NCBI GenBank assembly: GCA_046563655.1
Contig: CM102290.1
Span: forward strand, 1,550,001 to 1,614,000
Source: Yuukianura sp. NJ FZ-2021
Lineage: Eukaryota
Direction of reading: 5' to 3'
DNA length: 64,000 nucleotides
Made by a program: the position numbers and the translations under genes. Every line of letters begins with the position of its first letter. Position 1 is the first letter of the stretch. A model generated the notes under the pieces. That model was given only the letters and a program-made list of their open reading frames with translations. It made no database searches and was not told where the DNA came from. This document shows, piece after piece, positions 1 to 64,000 of this stretch.

Positions 1-48
1 AATATCCCACTCAAGGTTCCCTGACAATGAAAAATAAATTTGCTTTAA

Positions 49-250
49 CAGGTTGTGTACTACCTCGCTTGTTGATAAATGAAATAAAAACAAAATTTGG
101 TACAAATTTTTGTATCAATCCAAAAATTGGTACCAAGTCGTATGTAAAATTTAAAAAGTTCGGCTGTATTGTGATGACTATGATACATGAAATGAAAGAC
201 ACTCTTTTTTTTTTGCAAAATCGAAAAAACACAAGGTATCACTCAACCTG
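49..250. mobile_element. Non-autonomous MITE with CAGGTT...AACCTG termini and TTAA flanks (piggyBac-like), copy 1
   Basis: TTAA|CAGGTTG at 45-55 and CAACCTG|TTAA at 244-254. Internal sequence (TACTACCTCGCTTGTTGA, AATTGGTACC, AAATCGAAAAAACA-AAGGTAT) matches 44120-44350 in reverse orientation. Confidence 0.7.
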
Positions 251-3200
251 TTAAAGAAAATCAAAGTCAACAAACCTTGATCCCACTAGCCTATTCCACA
301 CCAGCAGAAGCAACAAACTTACATCTCACTCAGAAGAAATAAATTGTCGGTTTCCAGAAAAGCCAAATTTTGGACATTTAAAAATTCCAAAACGCAAACC
401 CTGTTGTAATTTTCTATTATCCTTGCCGAAATTTCTAATTCCTAACTCTGGACAGAAATAGAGGAGCCCAGACGTATTTCCAAATTTTTTTTTTGTAAGC
501 TCCAATTAATTGGTATAGCTTTTGGAACTAAAAATACAATACCATTGCGCCTCCTTACTTCCTTTGCTTCGTTATTGATTTTATATTAAGAAGTTTAGGC
601 GTCTAACCACGGACTTTGTTCCAAAGGTGATCTTCTCCCAGTTCATCAGAGAAATCAAAACAAAATTTCAAACAACGTTCGCTCTGAACACGCACATGCT
701 CTTTCCTCCTCGATAAATTTCTTGAGGAAAAAAAAGAAATTTCAATTTAGAAGACTTAGAAACCCACCACAGAATTAGGCGAAGCGCCGTCAAGAAAGAA
801 CACGAAAAAACGTAAACAAGAAAGCCTAATCTTGACACATCTTGACAAAAGAACAATTAGTTTACAATTTTGTCGCAAAATTTGCCGAAACTCAGTGTAC
901 TCCTTTGACCGTACTTGATGAGCACACTTAAACGACATACAGAAATTTAAGGACTACAGAGCCCTTGACCGGAAAGACAGTTGAGCCAAAGTGGTTTAGA
1001 TGCTAACCGCAGCAAGATGAGGAACTAAAATCGGTATGCGTTTGTAAGTTGTATAGCTCGGAAGTCGGAACTTGACAGAGTTAATAAGGCATAACGGAAT
1101 GACAGGTTTTCTTCCACGGCCGTCGCATCTTGTTCCTACCTCGTCCTGGGATGACGAAAGTTTCAACGTGGAAAATGTCTTGTCTTGTCATTGTGTCGCT
1201 CCTTCTAGAAGTTTTGATGGCAGGGAAAGGTGAAAGTGAAAGTCCTCGTAATAAGCCATTCCACCGCGACGGCCGTTGGGTTCCACCGTGGCGGCGGTTC
1301 CAAGTGAGTGCTAAGGACCAAACTTAAATGCTAAATCTCCCCTTCCCCTAACTTGCCACTTTGTGCGGAGGCCGTTAAGACTCCTTAGAAAGTGGGACGA
1401 CCACGTCTTAACTTCAATCCAACACAGATGTAACTCCGACTGTCAAAACTACCGCCTGTCTCTCCAACCGTCTACAACTTAGCGAAGAATAAAAATGTAT
1501 ATTTTTACAATGTAACTCCTATATCAAGAGCCGCCCTAAGTTATTAATGGAATCAAAGATGAACTATCTTCTCCTTCATAAATAATGGATTCACAAACGC
1601 ACTGATGGCCATTTCTCTATCTTCCATGCCCAAACAAACCGCTGTTTTTGAGTGGATCAAAAAGTGTAGCCTCCATCACTAATTCAACGCTTACAACCTT
1701 AGGAAGGGCGGAACGCAGGACGTTCTGACCATGGAGGAACATGAATGTCAAAAAAATAAAAAGTTTCCCAAGCTCAAGGTAGGTCACACAAAAATCCAAA
1801 ACGTGACCACGATCCTTGTTTCAAACTTCTTGCATGTTGGCAAATGTGAACGGATCAATTTATAGTTGCAAACAAAAACGCTCCATTTTTTTAAAAACAA
1901 ACAGCAAACTGCGCTAATGTGAAATAATAGATCAGGCACAGCGTGAGCCCACTTTTTATTATAGCGATGATTTCCGTTTGAACTCTCTACTGTCCGTGAA
2001 CTTCTAAATTGCATATGTTTCCACGTTGAAGATGCTTTTAGCCAATAAAAAATAATTTGAAAACGTTTGTGAAAAAAAGATAAAATTTTGAACCAAAGTT
2101 AATCTGACACGATTTTTTTCGGAGCTGGCTTCTTTACGGAGGTATTTGTAGTGTGATTTGTAGTCTTTGAGCGCATTTCCATCACAATTAATTATTAAGG
2201 AAGAGCACGAGCATGGAATGCGCCAGGGCAATGTATCACCACAACCGCATCCACCCTCCCGCGTCTTGGCACCATCTTTGAATCAGAATCCGACAGGAAT
2301 CCAGGAAGTTTCTCCATTCCAAACCCTAATTGCAACGAAACATTCACTCCGAGTCAACAAACGGAATAGGAAGGAAGCTTTCTCCTAAACACGCCGTTTC
2401 CTACAAATGCAGACTAAATCAACGTAGGACTTCAACTGAGGCAAAATCTATCAACCAATTTGAACAAACTGTAGGGCTACTCAAACCTTAAATTTCACGT
2501 TTTTATAGAGAGTTTCGCTCTCACTCCATAAAATAATTCAGATGCTGTGGTTCCTGATTTAACGGCGTGCTTCGTCATGTGCCAAGTACCATTCGTTTCA
2601 AAAATTTTCCAAAACATCACTAGGTCAAAAGTACCAAAAATAGAAAGTTAATACACCACATATAGGCCAAAAATAAACTTCTAATACCCATTACGAAAAT
2701 CTAAATTACTGTGACAGGATACATGTTAATCACTGGCTTCATGTACTCAGATCAGACTTGCGAGGAGAGCGAAAGGTTAAACACCTTTGACAAACTAAAT
2801 TGAGTTTTTAGTGCAAAAAAATCTATAAATTGATTAATTGTTTCACAAACTTAAGCTTATACTACAATTTTCTGTCTAAAAATAAATGTAACCCCCACAA
2901 AAACTTCAAACAGAATCGGAACTGTTTGAACTTTGGTTAAGAATATTCGAGTAGAACACTCCAACAATTAGTGAACCGGAACGACTACAAGTTTAACCAA
3001 CGCTACTGGGTCACCCTCACCCGCACTTATTTTGACATTCACCAAAAATCGGTCTCAAAATGCTTGAGTAAAGTTTCATTTCAGCCATCTTTCAAGCAGC
3101 AACTTTTTCAAAATTCTTTTTCCTTTTACCAAAAAATAATGTAGCAACAAAGCATGAAGAAGGAAAAAGGCGGGAGGTTGGGTCCAATGACTTAATGTAA

Positions 3201-3721
3201 TTTTCGTGAACTGAGATTTCCTGCCTAGCTTTCTCCGGTGAGCTTTAGAGAATCAATCAGAGGCAGAGTAGGCGAGAGAGACAATGGGAAGAAGCAGAGG
3301 GCTTTCTCTGTTTTTGAAAGTAAAGGCTTAGCAAACTGAGGGGCTGGTAGCTGGAAAGGAAATGAAAAATATAATAGAAAGTTAGACTGAGGCTGGAAAG
3401 GCGCGGAAAGGACTCGGTTGAAGTCTGGAGGCTAGGCTAGACTTGTATCAGGTGGATGAAAGCGGAAGGAAATCCATTCCAAAGAATCAGACCAACTTCC
3501 CAATGCATCTTTCCTCTTTACGACCGACGAACAGCAACTAATCTCCGACTTACACTTTTTTAGATTGATATCCAACCAACAGAGTGGCTCCAGGATCTCG
3601 TTACACTTTCCGACGCATCCGTCAATCTATATTCCGAATTTGACGGCTCAATTTCTGTACTATTCCTCTACCGTCATCAGGAAACCTGACGAGAAAGCTA
3701 ACAGTTGCATCGGTCACCAGA

Positions 3722-3955
3722 AAGAAACACTGCGGAGAAACCCAACAATCGCAACAGAAACGCTAGGCAGAAGCCTAACAATTTCAACAGAAACGCTGCG
3801 CAGAAGCCTAACAATCGCAATAGAAACGTTATGCAGGAGTCTAGCAATCTCAACAGGAACGCTGAGGAGAAACCTAGCAGTCGTAATGTAAACTCTTAAC
3901 AATCGCAACAGGAACGATGCGCGATACGGTGAAAGCTAACAAAAGCAACAGAAAT
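3722..3955 (+). repeat. Degenerate 33-bp minisatellite (~6 units, AACAATCGCAACAGAAACGCT...)
   Basis: Recurring AACAAT(C/T)(G/T)CAACAG(A/G)AACG with 33-nt spacing. This gives 11-aa periodicity in ORFs 3565..3891 and 3705..3899. Confidence 0.75.
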
Positions 3956-6900
3956 TTCAAAATTTAAAAACATTAAGTTTTGTTGGTTTTTTTTTTAATT
4001 CAACCAATTTAGTTCCTGTCTAGTCTCCTCCACAAGCATGTGAATGAAATCCTGAAGATTTCAGCCAGTGTGTGAAACTTCCCTCCAAAAATTTTTCTGC
4101 TTAAAATAAATAGAAAGTAAGGGCAAGATGATGCTGCTGCGAATAATATGTAAGCTCTACTCCAAATCCGCTTTTCCCTCCCGTGTTGCTGCTTACTTCA
4201 CATAAAGATGATGAATTATTAAAGGAGAAATCGAAAAATGAATTTAAGTAAGAGGCACTTTGATTCTACTCTGGTCGACTAGCTTTTAGGTTGGGAGGTT
4301 GGGCTGAAAGATGGAAAAAAAGAAGAAGAAAAATCCGGGACTTTTAATCTATTTTTAAAAAAGAAATTCAAAAATCTTTTTCTCTGAAGAAGAAAAGCGT
4401 CTTTTGAGAGACGGAGGTCCATGGGACTGCTGGAGGAAAGGCTTTTTTAAACCTTAAACCTTCATTTAGAATTCTACCTTTTCTTCATTTAGAAATTTAA
4501 AGGCTCTGGAAGAGCAGTGCAGAGGGCAGAAACAGTAGTAACCTTCGTTTTCATTACAAAAAAAAATCCCTGCCACACAAAGGAAAAGGAAATAAAGAGA
4601 GAAAGGAAAGAAAGCGAGGCCTTAAGGCTCCTGGACTCCAGAAGAGATTTATTGCAAAATTTAAAAATTCATAGCTCCACTATTTCTTCCAAGGGAAAAA
4701 CGGGAGAAAGTAATAGTTTGTGCTAAAAAATTTTTCCCCGTTTTTAAAAATTCAAAAAATTCTACTTTCTCAAAAAAAAAACTCCGAAAATAGACATTTG
4801 AAATTGAAATTGTTTTAAGCCACACACGCCATTGCTCGTTTTTATAGCACAGGAAAAGTAATTGAAACTTGTTCTTAGATGCACCGTTGTCCCATGACTC
4901 ACAAACTATGCATTTTTGCTATTTTAAAACTTTCAAAGTACCAATCTCCAAAATAGATGACGAGATTGAAGAGCTTTTAGGAGTTGTGAATACTAAATGA
5001 AAGGTTACTGAAAACAATCTTAGACATTAGATGAATAACCTCGTATGCGTTTGAGGTATCGACTATTTCAATGTCAAAATGTCACTGTGGATCAAAAACT
5101 GGGAAGGATATTGATTGGTTTCTTTCAGCTTTCAATTTCAAAGTCATCATCATCGCTCCCGTCAGCGTCACTGTCGAACTTAAAATAGTAACGCTCTCCT
5201 TACTTAAGTCCTTTCTAAAGACGTCATTCACTTTCTCCGTCCTTAGCCAATTTCACTTTTTTTTTTTTGGCAAAAAAAAGTCAATGCGAGAAGGTCATCG
5301 AAGCTGAAGAATTGAGCACGAAAATGAATAAATAACGAAACTTTCTTCCTATTTTTCCCCTCGTGCTCCCTGCGTTAACGTTTATAGGCTCAACTTTTGA
5401 TTCCGCCAAAATCTAAAAAAAAAAACTCTTGCGACAGGGGGGAACCTACGGAGAAAGCAATTCCACAAGACACATTCTATAAAATAAATCTTGTTGTAGA
5501 CTTTTAGTATACAGAATCAACTATCACTCTCTTCTCAATCCAAATCAATAAGCTAACTTCACATCACCCAATTCCAAAGTGAAAGTCTGACATTGCATTC
5601 TTAGATCACGCCTATTTCGTTGTTCGATTGATTCAAATTCTGGCGCTCTCCTACTTCCATTTTTCTTTCTTTTTTAAAGAAGGTGACAACTAACCAAACG
5701 TGAATCTTAGCATTCCTGTCGTCTCGTGAGTAACATGGCGCACGTATTCTATTTACTGCTGACTATGAATGAAAGCTGGATTTCATGAATTCAAATCAAT
5801 TTAGTAATCCGCATCAAACTTCTCTGGAGAAAAAGAAAACAGTTAGTGTATAACAATAAGAACTTGACTCCATCCAATGTTTGGAATTGACCAGTTCAGG
5901 CACTCTTCAAGTCGTAACGCTCCGATGGACAATAAGAACGACTTTTATTTGCGTCTCTTTTTAGCAACGTAGAAATGTCCGAGTGCTATCAAGGGAAATC
6001 CGGGTTTCTTCTACTCTAACTCCCAAGACGACGTCTTCCTAGCTAGAGAAGGTGTTTTTTTTTTCTAAACAAGAACAGAAATGCGTTGTCTTGATGGCCC
6101 ATTGTCGTAATCCCAAAGTCAAGGCGTAACAACAAACCCACCTCACCCACTTTTGTTCAATGCAACGAACCTTGTTCCAAAAGGTAAATAATGAATTAAC
6201 CTCATCAATATAATAACAACCTCTTCCCCCACTTTCTCCAATTTGCCCAGAACATAAAAAGTAGACCGGAAAACTTGTTTTCAGCATGGTGCAGCCAACA
6301 ACATATTGCGTTAGGTTAACCTAACGCAGTAGATAGTTCAAGGGCTGACCTCCTAGGGGCAAGGGAGGTCGATTTATATCCTAAGCTCCTCATTCCAGCC
6401 CAACTTTAGGTCAAGTCCTGTCCGCACCATTTCTTATTTATGTTTAGCTTTTCCAAAAGGCGGGACTGTTGCCGCGGAACTAAAAATGAGAAATGACGCA
6501 ATGTGTGCCAAAGGATTAACGCGGCTGCTCCGAGGATCCCGTCCATGTCCAAAATCCGTACATTTTCCTAAGCCAAAAACCAACTGTAATGACATTTACC
6601 TATATCGCTCGTCCCAAAAACCAAAAGTTTCCAAAGTCCTTTCACTTTGCTAACATAACCTTGTCCTATCCAGGGAGAAAGTTGACTTTCCAAAGTACTT
6701 AAAGCTCCTTCCCAAGTTTGACGGAGGGCAATTCCTTTTCTAAAAAGGAGCAGCAGAGCAGATTGTAAAGTTCGTAGGAATGTGGGTTGGCTAAAAAGTT
6801 TTCAAAATAGTCTCTAAACCAAACAAAATGCAAGTCCATAACTTGTCTCATGTTTAATCCCCCATGATACTCTCAAAGTTAAACAACCAACTTTAAACAA

Positions 6901-8693
6901 CTAACTTTACAGTGAAAAACAAGCCTACTAACAAACCTATCCAACGTATTAGTTCCACCAAAACAAAATTCTTTCGACTCCTTTTGTCACCAGTCATATT
7001 TAGACAAAATGTTGGAAAATTTTGCCTCGAAAATATGACTGGAGGTTTCTCTTTCCAAATCCAAACATCCACAAATATCCTGCTTAAGCCAGGGAAGACA
7101 CTGTAGGAAATTTGAAGGTAGATGAGCGGCAGGGGTTCTGTCCAAATTTTGGTGTCGCTTTAGATCCTATCCTGGTTTCCTATTTTGGGCGACATCTGAG
7201 GGTATGTTCAGCCCGTTCAATCAGCTTCCTTCTCCGTCGTCCTTAAGCCATCCTAACAAAACTTTTTTTCTGAGAACTTAGGGAAAGCGTTGGTGACGCT
7301 CCAGCCATGTAACGCTGATCCTGATCCCTCTGTCTCTTCTGCTTCAAACCGATCAAGCCCTTTTGTAAAGCCAGACACAAGAGAAAGGAGCCTTCTTATT
7401 TAATATCATCGTCGCTTCCCCCAGGACAGTTCTCGTCCATGCCAGAATCCAATAAGACCAACTTTCTTTTCATCTGTTCAGACACAGGTAAGGTGTGTTT
7501 AGCCTCCAGCCTTTTCTTAAATTCAGCAATTCAGAGAAAGCTCTGCCATGGGAACCTGTCTGGCCAACGGTGAAAGTGAGCCTACACTACTGTTGTCCAA
7601 TCTGTACTTTTGGTTCCTATTTGTGTCCAAGGCCTCTTTTGGTTAACCACAAGGGAAGAGACGTGAGCTTTACAACGAGAAAGGACTTTGAAGCCATGAT
7701 AGTCCCTGTGAGAGTTCCTCAAAAAGTTACCGTCTTTGTAGTGGAGAAAATATAATGAATAACAGTATTAGAGTCATGATGGAGTTACGTCTATTCAATT
7801 CAATTCCGTTTATGACATCCCACCAACTTTACTTTTATGTTCTTACAACAGGAGACCTCAGTGAGTGGAAACAAGGGAACTTTCCAGTGTGTCCAGGTAA
7901 CGCAGTTATGCCCATCGATCACCTCTACTACAACACACGAAGTCGACATGTTCACAAAAAAGTCAACGAAGTACTGACATCACCGAGTCAACATACTCTA
8001 AAAGTCAGTCAAGAAAAACTAATGTTTTGAGTGAAATATTAATTAACAAACGAAGCTACAGGGCTAAACTAAGCTGCAAGGATATCATATGTACTACTTT
8101 TGTGAGAATTTTCACTTTGAAACTTCTAATTCGGAAGCAGTACATGCTGCTTGATTGCCTGTAGTAAAAACTAAGTTATTTCCCAATCAGTTGGAAGGAT
8201 GCGTAAGACTATACTAGAAAAGTCAGACTAAAAATAGAAAATGAACGTGAATTAGTCACTGTCATAGAAGCATACGGTTTTCGATCTAGTACGGAACTCG
8301 AAGTGTGAGAAGCCTTGTGGCCAAAGCCTAATAAAATTTCATTTTTATGAAAGTGTCATTTAATTTGCCCCGGTAGTAGCTCACAAAGTCTTTAGGTAGT
8401 GCCCAACGTTATAGCTCCCTTGAGATGTTATGACTCCATTAACCACGTTATTAATGGTCGTCAAATTTAAAATTTTCATGACCCACACTTACTGAAACTG
8501 ACTCCAGTTACCCTTAACTCATGCATTCAGAACGTTTTCATCAATATTCTACGACTATGCAACATTCAAACCCTCTAACAACTTCAGCTCAATCAGATTC
8601 CCATGTCCTCCACCACGCATCCTCAATCACATTAAATCTTCGGATAGGATTAGAGTTAGGATTAGAAAGTGGGAAGTAAAGGCGTGAAAAAAA

Positions 8694-9690
8694 TTTGCTA
8701 ATCCGCTGGAATATACCAAAAGATTTCCTAGACATGACACATTCCAAATTCCCTTGAGTAGGAACAAATGATTTGAATGTAGTTTTTGGGGCAGTGAAAT
8801 TTGTTTACTAATTTTTTTTTGGTGAAAATTTTCGGGAAAAAAATATTTTCTTATTCGTAATTTTTACTTTTTATCATGTTTCACAGTTTTTGAAACAATT
8901 CGAGCAAAAAAATATATTTTTTTTGACCCCATGGGTCTTCCTTCGCATTTTTTTTTCAGAATCTGAACTTGAAAATTTTCTGTGTACGGAAAGTGAAGTT
9001 AGTATCTTATACACCTCAAAATGATCCCTGAAAGAAAGTTGTTCAGCTGCTTGAGGGTAGTATTTTGTGTCCTAAGGATTATGACCCTACGACCACTCAC
9101 TGAAGTCATAGGTCAACCCAAACATTTCCTTTAAAAGTTTTTTTGCGTTGACCTATGACCCCAGCGAGAGGTTGTAAGGTCATAGACCATAGGACAAAAA
9201 ATGCTGCCCTCAAGAAGCTCAAGCTGAACAACTTATTAGCGGGTAGTTTTTGAGGTAGTTATAAGATTCTCACTTCACATTCTGCACTTCAAAATTTCCA
9301 AGATTTTCAAAAAAAAATGAGAAGAGAAAACCCTTAGGGGGATCAAAAAACAATTTTTTTTTGCTCCAAATATTCTAAAACGTTTAAAACAAGATAGAAA
9401 GTCAAAATAACGAGAAATTTTTTTTTTGAAAGTTTTGACCAAAAACAGAAAAAGTTTCACTGTCTCAAAAAAAAAACGACAATCTAACGCAAAAAAAAAA
9501 TCCTAGATATGTGACATTGCTAATTCCCATGGAGTACCAAAAGATTTCCTAAATATAAGACATTGCTAATCCCTTTGAATGCCAAAAGATTTCCTAGATA
9601 TGAGACTACTAACTTCGACGAGCACCAAAGATTTTCTAAATACTAGGCATTGCTAATTCCGTTGAGTACCAAAAAAATTTCCTAGACCTT
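8694..9690 (+). repeat. ~45-bp minisatellite (CATTGCTAATTCC...GAGTACCAAAAGATTTCCTAGA) interrupted by a foldback element
   Basis: About 1.5 units at 8694-8760 and about 4 units at 9500-9690 share ACCAAAAGATTTCCTAGA and CATTGCTAAT. Confidence 0.65.
8780..9480. mobile_element. Long imperfect palindrome / foldback-type element (~700 bp)
   Basis: Symmetric pairs around ~9133: GTCATAGGTCAAC/GTTGACCTATGAC, CTTGAGGGTAGTATTTT/AAAATGCTGCCCTCAAG, AAGTTGTTCAGCT/AGCTGAACAACTT, GAGCAAAAAAA/TTTTTTTGCTC, CAGTGAAA/TTTCACTG. Confidence 0.75.
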
Positions 9691-11069
9691 CCGCGGGGGT
9701 ACATTAAGGGGTTACGGTCGAAATGCTAACTCGGGTTACATAAGTTTTCCTCATAAACTTTACTTCAACGAATCGCTGGGCAGCGAAGTGGAAAACGTAA
9801 AAAGAAAGCGCAAATGAGTTTTTGCTTGTCATGACCCCAAGTGCGAAGCGCCAAGTTTAAAAAACGGTGGATCGTACCCATTTGTGTCCTGACGTGCTTA
9901 GGGGAAGAAAGCTAATGGTCAATTAGACACTGCTGTGCAAAAAATAAGTGCAGAAGGGACTAAGGCCTAATTTAGCTAATGAAGAATGGGTCAAATGGAG
10001 AAACTCCCAGTTGATTACGGACTCTCTTACTCTAACTGCAACTCCTGCCCAAACTACTTTCACTACAACAGACAAAGCGTACCCAAAGAGAGTTTTTCTG
10101 CCCCACTACACACCCGAATACGGAACTAATTTCCCACAAAAACGAGTCTTTTTTTCGTCTTACTGTACTTCTAGAACCAGAGGAATGCGTTTAGGTTCTC
10201 GGGAAACATGAGCAACATGAACTGACGTTCAAACTTTTGCCATTCACGCTAACACTGTCCATCCGTCATTCAAGCACTCGTCAGGGTCACTCGGTTCGCT
10301 TTTTCCTGCCACTTTCACTCAGATAATAGTAGGAACCAATCAAGGGAAAAGAATTAGATTAGATTCTAAAATTTTAAATTAAAAAAACTAAGTCAATTAT
10401 GTGGAGGTTTGAAAACTTCAGATCCCACACAGGAAGGAAGAGGAGGATCGTTTTTTGTTAAATTGTGTGAGTTGGAAGTTTCATTTTTGGAGACAATGTG
10501 AGAGTTAAGAAAAGTGGAGAAAAGTGAGGCGTAGCTGTAAAAACAACGGAAAATCCAATAATTGTGTTAAATCGATTTCACTAACGCTCCTATTTTTTTC
10601 ATCTTTTTCCATTTGAGTGACTTGAGGAGAAAGCATAGTGAAAGTGAGGACTCGGAGGAGGTTCTTCCTGGTCAAAATATGTGTCTGCCTGCATGTGTAT
10701 ATGTGTGTAAAGACAGATACTTGGCATGATTAAGGACTTAGAACTGTCTTAAAGTCGGTTCAAAAGAAATGAGCAGAGTCCTACGGGGCGTAGAAACGCT
10801 TCAAGTTCCTACTTTTTTCGAGTGTGGAGTGCCACTCCTTTAGTTTTCTTTTTCTAAAAGATTCCGTCTCAAAAACACGTCTCCTTCCTCAGTTCTTTTA
10901 ACGAAATTGCCCGAAGCTTAAAAAATTTCTTCTTTTTTTGTTCTAAAAAAGAAATTACTTTCTTGTAGAAGAGCTTGTGTCGATCGCTGCACTGTTTCCC
11001 GTTATACTCTACGTATGAAACCACAGAGAAGAGACGCGTCTGGCAAACGAAACCTCTACATTGTACGAA

Positions 11070-12555
11070 TCACTAGACATAGACGAGAAGCAATGTTCTG
11101 CTGCTGTGGTTGCTTCGGTTAGTTCGACAACCGAAACAGCATCTATGGTTTCGAAACAACTCGAGACTTTTTTTAAAAACTAAGGTAAAAGTTTTTGAAA
11201 GGGTCTTGAAAAACGAAAATCCTGGACCCACGACCTTTACTTTTCATTACTTTCACAATATTACAGACGAAAAGCAATGACAAAACTTTCACCAACGTTC
11301 GATTTAACTACGAGAAGTTCCATCATCCTATCCGGGAATTTTCAAAATGTTCGACGCACTTGACCTAGACAGTCCTATTAGTTTGTTGAAAAAAATCTGG
11401 AACAATAGAAGCTACTCAAAGCATGAACGAAAGGATGCAAGTGTCAGGTTTTCAATCAAGAACAAAATTGCAAAATTCACAAAATGAAGGGAGTAACTAT
11501 AACAAGAGAAAGTAAGCTCTGCTTTTCAGCGTAACTTCCAGGAAACAATTTGGAGTCCAAATTTCCAGCAATTTATAACTTGTCATACAGAGAGAAGGAC
11601 GTGTATCTTTTCCAATTCAAACCCGGTACTAGATTGTACTTGAAAGGACCTTTCAGTTCCAGGTTCAATGAATCCATGGCAAAGAGCTCTAAAAAGTTGA
11701 AATTCAGCGTTTCGCTTTCACTTTACGGGAATAAATAAGCTCCAAATTGCACACAATCCAGGATTGTTACAATAAAAAAAAGAAGTGCGTCCTTCCTGCG
11801 AATCGGAAGCAGGAACTTGCGCCATTAGACGCTACAGGAATACAATGGTGAAAGGAGAGAGTGGCTAACTACTAACAAAAGGACTTGGCTGATACTAATA
11901 TTCCGAACGATTCTTTGTTGTGGTTCGTCGTAAACTTCCGCCATATTGCTCTAGCCACCTTCTTTGAACTTTCAGTGGAGCCTCTTAAGTCAAAGTTATC
12001 ATCAACCACCAAAGCAAAGGGAACCACGCCTTAAAGTAGCAGCAACTTTCCCACCACCATCGATTTGCACAAATGCAAAATGTCTTCCAAGGGCCTTGGC
12101 CCTTGCCACTTCCTACTAGTTACTACGGTTCTGTCTGTCCTTGGTATACATTTAAGTGTCACATCTTACTTTCCCCGTGCCACCACATCGTTTCACCAAA
12201 GAAACCTTTAAGTCACGTTGAGGTTTTTGAGCCAGAACAAGAAGAAGCGCTGACGTTCCAAATGACAGCGAAAGGGCGGGAAGGGATGACTTATGAGTTG
12301 CTCAAGGTGAACCTGGAGACAGTGCTACCTGTCCCGCCAAAAGTTGGCAGCAGGTAGCATTCCCTCCTTCGTCCAGCATCCAAATCCTGGACGAGGACGA
12401 CAAAGAAAAAACTGGAAATGGAAAGTGCAAGAAGGCTTAAGTGGGAAAGTGATCCCGTGTCAAAACGGGAAAAGTACACACACTTGTCCTGCTTGTGCAA
12501 ATATTTTCCTATGTTCTGGTAGACGGACTCATGTTTAAGCCTCGAGGTCACTCTC
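11070..12555 (+). pseudogene. Highly decayed piggyBac-like transposase relic
   Basis: Motif remnants occur in piggyBac order across frameshifts and stops: LDIDE(AM) ~11073, YGFE ~11144, GLEK..HDLYF ~11202-11243, LQEYN ~11833, PWPL / TSY*LL..LVYI ~12095-12155, MTYELLKVNL ~12286, and KSTHTCPACANIFLC (Cys-rich C-terminal domain) ~12470-12515. Spacing is irregular. Confidence 0.45.
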
Positions 12556-12635
12556 TGTGTCCAGCAGAATACTGGGGGCGGGGGATATGAAACGTGAAGA
12601 AAAATAAGCGGATTTTGAGAGGGGGACGCTGGACT

Positions 12636-13627
12636 TCAAGCCTTTGGGCACTCCATGGGGAAATCAATGAGAGCCCTTCCCTTTTCATGGGAAGTTATGA
12701 CAGGTTCTGCCACACAATTGACTCCTAAAACTCCCAGCGTTCGGCTGAAGATGTACATTGTATTGGACTTACCAAGAAGAAGAATCTCTGCCCACAGGAG
12801 AAATGTCCACATTCTTCTGTTGTTGTTGTTCCTGTTGTTGTTGGGTTTGGTTCGTCCAAGTTTCTTCGATGCAGGAGAAAGCCTGTAAGAAAATACAATT
12901 TCACTTTAGTTTTCTTCCGAGACCCTACAATTCATCCAAACTTCTCTTATACTAACTTCACTTCCGTTTTGTTATAGAAGGTATTACGTAAGTTACGTAT
13001 GTAATGTAACACATAAATGTCTCAGGAGACATTTCTGTAGTCTCCAGTGTCTCTCGAGTCTCCTTACAACGTTACAAAGCACAAGTTCTGCAAATCCAAG
13101 ATCAGTCAGAGAGTGACAGAGACAAAGGAGTATGGAGACAAGTACATTTATTACAGGGACAATAGGAGAGACATCATCTACGAAATAAATTGCAGGGTCA
13201 ACAAAATATATTGTTGGTGACATGGGAAACAGCTCTGGAAAATGACAAAAAAAGGAAGAGGGTGGAAATGACCTCCTCTACATTGAATTGGTGCTTAGAA
13301 CACAACAACCACCAAAACTGTATTCAACCGAATTGTGTAAAGGTCAGCTGTGTCAACGGCTACTCGTGTCAACGAACTTAACCAAACCTAGCCTACGGTT
13401 AGGTAAGCATTTCACACTTGACACAATTGACCAATTAACACAATTCTAGTTGACACAATGGCAGTTGATACAATTCAATTGACTCACTGACCTGAGAGTG
13501 TTCCCTTCATTTCTGTCACGTAACTACTGCTTAATGTATCAATTTCAGAATAAAATGTCCCTTACAAAACGATTATCCAAAGTTACTTACTTGGGAACTC
13601 ACTTAATACTCTTAGTTCTTCCTCCAT
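12636..13627 (-). CDS. Hypothetical 4-exon orphan ORF (~151 aa) or spliced non-coding RNA
   Basis: Exons 13627-13591, 13234-12997, 12882-12773 and 12706-12636 join in frame through GT-AG sites (donors GTAAGT, GTAACT, GTAAGT; acceptors TTTTCCAG, TTTCTTACAG, TGGCAG). No recognisable homology. Confidence 0.25.
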
Positions 13628-14059
13628 TTTGATTGCTGACGTTCTTAAAACGAATAAAGATGGACGACGGAACGACGGAAGAAGACAACGCGAGAGAAGG
13701 CATGGAGCAGCAGGAGAACGTAAGGAGGGAGGGAAGGAAGGTGACGAGAGACAACAGTCTGTTACAGTCGCCACCAGTAGAAACCGAATCGCAGTACGTG
13801 CAACAAACCACACTGCGGCTTGACATCCCCCGTTGCGACCTTTTACGCTTTGTACTAGATCATCACATGTTTGTAGTATATGTAAATGTACTGTATGTAT
13901 GTACATAATGTAAAGATACTACGTATTATATTATATAATGGACATGTTTGTTATAGTACAAACTACTATAGGAACAGTTAATACACTACCATTTTATCGA
14001 TAAAGTATCTTTTCTTTAAAAAAAAAGAAATCACCGATAAATGTCTAGATTGGTGAATA

Positions 14060-14129
14060 GAAGTGACAATTTGAATATTTAAGTCGAGAAGTAAATACTT
14101 CTCAACTTAAATATTCAAATTGTCACTTC
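14060..14129. repeat. Near-perfect 70-bp palindrome (34-bp arms, 2-nt spacer, 1 mismatch)
   Basis: GAAGTGACAATTTGAATATTTAAGTCGAGAAGTA-AA-TACTTCTCAACTTAAATATTCAAATTGTCACTTC. Confidence 0.9.
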
Positions 14130-17100
14130 CAAGGACATTTATACGTTAGCCTAGGCGGTATCCCACAAAGATAGCACCCATCGATTTCAAATGTTGTCCA
14201 AATTTATTGGTTTGTTACAATAATCTGCATTACTTTTAAATTATTTATGCATTATGTTGTGATATTTTCAGAGAACTCAACCAAACACGAGAATGTCGCA
14301 CGACACTGTGCATTTCGGTCGTTCCAAGGTGCGACTTCTCATTACAAATAAGGAATTCCATTTTTGTTTCCAGTTGTTTTTTAGAATTTGATCTAGAAAT
14401 ACTTTCAGTATTGTGATGATGAGTTTGGCGACTACGTCGTGGATGTTTACGAGCTTAATTTGTTCTAGCAATAGGTAGAACATGCCTGTGAAGCAGGTAG
14501 CTGCTAGAACTAAATTTGGCACACCTAGCGGCGGAGTTTGTTCGTGTAGCGACTACAACATACTGTATAGACGAAAATGGAAATGAATATTTCAAACTCA
14601 AAAGGCGTCCTTTTTTTTTACCGCGCTTTAGCTGAAGAAGTTGAGACCTCGCAAACTCATTTCATTTTTCACTCACAATAACATTTTAATTATATTTTTG
14701 AAGAAACTAAAATTAAATTATTTAAATATTTCCAATTAAAAAATAATAGATTCAGTGTTGCCTTACCTCATTTCCAGTACTTCCACACAAAATACTTTTT
14801 GAAAAAAGTATAAGTCTTCTTCGTTGTTATCCAACTTTTCTGGTGACAATTGCAAAGGGCCTAAGTTTTTTTTTCAAAACTTGAAGCTTTTAACAGGATG
14901 TGACGGTAAAGTTGATTTCTTCGAAGAAAGGATTGTTAAATATTGCAGAAAATGCAAGTTTTTTAGATCTCCGTGTCTGTCGAATTTATGTTTGAAGTTT
15001 TGATCTAGTATTTGTTTAGCAGATAGAAAAGCACCTTTCAATTAATAATACACCTTGAGATATTCACTGTTGAGGTAACATAGGGCAAAGTCAAACATTT
15101 GGACAGAGTCATAGTGTGTCTAACAATTTGAAAATGAAGCGAGCTTTGATTTCCTTTTGAAGCTGCACAAGATGAAGGAGCAGCAGAAGAAAAACAAAAA
15201 CGAAAAGACTTTTCTCCTTTGAAACGTCAGAGAACTTTCTCCTTTGAATTTTTCTTCCTTAAAAAAAGTAAGACGTTCGGAACTAACGTTAGTGAGGAGG
15301 TATATTCGATGCGAGAGGAAATTCGTAGTCACTGTTCACCTGTCCCAGGTAGGTATAGGAAAAGAAAGCACCACCACACCAATCAGTGTGTCACAAAAGA
15401 AAAGCGAAAACTTTTTTTTTCGGTTTTTGACTTTGCTACGATTTGTTGCAGTAAGTCAGTGTTCTAAAAATTCTGAGCAACACGAGCAAGTTTCTTTCTG
15501 GCCTGATTCCCCTATTTTCTGTTCATCCAAGAAACTAAAATGGTAAAACACTAACGTCTGACTAAGTTACAGTAAATGTCACAGCTCTTCTAAGGTCAAA
15601 CTTCCTAAGGTCACTTTCCTCGTTTCCAGTTAGATTAGCCCAAAGAAACTGAAATTAATTAGCACCGATAGACTTCACTCAAAGTTTTCGTCTGAGAGGA
15701 AACGTAGCCGCTGCTGAGAGCCTATGTATGACTGGGGTACTGTAAAAGCCCAAGATTAAGATCAGGCTTTTTGGATGGAGAAACGGAAACGGAGAGGTAC
15801 ACGCAACGGAGATGGGACGTCTCTTGATTATTTTTAGAACGCGAGACTTCTTTTAACGGGTTAAGCTTCCACTGTACGAAAGTTGTTACTGTTCCAATAG
15901 TTCTCTATTAATTAATATTCCTAGAGACCTCTTGAGAGGACCTATTATCACCTATTACGTTTCTGGAGGTCAGTTGGGGTTCAAAGGTGCGTGAGAGTGT
16001 TAATTAGACCTTGGTCAGAGTCACACCTTCTCACGTTCCACCAAGGCTGGACTTGGCCGTACGTTGGGTGAAGTGAAAGTAAGTGAGGGTTGGCAAAGTG
16101 AAAGTGAGTAATTATGACAAGGGTGATTTAAGTTTACCATAAATTTTGATTAGGTTTCTACTCCGGGGGCGAATGGGAAATGGCCATGGTAGTTGAAATA
16201 TGATACAAGTCGAAGGTTGGCGCCAAAAGTTAAACTATTGTTAGGTTATGTATGAAGATGACTTATTTTCCCCTCCGAGTCTTTTGCTCAAAAATATTTA
16301 CATGACTGAGCACCTAGTGCTATCAAACCCGAACAACTCAAAAAGACGCTGGAATAAAAAATAAAAGTGAAAGCGTTGAATGGTAGCGTCGCTGCGCTTT
16401 CGTTGATGAAACTGATAATGACGCGGAAAAGAAGTGTTGAAGAGTAAGCACGGTCTTTTAAGTTTTTTGATCAAAAAAGAAAACTTTGAACTTCTTGAAA
16501 GTCCTGACGAGCACCAGCGCGAAAAAGTTGACGCCGTTGAAGAGAACTGCTGACAAATGACTGAGAAATAGTATAGAGTAGGCAACGTGTTTCACCTTAC
16601 TGCCGAGCAGTTGTGCCTACCTTGTGTCGTTTTCCCTGTCTCAGACTGCACTAAAAAGACTTGCTGGAAGCGACCACTTCTTCCAAACCCTTTTCACTTC
16701 CTTTAGAGCAGGGAAGCCACTGCTTCTCAGGTTGGAGAAAAGTGCCGGTAAAGGGGACGCATGTGCCTTCAAAGCCTCTTTCTACATGCTAATCCCACTT
16801 TCACAAATGTACACAAGGTAACAAGGGGATCCTCCAGGAAGGATACATGGGAGTTTCACTTGTAGAGAAAACAGATTCAAACAAAGCCCGTTTATGATAC
16901 AACGGGAAGGAGAGAACAGAAGTAGTAAATTAAATATTAAATCGCCAGAAACTTACAATCTTTGCCCTTGACCTTTGCCTTGTCTTCAAAAACTGAGTTT
17001 GATGGTCTTAAAATTTTCTTGGATTTTGAACTTTGTAATAACTATTTCCAACAATAACTTTCAGAAATTGTTCAAAAGTTTTCGACTTGTTAGCTTTTTG

Positions 17101-20100
17101 TTGCGCGAGTTGAACTTTCTCTCAGGGCTTCTTAACGTACAAGCAGTTTTTGTGAAAAAGTGTCCGTGCAATTCCAGCAACACTTTTTGTTGCTCTTGTC
17201 GATCCGTGTTTGACTTTTGGCCAATGAAAAGTGTTACTATTCGACGGAATTTAACAAAATGTAACATTAATATAATATAGGTTCATTTGCTATTTGATAC
17301 AAATACATTTCGCTAATTACTTTTCGTGAAAGGATGTGGCTAATAATAATGAATTAAGGCAAAAACTTTGTGTTATTAAAAAAAATTGCGGTAAATTCGC
17401 GAATAATTTAAACCACTATATAAGGGGTTTAAATTGAAAACTACACTAGATGAAGCAGTGTTTTTCCTACTTAGTGAATTTCTGTTAATTTCTAACGCCT
17501 GAATTTGAGAACTTTGGGTTTACAAAATCGATTAGTTCTTTTAACTTTATTTTCTTTATTTAGAAAAATAGAAGCAGCTTTCATATTTTTTAGAAATTAG
17601 ATTTTATTGCACTCTGACATTTCATTTAAAACAAGAACTGTTTGCATTTCCTTAATTTTGGCGCACGCTAGCTGATGTTTTAGCGCTGAGGCGACAGTTT
17701 CCGTATGATTTGGTACATCTCGGCCAAGCGTTAAGTCTTCTGCATTTCCAGAAGGACTGAAAACGTCTGGTTGGTACTGCTGGAGGGAATGTTGCGTTGT
17801 TTCATGTTGTTGGGCTGTGGTGCATTAAGTCGTTCCTTCAATTAGCCCAAAGAATGAAAGCTTGAGTGAGTGGGATTGGCTCTTTATGCCAAGATCAGCA
17901 CAGAGTTAACGCTTGGTTTAACCCTTTGAGCCCTAATTCCCTTTTCCCGGTAAAGAAAGCATGGAAAGTGACTCTAACCCTGTTACAACATGGTCCAAAA
18001 TGTATCTTATCCTAACACACCCTAACATCCATTCCTCCAATTTACCCACATCTCTCCAGAGACAAACTTAACTTGATACAGAGGCCTTCCGCCCTGGTCC
18101 ACCCGTCCGCCTCTGATTACAATCGACTAGAAACAAATTTTCAAATCTTCAAAGAATTTCAAATAGAAAATGAACTTTTCCGAAAGAGTTTTTCCCTGAA
18201 GCAATTTCTACTTTAAACCGTGCAACCTCAAGCGTCCACTTTCTACTACATGAAAACCAGTCGAACTGGAACAAGATTTGGGTTTTAAAATGTAGTTAGT
18301 AAAGCGACGTAAGGAATGCTGCATTAGCATTCCTAGAACCGAAAAATGTGAAGAAAGTTAAGCCATTACGCTAAACATGCAGCCACCTCCTGCTCTTTAA
18401 ATCGCGTTTTTACTTTCTCTTTTCAATATTCCATTCTCAGCAAACATACAAAGGAGAAAATGGCAGAAAAAAATTTACTGTTAAGATAAAGAAATTGAGG
18501 TTAAATTCGCATTAATCGTGACTAAATACCGTAATATTAGAGAGAGTGAGTGATTATAATCAAGTGGATTTTGGTTCAAATCCAAAAGTATACACTACCA
18601 TAATCAACATTTTTGTGGTAAGTTCCTACACAACGTTATGGAGCATTGGGGGCATTCTGGGGAAAGACGAAGTTCGTACCTAAGGTAAACCTAAACTAAG
18701 TAACGAGTACAGGAACTTATAGGTTGGTGGGTCCCTTCGGGTGCTCTCTGCGTGGGAAATTCAAGGGCCCATAACTCTTGATAAAGGAAGTGAAAACTCG
18801 GAGCAAGATCATATCTGGCACAAGGTGGGAACCCAGGGCACAACTTTCTCCAGTCTAACCTACGGCAGACGCCTGCCTTTCCCTACTTTATTATTGAGAT
18901 TCACTCTGCCTGTACACTATGACCCAAAAGTCAGGCTTCGAAATAGAACAGAATAATAAAAGTAAGCCTAAATATTTTATATACAAAAGTTGCGCATGAA
19001 GCATAAAAACCAAGAAAAGACGTGCAAAAAGAAAAACTAACTTTGGAGTCACAATTTGTCCCGTAAGGTTTGTGAACAATTTGGCACACGGTGTACATTT
19101 TGCCTCCAGACGCTACTTATTGTATTTCTAGACTGGGAAAGTTTTTTGCAACGGAAATCGGCACTGAAATCTCTATCTCCGTTTTCTTTCCTGCCGAGTC
19201 GCTTATTTGGCTCATTCATATTTCCGCTTCAAAACTTGCAATCTTTCCATCTTTTCCGACTCCTCCTCAACATTTATGCAAAATGCTTACGGAAAGTGCA
19301 ACAGGGAAGAGAACTGGATACTGGATGAAGACGTACAACACTGCCACAATTGATTCTTTTCAAAGGAAAGTAAAATTATGAACTTTCCTTTTCCAAATCC
19401 TTTTACATCCAAATTTTTCAAAGGCTATGAAATTTTTCGGATAGTTTTCACAATTCCTTGTTTTCACAAAGGAAACATTAAATTTTGCTGGATCCTAACG
19501 TAACCTAAGGCTCGTCTAGCCTAACCCTAACCTTGTATGATCATGATGCTCTTCCCAATGGTCTGGAAGAAAACATTGAACGCTGAAAACTTTTCTGTTT
19601 GGCTGGAGAAAATAGTGGATCGGCAGTGGAGAGGGAGCGTAGATTTATTAATGGGAGCCCCACCGCATCCACCAAGCATAAAACACTTCCAAATGACCAC
19701 CTCAAGTGGGATTTATCCCTCCACGCTCAGCCGCATCATTAATTTATAATGGACCTTTTGTGGGACGTTTATTGAGAGCAGAAGTTATTGGAACTCGGAG
19801 TTCATAATTTCACCGTTCAGAAAGAACGGAGCGAAGATCTGAGGTCAGAGGTCAGCTCTCAGAGCTCTTTTTTTTCAAATACTGCTGGAAAAGTACAATG
19901 TTGAATGTTGCAAGTTGGAACTTTTATTTTCTGAACACGTTCACATAGCTTAGAAATTCGGGAGTACTAAAGTCCCATCTCTCTTCTTGATTCTGACAGA
20001 CAGGTGAGAACTGTGAGGTCGTAAGTGAGGCAAAGGTGATTGGGATCCTCCACGTTCTGCAAGGAGAAAGTTAAGCTTTCACTCAACTCTACAATTCTCC

Positions 20101-21044
20101 TTTGTTTTACATTGTAGACGCCAAACCAAAACGTAGGAAGCATGTTTTATTTTCTAAATTCAAAAAAATTGTTTCACTGCAGCCCTAGACGCCTAAATCG
20201 ATGGAAATAGAAACGTCAATGTTAATCTAAACGATAATAATACAATTTCTAACTCCGGAATTCTAAAATTTGTTTTAGTTTAGTGATTCATGTTAAACAA
20301 ACGAAATTAATGAAAATAGTTATTGCTTTTCTTATTAAAATTTTGACCACAAAAATGAATATTGAACAGAAATGATCACAACGAGCAGCACCTAAACTGC
20401 TATGCAAGTCATATTTTTTGCAAAGTTGACCTTGTGTTAGTCCTCGTGTTAAAAGTCAAGTCGCAAGCCTTTCTTTCCTATACTTGGAAACATCTCACCA
20501 CTAGTAACGAAAGTGGCAAGTTTCACGCCAAGTTAACCTTAAGGGCCCTCGGCCCTTAGCGTAAGAGCAAACACTCAATTTGGAAACATGTTCCGCTCTG
20601 CTTCCAATCCTCAGAAAAATATATTCTTCGTTTAGAGTCAGAATAAACCTCAACAGAACGTAGTGTTAGCATTTGGTTTTGTATTAGAATGTATGGAAAC
20701 TTACCCAAGTAAGTTACACAAAATATAACATATCAATCGTACTTGTTTAAAAAATTGCACAGGTCACGTTTAGTTAATAAAGGAATCATGTGTATTACAA
20801 ACATAAATCAATACAATTAGTTATTCAGTGGTAAGAGGTACAAATTAAATATTAAACATACAGCTAATCAATTATTTGTCGTTTATCCCTAAAGTCTTTT
20901 GCTTGTCAACTTTGGAATTGATGCTGGGGGCTAAAGCTGGGTGGTGATAAATAAATGGCCAGCAAAAAATATTGATTACAGTTGCTAGGGAAAAACGTCG
21001 TTCAGACAAATGAGGTAGGCTGTAAGATTTCCCCAAAATGGCAT

Positions 21045-22164
21045 TCAAGTAGCCACTGTCCTTGGTTCTGGTGTGGAAATCCGGCTCCTTGTGGATGTTG
21101 GTGGAGATGTGCTAGCACTTCTAAATCTACCGCCAGCTAAATGAAAGGCAATCCAGAGAACCACAGTCAATATGACATAATTCGGAAGTATCGACGCGTA
21201 GTAGTCTCCACGAGCATTCAAAAATGTCTGAAATGTCAAACAGAAAAGCATTAGACAAACTGAATTAGTAAGTTAATTCTTCCATCCATCATTTCTCTGA
21301 TGAAAACAATGGTAGTACTTCTGAATTCGAGGGCAAACGTATCTGATTTTACAACCTGCCAGATCTTATTTGACTCACCAGACATGAACAGCAGAAATGT
21401 GAAAATGGAACAAAGGCAATGAGGAAGTAGTTTGAATTATCGATTCCATGAAAGAAAATGACTCCCCATGCCATGTGAAGAAAAATGAAGCAGAGCGTAG
21501 TGAGAGATGTAGTGATGAAAAAGGAAGACCCCTGAGGTCCTCCATGTATTCCAAGGGTACCGGGTCCAACGGAATCCGCTAGAACGTTGATAAAGGCAAA
21601 TGCACCACTCATGATACCAAAACCAAGTCCAGCAACTGAAATATGAAACAACAAAAACAGGATTCATCTCATCATTAAATATTGATTTGGAAGAATCAGA
21701 CAATTTCATTTCTGAGATTACCGTAAGCCAATATGTACTTGTTGTCGATTAGTTTGCTCCCATTCTCCGTCACTTTTTCAAGTCCTACTTCAGCCTTTCT
21801 CAGTAGAAGATATACGACATATCTAAGTAGTTCTTGTAAAAACACTGAACAGCCGACACTAACTATGAGTAGAGTGTCTCCGAGACCCAATCTTAGAAGC
21901 CTCCACAGAAGAGAGGATAGTAGCAGAGATATGAGCCAGAAGAATGCACTGCAATTAAGAAGACGCCACATCATATTTAGCGATGTGTTTTGAGAGTATT
22001 ACTGGACAAATTATAGTTAATCACCCAGTTAATCATTTAAATGTGACTTGCCTTGCTATCAAAATGATGATTTTAATGGGGTCATTGGCAATTGTTAGAC
22101 AGAAGAGAGACAACGGAGGGCCGAATGCAATGAAGGCACAACCGAAGAATTCCATAACAGTCAT
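21045..22164 (-). CDS. aph-1: Gamma-secretase subunit Aph-1 (259 aa, 4 exons)
   Basis: Exons 22164-22052, 21948-21722, 21635-21379, 21227-21045. Translation MTVMEFFGCAFIAFGPP...IASAFFWLISLLLSS...GLGFGIMSGAF..NVLADSVGPGTLGIHG is typical of Aph-1. Intron 1 is GC-AG. Confidence 0.96.
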
Positions 22165-22837
22165 TTTCGATTAAAGCTAACGGAAGTATGGTTAGACGAA
22201 AGGTATCCACTCCGCGAGTAAATTGTCTGTAAAAAAAAATCCAACCCAGCCTAGTAATAAGTTACAATACAAAACGCTGCCTTCAGAATTCAGTCGGTAT
22301 TTCTACTTCTGTCGTCCTCGACCGTCGACCGTAATCATAGCGTTAGCATACCTACTACTGTTTTCCCTTGGACTTCGATTTTCTCGCTTCCGGAAGAAGT
22401 TACTACAACATAAAACAAATTTTCCTATAATCTTTTGTCATTTGCCAGATGCTTAGTAAATAGTTTAACACTATGGGAATTTAAGTAAATAGATCAACAG
22501 ATGACTCAGAATGGCAATGGCAGGATGACAAACAAACCTTGGGGTAACGCAACGTAACCAAAATGTTCAATGTTCTAACCTGTAGTGGTCCACGTGTTAA
22601 CTAGTGTCGGCAAAAGTGCTATCGATTAATAATTGGTGCTTAACACTTCTCAAGTTAATTGTCAACATTTGACCAGGAAGGAGGAGCAATTGGCAGAATT
22701 TTAGGGTTAGGATAAAAGCCTGAAACTCAGATAAGTCAGAAAAAGAGGTTGGAAAAATCGCACAAAGGTGAAGAAAACTCAGATCAACTGAAAACAAGTC
22801 TCAGGGTTGACTCGTTGGTCAAAGTAACACAAAAATG

Positions 22838-24662
22838 ACTTGTACACTTACTTTTTGAGGATTTGGAATTTTGAAAAATTCAGCTGAAATTCAACTTTTG
22901 GATATATTTGGCTTGCCGAGGATTCACGCGTACTCTACCGTCTTGAAATGTCGGTCTCGTGAAAAATTGACCTGTTCTCTAACTTTTTGACGTGTCCAAA
23001 TTTTTAAAAATTCACTTGTACACTTACTTTTTGAGGATTTGGAATTTTGAAAAATTCAGCTGAAATTCAACTTTTGGATATATTTGGCTTGCCGAGGATT
23101 CACGCGTACTCTACCGTCTTGAAATGTCGGTCTCGTGAAAAATTGACCTGTTCTCTAACTTTTTGACGTGTCCAAATTTTTAAAAATTCACTTGTACACT
23201 TACTTTTTGAGGATTTGGAATTTTGAAAAATTCAGCTGAAATTCAACTTTTGGATATATTTGGCTTGCCGAGGATTCACGCGTACTCTACCGTCTTGAAA
23301 TGTCGGTCTCGTGAAAAATTGACCTGTTCTCCAACTTTTTGACGTGTCCAAATTTTTAAAAATTCACTTGTACACTTACTTTTTGAGGATTTGGAATTTT
23401 GAAAAATTCAGCTGAAATTCAACTTTTGGATATATTTGGCTTGCCGAGGATTCACGCGTACTCTACCGTCTTGAAATGTCGGTCTCGTGAAAAATTGACC
23501 TGTTCTCTAACTTTTTGACGTGTCCAAATTTTTAAAAATTCACTTGTACACTTACTTTTTGAGGATTTGGAATTTTGAAAAATTCAGCTGAAATTCAACT
23601 TTTGGATATATTTGGCTTGCCGAGGATTCACGCGTACTCTACCGTCTTGAAATGTCGGTCTCGTGAAAAATTGACCTGTTCTCTAACTTTTTGACGTGTC
23701 CAAATTTTTAAAAATTCACTTGTACACTTACTTTTTGAGGATTTGGAATTTTGAAAAATTCAGCTGAAATTCAACTTTTGGATATATTTGGCTTGCCGAG
23801 GATTCACGCGTACTCTACCGTCTTGAAATGTCGGTCTCGTGAAAAATTGACCTGTTCTCTAACTTTTTGACGTGTCCAAATTTTTAAAAATTCACTTGTA
23901 CACTTACTTTTTGAGGATTTGGAATTTTGAAAAATTCAGCTGAAATTCAACTTTTGGATATATTTGGCTTGCCGAGGATTCACGCGTACTCTACCGTCTT
24001 GAAATGTCGGTCTCGTGAAAAATTGACCTGTTCTCTAACTTTTTGACGTGTCCAAATTTTTAAAAATTCACTTGTACACTTACTTTTTGAGGATTTGGAA
24101 TTTTGAAAAATTCAGCTGAAATTCAACTTTTGGATATATTTGGCTTGCCGAGGATTCACGCGTACTCTACCGTCTTGAAATGTCGGTCTCGTGAAAAATT
24201 GACCTGTTCTCTAACTTTTTGACGTGTCCAAATTTTTAAAACTTCACTTGTACACTTACTTTTTGAGGATTTGGAATTTTGAAAAATTCAGCTGAAATTC
24301 AACTTTTGGATATATTTGCCTTGCCGAAAATTCACGCCTACTCTACCCTCTCGAAATGTTGGTCTCGTGAAAAATTGACCTGTTCTCTAACTTTTTGACG
24401 TGACAAAATTTTTTGACAAAATTTCACTTTCACTTTTACTTTTTGAGGAATTGGAATTTTGAAAAATTCAGCTGAAATTCAACTTTTGGATATATTTGCC
24501 TTGCCGAAAGTTTACGCGTACTGGCGTACTCTACCCTCTCGAAATGTTGGTCTCGTGAAAAATTGACCTGTTCTCTAACTTTTTGACGTGACAAAATTTT
24601 TTGACAAAATTTCACTTTTACGTTTACTTTTCGAGGAATTCTAACTTTGGAAAATTCAGCTG
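22838..24662 (+). repeat. 176-bp tandem satellite array (~10.3 units)
   Basis: ACTTGTACACTTACTTTTTGAGG starts at 22838, 23014, 23190, 23366, 23542, 23718, 23894, 24070 and 24246. A diverged unit follows at ~24426 and a partial one at ~24615. Confidence 0.98.
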
Positions 24663-24691
24663 TCGTAAAATCTTAAAAGTGAATTATAATT

Positions 24692-24895
24692 TATAACAAC
24701 GTCTCGATTCTCCGCAAGTTTCCTATAACAGCGGCTCGATTCTTCGCAAGCTTTTTATAACCTCGGCTCGATTCTCCGCAAGCTTCTTATAACAGCGCTT
24801 CGATTCTTCGCAAGCTTTTTATAACAGCGCCTCAATTTTCTTATAACAGCGCCTCGATTTTCCGCAAGCTTCTTATAACAACGATTTTCTGCAAG
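24692..24895 (+). repeat. ~31-bp minisatellite (TATAACAGCGCCTCGATTCTCCGCAAGCTTCT)
   Basis: About 6 degenerate units of CTCGATT(C/T)T(C/T)CGCAAG...TATAAC immediately after the 176-bp array. Confidence 0.85.
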
Positions 24896-25528
24896 AAAAA
24901 AGCTTGCAGAAAATGTTCGTTTTGATTTTCTGCAAGGAAACTTTGCTTGTGTTTTTTAAAACAAGCTTGCAGCAAATCGCGTTGAAAAGCAGTCGATCTC
25001 CCCTCATACATCGCTCATAAAAATATCGAATGACATATCCTCATATATGGGGGGAGATTCGCTGTTAGTAAATGACCGTCACGTAAAATTCAAGTACAAA
25101 TTAAATTCAAACTGACGATGAGACAAACTGAGTCTCGTAACGTTGAAATTCCAGCATTCGACATATGTAAACCAGGCGATTTCACCAACCAACTGGATGG
25201 TTAAACGACGCTTAAAATGGCGCCGCAGGCAAGTTACTAAATATCTACGGTTTTAGTAAAGTATTAGGCATCGGCTGCAATACACTCGGGACCTATTGTG
25301 AAAATTAGGAATTAAAAATAATTATAGTTTTTTGATTCTCATGCTCGAAACTACAACCCTTAATTCTGCATGTTAAAAACGTTTACAGTAAGCATTGATG
25401 TACTCTACGACTTAAGTCGTGCAGATATACGTTGCGAACGCTCGGGTTTACAAAATAGTAGTGTGCAATAAATCGTTGAGTATAACAGCAAATCTCCCCT
25501 CATATTCATGGAGTTTAAAATCGAGATA

Positions 25529-25755
25529 CAGGACTCCACCAGTTTTAGAAACTCGCTCTGATTGGCTCACTCCTCTATTCTCCTCCCACCGTTACCGTAA
25601 AACTTCAGTTGGTGTGCAAGAAAGTTGTTTTGAGATTGAGATTGGACATACAGAGCAGAGGTGTTTACTTTTTTCCCTCCACTCATCGGAATTTCGGGGT
25701 AGAAGTGGAAGGAGAAAGAGTGGGAGGGTCAGTTTCTAAAACTGGTGGAGTCCTG
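25529..25755. mobile_element. Tc1/mariner-type MITE (25-bp perfect TIR, TA target duplication)
   Basis: TA|CAGGACTCCACCAGTTTTAGAAACT ... AGTTTCTAAAACTGGTGGAGTCCTG|TA. Confidence 0.88.
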
Positions 25756-25976
25756 TACCAATACTGAAGAAGGGCACAACAATTATACGGTCGAAACACA
25801 TTAGTTTGGTTTAATAATTTAGATGTATAGTAAAGTTGGAAGTCTCATAAGTGAAAAAATCCGATTAACATGCATTTTGTTTCGCTGAATAATTAAAAGT
25901 TTCAGAGACATTATTTCTAATTTTCCGTCTTGGTTCATGCATAGTCCTAAGTGTTCAAATGATGTTTTATCTGATC

Positions 25977-27525
25977 CTACAAGTCGTAGCTATCATTTTG
26001 TGGCGTATCTCGATCATTTGAATCTCCTTCTCGACGACGCCCTCCATCTGTATTGTATGTAGCGTTCAACTGAGCGGCAATGGCTCTTCCCCTGGGATAA
26101 AGAACAAATCCGCATTAATTTGTTAACCCGAAGGCACAACGATGGTTGCTGGAGTAGAGTCGAATTTAAAGTCGCTATATACAACTACAACTTACATTTC
26201 CATGATCTGATCTAAATTTGAACCTGGTGCTGCTCCCGGCACGTTGATTCCTGCGCCTGGTAGATTGCTGCCAGGTAAGTTCCCGTTGGCTTGAAAGCTT
26301 CCCATGAGTGAGCGCATCCTGCAATATACGGAAAAGTCGTTAGCCTTAATCAACTCAATATTAAGATGACACTTTTATTAGTGGAAGGTCAACTCGTACA
26401 TGTTTTGCATTCCAGGATCCCGTAACATTTGAGTAGCCATATTCATCAGGGCCGGATTTTGGAAGAGGGAAGCAAAATCATTTGATCCAAGCCCGCCAAA
26501 TTGTCCTTGTGAACTATCGCCTTGCGCTTGACTGCTGAGGATTTCACTGGACACGCGCAAATTGTTGTCGTAGCTGGGGTTTGTAGGATCAAGTTCGCGT
26601 GCCTTCTTGTAACAGCTGTAGCCCTCGAGATGGTTGCCCAAGTTCGACTGCACAACCCTACAGTAGAACAGCAGCAGTTGATACAATTAAATTAACCATA
26701 TTGATGCGCTATTGGTTCAATAGCTCCCACAATAAACTAACCCCATACGCCCATATGCTCGAGCATACGTCGGATCCAACTGTATTGCGATTTGAACGTC
26801 CCTTAGTGCGTTTTCTAAGTCATTCATCTTGATATATGACGCCGATCGATTGCAAAAGTATACCGCATTGCTTCCATCTAACTCGATTGCTCTTCAAATG
26901 GAAAATAAATGTTGGATTTGCATAAAATAACCAAGCCCAAAAAACGAAATGATGTTGACAACTTACTCAGTATAAACTTTTAGGGCTTCACTGTACTCCC
27001 CATTCTTCATCAAGGCATTTCCTGCGTCTTTACAAGCATCCGCTTTTAGCTTTACATCGTGAGATACTGGTGGAGGTGGCGTGTATTGAGCACCTAGCTG
27101 AATTTCAACCGGCTAAAATTGAGAAAAAAATATTTAGGCAAGCTGGATACTCACGTCAGAATCTAGTACATACATATAAAAACAAAAGAACTTACTCTAA
27201 TCTCAGGCGTCGCCCCTGCAGCAGTAGCTGGTGGTGTTGGAGTTCCGCCCGTGGCCGCGTATAAATTCCCGAATGCCTGTGGGATCTGGAATGGACCGTT
27301 GTTTGTTGGTGCTGTAGAGGTTGACGAAGCCTGATATACTTCCCGAAGAGATTTGGAGGGTTTCAAACATGTGTCTTGTAGTGTAACCCCAAATGCAGTT
27401 TCCAAACACTGCATTGCTACTTCAAGACTCTCTCGGATGTCTGTCGTTGAAGTTGGTTTTCGAAACTCTTCATGCAAGAAGTCCAAGACGGCAAAGGCAA
27501 GTCGTTTCGTTTCCTGGTCTCCCAT
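25977..27525 (-). CDS. Sgt: Small glutamine-rich TPR co-chaperone SGT/SGTA (373 aa, 6 exons)
   Basis: Exons 27525-27196, 27112-26967, 26891-26742, 26657-26400, 26318-26196, 26091-25977. Contains the N-terminal dimerisation motif ESLEVAMQCLETAF, TPRs (KDAGNALMK, YFCNRSASY, YARAYGRMG, YKKARELDPTN) and STI1-like NPALMNMATQMLRDP. Confidence 0.94.
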
Positions 27526-28644
27526 GATTTACCTAATGGAGAAAAAATAAAATGCGTTAACGTTTGGTTGACATAAATAATATTCACCTCCATAGTTTTG
27601 AACATAAATAATTCTTATTTGTACTTGGTTTTTTCTTAGTTTTGTTGTTCAAACACAGTAGACGTGAAAAATAAGCTAGGTACGATAAGGAAGGTTTTGA
27701 AGTTTACCAACCTTATGTTTTTGGCGACAAATTAGGCACTCCCTCTTCGAGCTATGAATGACGGTGACGGTCTAAAAAAAAAACAAAATAATCGAAGTAT
27801 TTACTACAGTCAAGTGTTGAAGTAAAGATGCAAATTTAGCTACTACTAAGCTACTACTACTTAGCTAGCTTTTTTTTTTTAGTAGAAGAGGTCGTTTAGT
27901 ACGTTCCGTATGGAACGGAAGCTAAACTATTTCTCAGAAAACCCATAAAGTTTAAAGTTTCGACAACTGCATGGAGTCACTTATTTACTGGCTAAGCGCA
28001 GAAAACATATTTTCCTGGCCTAACTTTATTAGTTACCCTCTATTTTAGACAAAGTCTACGACCCGTTCGAGAACTGCGCAATGCGACCTATCCTCTTATG
28101 GACCAGTATATAAAGAACTTACTAAACAGTAGATAAAATTCAATTCGAATGTTAGAATTTGAGATTGACCGTACTTGTTACCTTTCTAATGTAGGTCACA
28201 GGGCGAAAAGAAATGATTTTTGTGATGATGACTGTAAATTGAGGATTTGAAGAAACCGCAAAACACACGACACAGTGGATGATTACAAGCAGAATTTTGC
28301 CTGCGCTACGCAGCGTTGCCAAGCTGATAATTTTTATATATTTTAATTTCCTAAAAACTGCAATATTTATTGTAGTTTCGACCAACTAAATAAGGATTCG
28401 GACTCATTTCTGAGTATATACTAATCATATGTAATTCTCATCCACACGATACACGAAAAAATCCAAGGGCAAAGGTTACACCAGAAGAGAACGGAAAATG
28501 CCGACTTCTGAATTTAGTTTTTTCGGCGACTGATTTGTTTTAAGTTTGAACGCGCGAAATTCAAAACTAAATTGTTTTGACTTCCCCTCTCGATCTGAAC
28601 TCGGGTATTTCTGGAGCAGAACAGAAGGTAAGGAAGGATCGAAC

Positions 28645-29670
28645 CCATTAACTTGGAAATATAGCTTTCTCCCATAGTTAACTATGGGATTTTCTCCCTA
28701 TTTTCAGTTTACGTGATACCATAGAGCCGAAGTGATGCTAAATCACATATGGGCATCAAAAGTAATTTCTAAATTATAAAATTTTAATTTTAACTAACCT
28801 TTAATTGTTAGAAGCATCAGGAGTTTGTGCTGCTGGAAAATTGCTACATAATATGCAGCAAACGACTGGAATTTAAAATAAAACATACCTCAAACCAGCC
28901 TCCTGCAAATGGCGCCCATAGCAACCAACGCAATTTTTTGTTTGTGACGTCACCAGCTGAAAAATACCGTAATCGTGAAATTGGAACCCGCTGGCATTTA
29001 TGTAAACAAGATGTGTCTTACGGGTTTCTATAGGACACCACCAATAATTGGCAGAATTCCGGTATTTTCAGCGGGTGACGTCATTTTTTTTCCACATGGC
29101 AACCAAACAAACTTTCCATTCGCACTACCTAGTAGTATTCTATTTACCTTGACCTCAAACAATTACAGATTACATAGAATACGATTACAAATTACTAAAT
29201 CTGTACTCGTAATCAAAATACCTAGTTTAACATTGGGACGACCAACACTCGCGAATTATAGTATGATAGTTCAACTTTATGAAAGAAATTAATTCCATTT
29301 TGTTAATTAGTACTAGCCATACTAGTAGTACTAATTAACACGTTATACAAGTACTAATTATACAAGTACTAATTACTAGTACTAGTTAGTACTAGTAATT
29401 AGTACTAGTTAATTGATTAATTAATTAGTTAATTATTAAATTAATTTTAACTAATTATTAATTCGGATTAATTATTAATTTTTATTATTCACAAAACTAA
29501 TGTGAATTAATTTTTAACTAATTAGCCGTCAATTTATGTAATTTAGAAAATATTTCTGATGCCCATATGCGATTTAGCATTGCTTCGGCTCTGTGGTATT
29601 ATGGAAAGTCAAAATATGGTGAAAGTCCCTAACTGTGGGAGAAAGCCATAGTAATCTCCAAATGGACACC
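28645..29670. mobile_element. Non-autonomous element with ~130-bp imperfect terminal inverted repeats (Mutator/foldback-like) and a nested small inverted-repeat unit
   Basis: Left GCTTTCTCCCATAGTTA...ATACCATAGAGCCGAAGTGATGCTAAATCACATATGGGCATCA mirrors right TGATGCCCATATGCGATTTAGCATTGCTTCGGCTCTGTGGTAT...TAACTGTGGGAGAAAGC. Internal pair TGACGTCACC.GCTGAAAA.TACCG at ~28945-28970 and ~29060-29083. ACTAGT/TTAA simple repeats at 29310-29520. Confidence 0.75.
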
Positions 29671-29906
29671 CATACAGACGACATTGTTTTGTGTAGTACT
29701 TCTGTCAATGTCACTTTCTATTTGAACGTCGCCTTGTCGAGGTGTCAATTGTTGTGGACCAGTCTCCGGCTTCCCTTCTGTGCTAGGTACCTCCAGTAGT
29801 TGGAGTCCGATTTACAGTCCCATCCCATCTTGTTCCAAATCTTATTTTCAATAGGTAATTGTTAACTTATTGTTAAGTTGGAAACTGAAGTTGACGGATA
29901 AGGAAG

Positions 29907-31146
29907 ATGGCACATCAATCCTTATGGAATTCGTATATGGAGATCCCGGTAGTCACCAGAGCCTACACTACAGCCTGTGTCCTAACAACCCTAGCAGTGG
30001 TAAGGTCATAAAGCTTCTGCAACGAAAGAATTTATGTTTAAATGAATCTAAATGAAAAAGAAGATGCCTGTGGGATTAACATTGATGTAAATTTTGTTTG
30101 TTTTGTTTCAGCAAATGGAATTTGTTACGCCGTACCAACTATATTTTAATCCCTACAAGGTCGTTTATGAGCATCAAGTGAGATTAATATTGAAATTAGT
30201 CTGCGAGTACCAGGGAATTTTCTGTATATAGTGGAAGCATATGGTTAATAATGTTCTATTTGTGTTTACAGTGGTGGAGGCTGCTGACGAATTTTCTATT
30301 TTTTGGAACGCTCAGTTTCAATTTTGTATTCAACATAATTTTTACATATCGGTACTGCCGTACTCTGGAAGAATCGTCATTTCGCAACAAGACATCTGAT
30401 TTTGTTATGATGTTCATCTTTGGAGCTGTTAGTACATTGGTAAGGTTCCCTACGATGATACGTTAGTACTTAAAACTGACTTAAAGCGTAAAGCCCTTAA
30501 AATAGAATGCATTACACGACACATTTTGTTTGGTTTTGACTAGGTAATCGCATATTTTGCTAACCTAATCTTTCTGGGTCATGCTTTCACGCTCATGCTC
30601 GTGTACGTATGGTCTCGTCGTAATCCACTCGTCCGAATGAATTTCTTTGGGGTACTCAACTTTCAAGTAAGTTCATAAATTCAAGCCAAGTAATCGCTTA
30701 TAACTGATTCAAGACTTGCCCGTAACCTTTACTACTTTCTAGGCTCCACTTCTGCCGCTTGTGATTCTTGGGTTTTCTGTTCTGTTGGGAAATTCAGTTC
30801 AAATCGATTTGATTGGGATCTCAGTTGGTCATGCATACTATTTCATGGAAGACGTTTTCCCCAATCAACCCGGTGGATTTCGGATTCTACGCACTCCTGA
30901 TTTCCTGTAAACTTACTGGATTACTTTTCATAATTTAGTTTCTTGGAGTTTATGTTTTATTCTAATAATCTAATAGCACTCTTTGCCGTTTATTTGCACA
31001 GGAAGAAAATTTTCGATCCAGAGGAGACTGTTTATTACCCACTTCCTGAAGAAGATCGTCCAGGAAATTTTGAATGGGGTGATGCACTGGATGACCAAGG
31101 ACGCGGAGGGGACAGGGAAAATCCACCTCCACCCGCTCAAAATTAA
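29907..31146 (+). CDS. Der-2: Derlin-2 (ERAD membrane protein, 252 aa, 6 exons)
   Basis: Exons 29907-29999, 30112-30177, 30272-30439, 30544-30666, 30743-30906, 31002-31146. Motifs [74 protein letters not shown] and SHP-like RPGNFEWG. Confidence 0.96.
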
Positions 31147-31587
31147 TGGAGACCCGCTGTATTTTTTTTTTGTTTAAAGTTCAATTACTGCTGCAGTAAT
31201 GCTGTTGGAAGTCCGCTAAAATCGTTATCATTAAATAGTCTTTTACACTTCCAAACACATTGTGATATTCCTCCAAAAAGTAAAAAGTTAGCAGGTAATT
31301 ACGAGTTGTAAGAGATACTAACCCTAACCTTCTCTTTGAGTAAGCCAAAACACCTCAATTTACCAATACATTTAAATGCTTGCCCAAAGTTTGAATGTAT
31401 TAAACAAAACTCTATTCAAATCGTACACTCCACTCTAGCATCTTGGTCTTTCTTGGATTTTAACATCTATGTTATTCGTCAATTCCAGTTTTAAATTTAT
31501 CTGTAGTTTGCCTTAGCTTAGATTGACAATTGAGTTAAGGTTGCGTCCCTACATCAAACTGAATTTAAATGATTAAAACCACCTGTC

Positions 31588-31817
31588 GGTGATAATTTTT
31601 AACGATCGTCATTGTAGCTGCATGGTGTAGCCAATTTGCCGGTACAATGGGTGGCTACATTATGTGGCTACTCATGTTGCCAGTTTAGATTATGGTAGAG
31701 CGCACACGGATATTGCCAGGAAATGACATAAGGTGTTGCCTCCTACGGCAGCCACGCAAGACGGCTGGCTGGATGCACTGTACGGATACAACTACCATCG
31801 TTATCCTTACTTCGACC
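31588..31817. mobile_element. MITE family with GG-(C/T)GAAGTAAGG...TGTAGCC internal motifs, copy 1
   Basis: AACGATCGTCATTGTAGC...GGCTACA...CGTTATCCTTACTTCGACC, shared with copies at 38761, 49298 and 52011. Confidence 0.7.
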
Positions 31818-32912
31818 CAATTGCTTATTTTGAAATAGTATAGAAAGGTTAAACACCCTAAGGAAAAAGCTTCATATTGTAAACCCTACTCCAATGGCTA
31901 TGGTTACAACAAAAAAAAATTATAAGTTTTTATTTCTGAAGAAGGACAGAGATCGTGTCCGAAAGCTAGGGTCTTTTTTGCAAATAAAAATTGAAACATC
32001 AACTGGCGTATTCCGATCTAAAATGCAACTTTACAACTGTTGAGGTTGGACTATTTCCTGAAAAAGAATTATTCTAATACAAAATTAGGAAATTTTAACT
32101 TAGCAATTAAGTAGCAATTAAGAGCCATTGCTTTCTATAATGTTGATATGAAAAACTGTTATTAATCGACTAAAAGTTTCCCTTAGTCAATGTGGGTGTG
32201 TAAAAGCCCTAGTTTGACTCATCATCACAAAGGGAGAAGCGCCTCATCAGCTGATTCTCTACGACTTTATTTCAGAACTTGTTTACAAAGGACGACATAC
32301 AAATCAGCGTAAACTATAGTACTCTAAATTTTACACTTTTTATAACTGTTGTCAATTAACAAAGTTAGTTTTCTAAGATTCCTCCTCAGTTTATACAAGT
32401 GCATCTTCCCATCATCGCATCATCCCATCCATCGAATTCTCGGAGGTAACGAAACCAAGGTGTAACGATAATAAGAATAAATACGTCGTTATAACATTTT
32501 TTTGGGATTAATACGCAATTAACGTTCGACTTACCGTAAATTGAAGCTACATGATACTGATGCACTCAGTAGCGTGCATGCTGGTAGCTGGTGTTGTTCG
32601 GAACACAAATTTTTGAGTCCGATAATCGTGGCAGTAGTCATGTTCATGACTCGTGTTACATGAGTGACTCCCACTCATCCATGACTCATTGTCTTTCAAT
32701 AACGTTTTGTAACTTGAATTAACTTCCTATCATCTTTTGACAAATGAAACGCAGAGCATGGTTGTCATTTATACTAGCTAAGCAAGTGGAACTAACTGTA
32801 CTGTATTGTATGTTAATATGCATTTTAACTTTAATTGTTGTTGCAGTAAATACACGTACGGACTGAACACTCTACGCGATTACTGGAAGCTGATCATCTA
32901 AAACGTTGAAAC

Positions 32913-33473
<561 letters not shown>

Positions 33474-34452
33474 CAAACAACTGATCCCATCAGCAAGTCC
33501 AACGGTTTACTCTAAATTCCCAACAATTTTTGGACATCGTTGTAACACCCTCATCTAAAATTACGTCAAAGGTACTAGGTTTCGCAACGTCAATAATTTC
33601 TCAAGTTTTTCTCTCGAAATTACATACAAAATTATGTGTAAGTGCTTGATCCATGTCAAGTTGAAATTTACCTGGCAGCTCCTGCCTAACGTAACTTTAC
33701 AAGACATGAATCTTGCTAATAAGTAATTAACGTTAAGACTAGGAAGAAATCGCAACAAAATCTATTCTGATCATCACTGCACAATAATAACACGGAAAGA
33801 AATAACGAAACGATTTAGAGAACTTTTAGGATCTTTTTGTACATAAACGTAAACAATTAGTTGTTAAATTATACGTCAAACGTTAGCTAAACCTGATGAA
33901 ATCTGGCTGCTAGTACGCTGATGTGTGATTACAACAAATGTCTCGATTTTTAGGCGACTTAAACTCGATTACTAACTGTTTTCATCGCCAATAATTTACT
34001 AAATAACTGATTAATTCGGCCTTAGATTATTCGATTATTGCTTCGATTACTACTCGAATAATCCCAGTTTAGTTAGCCTCTTTACAACTTGTAAGGTAGT
34101 TATGTCCTAAATAAATGAATCAATCCGAAACATACCAAGTGATATTAAACAGGTAATAATAATACTTTTGTGTCTTTATTATTCATCGTCCCTTTAGCTT
34201 AAACACAACACAGCCTTAACGTTCTGACAAGAACCCCTCAGTTTCACACCCCATACAAGAGGTTTAGTCAAATAACTAACTTAATTACTAATTATATAAC
34301 AGTCAAACACTATTAAGTCATAACCTATTCTCTCCTCTTACGTTATTGTAAAATATTATAAATCAGTTTCAAGGTTTAGAATTATTTCAGAAAACTAGTA
34401 ATTAGTTGAATAATAAACGATCAGCGGGAGTTTCAAAGGACTCCCCTCTCAA

Positions 34453-36882
34453 TCACTGCACCTCTAACCCAGCAAAGTCCGAGTCCATCTTAAGGATGTA
34501 GGGAATTACCGTGTCAATCTGGGTACTTCCTAGTAGGTTCGTAAAAAACAATTCTTCCATTGCTGTTGAATTTAAGGCTCTACAAACACAGAAAATGAAT
34601 ATGTTTACTCAATTTAATTCATCATTTAGCAAAATCGTTAGTTCATACCGAAGCTGGGGAAGAAGGAGGAGGATTTTATTCAGTCGATGCTCACTGGATT
34701 CATCCAAGTCATCCGAGGAAACCATAATGTGGTTCTGAAGGCGGCCAAGTATGAGGTTTTGAACTTCGTAGATTGCAGATGAGACCCCGTAACCAAATGC
34801 TGCCAGTCGCTCTGTAGGAAATAATAGGCGTTAATAACTGTTCCACTTCTAGATACTTTCGATTTGCCACGAACTCACCTGGACTAAACATAGCCAAGCA
34901 CTTGAGAGCCGCAAATTCCACATCGTCCAAAGCACAGAGTTGTGCGTTACGAATAAATACTCGCAGCTTAGAGACGTGTTCTGCGATACTTGTGAGTCGT
35001 GAGGAAGAGCAATTGGCTTGGAGGTGCACTAGTAAAGCCTATTACAAAACACATTCCTTTAATCATATAAACATTACATTAATCATAATACTTAAAGCTG
35101 TATGAAGTTAATTGATGACAAACTTACATTGAGAACGTTTGTCAAAGACATCATCGTCTGGCACTGGACCAGCCCAATAGTGAACAATTCACTCCAAACA
35201 GACTTTGACATCGTAATCTGCATTTCCAATCTGTAATGACAAATCAGAAATCAATCAACTACCGTCTCATGCATTATTTCTGCCCTCAGAGTCGTCACGG
35301 AACATAATCTCCAAAGGTCAAACTAATCCATATAAGCCATAAACTTTGAAAGGTCAACTCCTAAGGTCACTTTTAGAAAGGTCACCACACAGCCAAATAT
35401 AACAAAGAAGTGACGTACGTGAGTGCCTGGAAGGCAGGAAGCGACCGGGCCCAATGAATTGAGAAAAAAAGGAGGCGCGAGGCCGTTTCACAGACGTATT
35501 GGACATTTAGCAATCCATTGGACGGAGGAGGTCCAGGGCTCACCAGATTAAATTGAGCACAAGAGTCGGGAAGAATATTATCGCTATGGATTCCATCAAA
35601 AATGTCCGAACTTCCATCTTCCTCGTTTTCCTGATTACCAAAACAAAGCAAACACGTTAGTTTTCAAAGTACAAAAAAGAATAATTTGGCAGCATTGTTT
35701 GGATTGGGAGGGAACAGGTAGCAAAACTGGTTCAAATCAAGTATTTGAAAGAACCACTTAGGAATGAATGAGTCTAAAGTCTGGACTCTGGAGCCATTCA
35801 CCTCTAAAGTAATCACATGAGAGATTGTTTCAATGGCCTTTGCTACAACACTCCGTTCAGAGCTCTCCGTCTCTCCGGCACTTTCTGATTCGTCTTCATC
35901 TACAAGTCAAAAGAAAGATTCATAAGCATAGTAACTTTGTCATTAGAAAAACAATGACGCATTTAACGTATTTCTGCTTAGTACCTTGGTAGCTGTTGCT
36001 GTCAAAGAGTTGATACCCTTGACGATTGTACAAATTTGTCAAGTCTGACGTGCCAAAAAGTGACGATGGGGAGGCTGGGCCACTATCATCGGCCAGGTCT
36101 CCTCTCTTGAATTGATTGGACAATGGCTTTCGTTCATGCTGAACTGCTGTACAGAAATTCATATAGTCAAAGTCTCAATCAGGCGTTGGGCGGACTAAAC
36201 TAAGGTTAATTAAATAGACGATTACCGTTAAAAGGTATCGTCTTTTAATTATAAAGCCTGACTATAAGCAAGTTTCTTACATTTCTTAACATTAACAGTG
36301 TAATTGTAACGTTAGAAAGGTATATTACTCACAGTCAGAGCGCATTCCCATTTGTAGGCACTTTTGAAGACGGCAATACTGACAGCGATTTCGATGATGC
36401 TTTGTCACTTCACAGTTTTTGGAACCGCGACAGGAATATCCCAGTTGTTTTCGGATTGATCTTTTAAAAAATCCTTTGCAACCTTCACAACTGATGGCAC
36501 CGTAATGACGTCCTACGTATAAAGTAACACAAAGTTAAAATGGTTACACTAAAAATGCTTGTTGGATTGATGAAAGTACCTGAAGCACGATCTCCGCAGA
36601 CGACACAAACATCAAGAGTGACCGAAATGAGTGGACTTCTGTTCCTTTCATAGTCAAATGCGTTTCCCAAGTCATTCGAATCCAGAAGTTCTGTCAAATA
36701 ATAAAATTGGTTATAAAAACAGTTCATTCAAATTCAACACAAACTACTACACTAATTGGATAACCAGTTAAACTTAAAGTGTAGCCTTATACTAATTCCC
36801 CTTTCCCCGTTACCAACTGATAGCTATCAACTAACGACAAATAAGAACTTATAAGTTTCATACCTTGTTTTATGTGGCTCAT
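34453..36882 (-). CDS. Hr78: Nuclear receptor HR78 / TR2-TR4 (NR2C/D) (444 aa, 10 exons)
   Basis: Exons 36882-36864, 36690-36580, 36512-36333, 36146-35985, 35899-35802, 35630-35419, 35230-35128, 35038-34879, 34811-34649, 34579-34453. DNA-binding domain [37 protein letters not shown]...[15 protein letters not shown]...SVQHERKP. Ligand-binding domain [19 protein letters not shown]...[24 protein letters not shown]. The 19-nt first coding exon is less certain. Confidence 0.93.
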
Positions 36883-37878
36883 GCTGATTAGGCGCTACCT
36901 CTGATTCTGTCTCAACAGCTTAATTACTTAGTCGGGCTGATTACTTAGGACAGGTAACTAGCTTGCGGGCATTACACTACTCATCCACTTCCAATCGTTC
37001 TTACGAAGATGAATACTAGCAAGTCCAACTGTCTGGAAATTTGCGACAGTACAATAATACTTGATATAAGCGTCAACCAGCCCGCCTTCATTGCATCCCA
37101 CCCAAGGAAGTTTAGGACAAATCGGACACTCCAAGATTCCAGAAACCAAGTAGTAAGCAGAAAGTGAAAGTTAGAGTGATTCACGAAGTGTGTCCAGAGA
37201 TAAGCAGTACTTGGATACTTGGTCCGATGAACTGAGATAAGCAGAGAAGCAAAGACTGATGACAAAGGAGCAGCAGTGATGGGCAGGGCAAGAGGACCGT
37301 GGAAGTGGGTTCTTAGGTGTTGTCCGTACCCGTGGTAGAGGTGACTCGATGGATAATGTCAGAGTTGACTGCGAGGTCGACTTCTGGTGGCGTTTGGATG
37401 GCCACGTCAGAGCCTTGATTAAAAGGTTGTTTGGTCTACCTGTTCGTGGGTAGGAGATGCTGTAGGGACGCTTCGTGGGTTCGTGGTCGAGGGGCAAAGC
37501 GGATCCATCGTATAGGGTGAGAGGTTATGACCGTCGGCAACTTGTGACGTCCCATTTCCTCCCATTCCCATCAGCCCAAAAAAATTACGAGAACCAAAAG
37601 CAAGGCAAGGAGAAAGAGGACTAAACCAAAAAGCATCATCCAATTCCAAGTGTACAAGGCGCAGATTCACTCCACAGTCACAGAGATTCCTACAACAACC
37701 CAAACAAATCCATTACCCGCTTCTTTACAAACATAGCAAATGACCTCTAACAAATGTCTGACCTCATATGTACAACGACTCCTGATGGCGTTGGGTTCAT
37801 TGGATTCGTCCAAATGATACTCAAGTGCACAGTTTTTGGACAAGTCGAGGGAGTAACTTTACCAGTACCGGACTGCAG

Positions 37879-38492
37879 TTAAGATGATGCTTCTGATATT
37901 GATACTTCGTTAAGTACTGGCACTTCAGCTTCTAAATATGACTTAAGGCTGAAATCCATAAAAAGGATAACAAATAAACAAACCCAGTTAGTTACTCCCA
38001 CCGAAATGTTTGTACAATCACTTCCTTAGGCATAAGTTACCATTTATACCGATTAAATTCAACACTTAACCGCCACCGATTATGATAATTATGTATCGTC
38101 TTCAACTTCGTATGAATAATGTGCTTACTACGCAATATTCCACCGGGGCCAGTTGAAGGAGGTGCTGTTGGTTCGGGTGCCGTTGATGAAGAGACCGATG
38201 ATGAAGACACCGATGATGAAGATGTCGATGATGAAGAAGTCGGAGATAAAGACTTCGGTGATGCAGAGTTCGATGAAGACGACGATGGTGGAGGTGCCGT
38301 AGACGAAGATACCGATGATGAAGACACCGGTGATGCAGGTGGAGACTCCGATAAATTTTCGTTTGTTTCTTTTGGTATTGGTTTATGACGTTCAGGTTCC
38401 GGGACGTAGTCGGAATCTGTTTCTGACGATTCTGATGTCGGAGACTTTGAACTGTCGTGAGACGATTCTGATTTCCAGTCAATGGATGACAT
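37879..38492 (-). CDS. Hypothetical Ser/Pro-rich protein (151 aa unspliced, ~173 aa if spliced) upstream of Hr78
   Basis: ORF 38492-38037 has an in-frame upstream stop. A donor TG|GTAACT at 38041/38040 and acceptor TTTCAG|C at 37949/37948 would extend it with CLKSYLEAEVPVLNEVSISEASS*. Low complexity, no recognisable domain. Confidence 0.4.
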
Positions 38493-38760
38493 CCTGTCTA
38501 GATTGAGTCAAACACTGATGAAATCTGAAGAAATTACCTGATCAATTACTAATTGATGTCGTACGTGCGTCCAAATGAAGCAATGAAGGTCAGCGCTTGT
38601 TCGGGCTCGGTGTTTCTTGTGGACAACGTATTGCCTGTGTGACCATGCTGTCCGTTGAATCACGTGAGATTTAGCGCGCAAATTCCCAGTTCAAAAAGGT
38701 AAATATAAACAAAGCATTCAAAAAATAAACACATGAAAAAAAAGTGCCAAAATTCAAAAA

Positions 38761-39184
38761 GGTGGAAGTAAGGAAGTAAGGATGAACGACTGTCATTGTA
38801 GCCGCCCAGCGTAGCCACTCCGGGATTTTTAGTGCCTGCAATGGGCCTGAGTGGCCTACCTAACCTAATGTAATCTAAAGTGGCAACATACCTTGCCGCA
38901 CTTTGTAGCCACCCATTCAGTCCATTACATAGTTCGGCACTTTCGCGATCAGAGCACTACAGAGTACATGGTAGGGTCAAAAGATCGGGGTTCGGGTGCA
39001 TTGGAGCGCAAGGTATTGTATCATCTCCTTGCGATCGCAATCTCCGCTCCTAATGTTAACAATATGAAGATCGGAGATTGGAAGCAGCGATTTCCGCTTC
39101 CTTGATCCTGAAAAGTAGTCTCCAATGATTCCGAGTTGCTACGCAGTGTGGTTACAACGACAGTCGTTAAACCTTACGCCAACG
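38761..39184. mobile_element. MITE family (GAAGTAAGG/TGTAGCC), copy 2, enlarged by ~200 bp of internal sequence
   Basis: GGTGGAAGTAAGG...GATGAACGACTGTCATTGTAGCC at the left end and GGTTACAACGACAGTCGTTAAACCTTACGCCAAC at the right end. Confidence 0.7.
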
Positions 39185-39484
39185 TTCAAACCAATAAAAC
39201 AAAGATTCATTAAAATTAATGATTAATAAATTAATTATTAATTGTAATTGCTTCATTTCGTTTTTTAAAAAAGAGGCTTAGATGTCTTCTTTATTAATTT
39301 CCGAGAACAAGAGGCGGTGACGATGGACAGGGGGACCAAACGTTTTCTTAACTATTGTAAAGTCAAACAACAGCGATCCTTATTTGAACGTTCGACGTTC
39401 AAACAGGCACAACCACTTTTACCGTAAGTAAATAACACTGGATTGTTGTTCCAACTTATGCAGTTGTGTTCTAAAAGCTGAACT

Positions 39485-42400
39485 TCAGACGGTGGTTCCG
39501 TAATCTGCGCACGGTGACGCCATGATTTCGTTTTCGCTGACTGGTCGGATCATTTTGGTAATTCGCTGAAATCCATGAAATATTTAGAAAATACGTGCAT
39601 AATACGTCTCAGATTCGAATTTTTTTTTGAAAGGCTGAACTGTCCGAACCTGTCGAAATGTTCCAGAAGTTGTAAGAAACATGTAAATAATGTAGAGGGG
39701 AATACATATTAGGGACGAGAAGGTCAACATCCAGCCAACAGCGATTGACCACTTGGGGTACACGTAGTCTTCTGTCTTGAGATCCTCGTACCAGTAGATC
39801 GAGAAGAAGAAAATTGTCTGGAAAACAAGTAAAAACCGTATTCTTAAAACGAATGTTACCTCAATTCATGCTCTTTAGTTTTCGTTCTTACCAAGATGAA
39901 GATGGGACTTATATATGTCCAACAGAGTCTCCAGAACAAGGTCGGAGGCTTACCAATCATTTTCTCTACGTCATTTGAAAAACGCTTGACACCGTACAGC
40001 CAACACACGGCGGCTGCCTCCACGAAGACGACGAAGAGAATGGATAGCCCCGGTCCGTAGATGTTAATGAAGTTCACCAAGTACATGCCACCCTATGTGA
40101 TTCATCCGTAAATACATTTTCAATGTTAAGTTATTGACTTAAAAGATTGAGTCTTACATATGTACATGTGGGAATGCTACAGGTAAAGACAAAGAGGAGC
40201 AAGATGGCTACAAACACTTCTCGATTTCGACTCAAAAGTCTCGGATATTCATCACATAAGGCTGTAATAATGGCTTCCATTCCTCCAAAAGTGCTATCCA
40301 ATCCAAGAGTTATCAACATTAGGAAGAAGATCACAGCCCAAAAGTTTGCTCCCGGCATGGTTGCAATTGCTTCTGGATAGACGATAAAGACGAGCCCAGG
40401 TCCTTGGAAACAAAGAAACAATGTGCAAGTACTGCTCAATTTTCGTGTTCATTGATTGTTACGTTACCTTCTGAACCCACTTTGTCAATACTTTTGTTTT
40501 GAACTTTGGCCATGTATCCTAGGACAGAGAAAATGACGAACCCTGCCAAGAAGCTTGTAAGACAGTTGATGCTACTCGTGATGACGGCGTCTCTGTAAAC
40601 ACCAAATTCTTCAGTATCAACCTTACCATTTCATCTCTAATTGTCATTACCGGATGTTGGAAAGTTAATTAACAGTGTCATACCTGTAACAATTGTTATG
40701 GAATTTGTTGTAAGAAGACAAGGCTAGGAGTGTTCCAAAACCTGGTCCAAGAGAGAAGAAAATCTGCGTAGCAGCGTCAACCCAAACCTACAATAACATT
40801 GTTTTTCCAATTGGTTCAAGTATGTGACATTCCAAGCCAAATACTTACTTCACTGTGCTCTCAAGTATTGTCAAAGTTAATGTTGTTTTACCTTTCCATT
40901 TTTCAGTTTGTCCCATTGCGGTGTCAAGTAATAGTAAATTCCATCAATTGACCCGGGTAGCGTGATTCCTCTACAGAGCAGAATGAAGAGAACTACGTAC
41001 GGTGCCAAGGCGGTGATCCACACAGCCTAAAACCAATTCATCAGTCATGTTATTAGCAAAACCGGAACAAGGAGGTGAATCTGACAGCAGCTTTTTATTG
41101 GTTTCCAGAAGAGCCATCCAACACCCCAGCGTCCTTGGGACAAGTAGGCTCCTGAGTCTCGTGATGTGAAAGATTAACCCTGGATTTGACCTCATCTTGT
41201 TGAGAGGTAAGAGTGACTTGGAGAGGTTTTTATGTCTGGTAACTCATTGAATTAACTTTCAATTTCTAGGCAAGGAGATAGTTAAGATTGGGAATTCAAC
41301 GGGGTGTGAGTGAACTCTATGACTGGCATTCCCTATCTTTCCGGAACCAAACTACACAACGAAACACTTTGTCTAGAAAAACGGAGAAAATGGTCTAGGA
41401 ACTGGAGGAATCTTAAGAAGTGGTGTTTGACTGAAGTGGCCGCTACTACGTACAAAAAACGACTTTACGATGTGGAACATAATGCATAATGCATTGAGTC
41501 TGGGAATATTTTTTCCGTATTTCTGCCGATCTTACTACGATAGTGAGTGAAATATTCTTTTCCTGTCACCCTTCCAACACCTCCCATTCCTCTTAGTCTC
41601 CCATCCCATTTCCATTAGTACTTCTTCGGTCAGATTTGGAACTGGAATTCCTGGAACAGTCCAGAGGTTCTGGACAATGGACCCCATCGCTGCTGTATGT
41701 CTGACCGCCATCTCTCCGGTCTTGGCACTTTGGAGAGGACGAAAAATGAATCTGATTTCCTCTTAAGATTTCAAATCTCAAAAGAATTCAGCAGAATTGG
41801 TAGTTTTCGTTCTATTTAAAAGGAAAATTTGACCCGCAAGGATGTTGTTGGGTCAAATCTCGGTTTTTTAGAACGTTGAACTCAAAATCAAATGTTCTCA
41901 AAAATATTGAGGAAAAATTATGAACTTCGTAATTTAGATTTCCGAGTTTTCAAAAATCACCTCCAGTTCAAATCGTTTGAAGAGGCTTATGAATTATTCT
42001 TGTTTTTTAAGAGTTCCCGCTACACCACTTTCCTATTTCGGTTCTTATTTGAACACACGGGAAGGAATGTAGAAAAAAGAAGCATTCCTTCCATGCCTCT
42101 TAAAAGTCTTCGACTCAAAGTGGAGAAAAGTGTCCTCAAAAAAGTCTAAAACTTTTTTTCTTTTACGACTACATTTATTCGTTTCCAAAAAATTTAAATT
42201 TTAAAGTTCAAGTTAAAATCAATTGATGGTAACCGCCGCCTGGAACGGCGTTTGAAACTTCCATTTCCAGACACTACCTCACTTCCAAAAAGATAGAACA
42301 GAACTAGATAGCATACTGTCGTTAACGGGTATTAACTGAAATTTCGAACATTTAAAAAAATGTTCCAATTTAAAAATGTTTCAAATCAGAGAAAGTGAGG

Positions 42401-45400
42401 CGTCGTATAATATTTGGAAATTCAATAATCCTAAAAGCATTTTTTTTCGTTCCTCTTGTCTTGAAATTCTTGAAATTTGTGATGCTAAAACACATTGTAC
42501 AGCGTGTTACGACTAGCATTCCAGTCTTCTGAGGGTTACGGTTACTATAAGTTTTTTACGAAAACTGTTGCTCACGTTGTACAACTTTACGGTACAATAA
42601 CAATAGGATTTTGAAATGTTTTTGAAATTGAATAAAATTTGAAAACATTACAGAATTGACTTCAGAGTCGCTCCAATTTCGCATTTTCCTGTTCCGTATT
42701 TTTTCAAAAAATATAAAAAGTTTTTGAACTTTCGAAAACTTCAAAAGTGTTTTTTTGGAATCCAGCTAATGTTTGTCTAAAATTTTTGAAAGTTTGAATG
42801 GACGTACTCGCCTGAGGGAGGGGGAGGCAAATCTTTCATCTTTAGTTCCTCTTAACCTAATCTGGTTTATCCATACTATTCATAGTATCATGAAACCTAA
42901 GGTAAATTTTGAGCCACTTTTTTCAAAATTTTGAAAAAATGAAAATCAATTTGAGTATAGTTGTGAATAAATATAGTTTTTGTTTACCTTTCCAGAACTC
43001 TTGACGCCTTTCCATAGAGAGAAGTAGACGAGGAGAAAGACAGAGAAGACGCAGAGGACGAGAGACCACTTGACGTCTCCCATGTCATCCAATCCATCCG
43101 ACAAATGCTTCTCCAGCACTTTCCGTCTGAACAACACACAAAATGCAACAGGGTAAAACAATGAAAACTTTTAAGAGAAAAACCAGTCAAACGATACTAA
43201 AATCCAATTTCAAGTTTTTTTTCTTGGTCAAGGAGGTTGAGTAGAAGGACTTTTGAATAGGGGCGGGTAAAAGTTTCAAAAATGTCGGACACTTTAATCT
43301 TCCAAATTGTTTCCGCTTTCCCAAAATCCACCCATGACATCAATCTCACCTGATTTCACAATGAGATGAGTCATGACACAGGGAAGGAAACGGGAAAAGT
43401 GTTTTTCAAGAAAAAACGAAGAAAGTAATGTTTAGTTCTAAAAAGTTTTTGAAATGAAACGTTTTCTCACTCCAAATTTGGGTTAGAAACAAACGGTAAC
43501 GGTGTATAAAAATTTCAAAAGAAAATCTCTTTTTTTTTGTTCAACGAATTGACTTTTGACGTTGCCGTTTCTTTAGAAAACTTAAAAGTGAGGAGATCGT
43601 AAGTTCAACTTGATAAAAAACGAAAGTTTTGAGTGGAAATTGCTAAAAGCTTATTTCGAGAACTTTTTTTTTTAAATAAAGAAGAAGGCTTCGAGCGTAC
43701 TTTGGGTCCTTCATTTTTTTTTTCCGGGAGAAAGTTTGAAAGTTTTGGCGCTTTTTTTTCGAAAAGACCTGTTGAGCCTTACTGTACTTTCATGAGGAGG
43801 GAAAGTAATAAAGAGAAAGGCCATTTTCACTTGAAAACAACTACTACTTACCCCGCCCCCACTCTTTTTTCAAACTGAATTAGCTCTATCTATATAGTAT
43901 CAGCTAATTACTGCCCCCTCCACCTCCTCTTCCGGAATTATTTACGTTTGAACCACAAACAATTGTTTTTTGGTTGAATTGAAGTCAGAGGGGTCACTGA
44001 AGCGAGTGACATTTTTGGAACAGGTTGGGGGCCTTAATTTTTCTTTTGTTTCTAACATTTTTTTTGAAGAGGAACTTGACGTATGGACTCAAGGTTTGTT
44101 GACTTGTGATTTTCTTTAACAGGTTCGGTAATACCTTATGTTTTTTCGATTTTTTCAAAAAAAAAAAAGTAATCTTTTCGTTTCTGTGCGTCGTTAGTCA
44201 TGTAGTGTTATGACTACGATGCACAGAAACGAAAGAGAAACAGAAAGCCAATTTTTTTTTAAATTTTTCATACGAATTGGTACCCATTTTTTGGGTTTTT
44301 GGTAATATTTTTTGCTTTTTTTGTCAACAAGCGAGGTAGTACCCAACCTGTTAAAGAGAATTAACTTTTTGTTGTAAAGGAACCTTGTATGGACTAAATA
44401 TCTTACTCGTAGTACTCCTTGGCTGGACTCGTGGCTTCATCTGGATTTGACAGATTGGCTCTATCTGAAATGCGTGTACAATTGTCAGTGTTCCAAGGGT
44501 TGCCACAAGACGTCCAAGGGAGCTCACTTTGAAAGGACTCAATTAAGTAATAAACTGCCCAACCGATGATGGTGTTGTAGTACATCCCCATGTACAGGTC
44601 AATCACACAAATGGCATAGCCCAACCCTAATACAAAATACACATCAAAAAGAAAGTATTAGTATTTGTTTGTTTTACAATTCTCCACATTGTTAACTTTT
44701 TTTCAACCTAGCCTCGACTACTTCAACTTAACCTGAACTTCCATTGGCAAATACTAAAAATTTCTAGTAGAAATGCCAAAATCTTAAACTTTTTTGGGAA
44801 CGTTTTGGGTTTTTCTAAAAAATTGGCCCAGCGCAGTGTCTTGTAAAGACAACAGATTTGAAAAAGGCGGCTGATGAGGCTCATTCCTTTGCTACTAACG
44901 AGAAAGTGCTTGGGAATTGGTCGCTTGTGTGACAACGGTTTCTTGTGATCTCTTTGAATCTTTAGGTGGAGAAAGGCTTTGGCGTCTCTTAGAAGTGCCT
45001 GATAATTGTGTCTAGGCTGAGAACGATGAGACATGGCTGGAAGATGTCGTTCCCTGGATGTGACCAATGATAATAACCTTCATTTTGGACCAGGGTGAGA
45101 CCCTTGTCACCCGCCTTTCGTCCAACTCTAATGACACTTTCAACTTTCAACGAGCAACAAATCATGATCTCATGAAATCCCTTTAACACTCTTCTAATAA
45201 GGCCCAAGTAAGCTCTACAAATACACTACCTACGAAAAACCCGGATTTACTACGACTTCGGAACTGGGTCATTGACATTTTCAAGTTTTTGAACTTTAGG
45301 TTAGGCACGGTTAACAAATTCCGAGAAACGTTATGTTAGACTAATTTTTTAAAAGTTAGAATTTACCTTTGAGGGCGGGACAAATGTGTCGCCAGAGGGT

Positions 45401-45854
45401 GAGACAGCCACTGCGGTAGTACTGTCCGAGAGCCAGTTCCAAGTAAAACAGCGGGAGCCCTCCGAAGATGAACATGACACAGTAGGGTATGAGGAATGCT
45501 CCTGTGGAACATTTTGAAAAAGTTTTTCAATCATGTTTTGAAAAAAACTGATCCTTCGAAACCACATTTTTTGAACTTACCGCCTCCATTTTGGTAACAA
45601 ATGTAAGGAAATCTCCAAACATTGCCCAAATCCACAGCAAATCCAATTACAGCCAACAGGAACTCAATTTTTTTACTCCACGTTTCTCTTCCAATTGCAT
45701 CTGAGTTGAGTGTAATTGCAAAAACTTCTGCATTTTGAATTTCAGTTTCCAGGTTGAGCTTGTTTTCTGAAGATTTTGTGAGTCGGCGGGAAATGTGATT
45801 TCCATCTTGAGCTACGACACTGTCCGTACTGCTCGTGGGAGAGGAATTGGACAT
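39485..45854 (-). CDS. SerT: Sodium-dependent serotonin transporter (SLC6, 608 aa, 11 exons)
   Basis: Exons 45854-45581, 45501-45367, 44626-44407, 43126-42988, 41026-40892, 40787-40684, 40592-40468, 40402-40158, 40092-39892, 39817-39650, 39565-39485. Motifs [37 protein letters not shown] (amine-binding Asp), [30 protein letters not shown] and [16 protein letters not shown]. Confidence 0.95.
44120..44350. mobile_element. piggyBac-like MITE (TTAA-flanked), copy 2, in SerT intron 3
   Basis: TTAA|CAGGTT at 44116-44125 and AACCTG|TTAA at 44345-44354. Homologous to 49-250 in the opposite orientation. Confidence 0.7.
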
Positions 45855-46029
45855 GGTATTGGTTAGGTTCTTTAACCTAACCTTGGATGACTGCCAGCAC
45901 AATGCGTCACATCAGTTGACCTCTGACCTGCGTAGTTCAACAATTTTCTGGGGCTATTTGACCACGGCCGGCTTAGTTCCTGTCATGGTTAGCAGAGGTC
46001 AGCGACTCAAACTCTGTCACCATAGGTTT

Positions 46030-46320
46030 CCAGCTGGGCGATCGCAATGTAGGTCCAGCGTGACCACTCTAAGTGTTAACAAGCTGAGCAATCGCTTGGC
46101 CCACCACTTCTAACTTGACGAGCTGAGCGATCGCTGAGGCCAGCGCCAGCTTGACCAGTTCAAAAGTCAGCAAGCTGAGCACTCGCTTAGTTTGGTTTGA
46201 CCATTTTTAGTTTGACTAGCTGACAGTTCGCTTAATTTGGCTTGACCACTTCTAACTTAAGAAGCTGAGCGATCGCTGAGGTCAGCTCCAGTTTGACCAC
46301 TTCAAATAAGCTGAACGTCG
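46030..46320 (+). repeat. Degenerate ~45-bp tandem repeat (AGCTGAGCGATCGCT...TTGACCACTTC) just upstream of the SerT start codon
   Basis: AGCTG(A/G)GC(G/A)ATCGC and TTGACCA recur about 6-7 times. Confidence 0.75.
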
Positions 46321-47723
46321 ACAGATCATTACTAAATGCTGGAACGGTGCTCACCGCGAGTCGTTTTATTTGAAATTGAAGACCGTTATGAGAATGACGA
46401 CGTGACTGATGTGATGGCTACTTGTGGTTGGATTGAAAACGGACCTGGGGAGCTTTTGTTTGACACCGATGGAGTACCGTGTTGTTTTGGAAGTGGTGCC
46501 AGGCGCCCTTATTGTTATCGACTCCAGCTAATTCGAGACTGGAGACGGAGCATAGCGTCTGGTTTATGTCGCTCATTGAGAACCATTTTTTAGTAAATCT
46601 AAATTGAAGCGCTGCCGTGCTGGCCAGTTGTCGTGGTGTTAATGAATCTGTTATAAGAGATAGCAGACGCTATTCAAAACTTCGCAATCAATCAAACTTT
46701 AAAAAAAAGTGACACAGCTAATGTGTTTCTTCGTGCAATTATTAAAAGCGTCTCAATTGGCAAAGAAAGTGAATCCATCATTTGAAGTGGACTTAAAAAA
46801 GATATTTCAAAATATCTTAAAAAATGAGTCTTTTTAAGAAAAAGTTAAGCGTTTTTGAGCAGCCCTGGCTTACTGAACTGGCAGACCGGTGTAGTTACGT
46901 CTCCATTCTGATTGAACACAAGCATAAACTTTTTTAGATTCTAAAACTATAAAGTTTCAAAGTTTCCACTGAATTAAGCACATTTTGAACAAAACCTGTA
47001 AAATTTTGAAAATCAAAAGTTGAGTACCTAAGCATTTTTGTTCTGAAAAGTGACAAATGCTGTTCTAATTGTTGGACTTTTGATAAGGGGAGGCTTAAGG
47101 AGGACTTTCTCCAAAGAACTTTCACTTTTCACCACTGTTTCTCTAAATTTGGAGAGAACTGTTCTGTTCCTGATCCTGGGGTACTTGAAGGGCCTACGAA
47201 AGGGCTTTTACTTTTCTAAAAAAGAGATAAGGGAAGAATAAGATGATGACACTGGTAGAATTGGAGATCTGTTCTCATTGGGAGCTTACACCAAACTCCG
47301 ATTCCCGGGTTTTTACCAACACAGAAATCCAGGGATTTATTTACTATTGAAGGAATGCTCGTGTCTCTCTCTTTCCTTTTTCTTTCGACTCCCAATTTCA
47401 CCCCCGACATTTCAACCAATCACAGCCCGGCATTTTCGAGAAAAAAGTTCAAAGTCTCCGATTTGACCCCAACTTTAACATTGTGAAAATTTTTTCTAGA
47501 AAATTTAGAAAATGTAGACTTTAGATAACCGACGAGATGTCATGACGGGCAATAGTCAGATTTTGAATTGGTTTTCAACGAATTTGACCTGGGTTGTTCA
47601 TACCTGTCAAAATCAATCGGTTCGGGCATACATGAGCGCGACATTCAAAATTGGGCTTATGTTAAAGTTAAAGTGAAGATCTTTCAAAAATATCTCAAGC
47701 AGAAGTTCTTGCTTATCGGAAGC

Positions 47724-47900
47724 GAGATATTTTTGGAGATATTTCTTGGAGGCAGTTTTGGAGAAATTGCTTGGGGATATTTTTTGAAATATTTGTTGGA
47801 GATATCTTTTGAAATATTTCTTGGAGATATTTTTTGAAATATATCTTGGAGATATTTTTTGAAATATTTCGTGGAGATACTACTTGGAGATATTTTTTTG
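47724..47900 (+). repeat. ~12/24-bp minisatellite (TTGGAGATATTT / TTGAAATATTT)
   Basis: Alternating GGAGATATTT and GAAATAT units, more than 10 copies. Confidence 0.8.
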
Positions 47901-49297
47901 TAGAAGTAGGTGTGTTAAGTTAATCTAACGTAAGTGGTGTTGTTTGGCGTTTTAAGTGAAAGCGAACAGTATGTACTACTTCAATTACACTTTTTGATGT
48001 TAATTCTCCGGTAATTGAAGCAATCGGATCCAGTGAAATGGGTTTCAACTGGCACTTTGAAGGTATGCTGACACGGTGAAACTGGAGTCTAGGGAACAAC
48101 ACAGGATTTTAGCATTCTCAAGGGTCATCGATGAGTCCAAGGCTAGTTCTGAAAGGAACCATTTTCAGTAAGTTTGTATTTAGAGATGCTAAGTGAAAGC
48201 AGGAACAAACAAAAGTTTCACTTTTGTGTTTTAAACCACTCCACTTGTCTAAGCCCCACTTCGTTCCTCCTGACCTAACACTACAAGGATCGTCACAAAC
48301 ATCAATTCATTTCAAAAGCTTAAGGACATGATCACAGTGATCTCAACCTAACGCTAACTGATTAATACCACTCCTGTTTTAATCGATTTTATCACTGGCT
48401 TTCTCCCACAATCCAACAAACTTTCTCTTTAATTTCCATCATCCTTTCAGAAATTAATTTCCTGAAAAAAAAACATAACCTGTTTTCACGTCGCTGGTGT
48501 CTGTCTTGTAACGCTTGATTTTAATCGACTAAAATACTTTTAATCGAGGAAGAAAAAGTTACCAATTTCAAACCCGAGGAAACAAAAATACTGCCGCTTT
48601 ACGTAGTCCATCCTCGCCACTTTCTCCAGTTTAGTTTCCGACTCAATGAAAACTCAAGTCCATCTCTCTTCCCTTGTTTCACAAAAATACCCGCATGACC
48701 CAGTTGATGCCATGAAAGTGAAAAAAACGGGAGTTTTCGGACATGTAAGGTCAACGACTACAATTCCACCACATTCCGAACTCTACCGCTGTAACTCTTC
48801 ATATAATTGCAAGAAAAGAAAGTTCATTTCCTTTCTCTTGACCCAAGCACGCCTCCCCACCCCGCAAAAACGCTTCTTTTTCTTTTGGACTTTAAGTAGG
48901 ATAAAAATCTATTTAAGTTTTAGACAATTGACAGGAACGTTAAGATTAGCTTAGATAAAAAGACCTTGAACGGACGACACGCCATTAATCTAATTTCCCT
49001 TTGTCCACTTTACTTTCTTTTCTTCTTTCAAACCTTCCGTGTCACCCCGAAAATCCAGCTTAACTGAAACTTTCTTTCCAGAAAACCCGCCATTTACGAT
49101 ACGCGCATTTTCTGCCACGAAAACCCAAATCATAACTCATTCTGCACCACTTTCACCAACATTTTGTAAGATATTGTTATTATTTCTCTCTCTGTGATAA
49201 TGTTATTGCGATAAATGGGATTTTTTAACCACAATTATTAACTCGACCCATCAACAATTAGAACGACAAAAGCATTATTTTCGTTCTCAACTTCATT

Positions 49298-49509
49298 GGT
49301 TGGAGTGAGGTTTAACAACCATCATGTAGCCGCCAGGTGTAGCCACTCCCCGGCTGCAATGTGTGGCTACATTATGTGCCCACTTATGTTGCCACTCTAG
49401 CTTAGGCTAAACTGACTACAAAAGATGCCACCAAGATGTAGCCACAAAGAATGACCGGAGTGCTTACAATGTGGGGCTACAATGACAGGCGTTGATCCTT
49501 ACTTCAACC
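49298..49509. mobile_element. MITE family (GAAGTAAGG/TGTAGCC), copy 3
   Basis: GGTTGGAGTGAGGTTTAAC...TGTAGCC ... GGCTACAATGACAGGCGTTGATCCTTACTTCAACC. Confidence 0.72.
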
Positions 49510-49796
49510 GATTCCTGACAAGGTCCTTGTTGCATTAAGTGGACCTTGCTCAACCAGCGTCTCTCTCTGTCGTCTACTAACATTTTTTAACAGTACTCAA
49601 TAATTATAACACATTTTCGATTAATAATTAAAAAAAAGTCAAATTATAATGGCTCATTCTGTTCCAGCAGGAAGAGCAAGAGCAGAAAGAGATGTTGACT
49701 CGAAGGAGGAAAAGAAGAAGAAGAAAAAAAAACGAGAAGATGATGGAGGCATTGCTTGAAATTGAAGTTTTTGACAAATCAAAATCAGTTTTTGAC

Positions 49797-53079
<3,283 letters not shown>

Positions 53080-56000
53080 TGTTAACGTTCAGATAAATTG
53101 AAAAATTAAAATATGGTCACTACGGTGGATATCCGTTGGCGTTGGTCCAGGTTCCGTTCAACACTTATACAATTCTTGAACTTGACAATACTTAATGCAC
53201 AGTGTCCGTCATGTAGTAAATGACCCCTGTACGAATATTGCGTCCGAGGAGGCTGAATAGTGAAAACTTCCAAATTGCACTTTACAAATCACTAGACTCG
53301 GCTGAGGTTGAACGATCCGGTTGGCTGCAGCAATGAAAAGCCTTTGGCCTAGAATAATTAGCAAGGTAAAGGACGTAAGTACGCTGTTGATTTATCTCTC
53401 AATTAACTCATGTTGTTATTGTGTGTTTTGTTAAATATTCGCTATAAGATTCCGAATCGTGGTGGTACTGAAACTGCTGAGCCCAAGTCCTTTTTGTGGT
53501 GATGATGATGTCTGTGTGATCGGTGTGTTGTCAGGGCCTGAACTACCAGTGGTAGTGGTTGCGGTTAGGTTGGTAAAGACTAATGGTTATGAATACCATC
53601 AGTATACCTTTTAACACACAATTTACTAGTGCTTACCGTTCTGGTACGCAGTCAGTCAGTATTCCGTAGTTATTGTGGTATACTTTCAGTCAGTACCTCT
53701 CCTCGTCCGTAACTTCAATCTACAATTTATCAGAATCACGTTGAAAAATTTTGTTTCAAGTAAAAGTGGGTGGGTTGAGGCAAAAGCAAACCAGACAAGA
53801 GACATTAGTATTACATACCGTTGAATACTCAAAATGCGATGTACGGGAACACAGGGAACTTTATAGCACCAGACTAAGCGGAATCTGCCATTTTTGTCCA
53901 TTTTTCAACACTACAAAATACAAAATCGTTCCATCAATCCAAATTTTATATCAAGAAATTCAAATTAAACTTAATTTTGTACCTGATTAACTTCCAGTAA
54001 ATGTAAAACCTGCATTAGGAGCAAAGTAGCGTGGAAGAGGAAGAGGTGAGAGGTTAAGGTCAACTCAATGGAAAAATTTTCCCTCCTTTTTTCCCTCTTG
54101 TGTCGAAAATTCAAATAAAATTAGCGTTGGCGCTTGAACTCAAGTTTAATTTCAATTTTAAAAATAAAATTCCGGGAAAATCCGGTTTTAAACGCCAAGC
54201 ATTCCTTTATTGACATTCGCATTCCGTTAAACAACGAAAACAACTAGTGTCTCAACTTCTAATGTGTCTTATTATCCAAAAAGCACAAATTCCTCAACCG
54301 CAGCTAACTATTTACTTAAACGCACTTAAATGCCTAAACTTTTCAAGTCACTAGGCGAAATTTGGCCCATATTTGTTCAAAATTTAATTTTCCTTTTAAA
54401 AACCCGCTTCCAACAAAACCCAGTTTTTACGTAATTCACAAAAAAATTGTTTCCGAGCACTACACATAGTGAGTATTTGTATTCTGTCGGTATATAATAC
54501 AAAATCCTTTATTATACTATAAACTTCTTATAATATAAAATCCATGTTGAATAAAATGCGAACCCATTTCAAAAGCATTTTGCCAACTTTTACGCCATTC
54601 CAAGTTGAATTTTATCCTACAAAACAACTGTATTTTTCCTATCCATTTCCATGCATTTCGACGCCAGTCAGTAGAAAACCCAAACAAGAAAATGCCAGCC
54701 ATTCACTTGTGGCTTTTTAGTATCGATGGCCTCAGCCCTAACCAAGGTCCCCTATGCTACTCTTCCATCTGCCCTAATGCAGATCATCCATTCCCCTGCT
54801 CTAGTCATGTATGGTATATATTCCTAGCAACTTAGATTAACGACTAACTCAATTATAATTACAAAATACTCAGAGTTAAACTTATTTGGCAATACCAAGA
54901 ATGTATGGAAAACATCATACTCCTTGCGTCCTAGTCAGTCACACCATAAACTTTTTGAATCTGTGCAGTCTAGCCTTTCACAACAATGACCTTCAAATTT
55001 TCATCTTCAAAATTATAACGCAACGAGACTAACAATAGCAATCATTATCTTTCACTTTTTACCAATCTGCCAATTCATATCCGCATTGCAAAAAATCATC
55101 AGTTACTCAAAACTTGTAAACAGTAAAGTTATTCCTGCGTGAATCTCAATTTCTATGAACCTAAACTTCAAAATTTCAATTTCACCACAATTTCAAAAAA
55201 AAAGTAAACTTTTGAAAAAAAAAATGGCGAAGTATTTTTTTTAACCTAGTGATTCCGTTTTCGCAAAACTTGAGTATATAAAAGTTAGATAAGATAGAGC
55301 GTCACACACTCCCCTCTTCTAAATAAATTCGACATCAAATCTCTAAAACACATTTGAAATAAACCTCAACCCTTTATACTAACTTTCTCTTTTGGTAAAA
55401 CTAAAATTAGCAAGTTAATTGGATTGGTCTAACTCATATCACTAACTTGACCTTGGAAAAAGCCGTTTTGGTCAAAAATCGCACAATCGACTTATTTCAA
55501 CACTCAATTACTATGCTGACTACTTGATGCTTTCAAATGACCACTTCTAACCTTGGTCTAATCTAAATCCCCACAATCTGGAAATGCAAATGTTGTTTTT
55601 CAGGCTTAAAAAATGATACCTACTCCAAATTTATTAGGAACAACTTTCTCTTTTTCAAAATGCCAAACCATCTCACTAACAAAAAAAATTTACCTAAAGC
55701 AGTTTTTCCTTGTTGTACTTTACAAAATTTACTTTGAACTTTTAAGCATGAAGTTATAACATTCTGAATTTTTATTTCCAAAAAAATGAAAATGGTTTTA
55801 TTTGTGTAATGGTTGACCTTTGTTTAATTTCATCATCAAAATTTCCGTTTAAGTCCAATGACCAACTAGTCCATTTCTAACGTTTTCGTAAACATGTCAT
55901 ATGCACTGAAGCAAAAAGAAATTTTTGATGCACGTTTCGGTATTTTGAGCCTCAATATGAAACTGTGTGACCTTGACCTTTTTGTTGATTTTGGTTTCTT

Positions 56001-57031
56001 TTCGTGTTGCTTTGACCTAGTTTTGCTTGGATTCGTTCCAAATTCAAAACCGAAATTCACTTCCTCTTTACCTGCCGCTGCGTGGTAGTTTTTCAAAAAA
56101 AAGCTTTGTAAAAAAAAGTTTACATTTGGTTCAAAGTAAAAGCAAAAATGCAAAGTTGAAAGCACTTATAGGAGAACTGCATTTTAAAAAATCATCTTCT
56201 AAAATGTTTCTACGGAAAAAGATTTTCCGATTTCCAAAAAATGATGAAGAAATTCTAAGTTGTTGAAAAATTTAGTAAAATTTGGAAACAACTTTCAATG
56301 CGAAGGCGGAGGGTGAGGAGAAAATCGCGGTTTCTGAGAAAAGTGTAAAATAGGAGGCCGCTTTTGTAGACTTAAACGAGCCTCCTTTTCGATTAGTAAT
56401 TGAATGTTTTGTTTTTCCTTGGAATTGTTATTGTTCAAGTGGAAAAATTGAATAGGCAATTACTACTGACGCATAAACCTTCAACAACAGTCGACTAAAG
56501 TGACTAGCAATCATATCTTACGCACTAAATGTTAGGCAAACTTAACTGTTTCTTCAAATGAACAATTCCATTACCAAAATCTAAACAAACCTTGACCTTT
56601 CAATTCAGTTTACACCTCAAGGTGTTTCCATTGCAATACCAGTACTACGTTGAGCTGGTACTATTCAAATTAAAGCCCCGCGTTTCCAAAAAGTCTGAAC
56701 AAAAGTGTTCAAAAACTTATTCGAAAATTCAAACAGAACTTTTCTTATACAGATCGATACTACTCCAAAGGTTCATTACCTTCTTCGCATGTACCAACCA
56801 TGTACGCCGTGTTTTGGAAATTGAATGATAATTTTCTTTTGATGTTTGGATTTTATCTAGAACAAACATCAATCAATCTCACAGTTTTCCCAAAACGCAA
56901 ACAAATTATTAATAAAATCACTCACTTTTGAAAAGCCATAAACGTTCAACTGTCAAGAAAACGTCAACAAAAACAAAAATAATTTTCAAAATAGCATTTT
57001 GGGTTCAGGTTTGAAGTGCAATATGGAACTC

Positions 57032-57183
57032 ATAACCGTTGCAGTTCATTAGTGCGAAAACAATAAGCGCGAATTCAGTAAGTTGGCAACAGTGGAACTG
57101 GTTCACTGCTCAAATGTAGGTTCAGTGTTGCCAACATGGAATTCGCACTTATTGTTTTCGCTCTAATGACTTGGAACCCTTAT
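57032..57183. mobile_element. Palindromic MITE (~150 bp)
   Basis: TCATTAGTGCGAAAACAATAAGCGCGAATTC..GTTGGCAACA mirrors TGTTGCCAAC..GAATTCGCACTTATTGTTTTCGCTCTAATGA. Confidence 0.8.
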
Positions 57184-57805
57184 AGTAACTTAGTTGATAT
57201 AATTAATGATTAACTAACAACAGGCAAGTTAATTAAAAAAAAAAACGAAAATTCTGTATTTATTGAGCATAACTATTGTAAAAGGTTAACTGTGGTGGCA
57301 TTAATGTTGTAAAATACTAGAAAGTAAGTTGGAACAGTTAAATGGTATTCATCTACTAATACATTTACTAAGGAACGATGAATTGGAGCTCTGGAACGTT
57401 CAAAAAACGTTTTTGCACATAACGAAACAGGAGTTTAGAAAACGTTTTTGGAGTACCGCAACAACGGATTTTTAGAAAAAAGTTTGTGGAACGTTGTGTG
57501 GAACTTTCAAAAAGGAAACGTAAAATTTTCGTATTTTGTTTGACGTGTTGATGTGTTTTTGGTGTTTTGCTATTTGGACAAAGTAGAGGATGTCCTGGCT
57601 TCATACGTACAAACCAAAATTAAAGATGGCGCCAATTGTTGAATTTAGAAATGTAGTAGTGAAGATGATGAGGAAACGCTTTGTTCAAGAAACGTTTAGA
57701 TGTTACAGACGAGAAGGAAGTTCGATGTTTCGGTTGAACATTGGCTGGACCGTTTCAGTTGAATGTTTCAAATGCCCCTGTTGATTTGCCGCACTTTTTT
57801 TTTGT

Positions 57806-59223
57806 TTAGTTGTGAGTAATCCTGGTATGGATGAGTGTAGTTGGGGGAGTAAATTTAGGCCTAATTGAATACTCTAAATTTTCTTCATAGTATCGCATAC
57901 TAATACTGGCACTTTTTGGAGAATTCGTAGTCGAGTAGGTTGCCGGCTGTTCGTCCGATCCACTGTGAATTTCCAAAAGTGTTAAGTAGTTTATGTTAAC
58001 TTGAAACATAATATATTAATTAACCTTAACTGACCTCTGTGTGTAGATCCATGCAAAGTAGTATGCAAGTGCTAGACAAAGCGAGATGAGCAGCGATCCA
58101 AAGACAACGAGGAATGGACGCATTCCTTTCAACTTGGAGTATGGCGAGCACTGGGCTTCACTTTGGCGGGAACATGACAAGTAGGAACAGCTACTAGATT
58201 CGAGTTCGTCTAAAAGGTCAAAGGTCAACAAATTTTAGTTGAGGTCAATGACCTTTGTCAGCTAAGATCATGTTGGGCGTATTGGTGTATTACCTTGTAT
58301 AGTTCTAAACTCCCGCGCATCCAGAATGGAAATGAGTCCCTGGATACATTCCCAAATGATTTCGGAACATTTGGCTCTCAGTGTTGCAAAGTACTCCTCG
58401 TCACATTCGGATCGAATTTGAAATTCTGGCGGTGTTTTGGTCTGTTGGTCTCCCGGTTTAACTGGAGGGGGGCCTTCGGTAGGGGGTACTTGACCCTTAA
58501 CGTTATTAGTTGACCCTTGACCTACTTTGGCAGAGTCACTTGTAGTAGATTGGACATGAGGAAGGTGGGCCGAAGGACTCCAGACGGACACATCAGTGGA
58601 TGTAAAGTCGTCGTGAGAATTCGGAAGTGTTTTGAGAATGTCGCACCGCATTACATCACAAAAGTTTCCAAGACATACGGAATCGTCGGCCTAAACATCA
58701 AAATGGAAATTTTAAAACAAAATTTTAAATTGCAGTTTAAAAAATCCTAGTTTTTTTCACTTACTTTTCTAATGATATTCGAATGCCTTTTTTCAATATG
58801 TAAGTCTAAATATTTTTCAAGATAAAAACGTTTCCCACACTTCCTGCACTTCCAGTGTGACGAACTCCTTTGTTTCAAAACTTCCCGGACGCCCAGGATG
58901 TCTCTGGACAGGTTCAATGGACATTCAATCGGAAGAGACACACCGTATCGATTGAGTACTGGACTCCAGCTCTATTAAGCAAAAGCAAACATAACCAAAC
59001 TCAAAATACAAACTTGTTTTTGATTTTTGAAATTTTAAGTTTAACTTACTTTTTCTACTAACTTCCTAATTACTGAAGAATTGAGAACATCACACGCAGG
59101 ATTAAAATTTTTGAAGATCTGTGACCAATCAAGTTCACTTCCAGTGAAGAAGAACAGCACGAGACTCACTTCTAGCACGATTACAGTAAAAACGGCGGAA
59201 AATTTAAAATGGGTTTCTGCCAT
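57806..59223 (-). CDS. Uncharacterised membrane protein with a single C2H2-like motif in a Cys-rich region (369 aa, 5 exons)
   Basis: Exons 59223-59050, 58971-58765, 58690-58294, 58209-58035, 57962-57806 join in frame. N-terminal hydrophobic segment, WKCRKCGKRFYLEKYLDLHIEKRH, CLGNFCDVMRCD, further Cys, and a C-terminal TM segment FLVVFGSLLISLCLALAYYFAWIY. Confidence 0.85.
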
Positions 59224-59449
59224 GATGGAATTTATGGTACTTTGGGGTAATCCAGGGCAAGGCAGTGTGTATACAGTGGCTGACTTTTCCTTTTTAGGAT
59301 AGGTTTTGCAAGTGAAAGCCTAGTCGTCACTTTCAATAGGACCCAACTTTCACCTTAGTTTCCCCATTGCAGACACTTTCGCTTCAAGAAGACCCGTTTT
59401 TCGGTGTTTTCCGATTGCAGGGTTCGGCAGTGTCAGTGTTTTTAGGCCG

Positions 59450-60110
59450 GGCAGTGGGAATTTTGAAAAATTTTTGAAAAAATCCATGCACTATAGTCCA
59501 TGGATCTTTTCAAAATTTGACGAAAAACTTGATGTTCGATTTTGGAGTTTTCAAAATTTCTAAAAATTCTTCATGATTTTTAAAAGCCTCTCGTGAAGAG
59601 ATTTAGGTCTATATCGCTTTCCGTTCACGAGATATAAATTTTCAAAATTTTATTTTAATTTTCAAAAAATTTAAAAATTCATATCTCGGGAATGGAAAGA
59701 GATAGAGAGGTAAACTCTTCACTCCTCAATTCACAAAAATATGGAGTATTTTTAGAAATTTTAAAAAGGTACCCTCAGATTTTGACCAAATTTCGAAAAA
59801 ATCCATGGCCTATAGTCCATGGTTTTCTTCAAAATTTGACCAAAATCTTGATGTTCGATTTTGGCGTTTTCAAAATTTCTAAAAATTCTTCATATTTATT
59901 GAAAATTACTCGCGAAGAGATTAGGTCTCTATCACTTTCAGTTCCCGAAATATAAACTAACCTTTTCGAAAATTAAAATAAAATTTTGAAAAAATCTTTT
60001 TGTCAACCTGCCTAGGACAGGTGATTGTTACCTAATATATAACAAAATAAATTAATTCATTAAAAAAATTTTTGAAAATGTATATCTCGAGATTGGAAAG
60101 TGGTTCTCTA
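59450..60110. repeat. AT-rich element with a ~150-bp direct repeat and internal inverted repeats
   Basis: AAAAATCCATG..CTATAGTCCATGG...CTTGATGTTCGATTTTGG.GTTTTCAAAATTTCTAAAAATTCTTCAT occurs at ~59477 and ~59797. GAGATAT/ATATCTC inverted pairs are also present. Confidence 0.7.
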
Positions 60111-60928
60111 TTTTTGTGATTCCAGGGACTCAGGGACTGACTAACCCTGGTCACATGCCACAGTGAAACGGATTGAATCGATATTTTAACTTTATGGACA
60201 AGAGAGGAGAAAGTCCATTTTCCTGAAAGAAATCTTTAGTAGTAGTATACAAAGTTTCTTGGTTACCAAATTACAATTCCTTCCAAAGTTACGAGAATCT
60301 ACAGGGATTTATGCAAAATTAACACAAACTCAAACTTTCTCCAAATGTCTTTTCTTCTATATTTTCATCCCAAAACTTTCAAAAGTAGGAAATCAAAAAA
60401 GTTTTTCTCCCTGGGTTTCTGAAAACACATAGTTCGTAATGGCCCACTAAACAAAAAATTTTCCTGTCTAAAAACTGTAAACTGGGCCATCATGAAATGA
60501 AGAAAAAACTTGGCAGTATTTTTGTTTCCAGTAGTTGTTGCCAACTTGAACTTTTTAGAAAATAAAGAGTAGGAGGAGGAGGAGGGAGTAACTATGTTTT
60601 TATTTTATAATAGAGAAAATTTTCACAAAATAATAAATTCTCCTTATCATAAATCTTTGAAAAAGGGGGTGTGGGCAACAGGAACCTTTTTAGAAAAAGA
60701 CTTTTTTCAAAATGATTTATTTCAAGTCCTAGAATTCTGAAAAAACGTCCTAAATTAAAAAAAAGAAGTAAAAGGAAGTTCTAAAAATCCGAGAGAGTGA
60801 AAGTTGTTCACTTGTAAGAAATTTTTAAAAGATTTTTCAACTTTTAGAAATCCTGTTTTTGTTGTTTGAGTAAAAATGGTTGATAAAATTGTTGACGAAA
60901 ATTCGGATGTGAACTGAATTGTTTGTTT

Positions 60929-61622
60929 TTACATGAAAACATCGGATTCACTACAACAGTGTTGTTTCTTTTCATCTTCAAACGTTACAGTTTTTGATCG
61001 GAGAGTGCGTGTTAGGGTTGACACGGCCTTGTCGGCGTCTAGAGAGGCCAAAGGTCGTGGTCCTTGTGGTTGTTGCGGGTTGTAGGATTGGAGGTCACTA
61101 CTACTGCCATTCACAACGTCAAGACTTGACTGTTGCTGTGGTTGTGGCATGAAGAAGTCCGTTACCATACTTTTTGGCACAAAGTATTCTTCGCCCTACG
61201 ATCAAATCGTGGCGGCCCGCATAAATCGTACCGAGAAAAAAAGAAAATTAAAAGAAAATATTTTGTTTAGTAATTGAATTGGATCATATCCATATCAAAG
61301 TTTCGCTTTTTTTTATAAGTGAAGTAATCTGTTCCGGTATTTTTTTTGAATGGAATATTTTATGTTCACTAAATCATTTTCATGTTTAGAAAATCAACAA
61401 AGTGTAAAAAAAAATTCCAAATCAGTGACACCGAATAAATTAAGACTAATGGGATCCATTTTACAAAAAAACTGAAAACTGTCTTCTTTTTTTTGAAATT
61501 CATAAAACCTTTGAACTCACTGGAGAATTGAAGATGTCGAGTGAGATGTTATGTCCAACGTACTTTTCGTCATGGCCGACATCACCGTTAGGCCCTCCCG
61601 AGTTGTCACCAATGTCAGGGAG
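60929..61622 (-). CDS. In-frame C-terminal extension of the K2P channel beyond the UGA (34 codons plus a spliced 88-aa exon); putative readthrough product of 431 aa
   Basis: Open frame 61622-61521, phase-0 donor CCA|GTGAGT, acceptor CGTAG|GGC at 61195, and exon 61195-60929 GEEYFVPKS...KTVTFEDE...SDVFM*. Confidence 0.7.
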
Positions 61623-62916
61623 TCAGGATATGGGCGGATGATAGCCTCTGCGATTGGCTCTTCTGCGCAGAATCTCATCTTGGACCAAATTGAAAACGGT
61701 GGAGATGAGAGCCATTCCAAGAAGAATGTATATCGAGGAGGCTATCAGAGATATCTAAAAAAAACAATAGGATGGGCTCAGTTTCACGCTTTTCGGATCC
61801 AATTTGAAAGTTAGATGTGATGTTTTTCAGTTTCAATAAAATGTTGGCAGTTTTGAAATTTGGCTTTTCAAAAACAAACTTACGCTCTTAGAATTTGGAT
61901 CCAACATGCCACCAAATCCAATTGTGGCCAGTGATGCAAAACAGAAGAAAATGGCGTCCACAAAGTTCCAACCTTCGAGCCACCAGAAGACAACAGCCCC
62001 ACCACAGAGATACAGAAACAGAAGAGTCAAGGACAACGGAATTGGCACACCACTGGAAACTCTTCGCTAAAATTTCAAAATTCTTTTCAAAAGAGTATTT
62101 TTCAAAAAAAGTAAAATTTCCAAGCTGTTTTTTTAAAATTACAGTAAGTTTGGCGTAGCTGTGGCGCGTAAGTCTTGAAAAAAAGTCTCCGACGGTAGCC
62201 AAGTAGCAAAGGGTGAGAGGGATGCCGACGCATGCGTAAAAAACTGTTAGGATTCGCCCAGGCAGAGACTTTGGACTCACAGTACCATAACCTGAAATTT
62301 CAAAAAAAAAAACAAAAAAAAAAAAACAGTTTTCAAAAAAAAATTTCAAAATTTTACGCTAGAGATCACTTACCTATAGTTGTGATTAAAGTCAAACAGT
62401 AGAGAATCGTTGCAGGAAAACTTGTAAATGAAGTGTCATCACATGGAATGACATTTGGACTGGATTTACGCTGACTCCCGAAGTACTCCGACACGAAAAC
62501 GTATTTCATAATTTCATCTTGAAATTTTTGTAACTCCACTTCCGCTACTTGTGACCAGTTCGACTCATAAAACACATTCAGTTCCACCGTCAGCGTCCTG
62601 AAATTCAGAAATCAGCTAAAACTGAAAACTCAAAATTTATGAAATGAATAATTTTTTTTATTATCAAAAAACTTTACCAGAGGCGCTGAACCGTTGCATT
62701 TCGAAGCAAGTCCAGGTCAATGTCCTCCTGACTCGGTTTGGTTATGGGCTCTTCTTCGACATGATGACTCTCAATAAAGAAAAACGCAACGGCTCCACAA
62801 ACAATATAAACAATCACCATGATACATACTGACAGGATGGACAGGCAACAGTTTCTTGGCGCCTCTGGACCGCCGCCGCGGCTCTTCTGACCACCGTCAG
62901 CTCTTGGCGGGACCAT
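61623..62916 (-). CDS. Two-pore-domain (K2P/TWiK-family) potassium channel, 308 aa to first stop (5 exons)
   Basis: Exons 62916-62678, 62597-62374, 62291-62143, 62066-61884, 61754-61623. TM1 YIVCGAVAFFFIES, cap LRNATVQRLWTLTVELNVFYESNW, P1 LITTIGYG, TM2 YACVGIPLTLCYL, P2 FASLATIGFGG, TM4 YILLGMALISTVFNLVQDE. Confidence 0.9.
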
Positions 62917-63677
62917 TTGAATTAGTTGACCTCTACCTTGTTTCAGTTCCCCCTAACTCCTGACCTCTGCTGTCACCCATAACCTTAACTTTCTCCAACA
63001 CTAACCCTAATGTTTCTAAATGTTACACCTTGCCCAAGATCCACTTCCTTCTTTTCTAAAGTATGTCTTTGGAGTACACAAAAAGGCAGGAGAAAATCGA
63101 CAGGCTGTGGGATGAAATGCGCTACGCACTGCTTTTCCCATGAAAATCGATTTGGAGTCTGCTGCTGGGGTACTTTTGGCCAAATTAAAAAGAAAGTGAA
63201 GAGAAAGGACACTTAATCCTTCACTTTCCGCGTCCGCAGCTTCCAAGCACAAGAGTGAAAGTGAAAACAGCCTCTCCTCTGAGCACAAATATTTTCAAGC
63301 CGAGATTCCCATGAGCAAGAATAGGCAAAAAAGATATGAACTGGAGACGTCTAAATCCACAAACTGACCAGGGTTACACAATTCCCGGGCTTTTTTGAAT
63401 TATTTTTTGTCTTTTCTTGGCCAAATTCTTTCTTCTTTCTTCCTTCCCAATTTTGGGTATGGGTTTAAAAAATTTCAGTTTTTTGGACTTTAGCTTTCCA
63501 TTTTTTGTAAAGAGTAATATTTCCTAATACTTGGAAACTAGTTTGAGGATGAGCAATTTATTAATGTTAGACTTACGTTAATATCATATCCTTGGACAGG
63601 GCCTTTGGTCTTAACATTTAGAAACACACTGGGTGGATATGACTTACTTTAAGTAATGTTAGTGTTAAGGGCCCCCT

Positions 63678-63900
63678 TCACCTGACCCCTTCCTCCTTGA
63701 GTATTCCTATTCTAGAGGCAATTCGTTTAACAGAGGCAATGACTTCTTGTTGACCGAGATTGAAGCACATGGCAATGAGAGCCATTCCGAGGAGCAGGTA
63801 CACGGAACAGAAAATGAAGGGAACCTGGATAGCATCTCGTAAGTTACTCACATCCACCGAGGTTCCTGGAACCAAGTCACCGAATCCAATCGTACTCAAA
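63678..63900 (-). CDS. 3' exon of a second K2P/TWiK-family potassium channel (remainder outside window)
   Basis: Acceptor TTTTGTAG| at 63901. LSTIGFGDLVPG (P2) and CSVYLLLGMALIAMCFNLGQQEV (TM4). Confidence 0.9.
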
Positions 63901-64000
63901 CTACAAAACACCAAAACCAATATTCATAAATTCAAATTCATGTCAACACTTTATCTCTAAACGAGAAACAGAAGCCATGGACACTTTCCGGTTCCATGCC

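Follow-up and report, generated by a model that had tools for sequence, protein, structure and literature searches.

Does the K2P channel gene on the minus strand of this window (the whole 64,000-nucleotide stretch of DNA that was analysed) end its product at the TGA that follows the last transmembrane segment, or is that codon also read through into a conserved C-terminal extension? The earlier note had proposed the second reading, in which a UGA-C is passed by the ribosome into a spliced, conserved extension. Comparison with orthologous loci, the means of testing it that was suggested there, supports this core reading, and we put the probability of programmed UGA readthrough of the K2P gene, conserved in springtail-like genomes, at about 0.8. 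What the note had described of the locus was sound in layout, coordinates and product sizes but not in two of its details, the lack of a GT donor before the stop and a stem beyond it. The TGA follows ...GYHPPIS and is itself followed by CTC; 34 in-frame codons stay open up to the donor CCA/GTGAGT; a phase-0 acceptor opens an exon of 88 codons that closes on TAA; and spliced translation gave predicted products of 308 aa (to the TGA) and 431 aa (counting the UGA position). The coordinates are collected in Table 1.

Table 1. Features of the K2P locus in the window (a slash marks the splice site)
Feature	Positions	Strand	Remarks
Exon 1	62678..62916	-	ATG at 62916-62914; donor TG/GTAAAG; tblastn match to residues 403-462 of Allacma model P0001
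Exon 2	62374..62597	-	Extracellular cap and start of pore 1, ...LITTIG
Exon 3	62143..62291	-	Finishes TIGYG, then TM2
Exon 4	61884..62066	-	TM3 and pore 2 (TIGFG); phase-0 donor AGC/GTAAGT
Exon 5, coding part	61626..61754	-	TM4 and short proximal tail ...FNLVQDEILRRRANRRGYHPPIS
Two weak phase-0 GTs upstream of the stop	61680..61697	-	ACC/GTTTTC at 61697 and TTG/GTCCAA at 61685; only possible stop-skipping donors
Putative leaky stop TGA	61623..61625	-	Context CCC ATA TCC TGA CTC; same codon in window, L001, L002 and L003
Predicted post-stop readthrough segment, 34 codons (LPDIGDNSGGPNGDVGHDEKYVGHNISLDIFNSP)	61521..61622	-	Ends at donor CCA/GTGAGT
Intron within the extension, 325 nt, GTGAGT...TCGTAG	61196..61520	-	
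Tail exon, 88 codons	60932..61195	-	Phase-0 acceptor ...tcgtag/GGC at 61195; GEEYFVPKSMVTDF...KTVTFEDEKK...SDVFM
Second stop TAA, end of the predicted extended isoform	60929..60931	-	

The gene has five exons up to its first stop, the TGA. Two pore loops are present, TIG/YG across the exon 2/3 junction and TIGFG in exon 4, and four hydrophobic segments were recognised by eye in exons 1, 3, 4 and 5. Exon 4 matches the Pfam family Ion_trans_2 (PF07885; E = 3.4e-8, 33.7 bits against a cut-off of 22.5), which is also found in the homologues, and exon 2 is 51-57% identical to Allacma and Folsomia K2P proteins. Judged by its sequence, the predicted gene is a TWK-7/KCNK-like two-pore-domain K+ channel of a springtail-like hexapod, a taxon that takes the place of the insect or crustacean setting assumed earlier. 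It has its family and domain order in common with insect TWK-7-like/KCNK channels, which share 30-40% identity with the Folsomia orthologue.

We compared the window with three orthologous loci on metagenome contigs, L001, L002 and L003, whose taxa were assigned by similarity to Folsomia and Allacma only. Tandem-K2P synteny supports orthology. All three have the layout of the window: ...PIS, TGA and CTN are followed by an open in-frame reading frame of 26-29 codons, a phase-0 GTAAG donor and a tail exon of the pattern G[ED]EYFVPKSMVT...SKTVTFEDEK...FM-stop. H[PR]PIS precedes the TGA in four of four DNA sequences, and the next codon is CTC, CTA, CTA and CTG in the window, L001, L002 and L003, respectively. 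In the same order, the in-frame codons after the stop number 34, 26, 29 and 29, with neither a stop nor a Met in any of them, and each post-stop frame runs to a phase-0 GTRAG donor and resumes at a phase-0 acceptor in a tail exon ending ...FM-stop. The alignment shows the stop and its context to be conserved, together with the position and phase of the intron inside the extension, which is 149 nt long in L001, 545 nt in L002 and 99 nt in L003. The first stop is UGA with C-U next each time, even though the second stop, placed directly after ...FM at all loci, varies (TAA in the window, TAG in L001 and L002, TGA in L003).

Both annotated Folsomia candida isoforms terminate at ...HYHRPIS. This ending, and the retention of TGA-CTN at the same codon in four of four DNA sequences, support the core readthrough reading. 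A sense codon in orthologues, a private allele and a sequencing error, each named earlier as a way in which the reading could fail, are ruled out.

The sequence beyond the stop changes as a protein-coding sequence would. Selection was assessed by pairwise comparison of codon positions and of pN and pS, not by PhyloCSF. Between the window and L001, the 26 aligned post-stop codons differ at 3 first, 1 second and 18 third positions, with pN 0.098 and pS 0.96, synonymous sites being saturated between the compared species; the share of third positions (18 of 22 differences) has a binomial P of 4e-6. The coding part of exon 5 gives pN 0.061 and pS 0.60 for the same pair. Indels come in whole codons, that between the window and L001 post-stop segments being exactly 8 codons. 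The post-stop segments of L002 and L003 differ at 8, 7 and 16 first, second and third positions (pN 0.27, pS 0.68, P = 0.027), and their tail exons at 8, 1 and 38. Aligned against shuffles, the window and L001 score z = 11.4 in the post-stop segment and 31.7 in exon 5, compared with -1.35 in the last intron, 1.11 in intron 4 and 0.93 in the 3' flank, which are the neutral parts. Frame 1 of the post-stop stretch is also stop-free in the window and L001, so the openness of 34 codons is weak evidence when taken alone, and it is the comparison between species that lifts the case above chance. This comparison shows selection to be purifying at the protein level both in the post-stop frame, where it is strong, and in the tail exon.

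Between the window and L001 the constraint begins with the codon next to the stop. The first seven post-stop codons encode the same LPDIGDN in both, and their 4 differences are all synonymous and at third positions (4 of 4, P = 0.012). L002 and L003 are identical at 3 of the first 10 post-stop codons; with conservation this poor in that pair, the case for coding right after the stop rests on the window and L001. The dinucleotide before the LPDIGDN codons is GA, not AG, so no acceptor can supply these codons in frame without the TGA.

This constraint bears directly on the alternative that survives best, in which the extension is joined by splicing only and no recoding takes place. A small intron, or exitron, would begin with the GT in the Val codon (FNL/V, 61685) and extend to a phase-0 AG at 61562, inside the post-stop segment, or straight to the acceptor at 61195. 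The earlier statement that no GT donor lies between TM4 and the UGA was mistaken: there are two weak ones, at 61697 and 61685. Both are in phase 0 and thus frame-compatible with the 61195 acceptor, which like that at 61562 is in phase 0. A phase-0 AG also lies a few codons before the conserved xxG[L]xHISLD motif at all four loci (AAG/TAC in the window, GAG/AAA in L001, CAG/CAA in L002 and CAG/CAG in L003), so an exitron that starts at the Val codon would formally keep the frame in each, and at about 100-123 nt it would be near the gene's other introns (76-129 nt) in length.

As splice signals, however, these sites are unconvincing. The upstream GTs are very poor donors, with never an A at +4 or a G at +5 and with a pyrimidine at +3 in three of four, whereas the accepted donors examined are GT[AG]A in nine of nine. 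The GT at 61685 belongs to the Val codon of FNLVQ, and the sequence there (GTCCAA, GTCCAG, GTACAA and GTTCAA) varies as Val/Gln wobble does, unlike a splice signal. In the window the acceptor, GACGAAAAG, is without a pyrimidine tract. The position of the AG moves by 1-3 codons between species, and the homologous codon is AAG in the window versus AAA in the close relative L001. The LPDIGDN codons would fall inside the exitron, yet comparison of the window with L001 shows them to be constrained as coding sequence, and splicing around the stop cannot account for constraint directly after the TGA. In the portions of PMC5100048 that were available, readthrough is preferred to a splice variant where the stretch from the stop to the predicted 3' splice site bears a coding signature, and the comparative pattern found here fits that rule.

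A splice of this kind is used in the Allacma fusca model P0001, which includes the tail as well as the post-stop motif. There FNL is joined straight to ENQVGLHHISL..., and exactly 33 residues spanning the stop (VQEEI...PIS-stop-...PVQQ of L002) are left out. From the match between gap and stop, this omission is evidently the mark of a gene predictor stepping over an in-frame stop. The same model also fuses two adjacent channel genes. The two Folsomia isoforms examined, for their part, include no stop-skipping form. Current annotations thus mishandle the locus, that of Folsomia by cutting the protein at the stop and the Allacma model by an invented 99-nt stop-skipping intron. On balance we consider an exitron quite improbable. 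The 3-nt difference between the Folsomia forms X1 and X2 (FNLVQ versus FNFQ) was also considered as an intron after FN, and this was dropped; exon 5 is uninterrupted in the Folsomia-like L003.

A-to-I editing of UGA to UGG (Trp) in part of the transcripts would let the extension be made by ordinary decoding and would yield the same signature, a TGA and an in-frame ORF beyond it that are both conserved. The mRNAs of arthropod neuronal ion channels are often edited, but the local structures that would go with editing were not seen here. RNAalifold found 0 pairs on the four species, the 89-nt fold at the stop has z = +0.72, and no inverted repeat over the stop was present in the four loci among the pairs listed (the 5 longest of 25 for the window and L002). 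The introns are unalignable between species, which makes a conserved intronic complementary site unlikely. Editing is therefore a very remote prospect. The folding results also give no support to the stem that had been placed immediately downstream of the stop: of 200 shuffles, 153 reached a fold as good as that of the 89-nt sequence or better, the alignment of four species supports no pair, and the 3' arm of the stem falls in the 8-codon segment missing from L001.

It is harder still to credit that there is no extension, the TGA being a normal terminator and the tail exon part of another transcript (a small gene, or one in which exon 5 is skipped). The exon 4 donor is in phase 0, so exon 4 could join the tail exon in frame, and the Folsomia annotation stops at PIS. 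Such an arrangement would nevertheless leave unexplained the frame-0 constraint on a post-stop segment that contains no in-frame ATG in any of the four species and directly adjoins the stop. A transcript without exon 5 would, moreover, lack TM4, and ahead of GEEYF the tail exon shows no start that is conserved.

Insertion of selenocysteine at the UGA through a 3' UTR SECIS would show the same conserved in-frame UGA and downstream coding sequence, but it can be dismissed as barely conceivable: no SECIS or other Rfam match occurs near the gene (window positions 59500-62000, E <= 10) and none at E <= 1 over the full length of L001, L002 and L003, no homologue examined has a Cys here, and the site is in an unstructured cytoplasmic tail without a redox motif. 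Both mechanisms, editing and selenocysteine insertion, had been named in the earlier note as alternatives.

Readthrough is very likely the decoding event at this stop. Most ribosomes would probably stop at the UGA (61625-61623) and release the 308-aa channel ending ...GYHPPIS, a C-terminus that is itself conserved, and this short form is probably the major product. A fraction of ribosomes would decode the UGA as sense, a likely route being a near-cognate tRNA in the leaky UGA-CU context. These ribosomes would translate 34 more codons, pass the exon junction 61521/61195 and end at the TAA (60931-60929), giving the 431-aa isoform. The largely unstructured tail of this long isoform may act as a regulatory or trafficking module of the leak channel.

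The context of the stop is UGA-C in four of four sequences, UGA-CUA in two (L001, and L002 as part of UGA-CUAG) and UGA-CUAG in one (L002). With UGA-CUC in the window and UGA-CUG in L003, only C-U is invariant. In the sections of the two sources that were available, UGA-CUA(G) is reported from experiments to drive efficient readthrough in mammalian genes (PMC4132726), and the high-confidence Drosophila readthrough genes are enriched for UGA-C (PMC13278127). The four natural contexts found here (UGA-CUC, -CUA, -CUAG and -CUG) form a ready series on what drives readthrough in hexapods.

A conserved intron lies 78-102 nt downstream of the putatively leaky UGA in all four genomes. This is beyond the distance of roughly 50 nt in the rule for exon-junction-dependent decay. 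Termination at the UGA might leave a junction complex in place and so lead to mRNA decay, and readthrough might clear it, in which case readthrough would set both the isoform ratio and the lifetime of the mRNA. We regard this coupling to surveillance as doubtful. If true, leak conductance would be gated at translation by this stop, and the gate would have been retained from a time before the springtail lineages of Folsomia (Entomobryomorpha) and Allacma (Symphypleona) diverged.

Readthrough genes are known in Drosophila and Anopheles from comparative genomics and ribosome profiling (PMC5100048, PMC3840789 and PMC13278127). As far as the accessible parts of these papers describe them, they resemble the present gene in the conserved stop followed by a frame-0 coding signature up to the next stop, in UGA-C, in a mostly coil extension (here from a single-sequence model of low confidence) and in being of a membrane or neuronal type. 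In contrast, the host here is a springtail-like hexapod and not a dipteran, the gene encodes a K2P channel, and the extension is long (122 aa) and split by a conserved intron 78-102 nt past the stop.

Among vertebrate proteins, AQP4 is a membrane channel whose localisation is altered by its readthrough tail. It is one of the UGA-CUAG genes (OPRL1, OPRK1, AQP4, MAPK10 and MDH1; PMC4132726), in which, according to the text of that paper at hand, no stop other than UGA occurs, the bases that come first after it are kept over deep divergence and no 3' structure is needed. The first two of these features recur here, with CUA(G) next to the stop in L001 and L002. Unlike the extension described here, however, those of the vertebrate genes are short and unspliced, and only C-U is invariant after the UGA in our set. 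Within the K2P family, TREK-1/K2P2.1 and TREK-2/K2P10.1 are made by alternative translation initiation (cited in PMC6392083, of which part was available), so that one K2P mRNA likewise gives two channel isoforms by a choice of the ribosome. That choice concerns the start codon and the N terminus, whereas here it would concern the stop codon and add a C-terminal tail.

Our literature search found no paper linking readthrough to K2P channels or reporting readthrough in Collembola. The Drosophila K2P names looked for do not occur in the two of three PMC5100048 supplementary files that were searched. The locus would be a clean comparative case of programmed UGA readthrough beyond the dipteran and vertebrate model sets.

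The insect TWK-7-like homologues examined (12 of the 43 matches listed) end 25-40 residues past TM4, and a tail with EEYFVPKS or KTVTFEDEK is absent from them, so that the extension appears lineage-restricted within that sample. Conservation of the tail exon extends to at least five sequences, including four of four in the alignment. Neither the post-stop segment nor the tail exon matched a Pfam family. A homologue search of the 88-aa exon against longer proteins returned nothing at E <= 0.01, which is attributable to a short query and a huge database; homologues of the exon were later found by other searches. Three of the five matches in the representative search (P0050, P0053 and P0054) were set aside as spurious, being tandem-repeat proteins that align to the Q/P-rich central part of the query.

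A single-sequence model of the tail has a mean pLDDT of 60.7 and a pTM of 0.22, with one helix at residues 54-67 and the rest mostly coil. The predicted tail is therefore without a confident globular fold and weakly compatible with disorder. Its invariant blocks are VPKSMVT, KTVTFEDEK and the terminal FM, which lie within three conserved short motifs, G[ED]EYFVPKSMVT[ED]F, SKTVTFEDEK and a hydrophobic [VL]FM C-terminus. By resemblance, we take KTVTF to be RVxF-like, EDE to be di-acidic and the C-terminus to be class-II-PDZ-like. The effect of this short invariant tail (VPKSMVT, SKTVTFEDEK and terminal FM) on channel trafficking or regulation is open to test. KTVTF, which the earlier note had singled out, is indeed present and is unchanged in four of four aligned tails. 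It fits the PP1-docking RVxF pattern [RK]-x(0,1)-[VI]-{P}-[FW], a pattern match that makes it a candidate for binding to the PP1 catalytic subunit, and the single-sequence model places it in mostly coil structure of low confidence.

The K2P gene lies on the minus strand and has five exons, separated by introns of 80, 82, 76, and 129 nt whose donors are GTAA or GTGA and whose acceptors are TTTCAG or TTTTAG. Judged from its sequence, the product is a two-pore-domain K+ channel. The selectivity filters read TIG/YG across the exon 2/3 junction and TIGFG within exon 4, which matches Pfam Ion_trans_2 (E = 3.4e-8). Exon 5 codes for TM4 and ...FNLVQDEILRRRANRRGYHPPIS, followed by TGA 61625-61623. Among named proteins, those closest to exon 2 belong to two springtails, Allacma fusca (51% identity) and Folsomia candida (57%), both compared at the protein-model level only, and insect relatives labelled TWK-7-like or KCNK-like are 30 to 40% identical to the Folsomia protein. 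We infer a springtail-like hexapod, not a strict-sense insect or crustacean, as the source of the window.

Positions of the K2P exons, the neighboring K2P exon, and the conserved stretch before the stop
Feature	Sequence	Position	Strand
Exon 1	window	62916-62678	minus
Exon 2	window	62597-62374	minus
Exon 3	window	62291-62143	minus
Exon 4	window	62066-61884	minus
Exon 5	window	61754-61623	minus
Upstream K2P gene, last visible exon	window	63678-63923	minus
Pre-stop stretch	window	61623-61641	
Pre-stop stretch	L001	507-527	
Pre-stop stretch	L002	6835-6855	
Pre-stop stretch	L003	9797-9817	

As the earlier note had stated, the frame stays open for 34 codons after the TGA, up to CCA/GTGAGT (the donor G is 61520). 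An 88-codon tail exon then begins at a phase-0 acceptor, 61195, and terminates in TAA 60931-60929, and the product lengths of 308 and 431 aa given in that note were borne out. Metagenome contigs were scanned with A1, a four-sequence tail alignment; 162 stretches matched, and three were confirmed as orthologous loci (L001 to L003), in each of which the K2P gene precedes the tail exon. L003 and Folsomia have almost the same exon 5. The layout of stop and extension is common to the window and all three loci, and the post-stop segment (the codons between the TGA and the extension donor) contains no in-frame stop or Met in any of the four. Near its end, [VIL]G(L)x[HN]I[ST]LD is found in 4/4 sequences and in Allacma.

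Stop context and extension layout in the four sequences
Sequence	Stop context	Post-stop codons	Donor	Extension intron (nt)	Second stop
Window	TCC TGA CTC	34	GTGAGT	325	TAA
L001	TCC TGA CTA	26	GTAAGA	149	TAG
L002	TCC TGA CTA G	29	GTAAGT	545	TAG
L003	TCC TGA CTG	29	GTAAGT	99	TGA

Between the window and L001, synonymous change has reached saturation (exon 5 pS 0.60, dS 1.2) and noncoding DNA is past alignment. Computed against 200 shuffles, the alignment z was -1.35 for the last intron, 1.11 for intron 4, 0.93 for the 150 nt after the tail stop, 11.4 for the post-stop segment, and 31.7 for exon 5. The post-stop proteins are identical at 22 of 26 aligned codons, and the 22 nucleotide differences are distributed 3, 1, and 18 by codon position (pN 0.098, pS 0.96; binomial P = 4e-6 for the third-position bias), with a sole indel of 8 whole codons. 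For L002 and L003 the distribution was 8, 7, and 16 (pN 0.27, pS 0.68; P = 0.027), with conservation mostly in the second half; these codon statistics are pairwise, not phylogenetic. Mainly third-position differences, a whole-codon indel, and alignability beyond that of neutral DNA argue that the segment is translated in the channel's frame.

The tail exon is likewise a genuine coding exon that has been conserved. It matches the C terminus of P0001, a 747-aa Allacma protein model (...EEYFVPKSMVTEF...KTVTFEDEK...DVFM; pairwise E = 3e-12), and A1 shows no variation in VPKSMVT, KTVTFEDEK, or the terminal FM. Searching 1.84 billion representatives without a profile returned five matches. P0051 and P0052 are genomic open reading frames of the tail exon in other genomes, the P0052 cluster holding two further members; the other three were repeat proteins and were discarded. 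The Pfam profile search assigned the tail to no family. The tail was not found in any of 12 homologues examined among 43 listed, and the insect channels among those 12 reach their C terminus soon after TM4.

The earlier note's core claim, UGA readthrough into a conserved extension, is upheld as far as evolutionary evidence goes, and we assign programmed readthrough at UGA 61625-61623 a probability of about 0.8. The stop could also be removed by an exitron running from the GT of a Val codon (FNL/GT...) to a phase-0 AG within the post-stop segment. Such an AG is present in each species, GTs at 61697 and 61685 (both phase 0) contradict the earlier statement that no GT precedes the stop, and Allacma P0001 uses this route, lacking exactly 33 residues relative to L002 (VQEEI...PIS-stop-...PVQQ). 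However, the exitron donors (GTCCAA, GTCCAG, GTACAA, and GTTCAA) are without A at +4 and G at +5 and vary across species as Val and Gln codon wobble, unlike the accepted donors examined, which are GT[AG]A in 9/9. The AG shifts by 1 to 3 codons between species, the homologous Lys codon being AAG in the window and AAA in L001. The skipped piece, VQ[DE]EI...HYH.PIS, is conserved as protein, indicating that the short form is real. LPDIGDN, the 7 codons right after the TGA, is identical between the window and L001, with 4 differences that are all synonymous and third-position (P = 0.012); since it is preceded by ...TGA and not by AG, it is reachable in frame only through the stop. The first stop is TGA plus CT in 4/4, whereas the second varies freely. 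Based on the donors, the moving AG, the conserved skipped piece, LPDIGDN, and the fixed TGA-CT, we regard the exitron as an artefact of gene prediction rather than as the mechanism. In a passage of PMC5100048, coding signatures of this kind are a criterion favoring readthrough over a splice variant. For a selenocysteine route, no SECIS was found in window 59500-62000 or in L001 to L003, and for editing, no inverted repeat spans the stop among the pairs listed for the four loci (the 5 longest of 25 for the window and for L002); editing through a distant partner is an improbable alternative.

Programmed readthrough is abundant in insects, and the stop context in the four sequences resembles known leaky ones. 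According to PMC4132726, UGA-CUA(G) makes readthrough efficient in OPRL1, OPRK1, AQP4, and MAPK10 with no need of a 3' structure, and in Drosophila the UGA-C share rises with confidence tier (PMC13278127). The hairpin proposed just 3' of the stop did not hold up: its fold z was +0.72, 153 of 200 shuffles folded equally well or better, and its 3' arm is missing from L001. Over the stretch running from 40 nt ahead of the stop as far as the donor, RNAalifold found no conserved pair in the four sequences. A 16-nt inverted repeat (61639-61654/61732-61747, 88% complementary) lies wholly within exon 5, ending 14 nt before the stop; it is probably due to chance, as no counterpart was reported in L001. 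In the codons before the stop, nucleotide conservation exceeds protein need, CCC and TCC being invariant in 4/4 while synonymous sites elsewhere are saturated. These nucleotides may be part of a readthrough signal. Literature searches found no report of readthrough in any K2P channel, nor of any case in Collembola; readthrough is known as a kind, and the springtail-like K2P case would be an additional member.

Folded without an alignment, the tail gave a low-confidence predicted structure of coil and one helix, weakly compatible with disorder, and the parts of it that never vary resemble short linear motifs. By resemblance, we take as candidates KTVTF, which fits the RVxF pattern, EDE, which is like known di-acidic signals for ER export in K+ channels, and [VL]FM-COOH, which is like a class II PDZ ligand. 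Because the extension intron is conserved in position, 78 to 102 nt after the stop, a coupling of readthrough to mRNA decay can be imagined, but this is speculation and improbable.

A second K2P gene adjoins upstream in tandem. Its last visible exon matches Ion_trans_2 (E = 3.2e-6) and shares 67% identity with P0001 residues 263-331. Its apparent TGA (63680-63678) overlaps a donor-like CAG/GTGAAG, so splicing may extend the gene further. L003 also carries a tandem pair (5731-7163 and 8583-10198), and the same order is implied by P0001, which looks like a fusion: residues 1 to ~390 match the upstream paralogue and ~397 to 747 the readthrough gene. This fusion and the 33-residue omission over the stop are likely annotation artefacts. 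Folsomia isoforms X1 (P0046) and X2 (P0002) differ solely in FNLVQ versus FNFQ, 3 nt exactly at the Val-codon GT, where the Folsomia-like L003 reads AAT TTA GTT CAA without an intron. Two hairpin-like elements in the window (59595-59720 and 59749-59885) have matches on both strands to several microRNA precursor families of plants and animals that are unrelated to one another, with every score well short of the gathering threshold. Their appearance is that of small MITE-like transposon copies with inverted repeats, not of microRNA genes.
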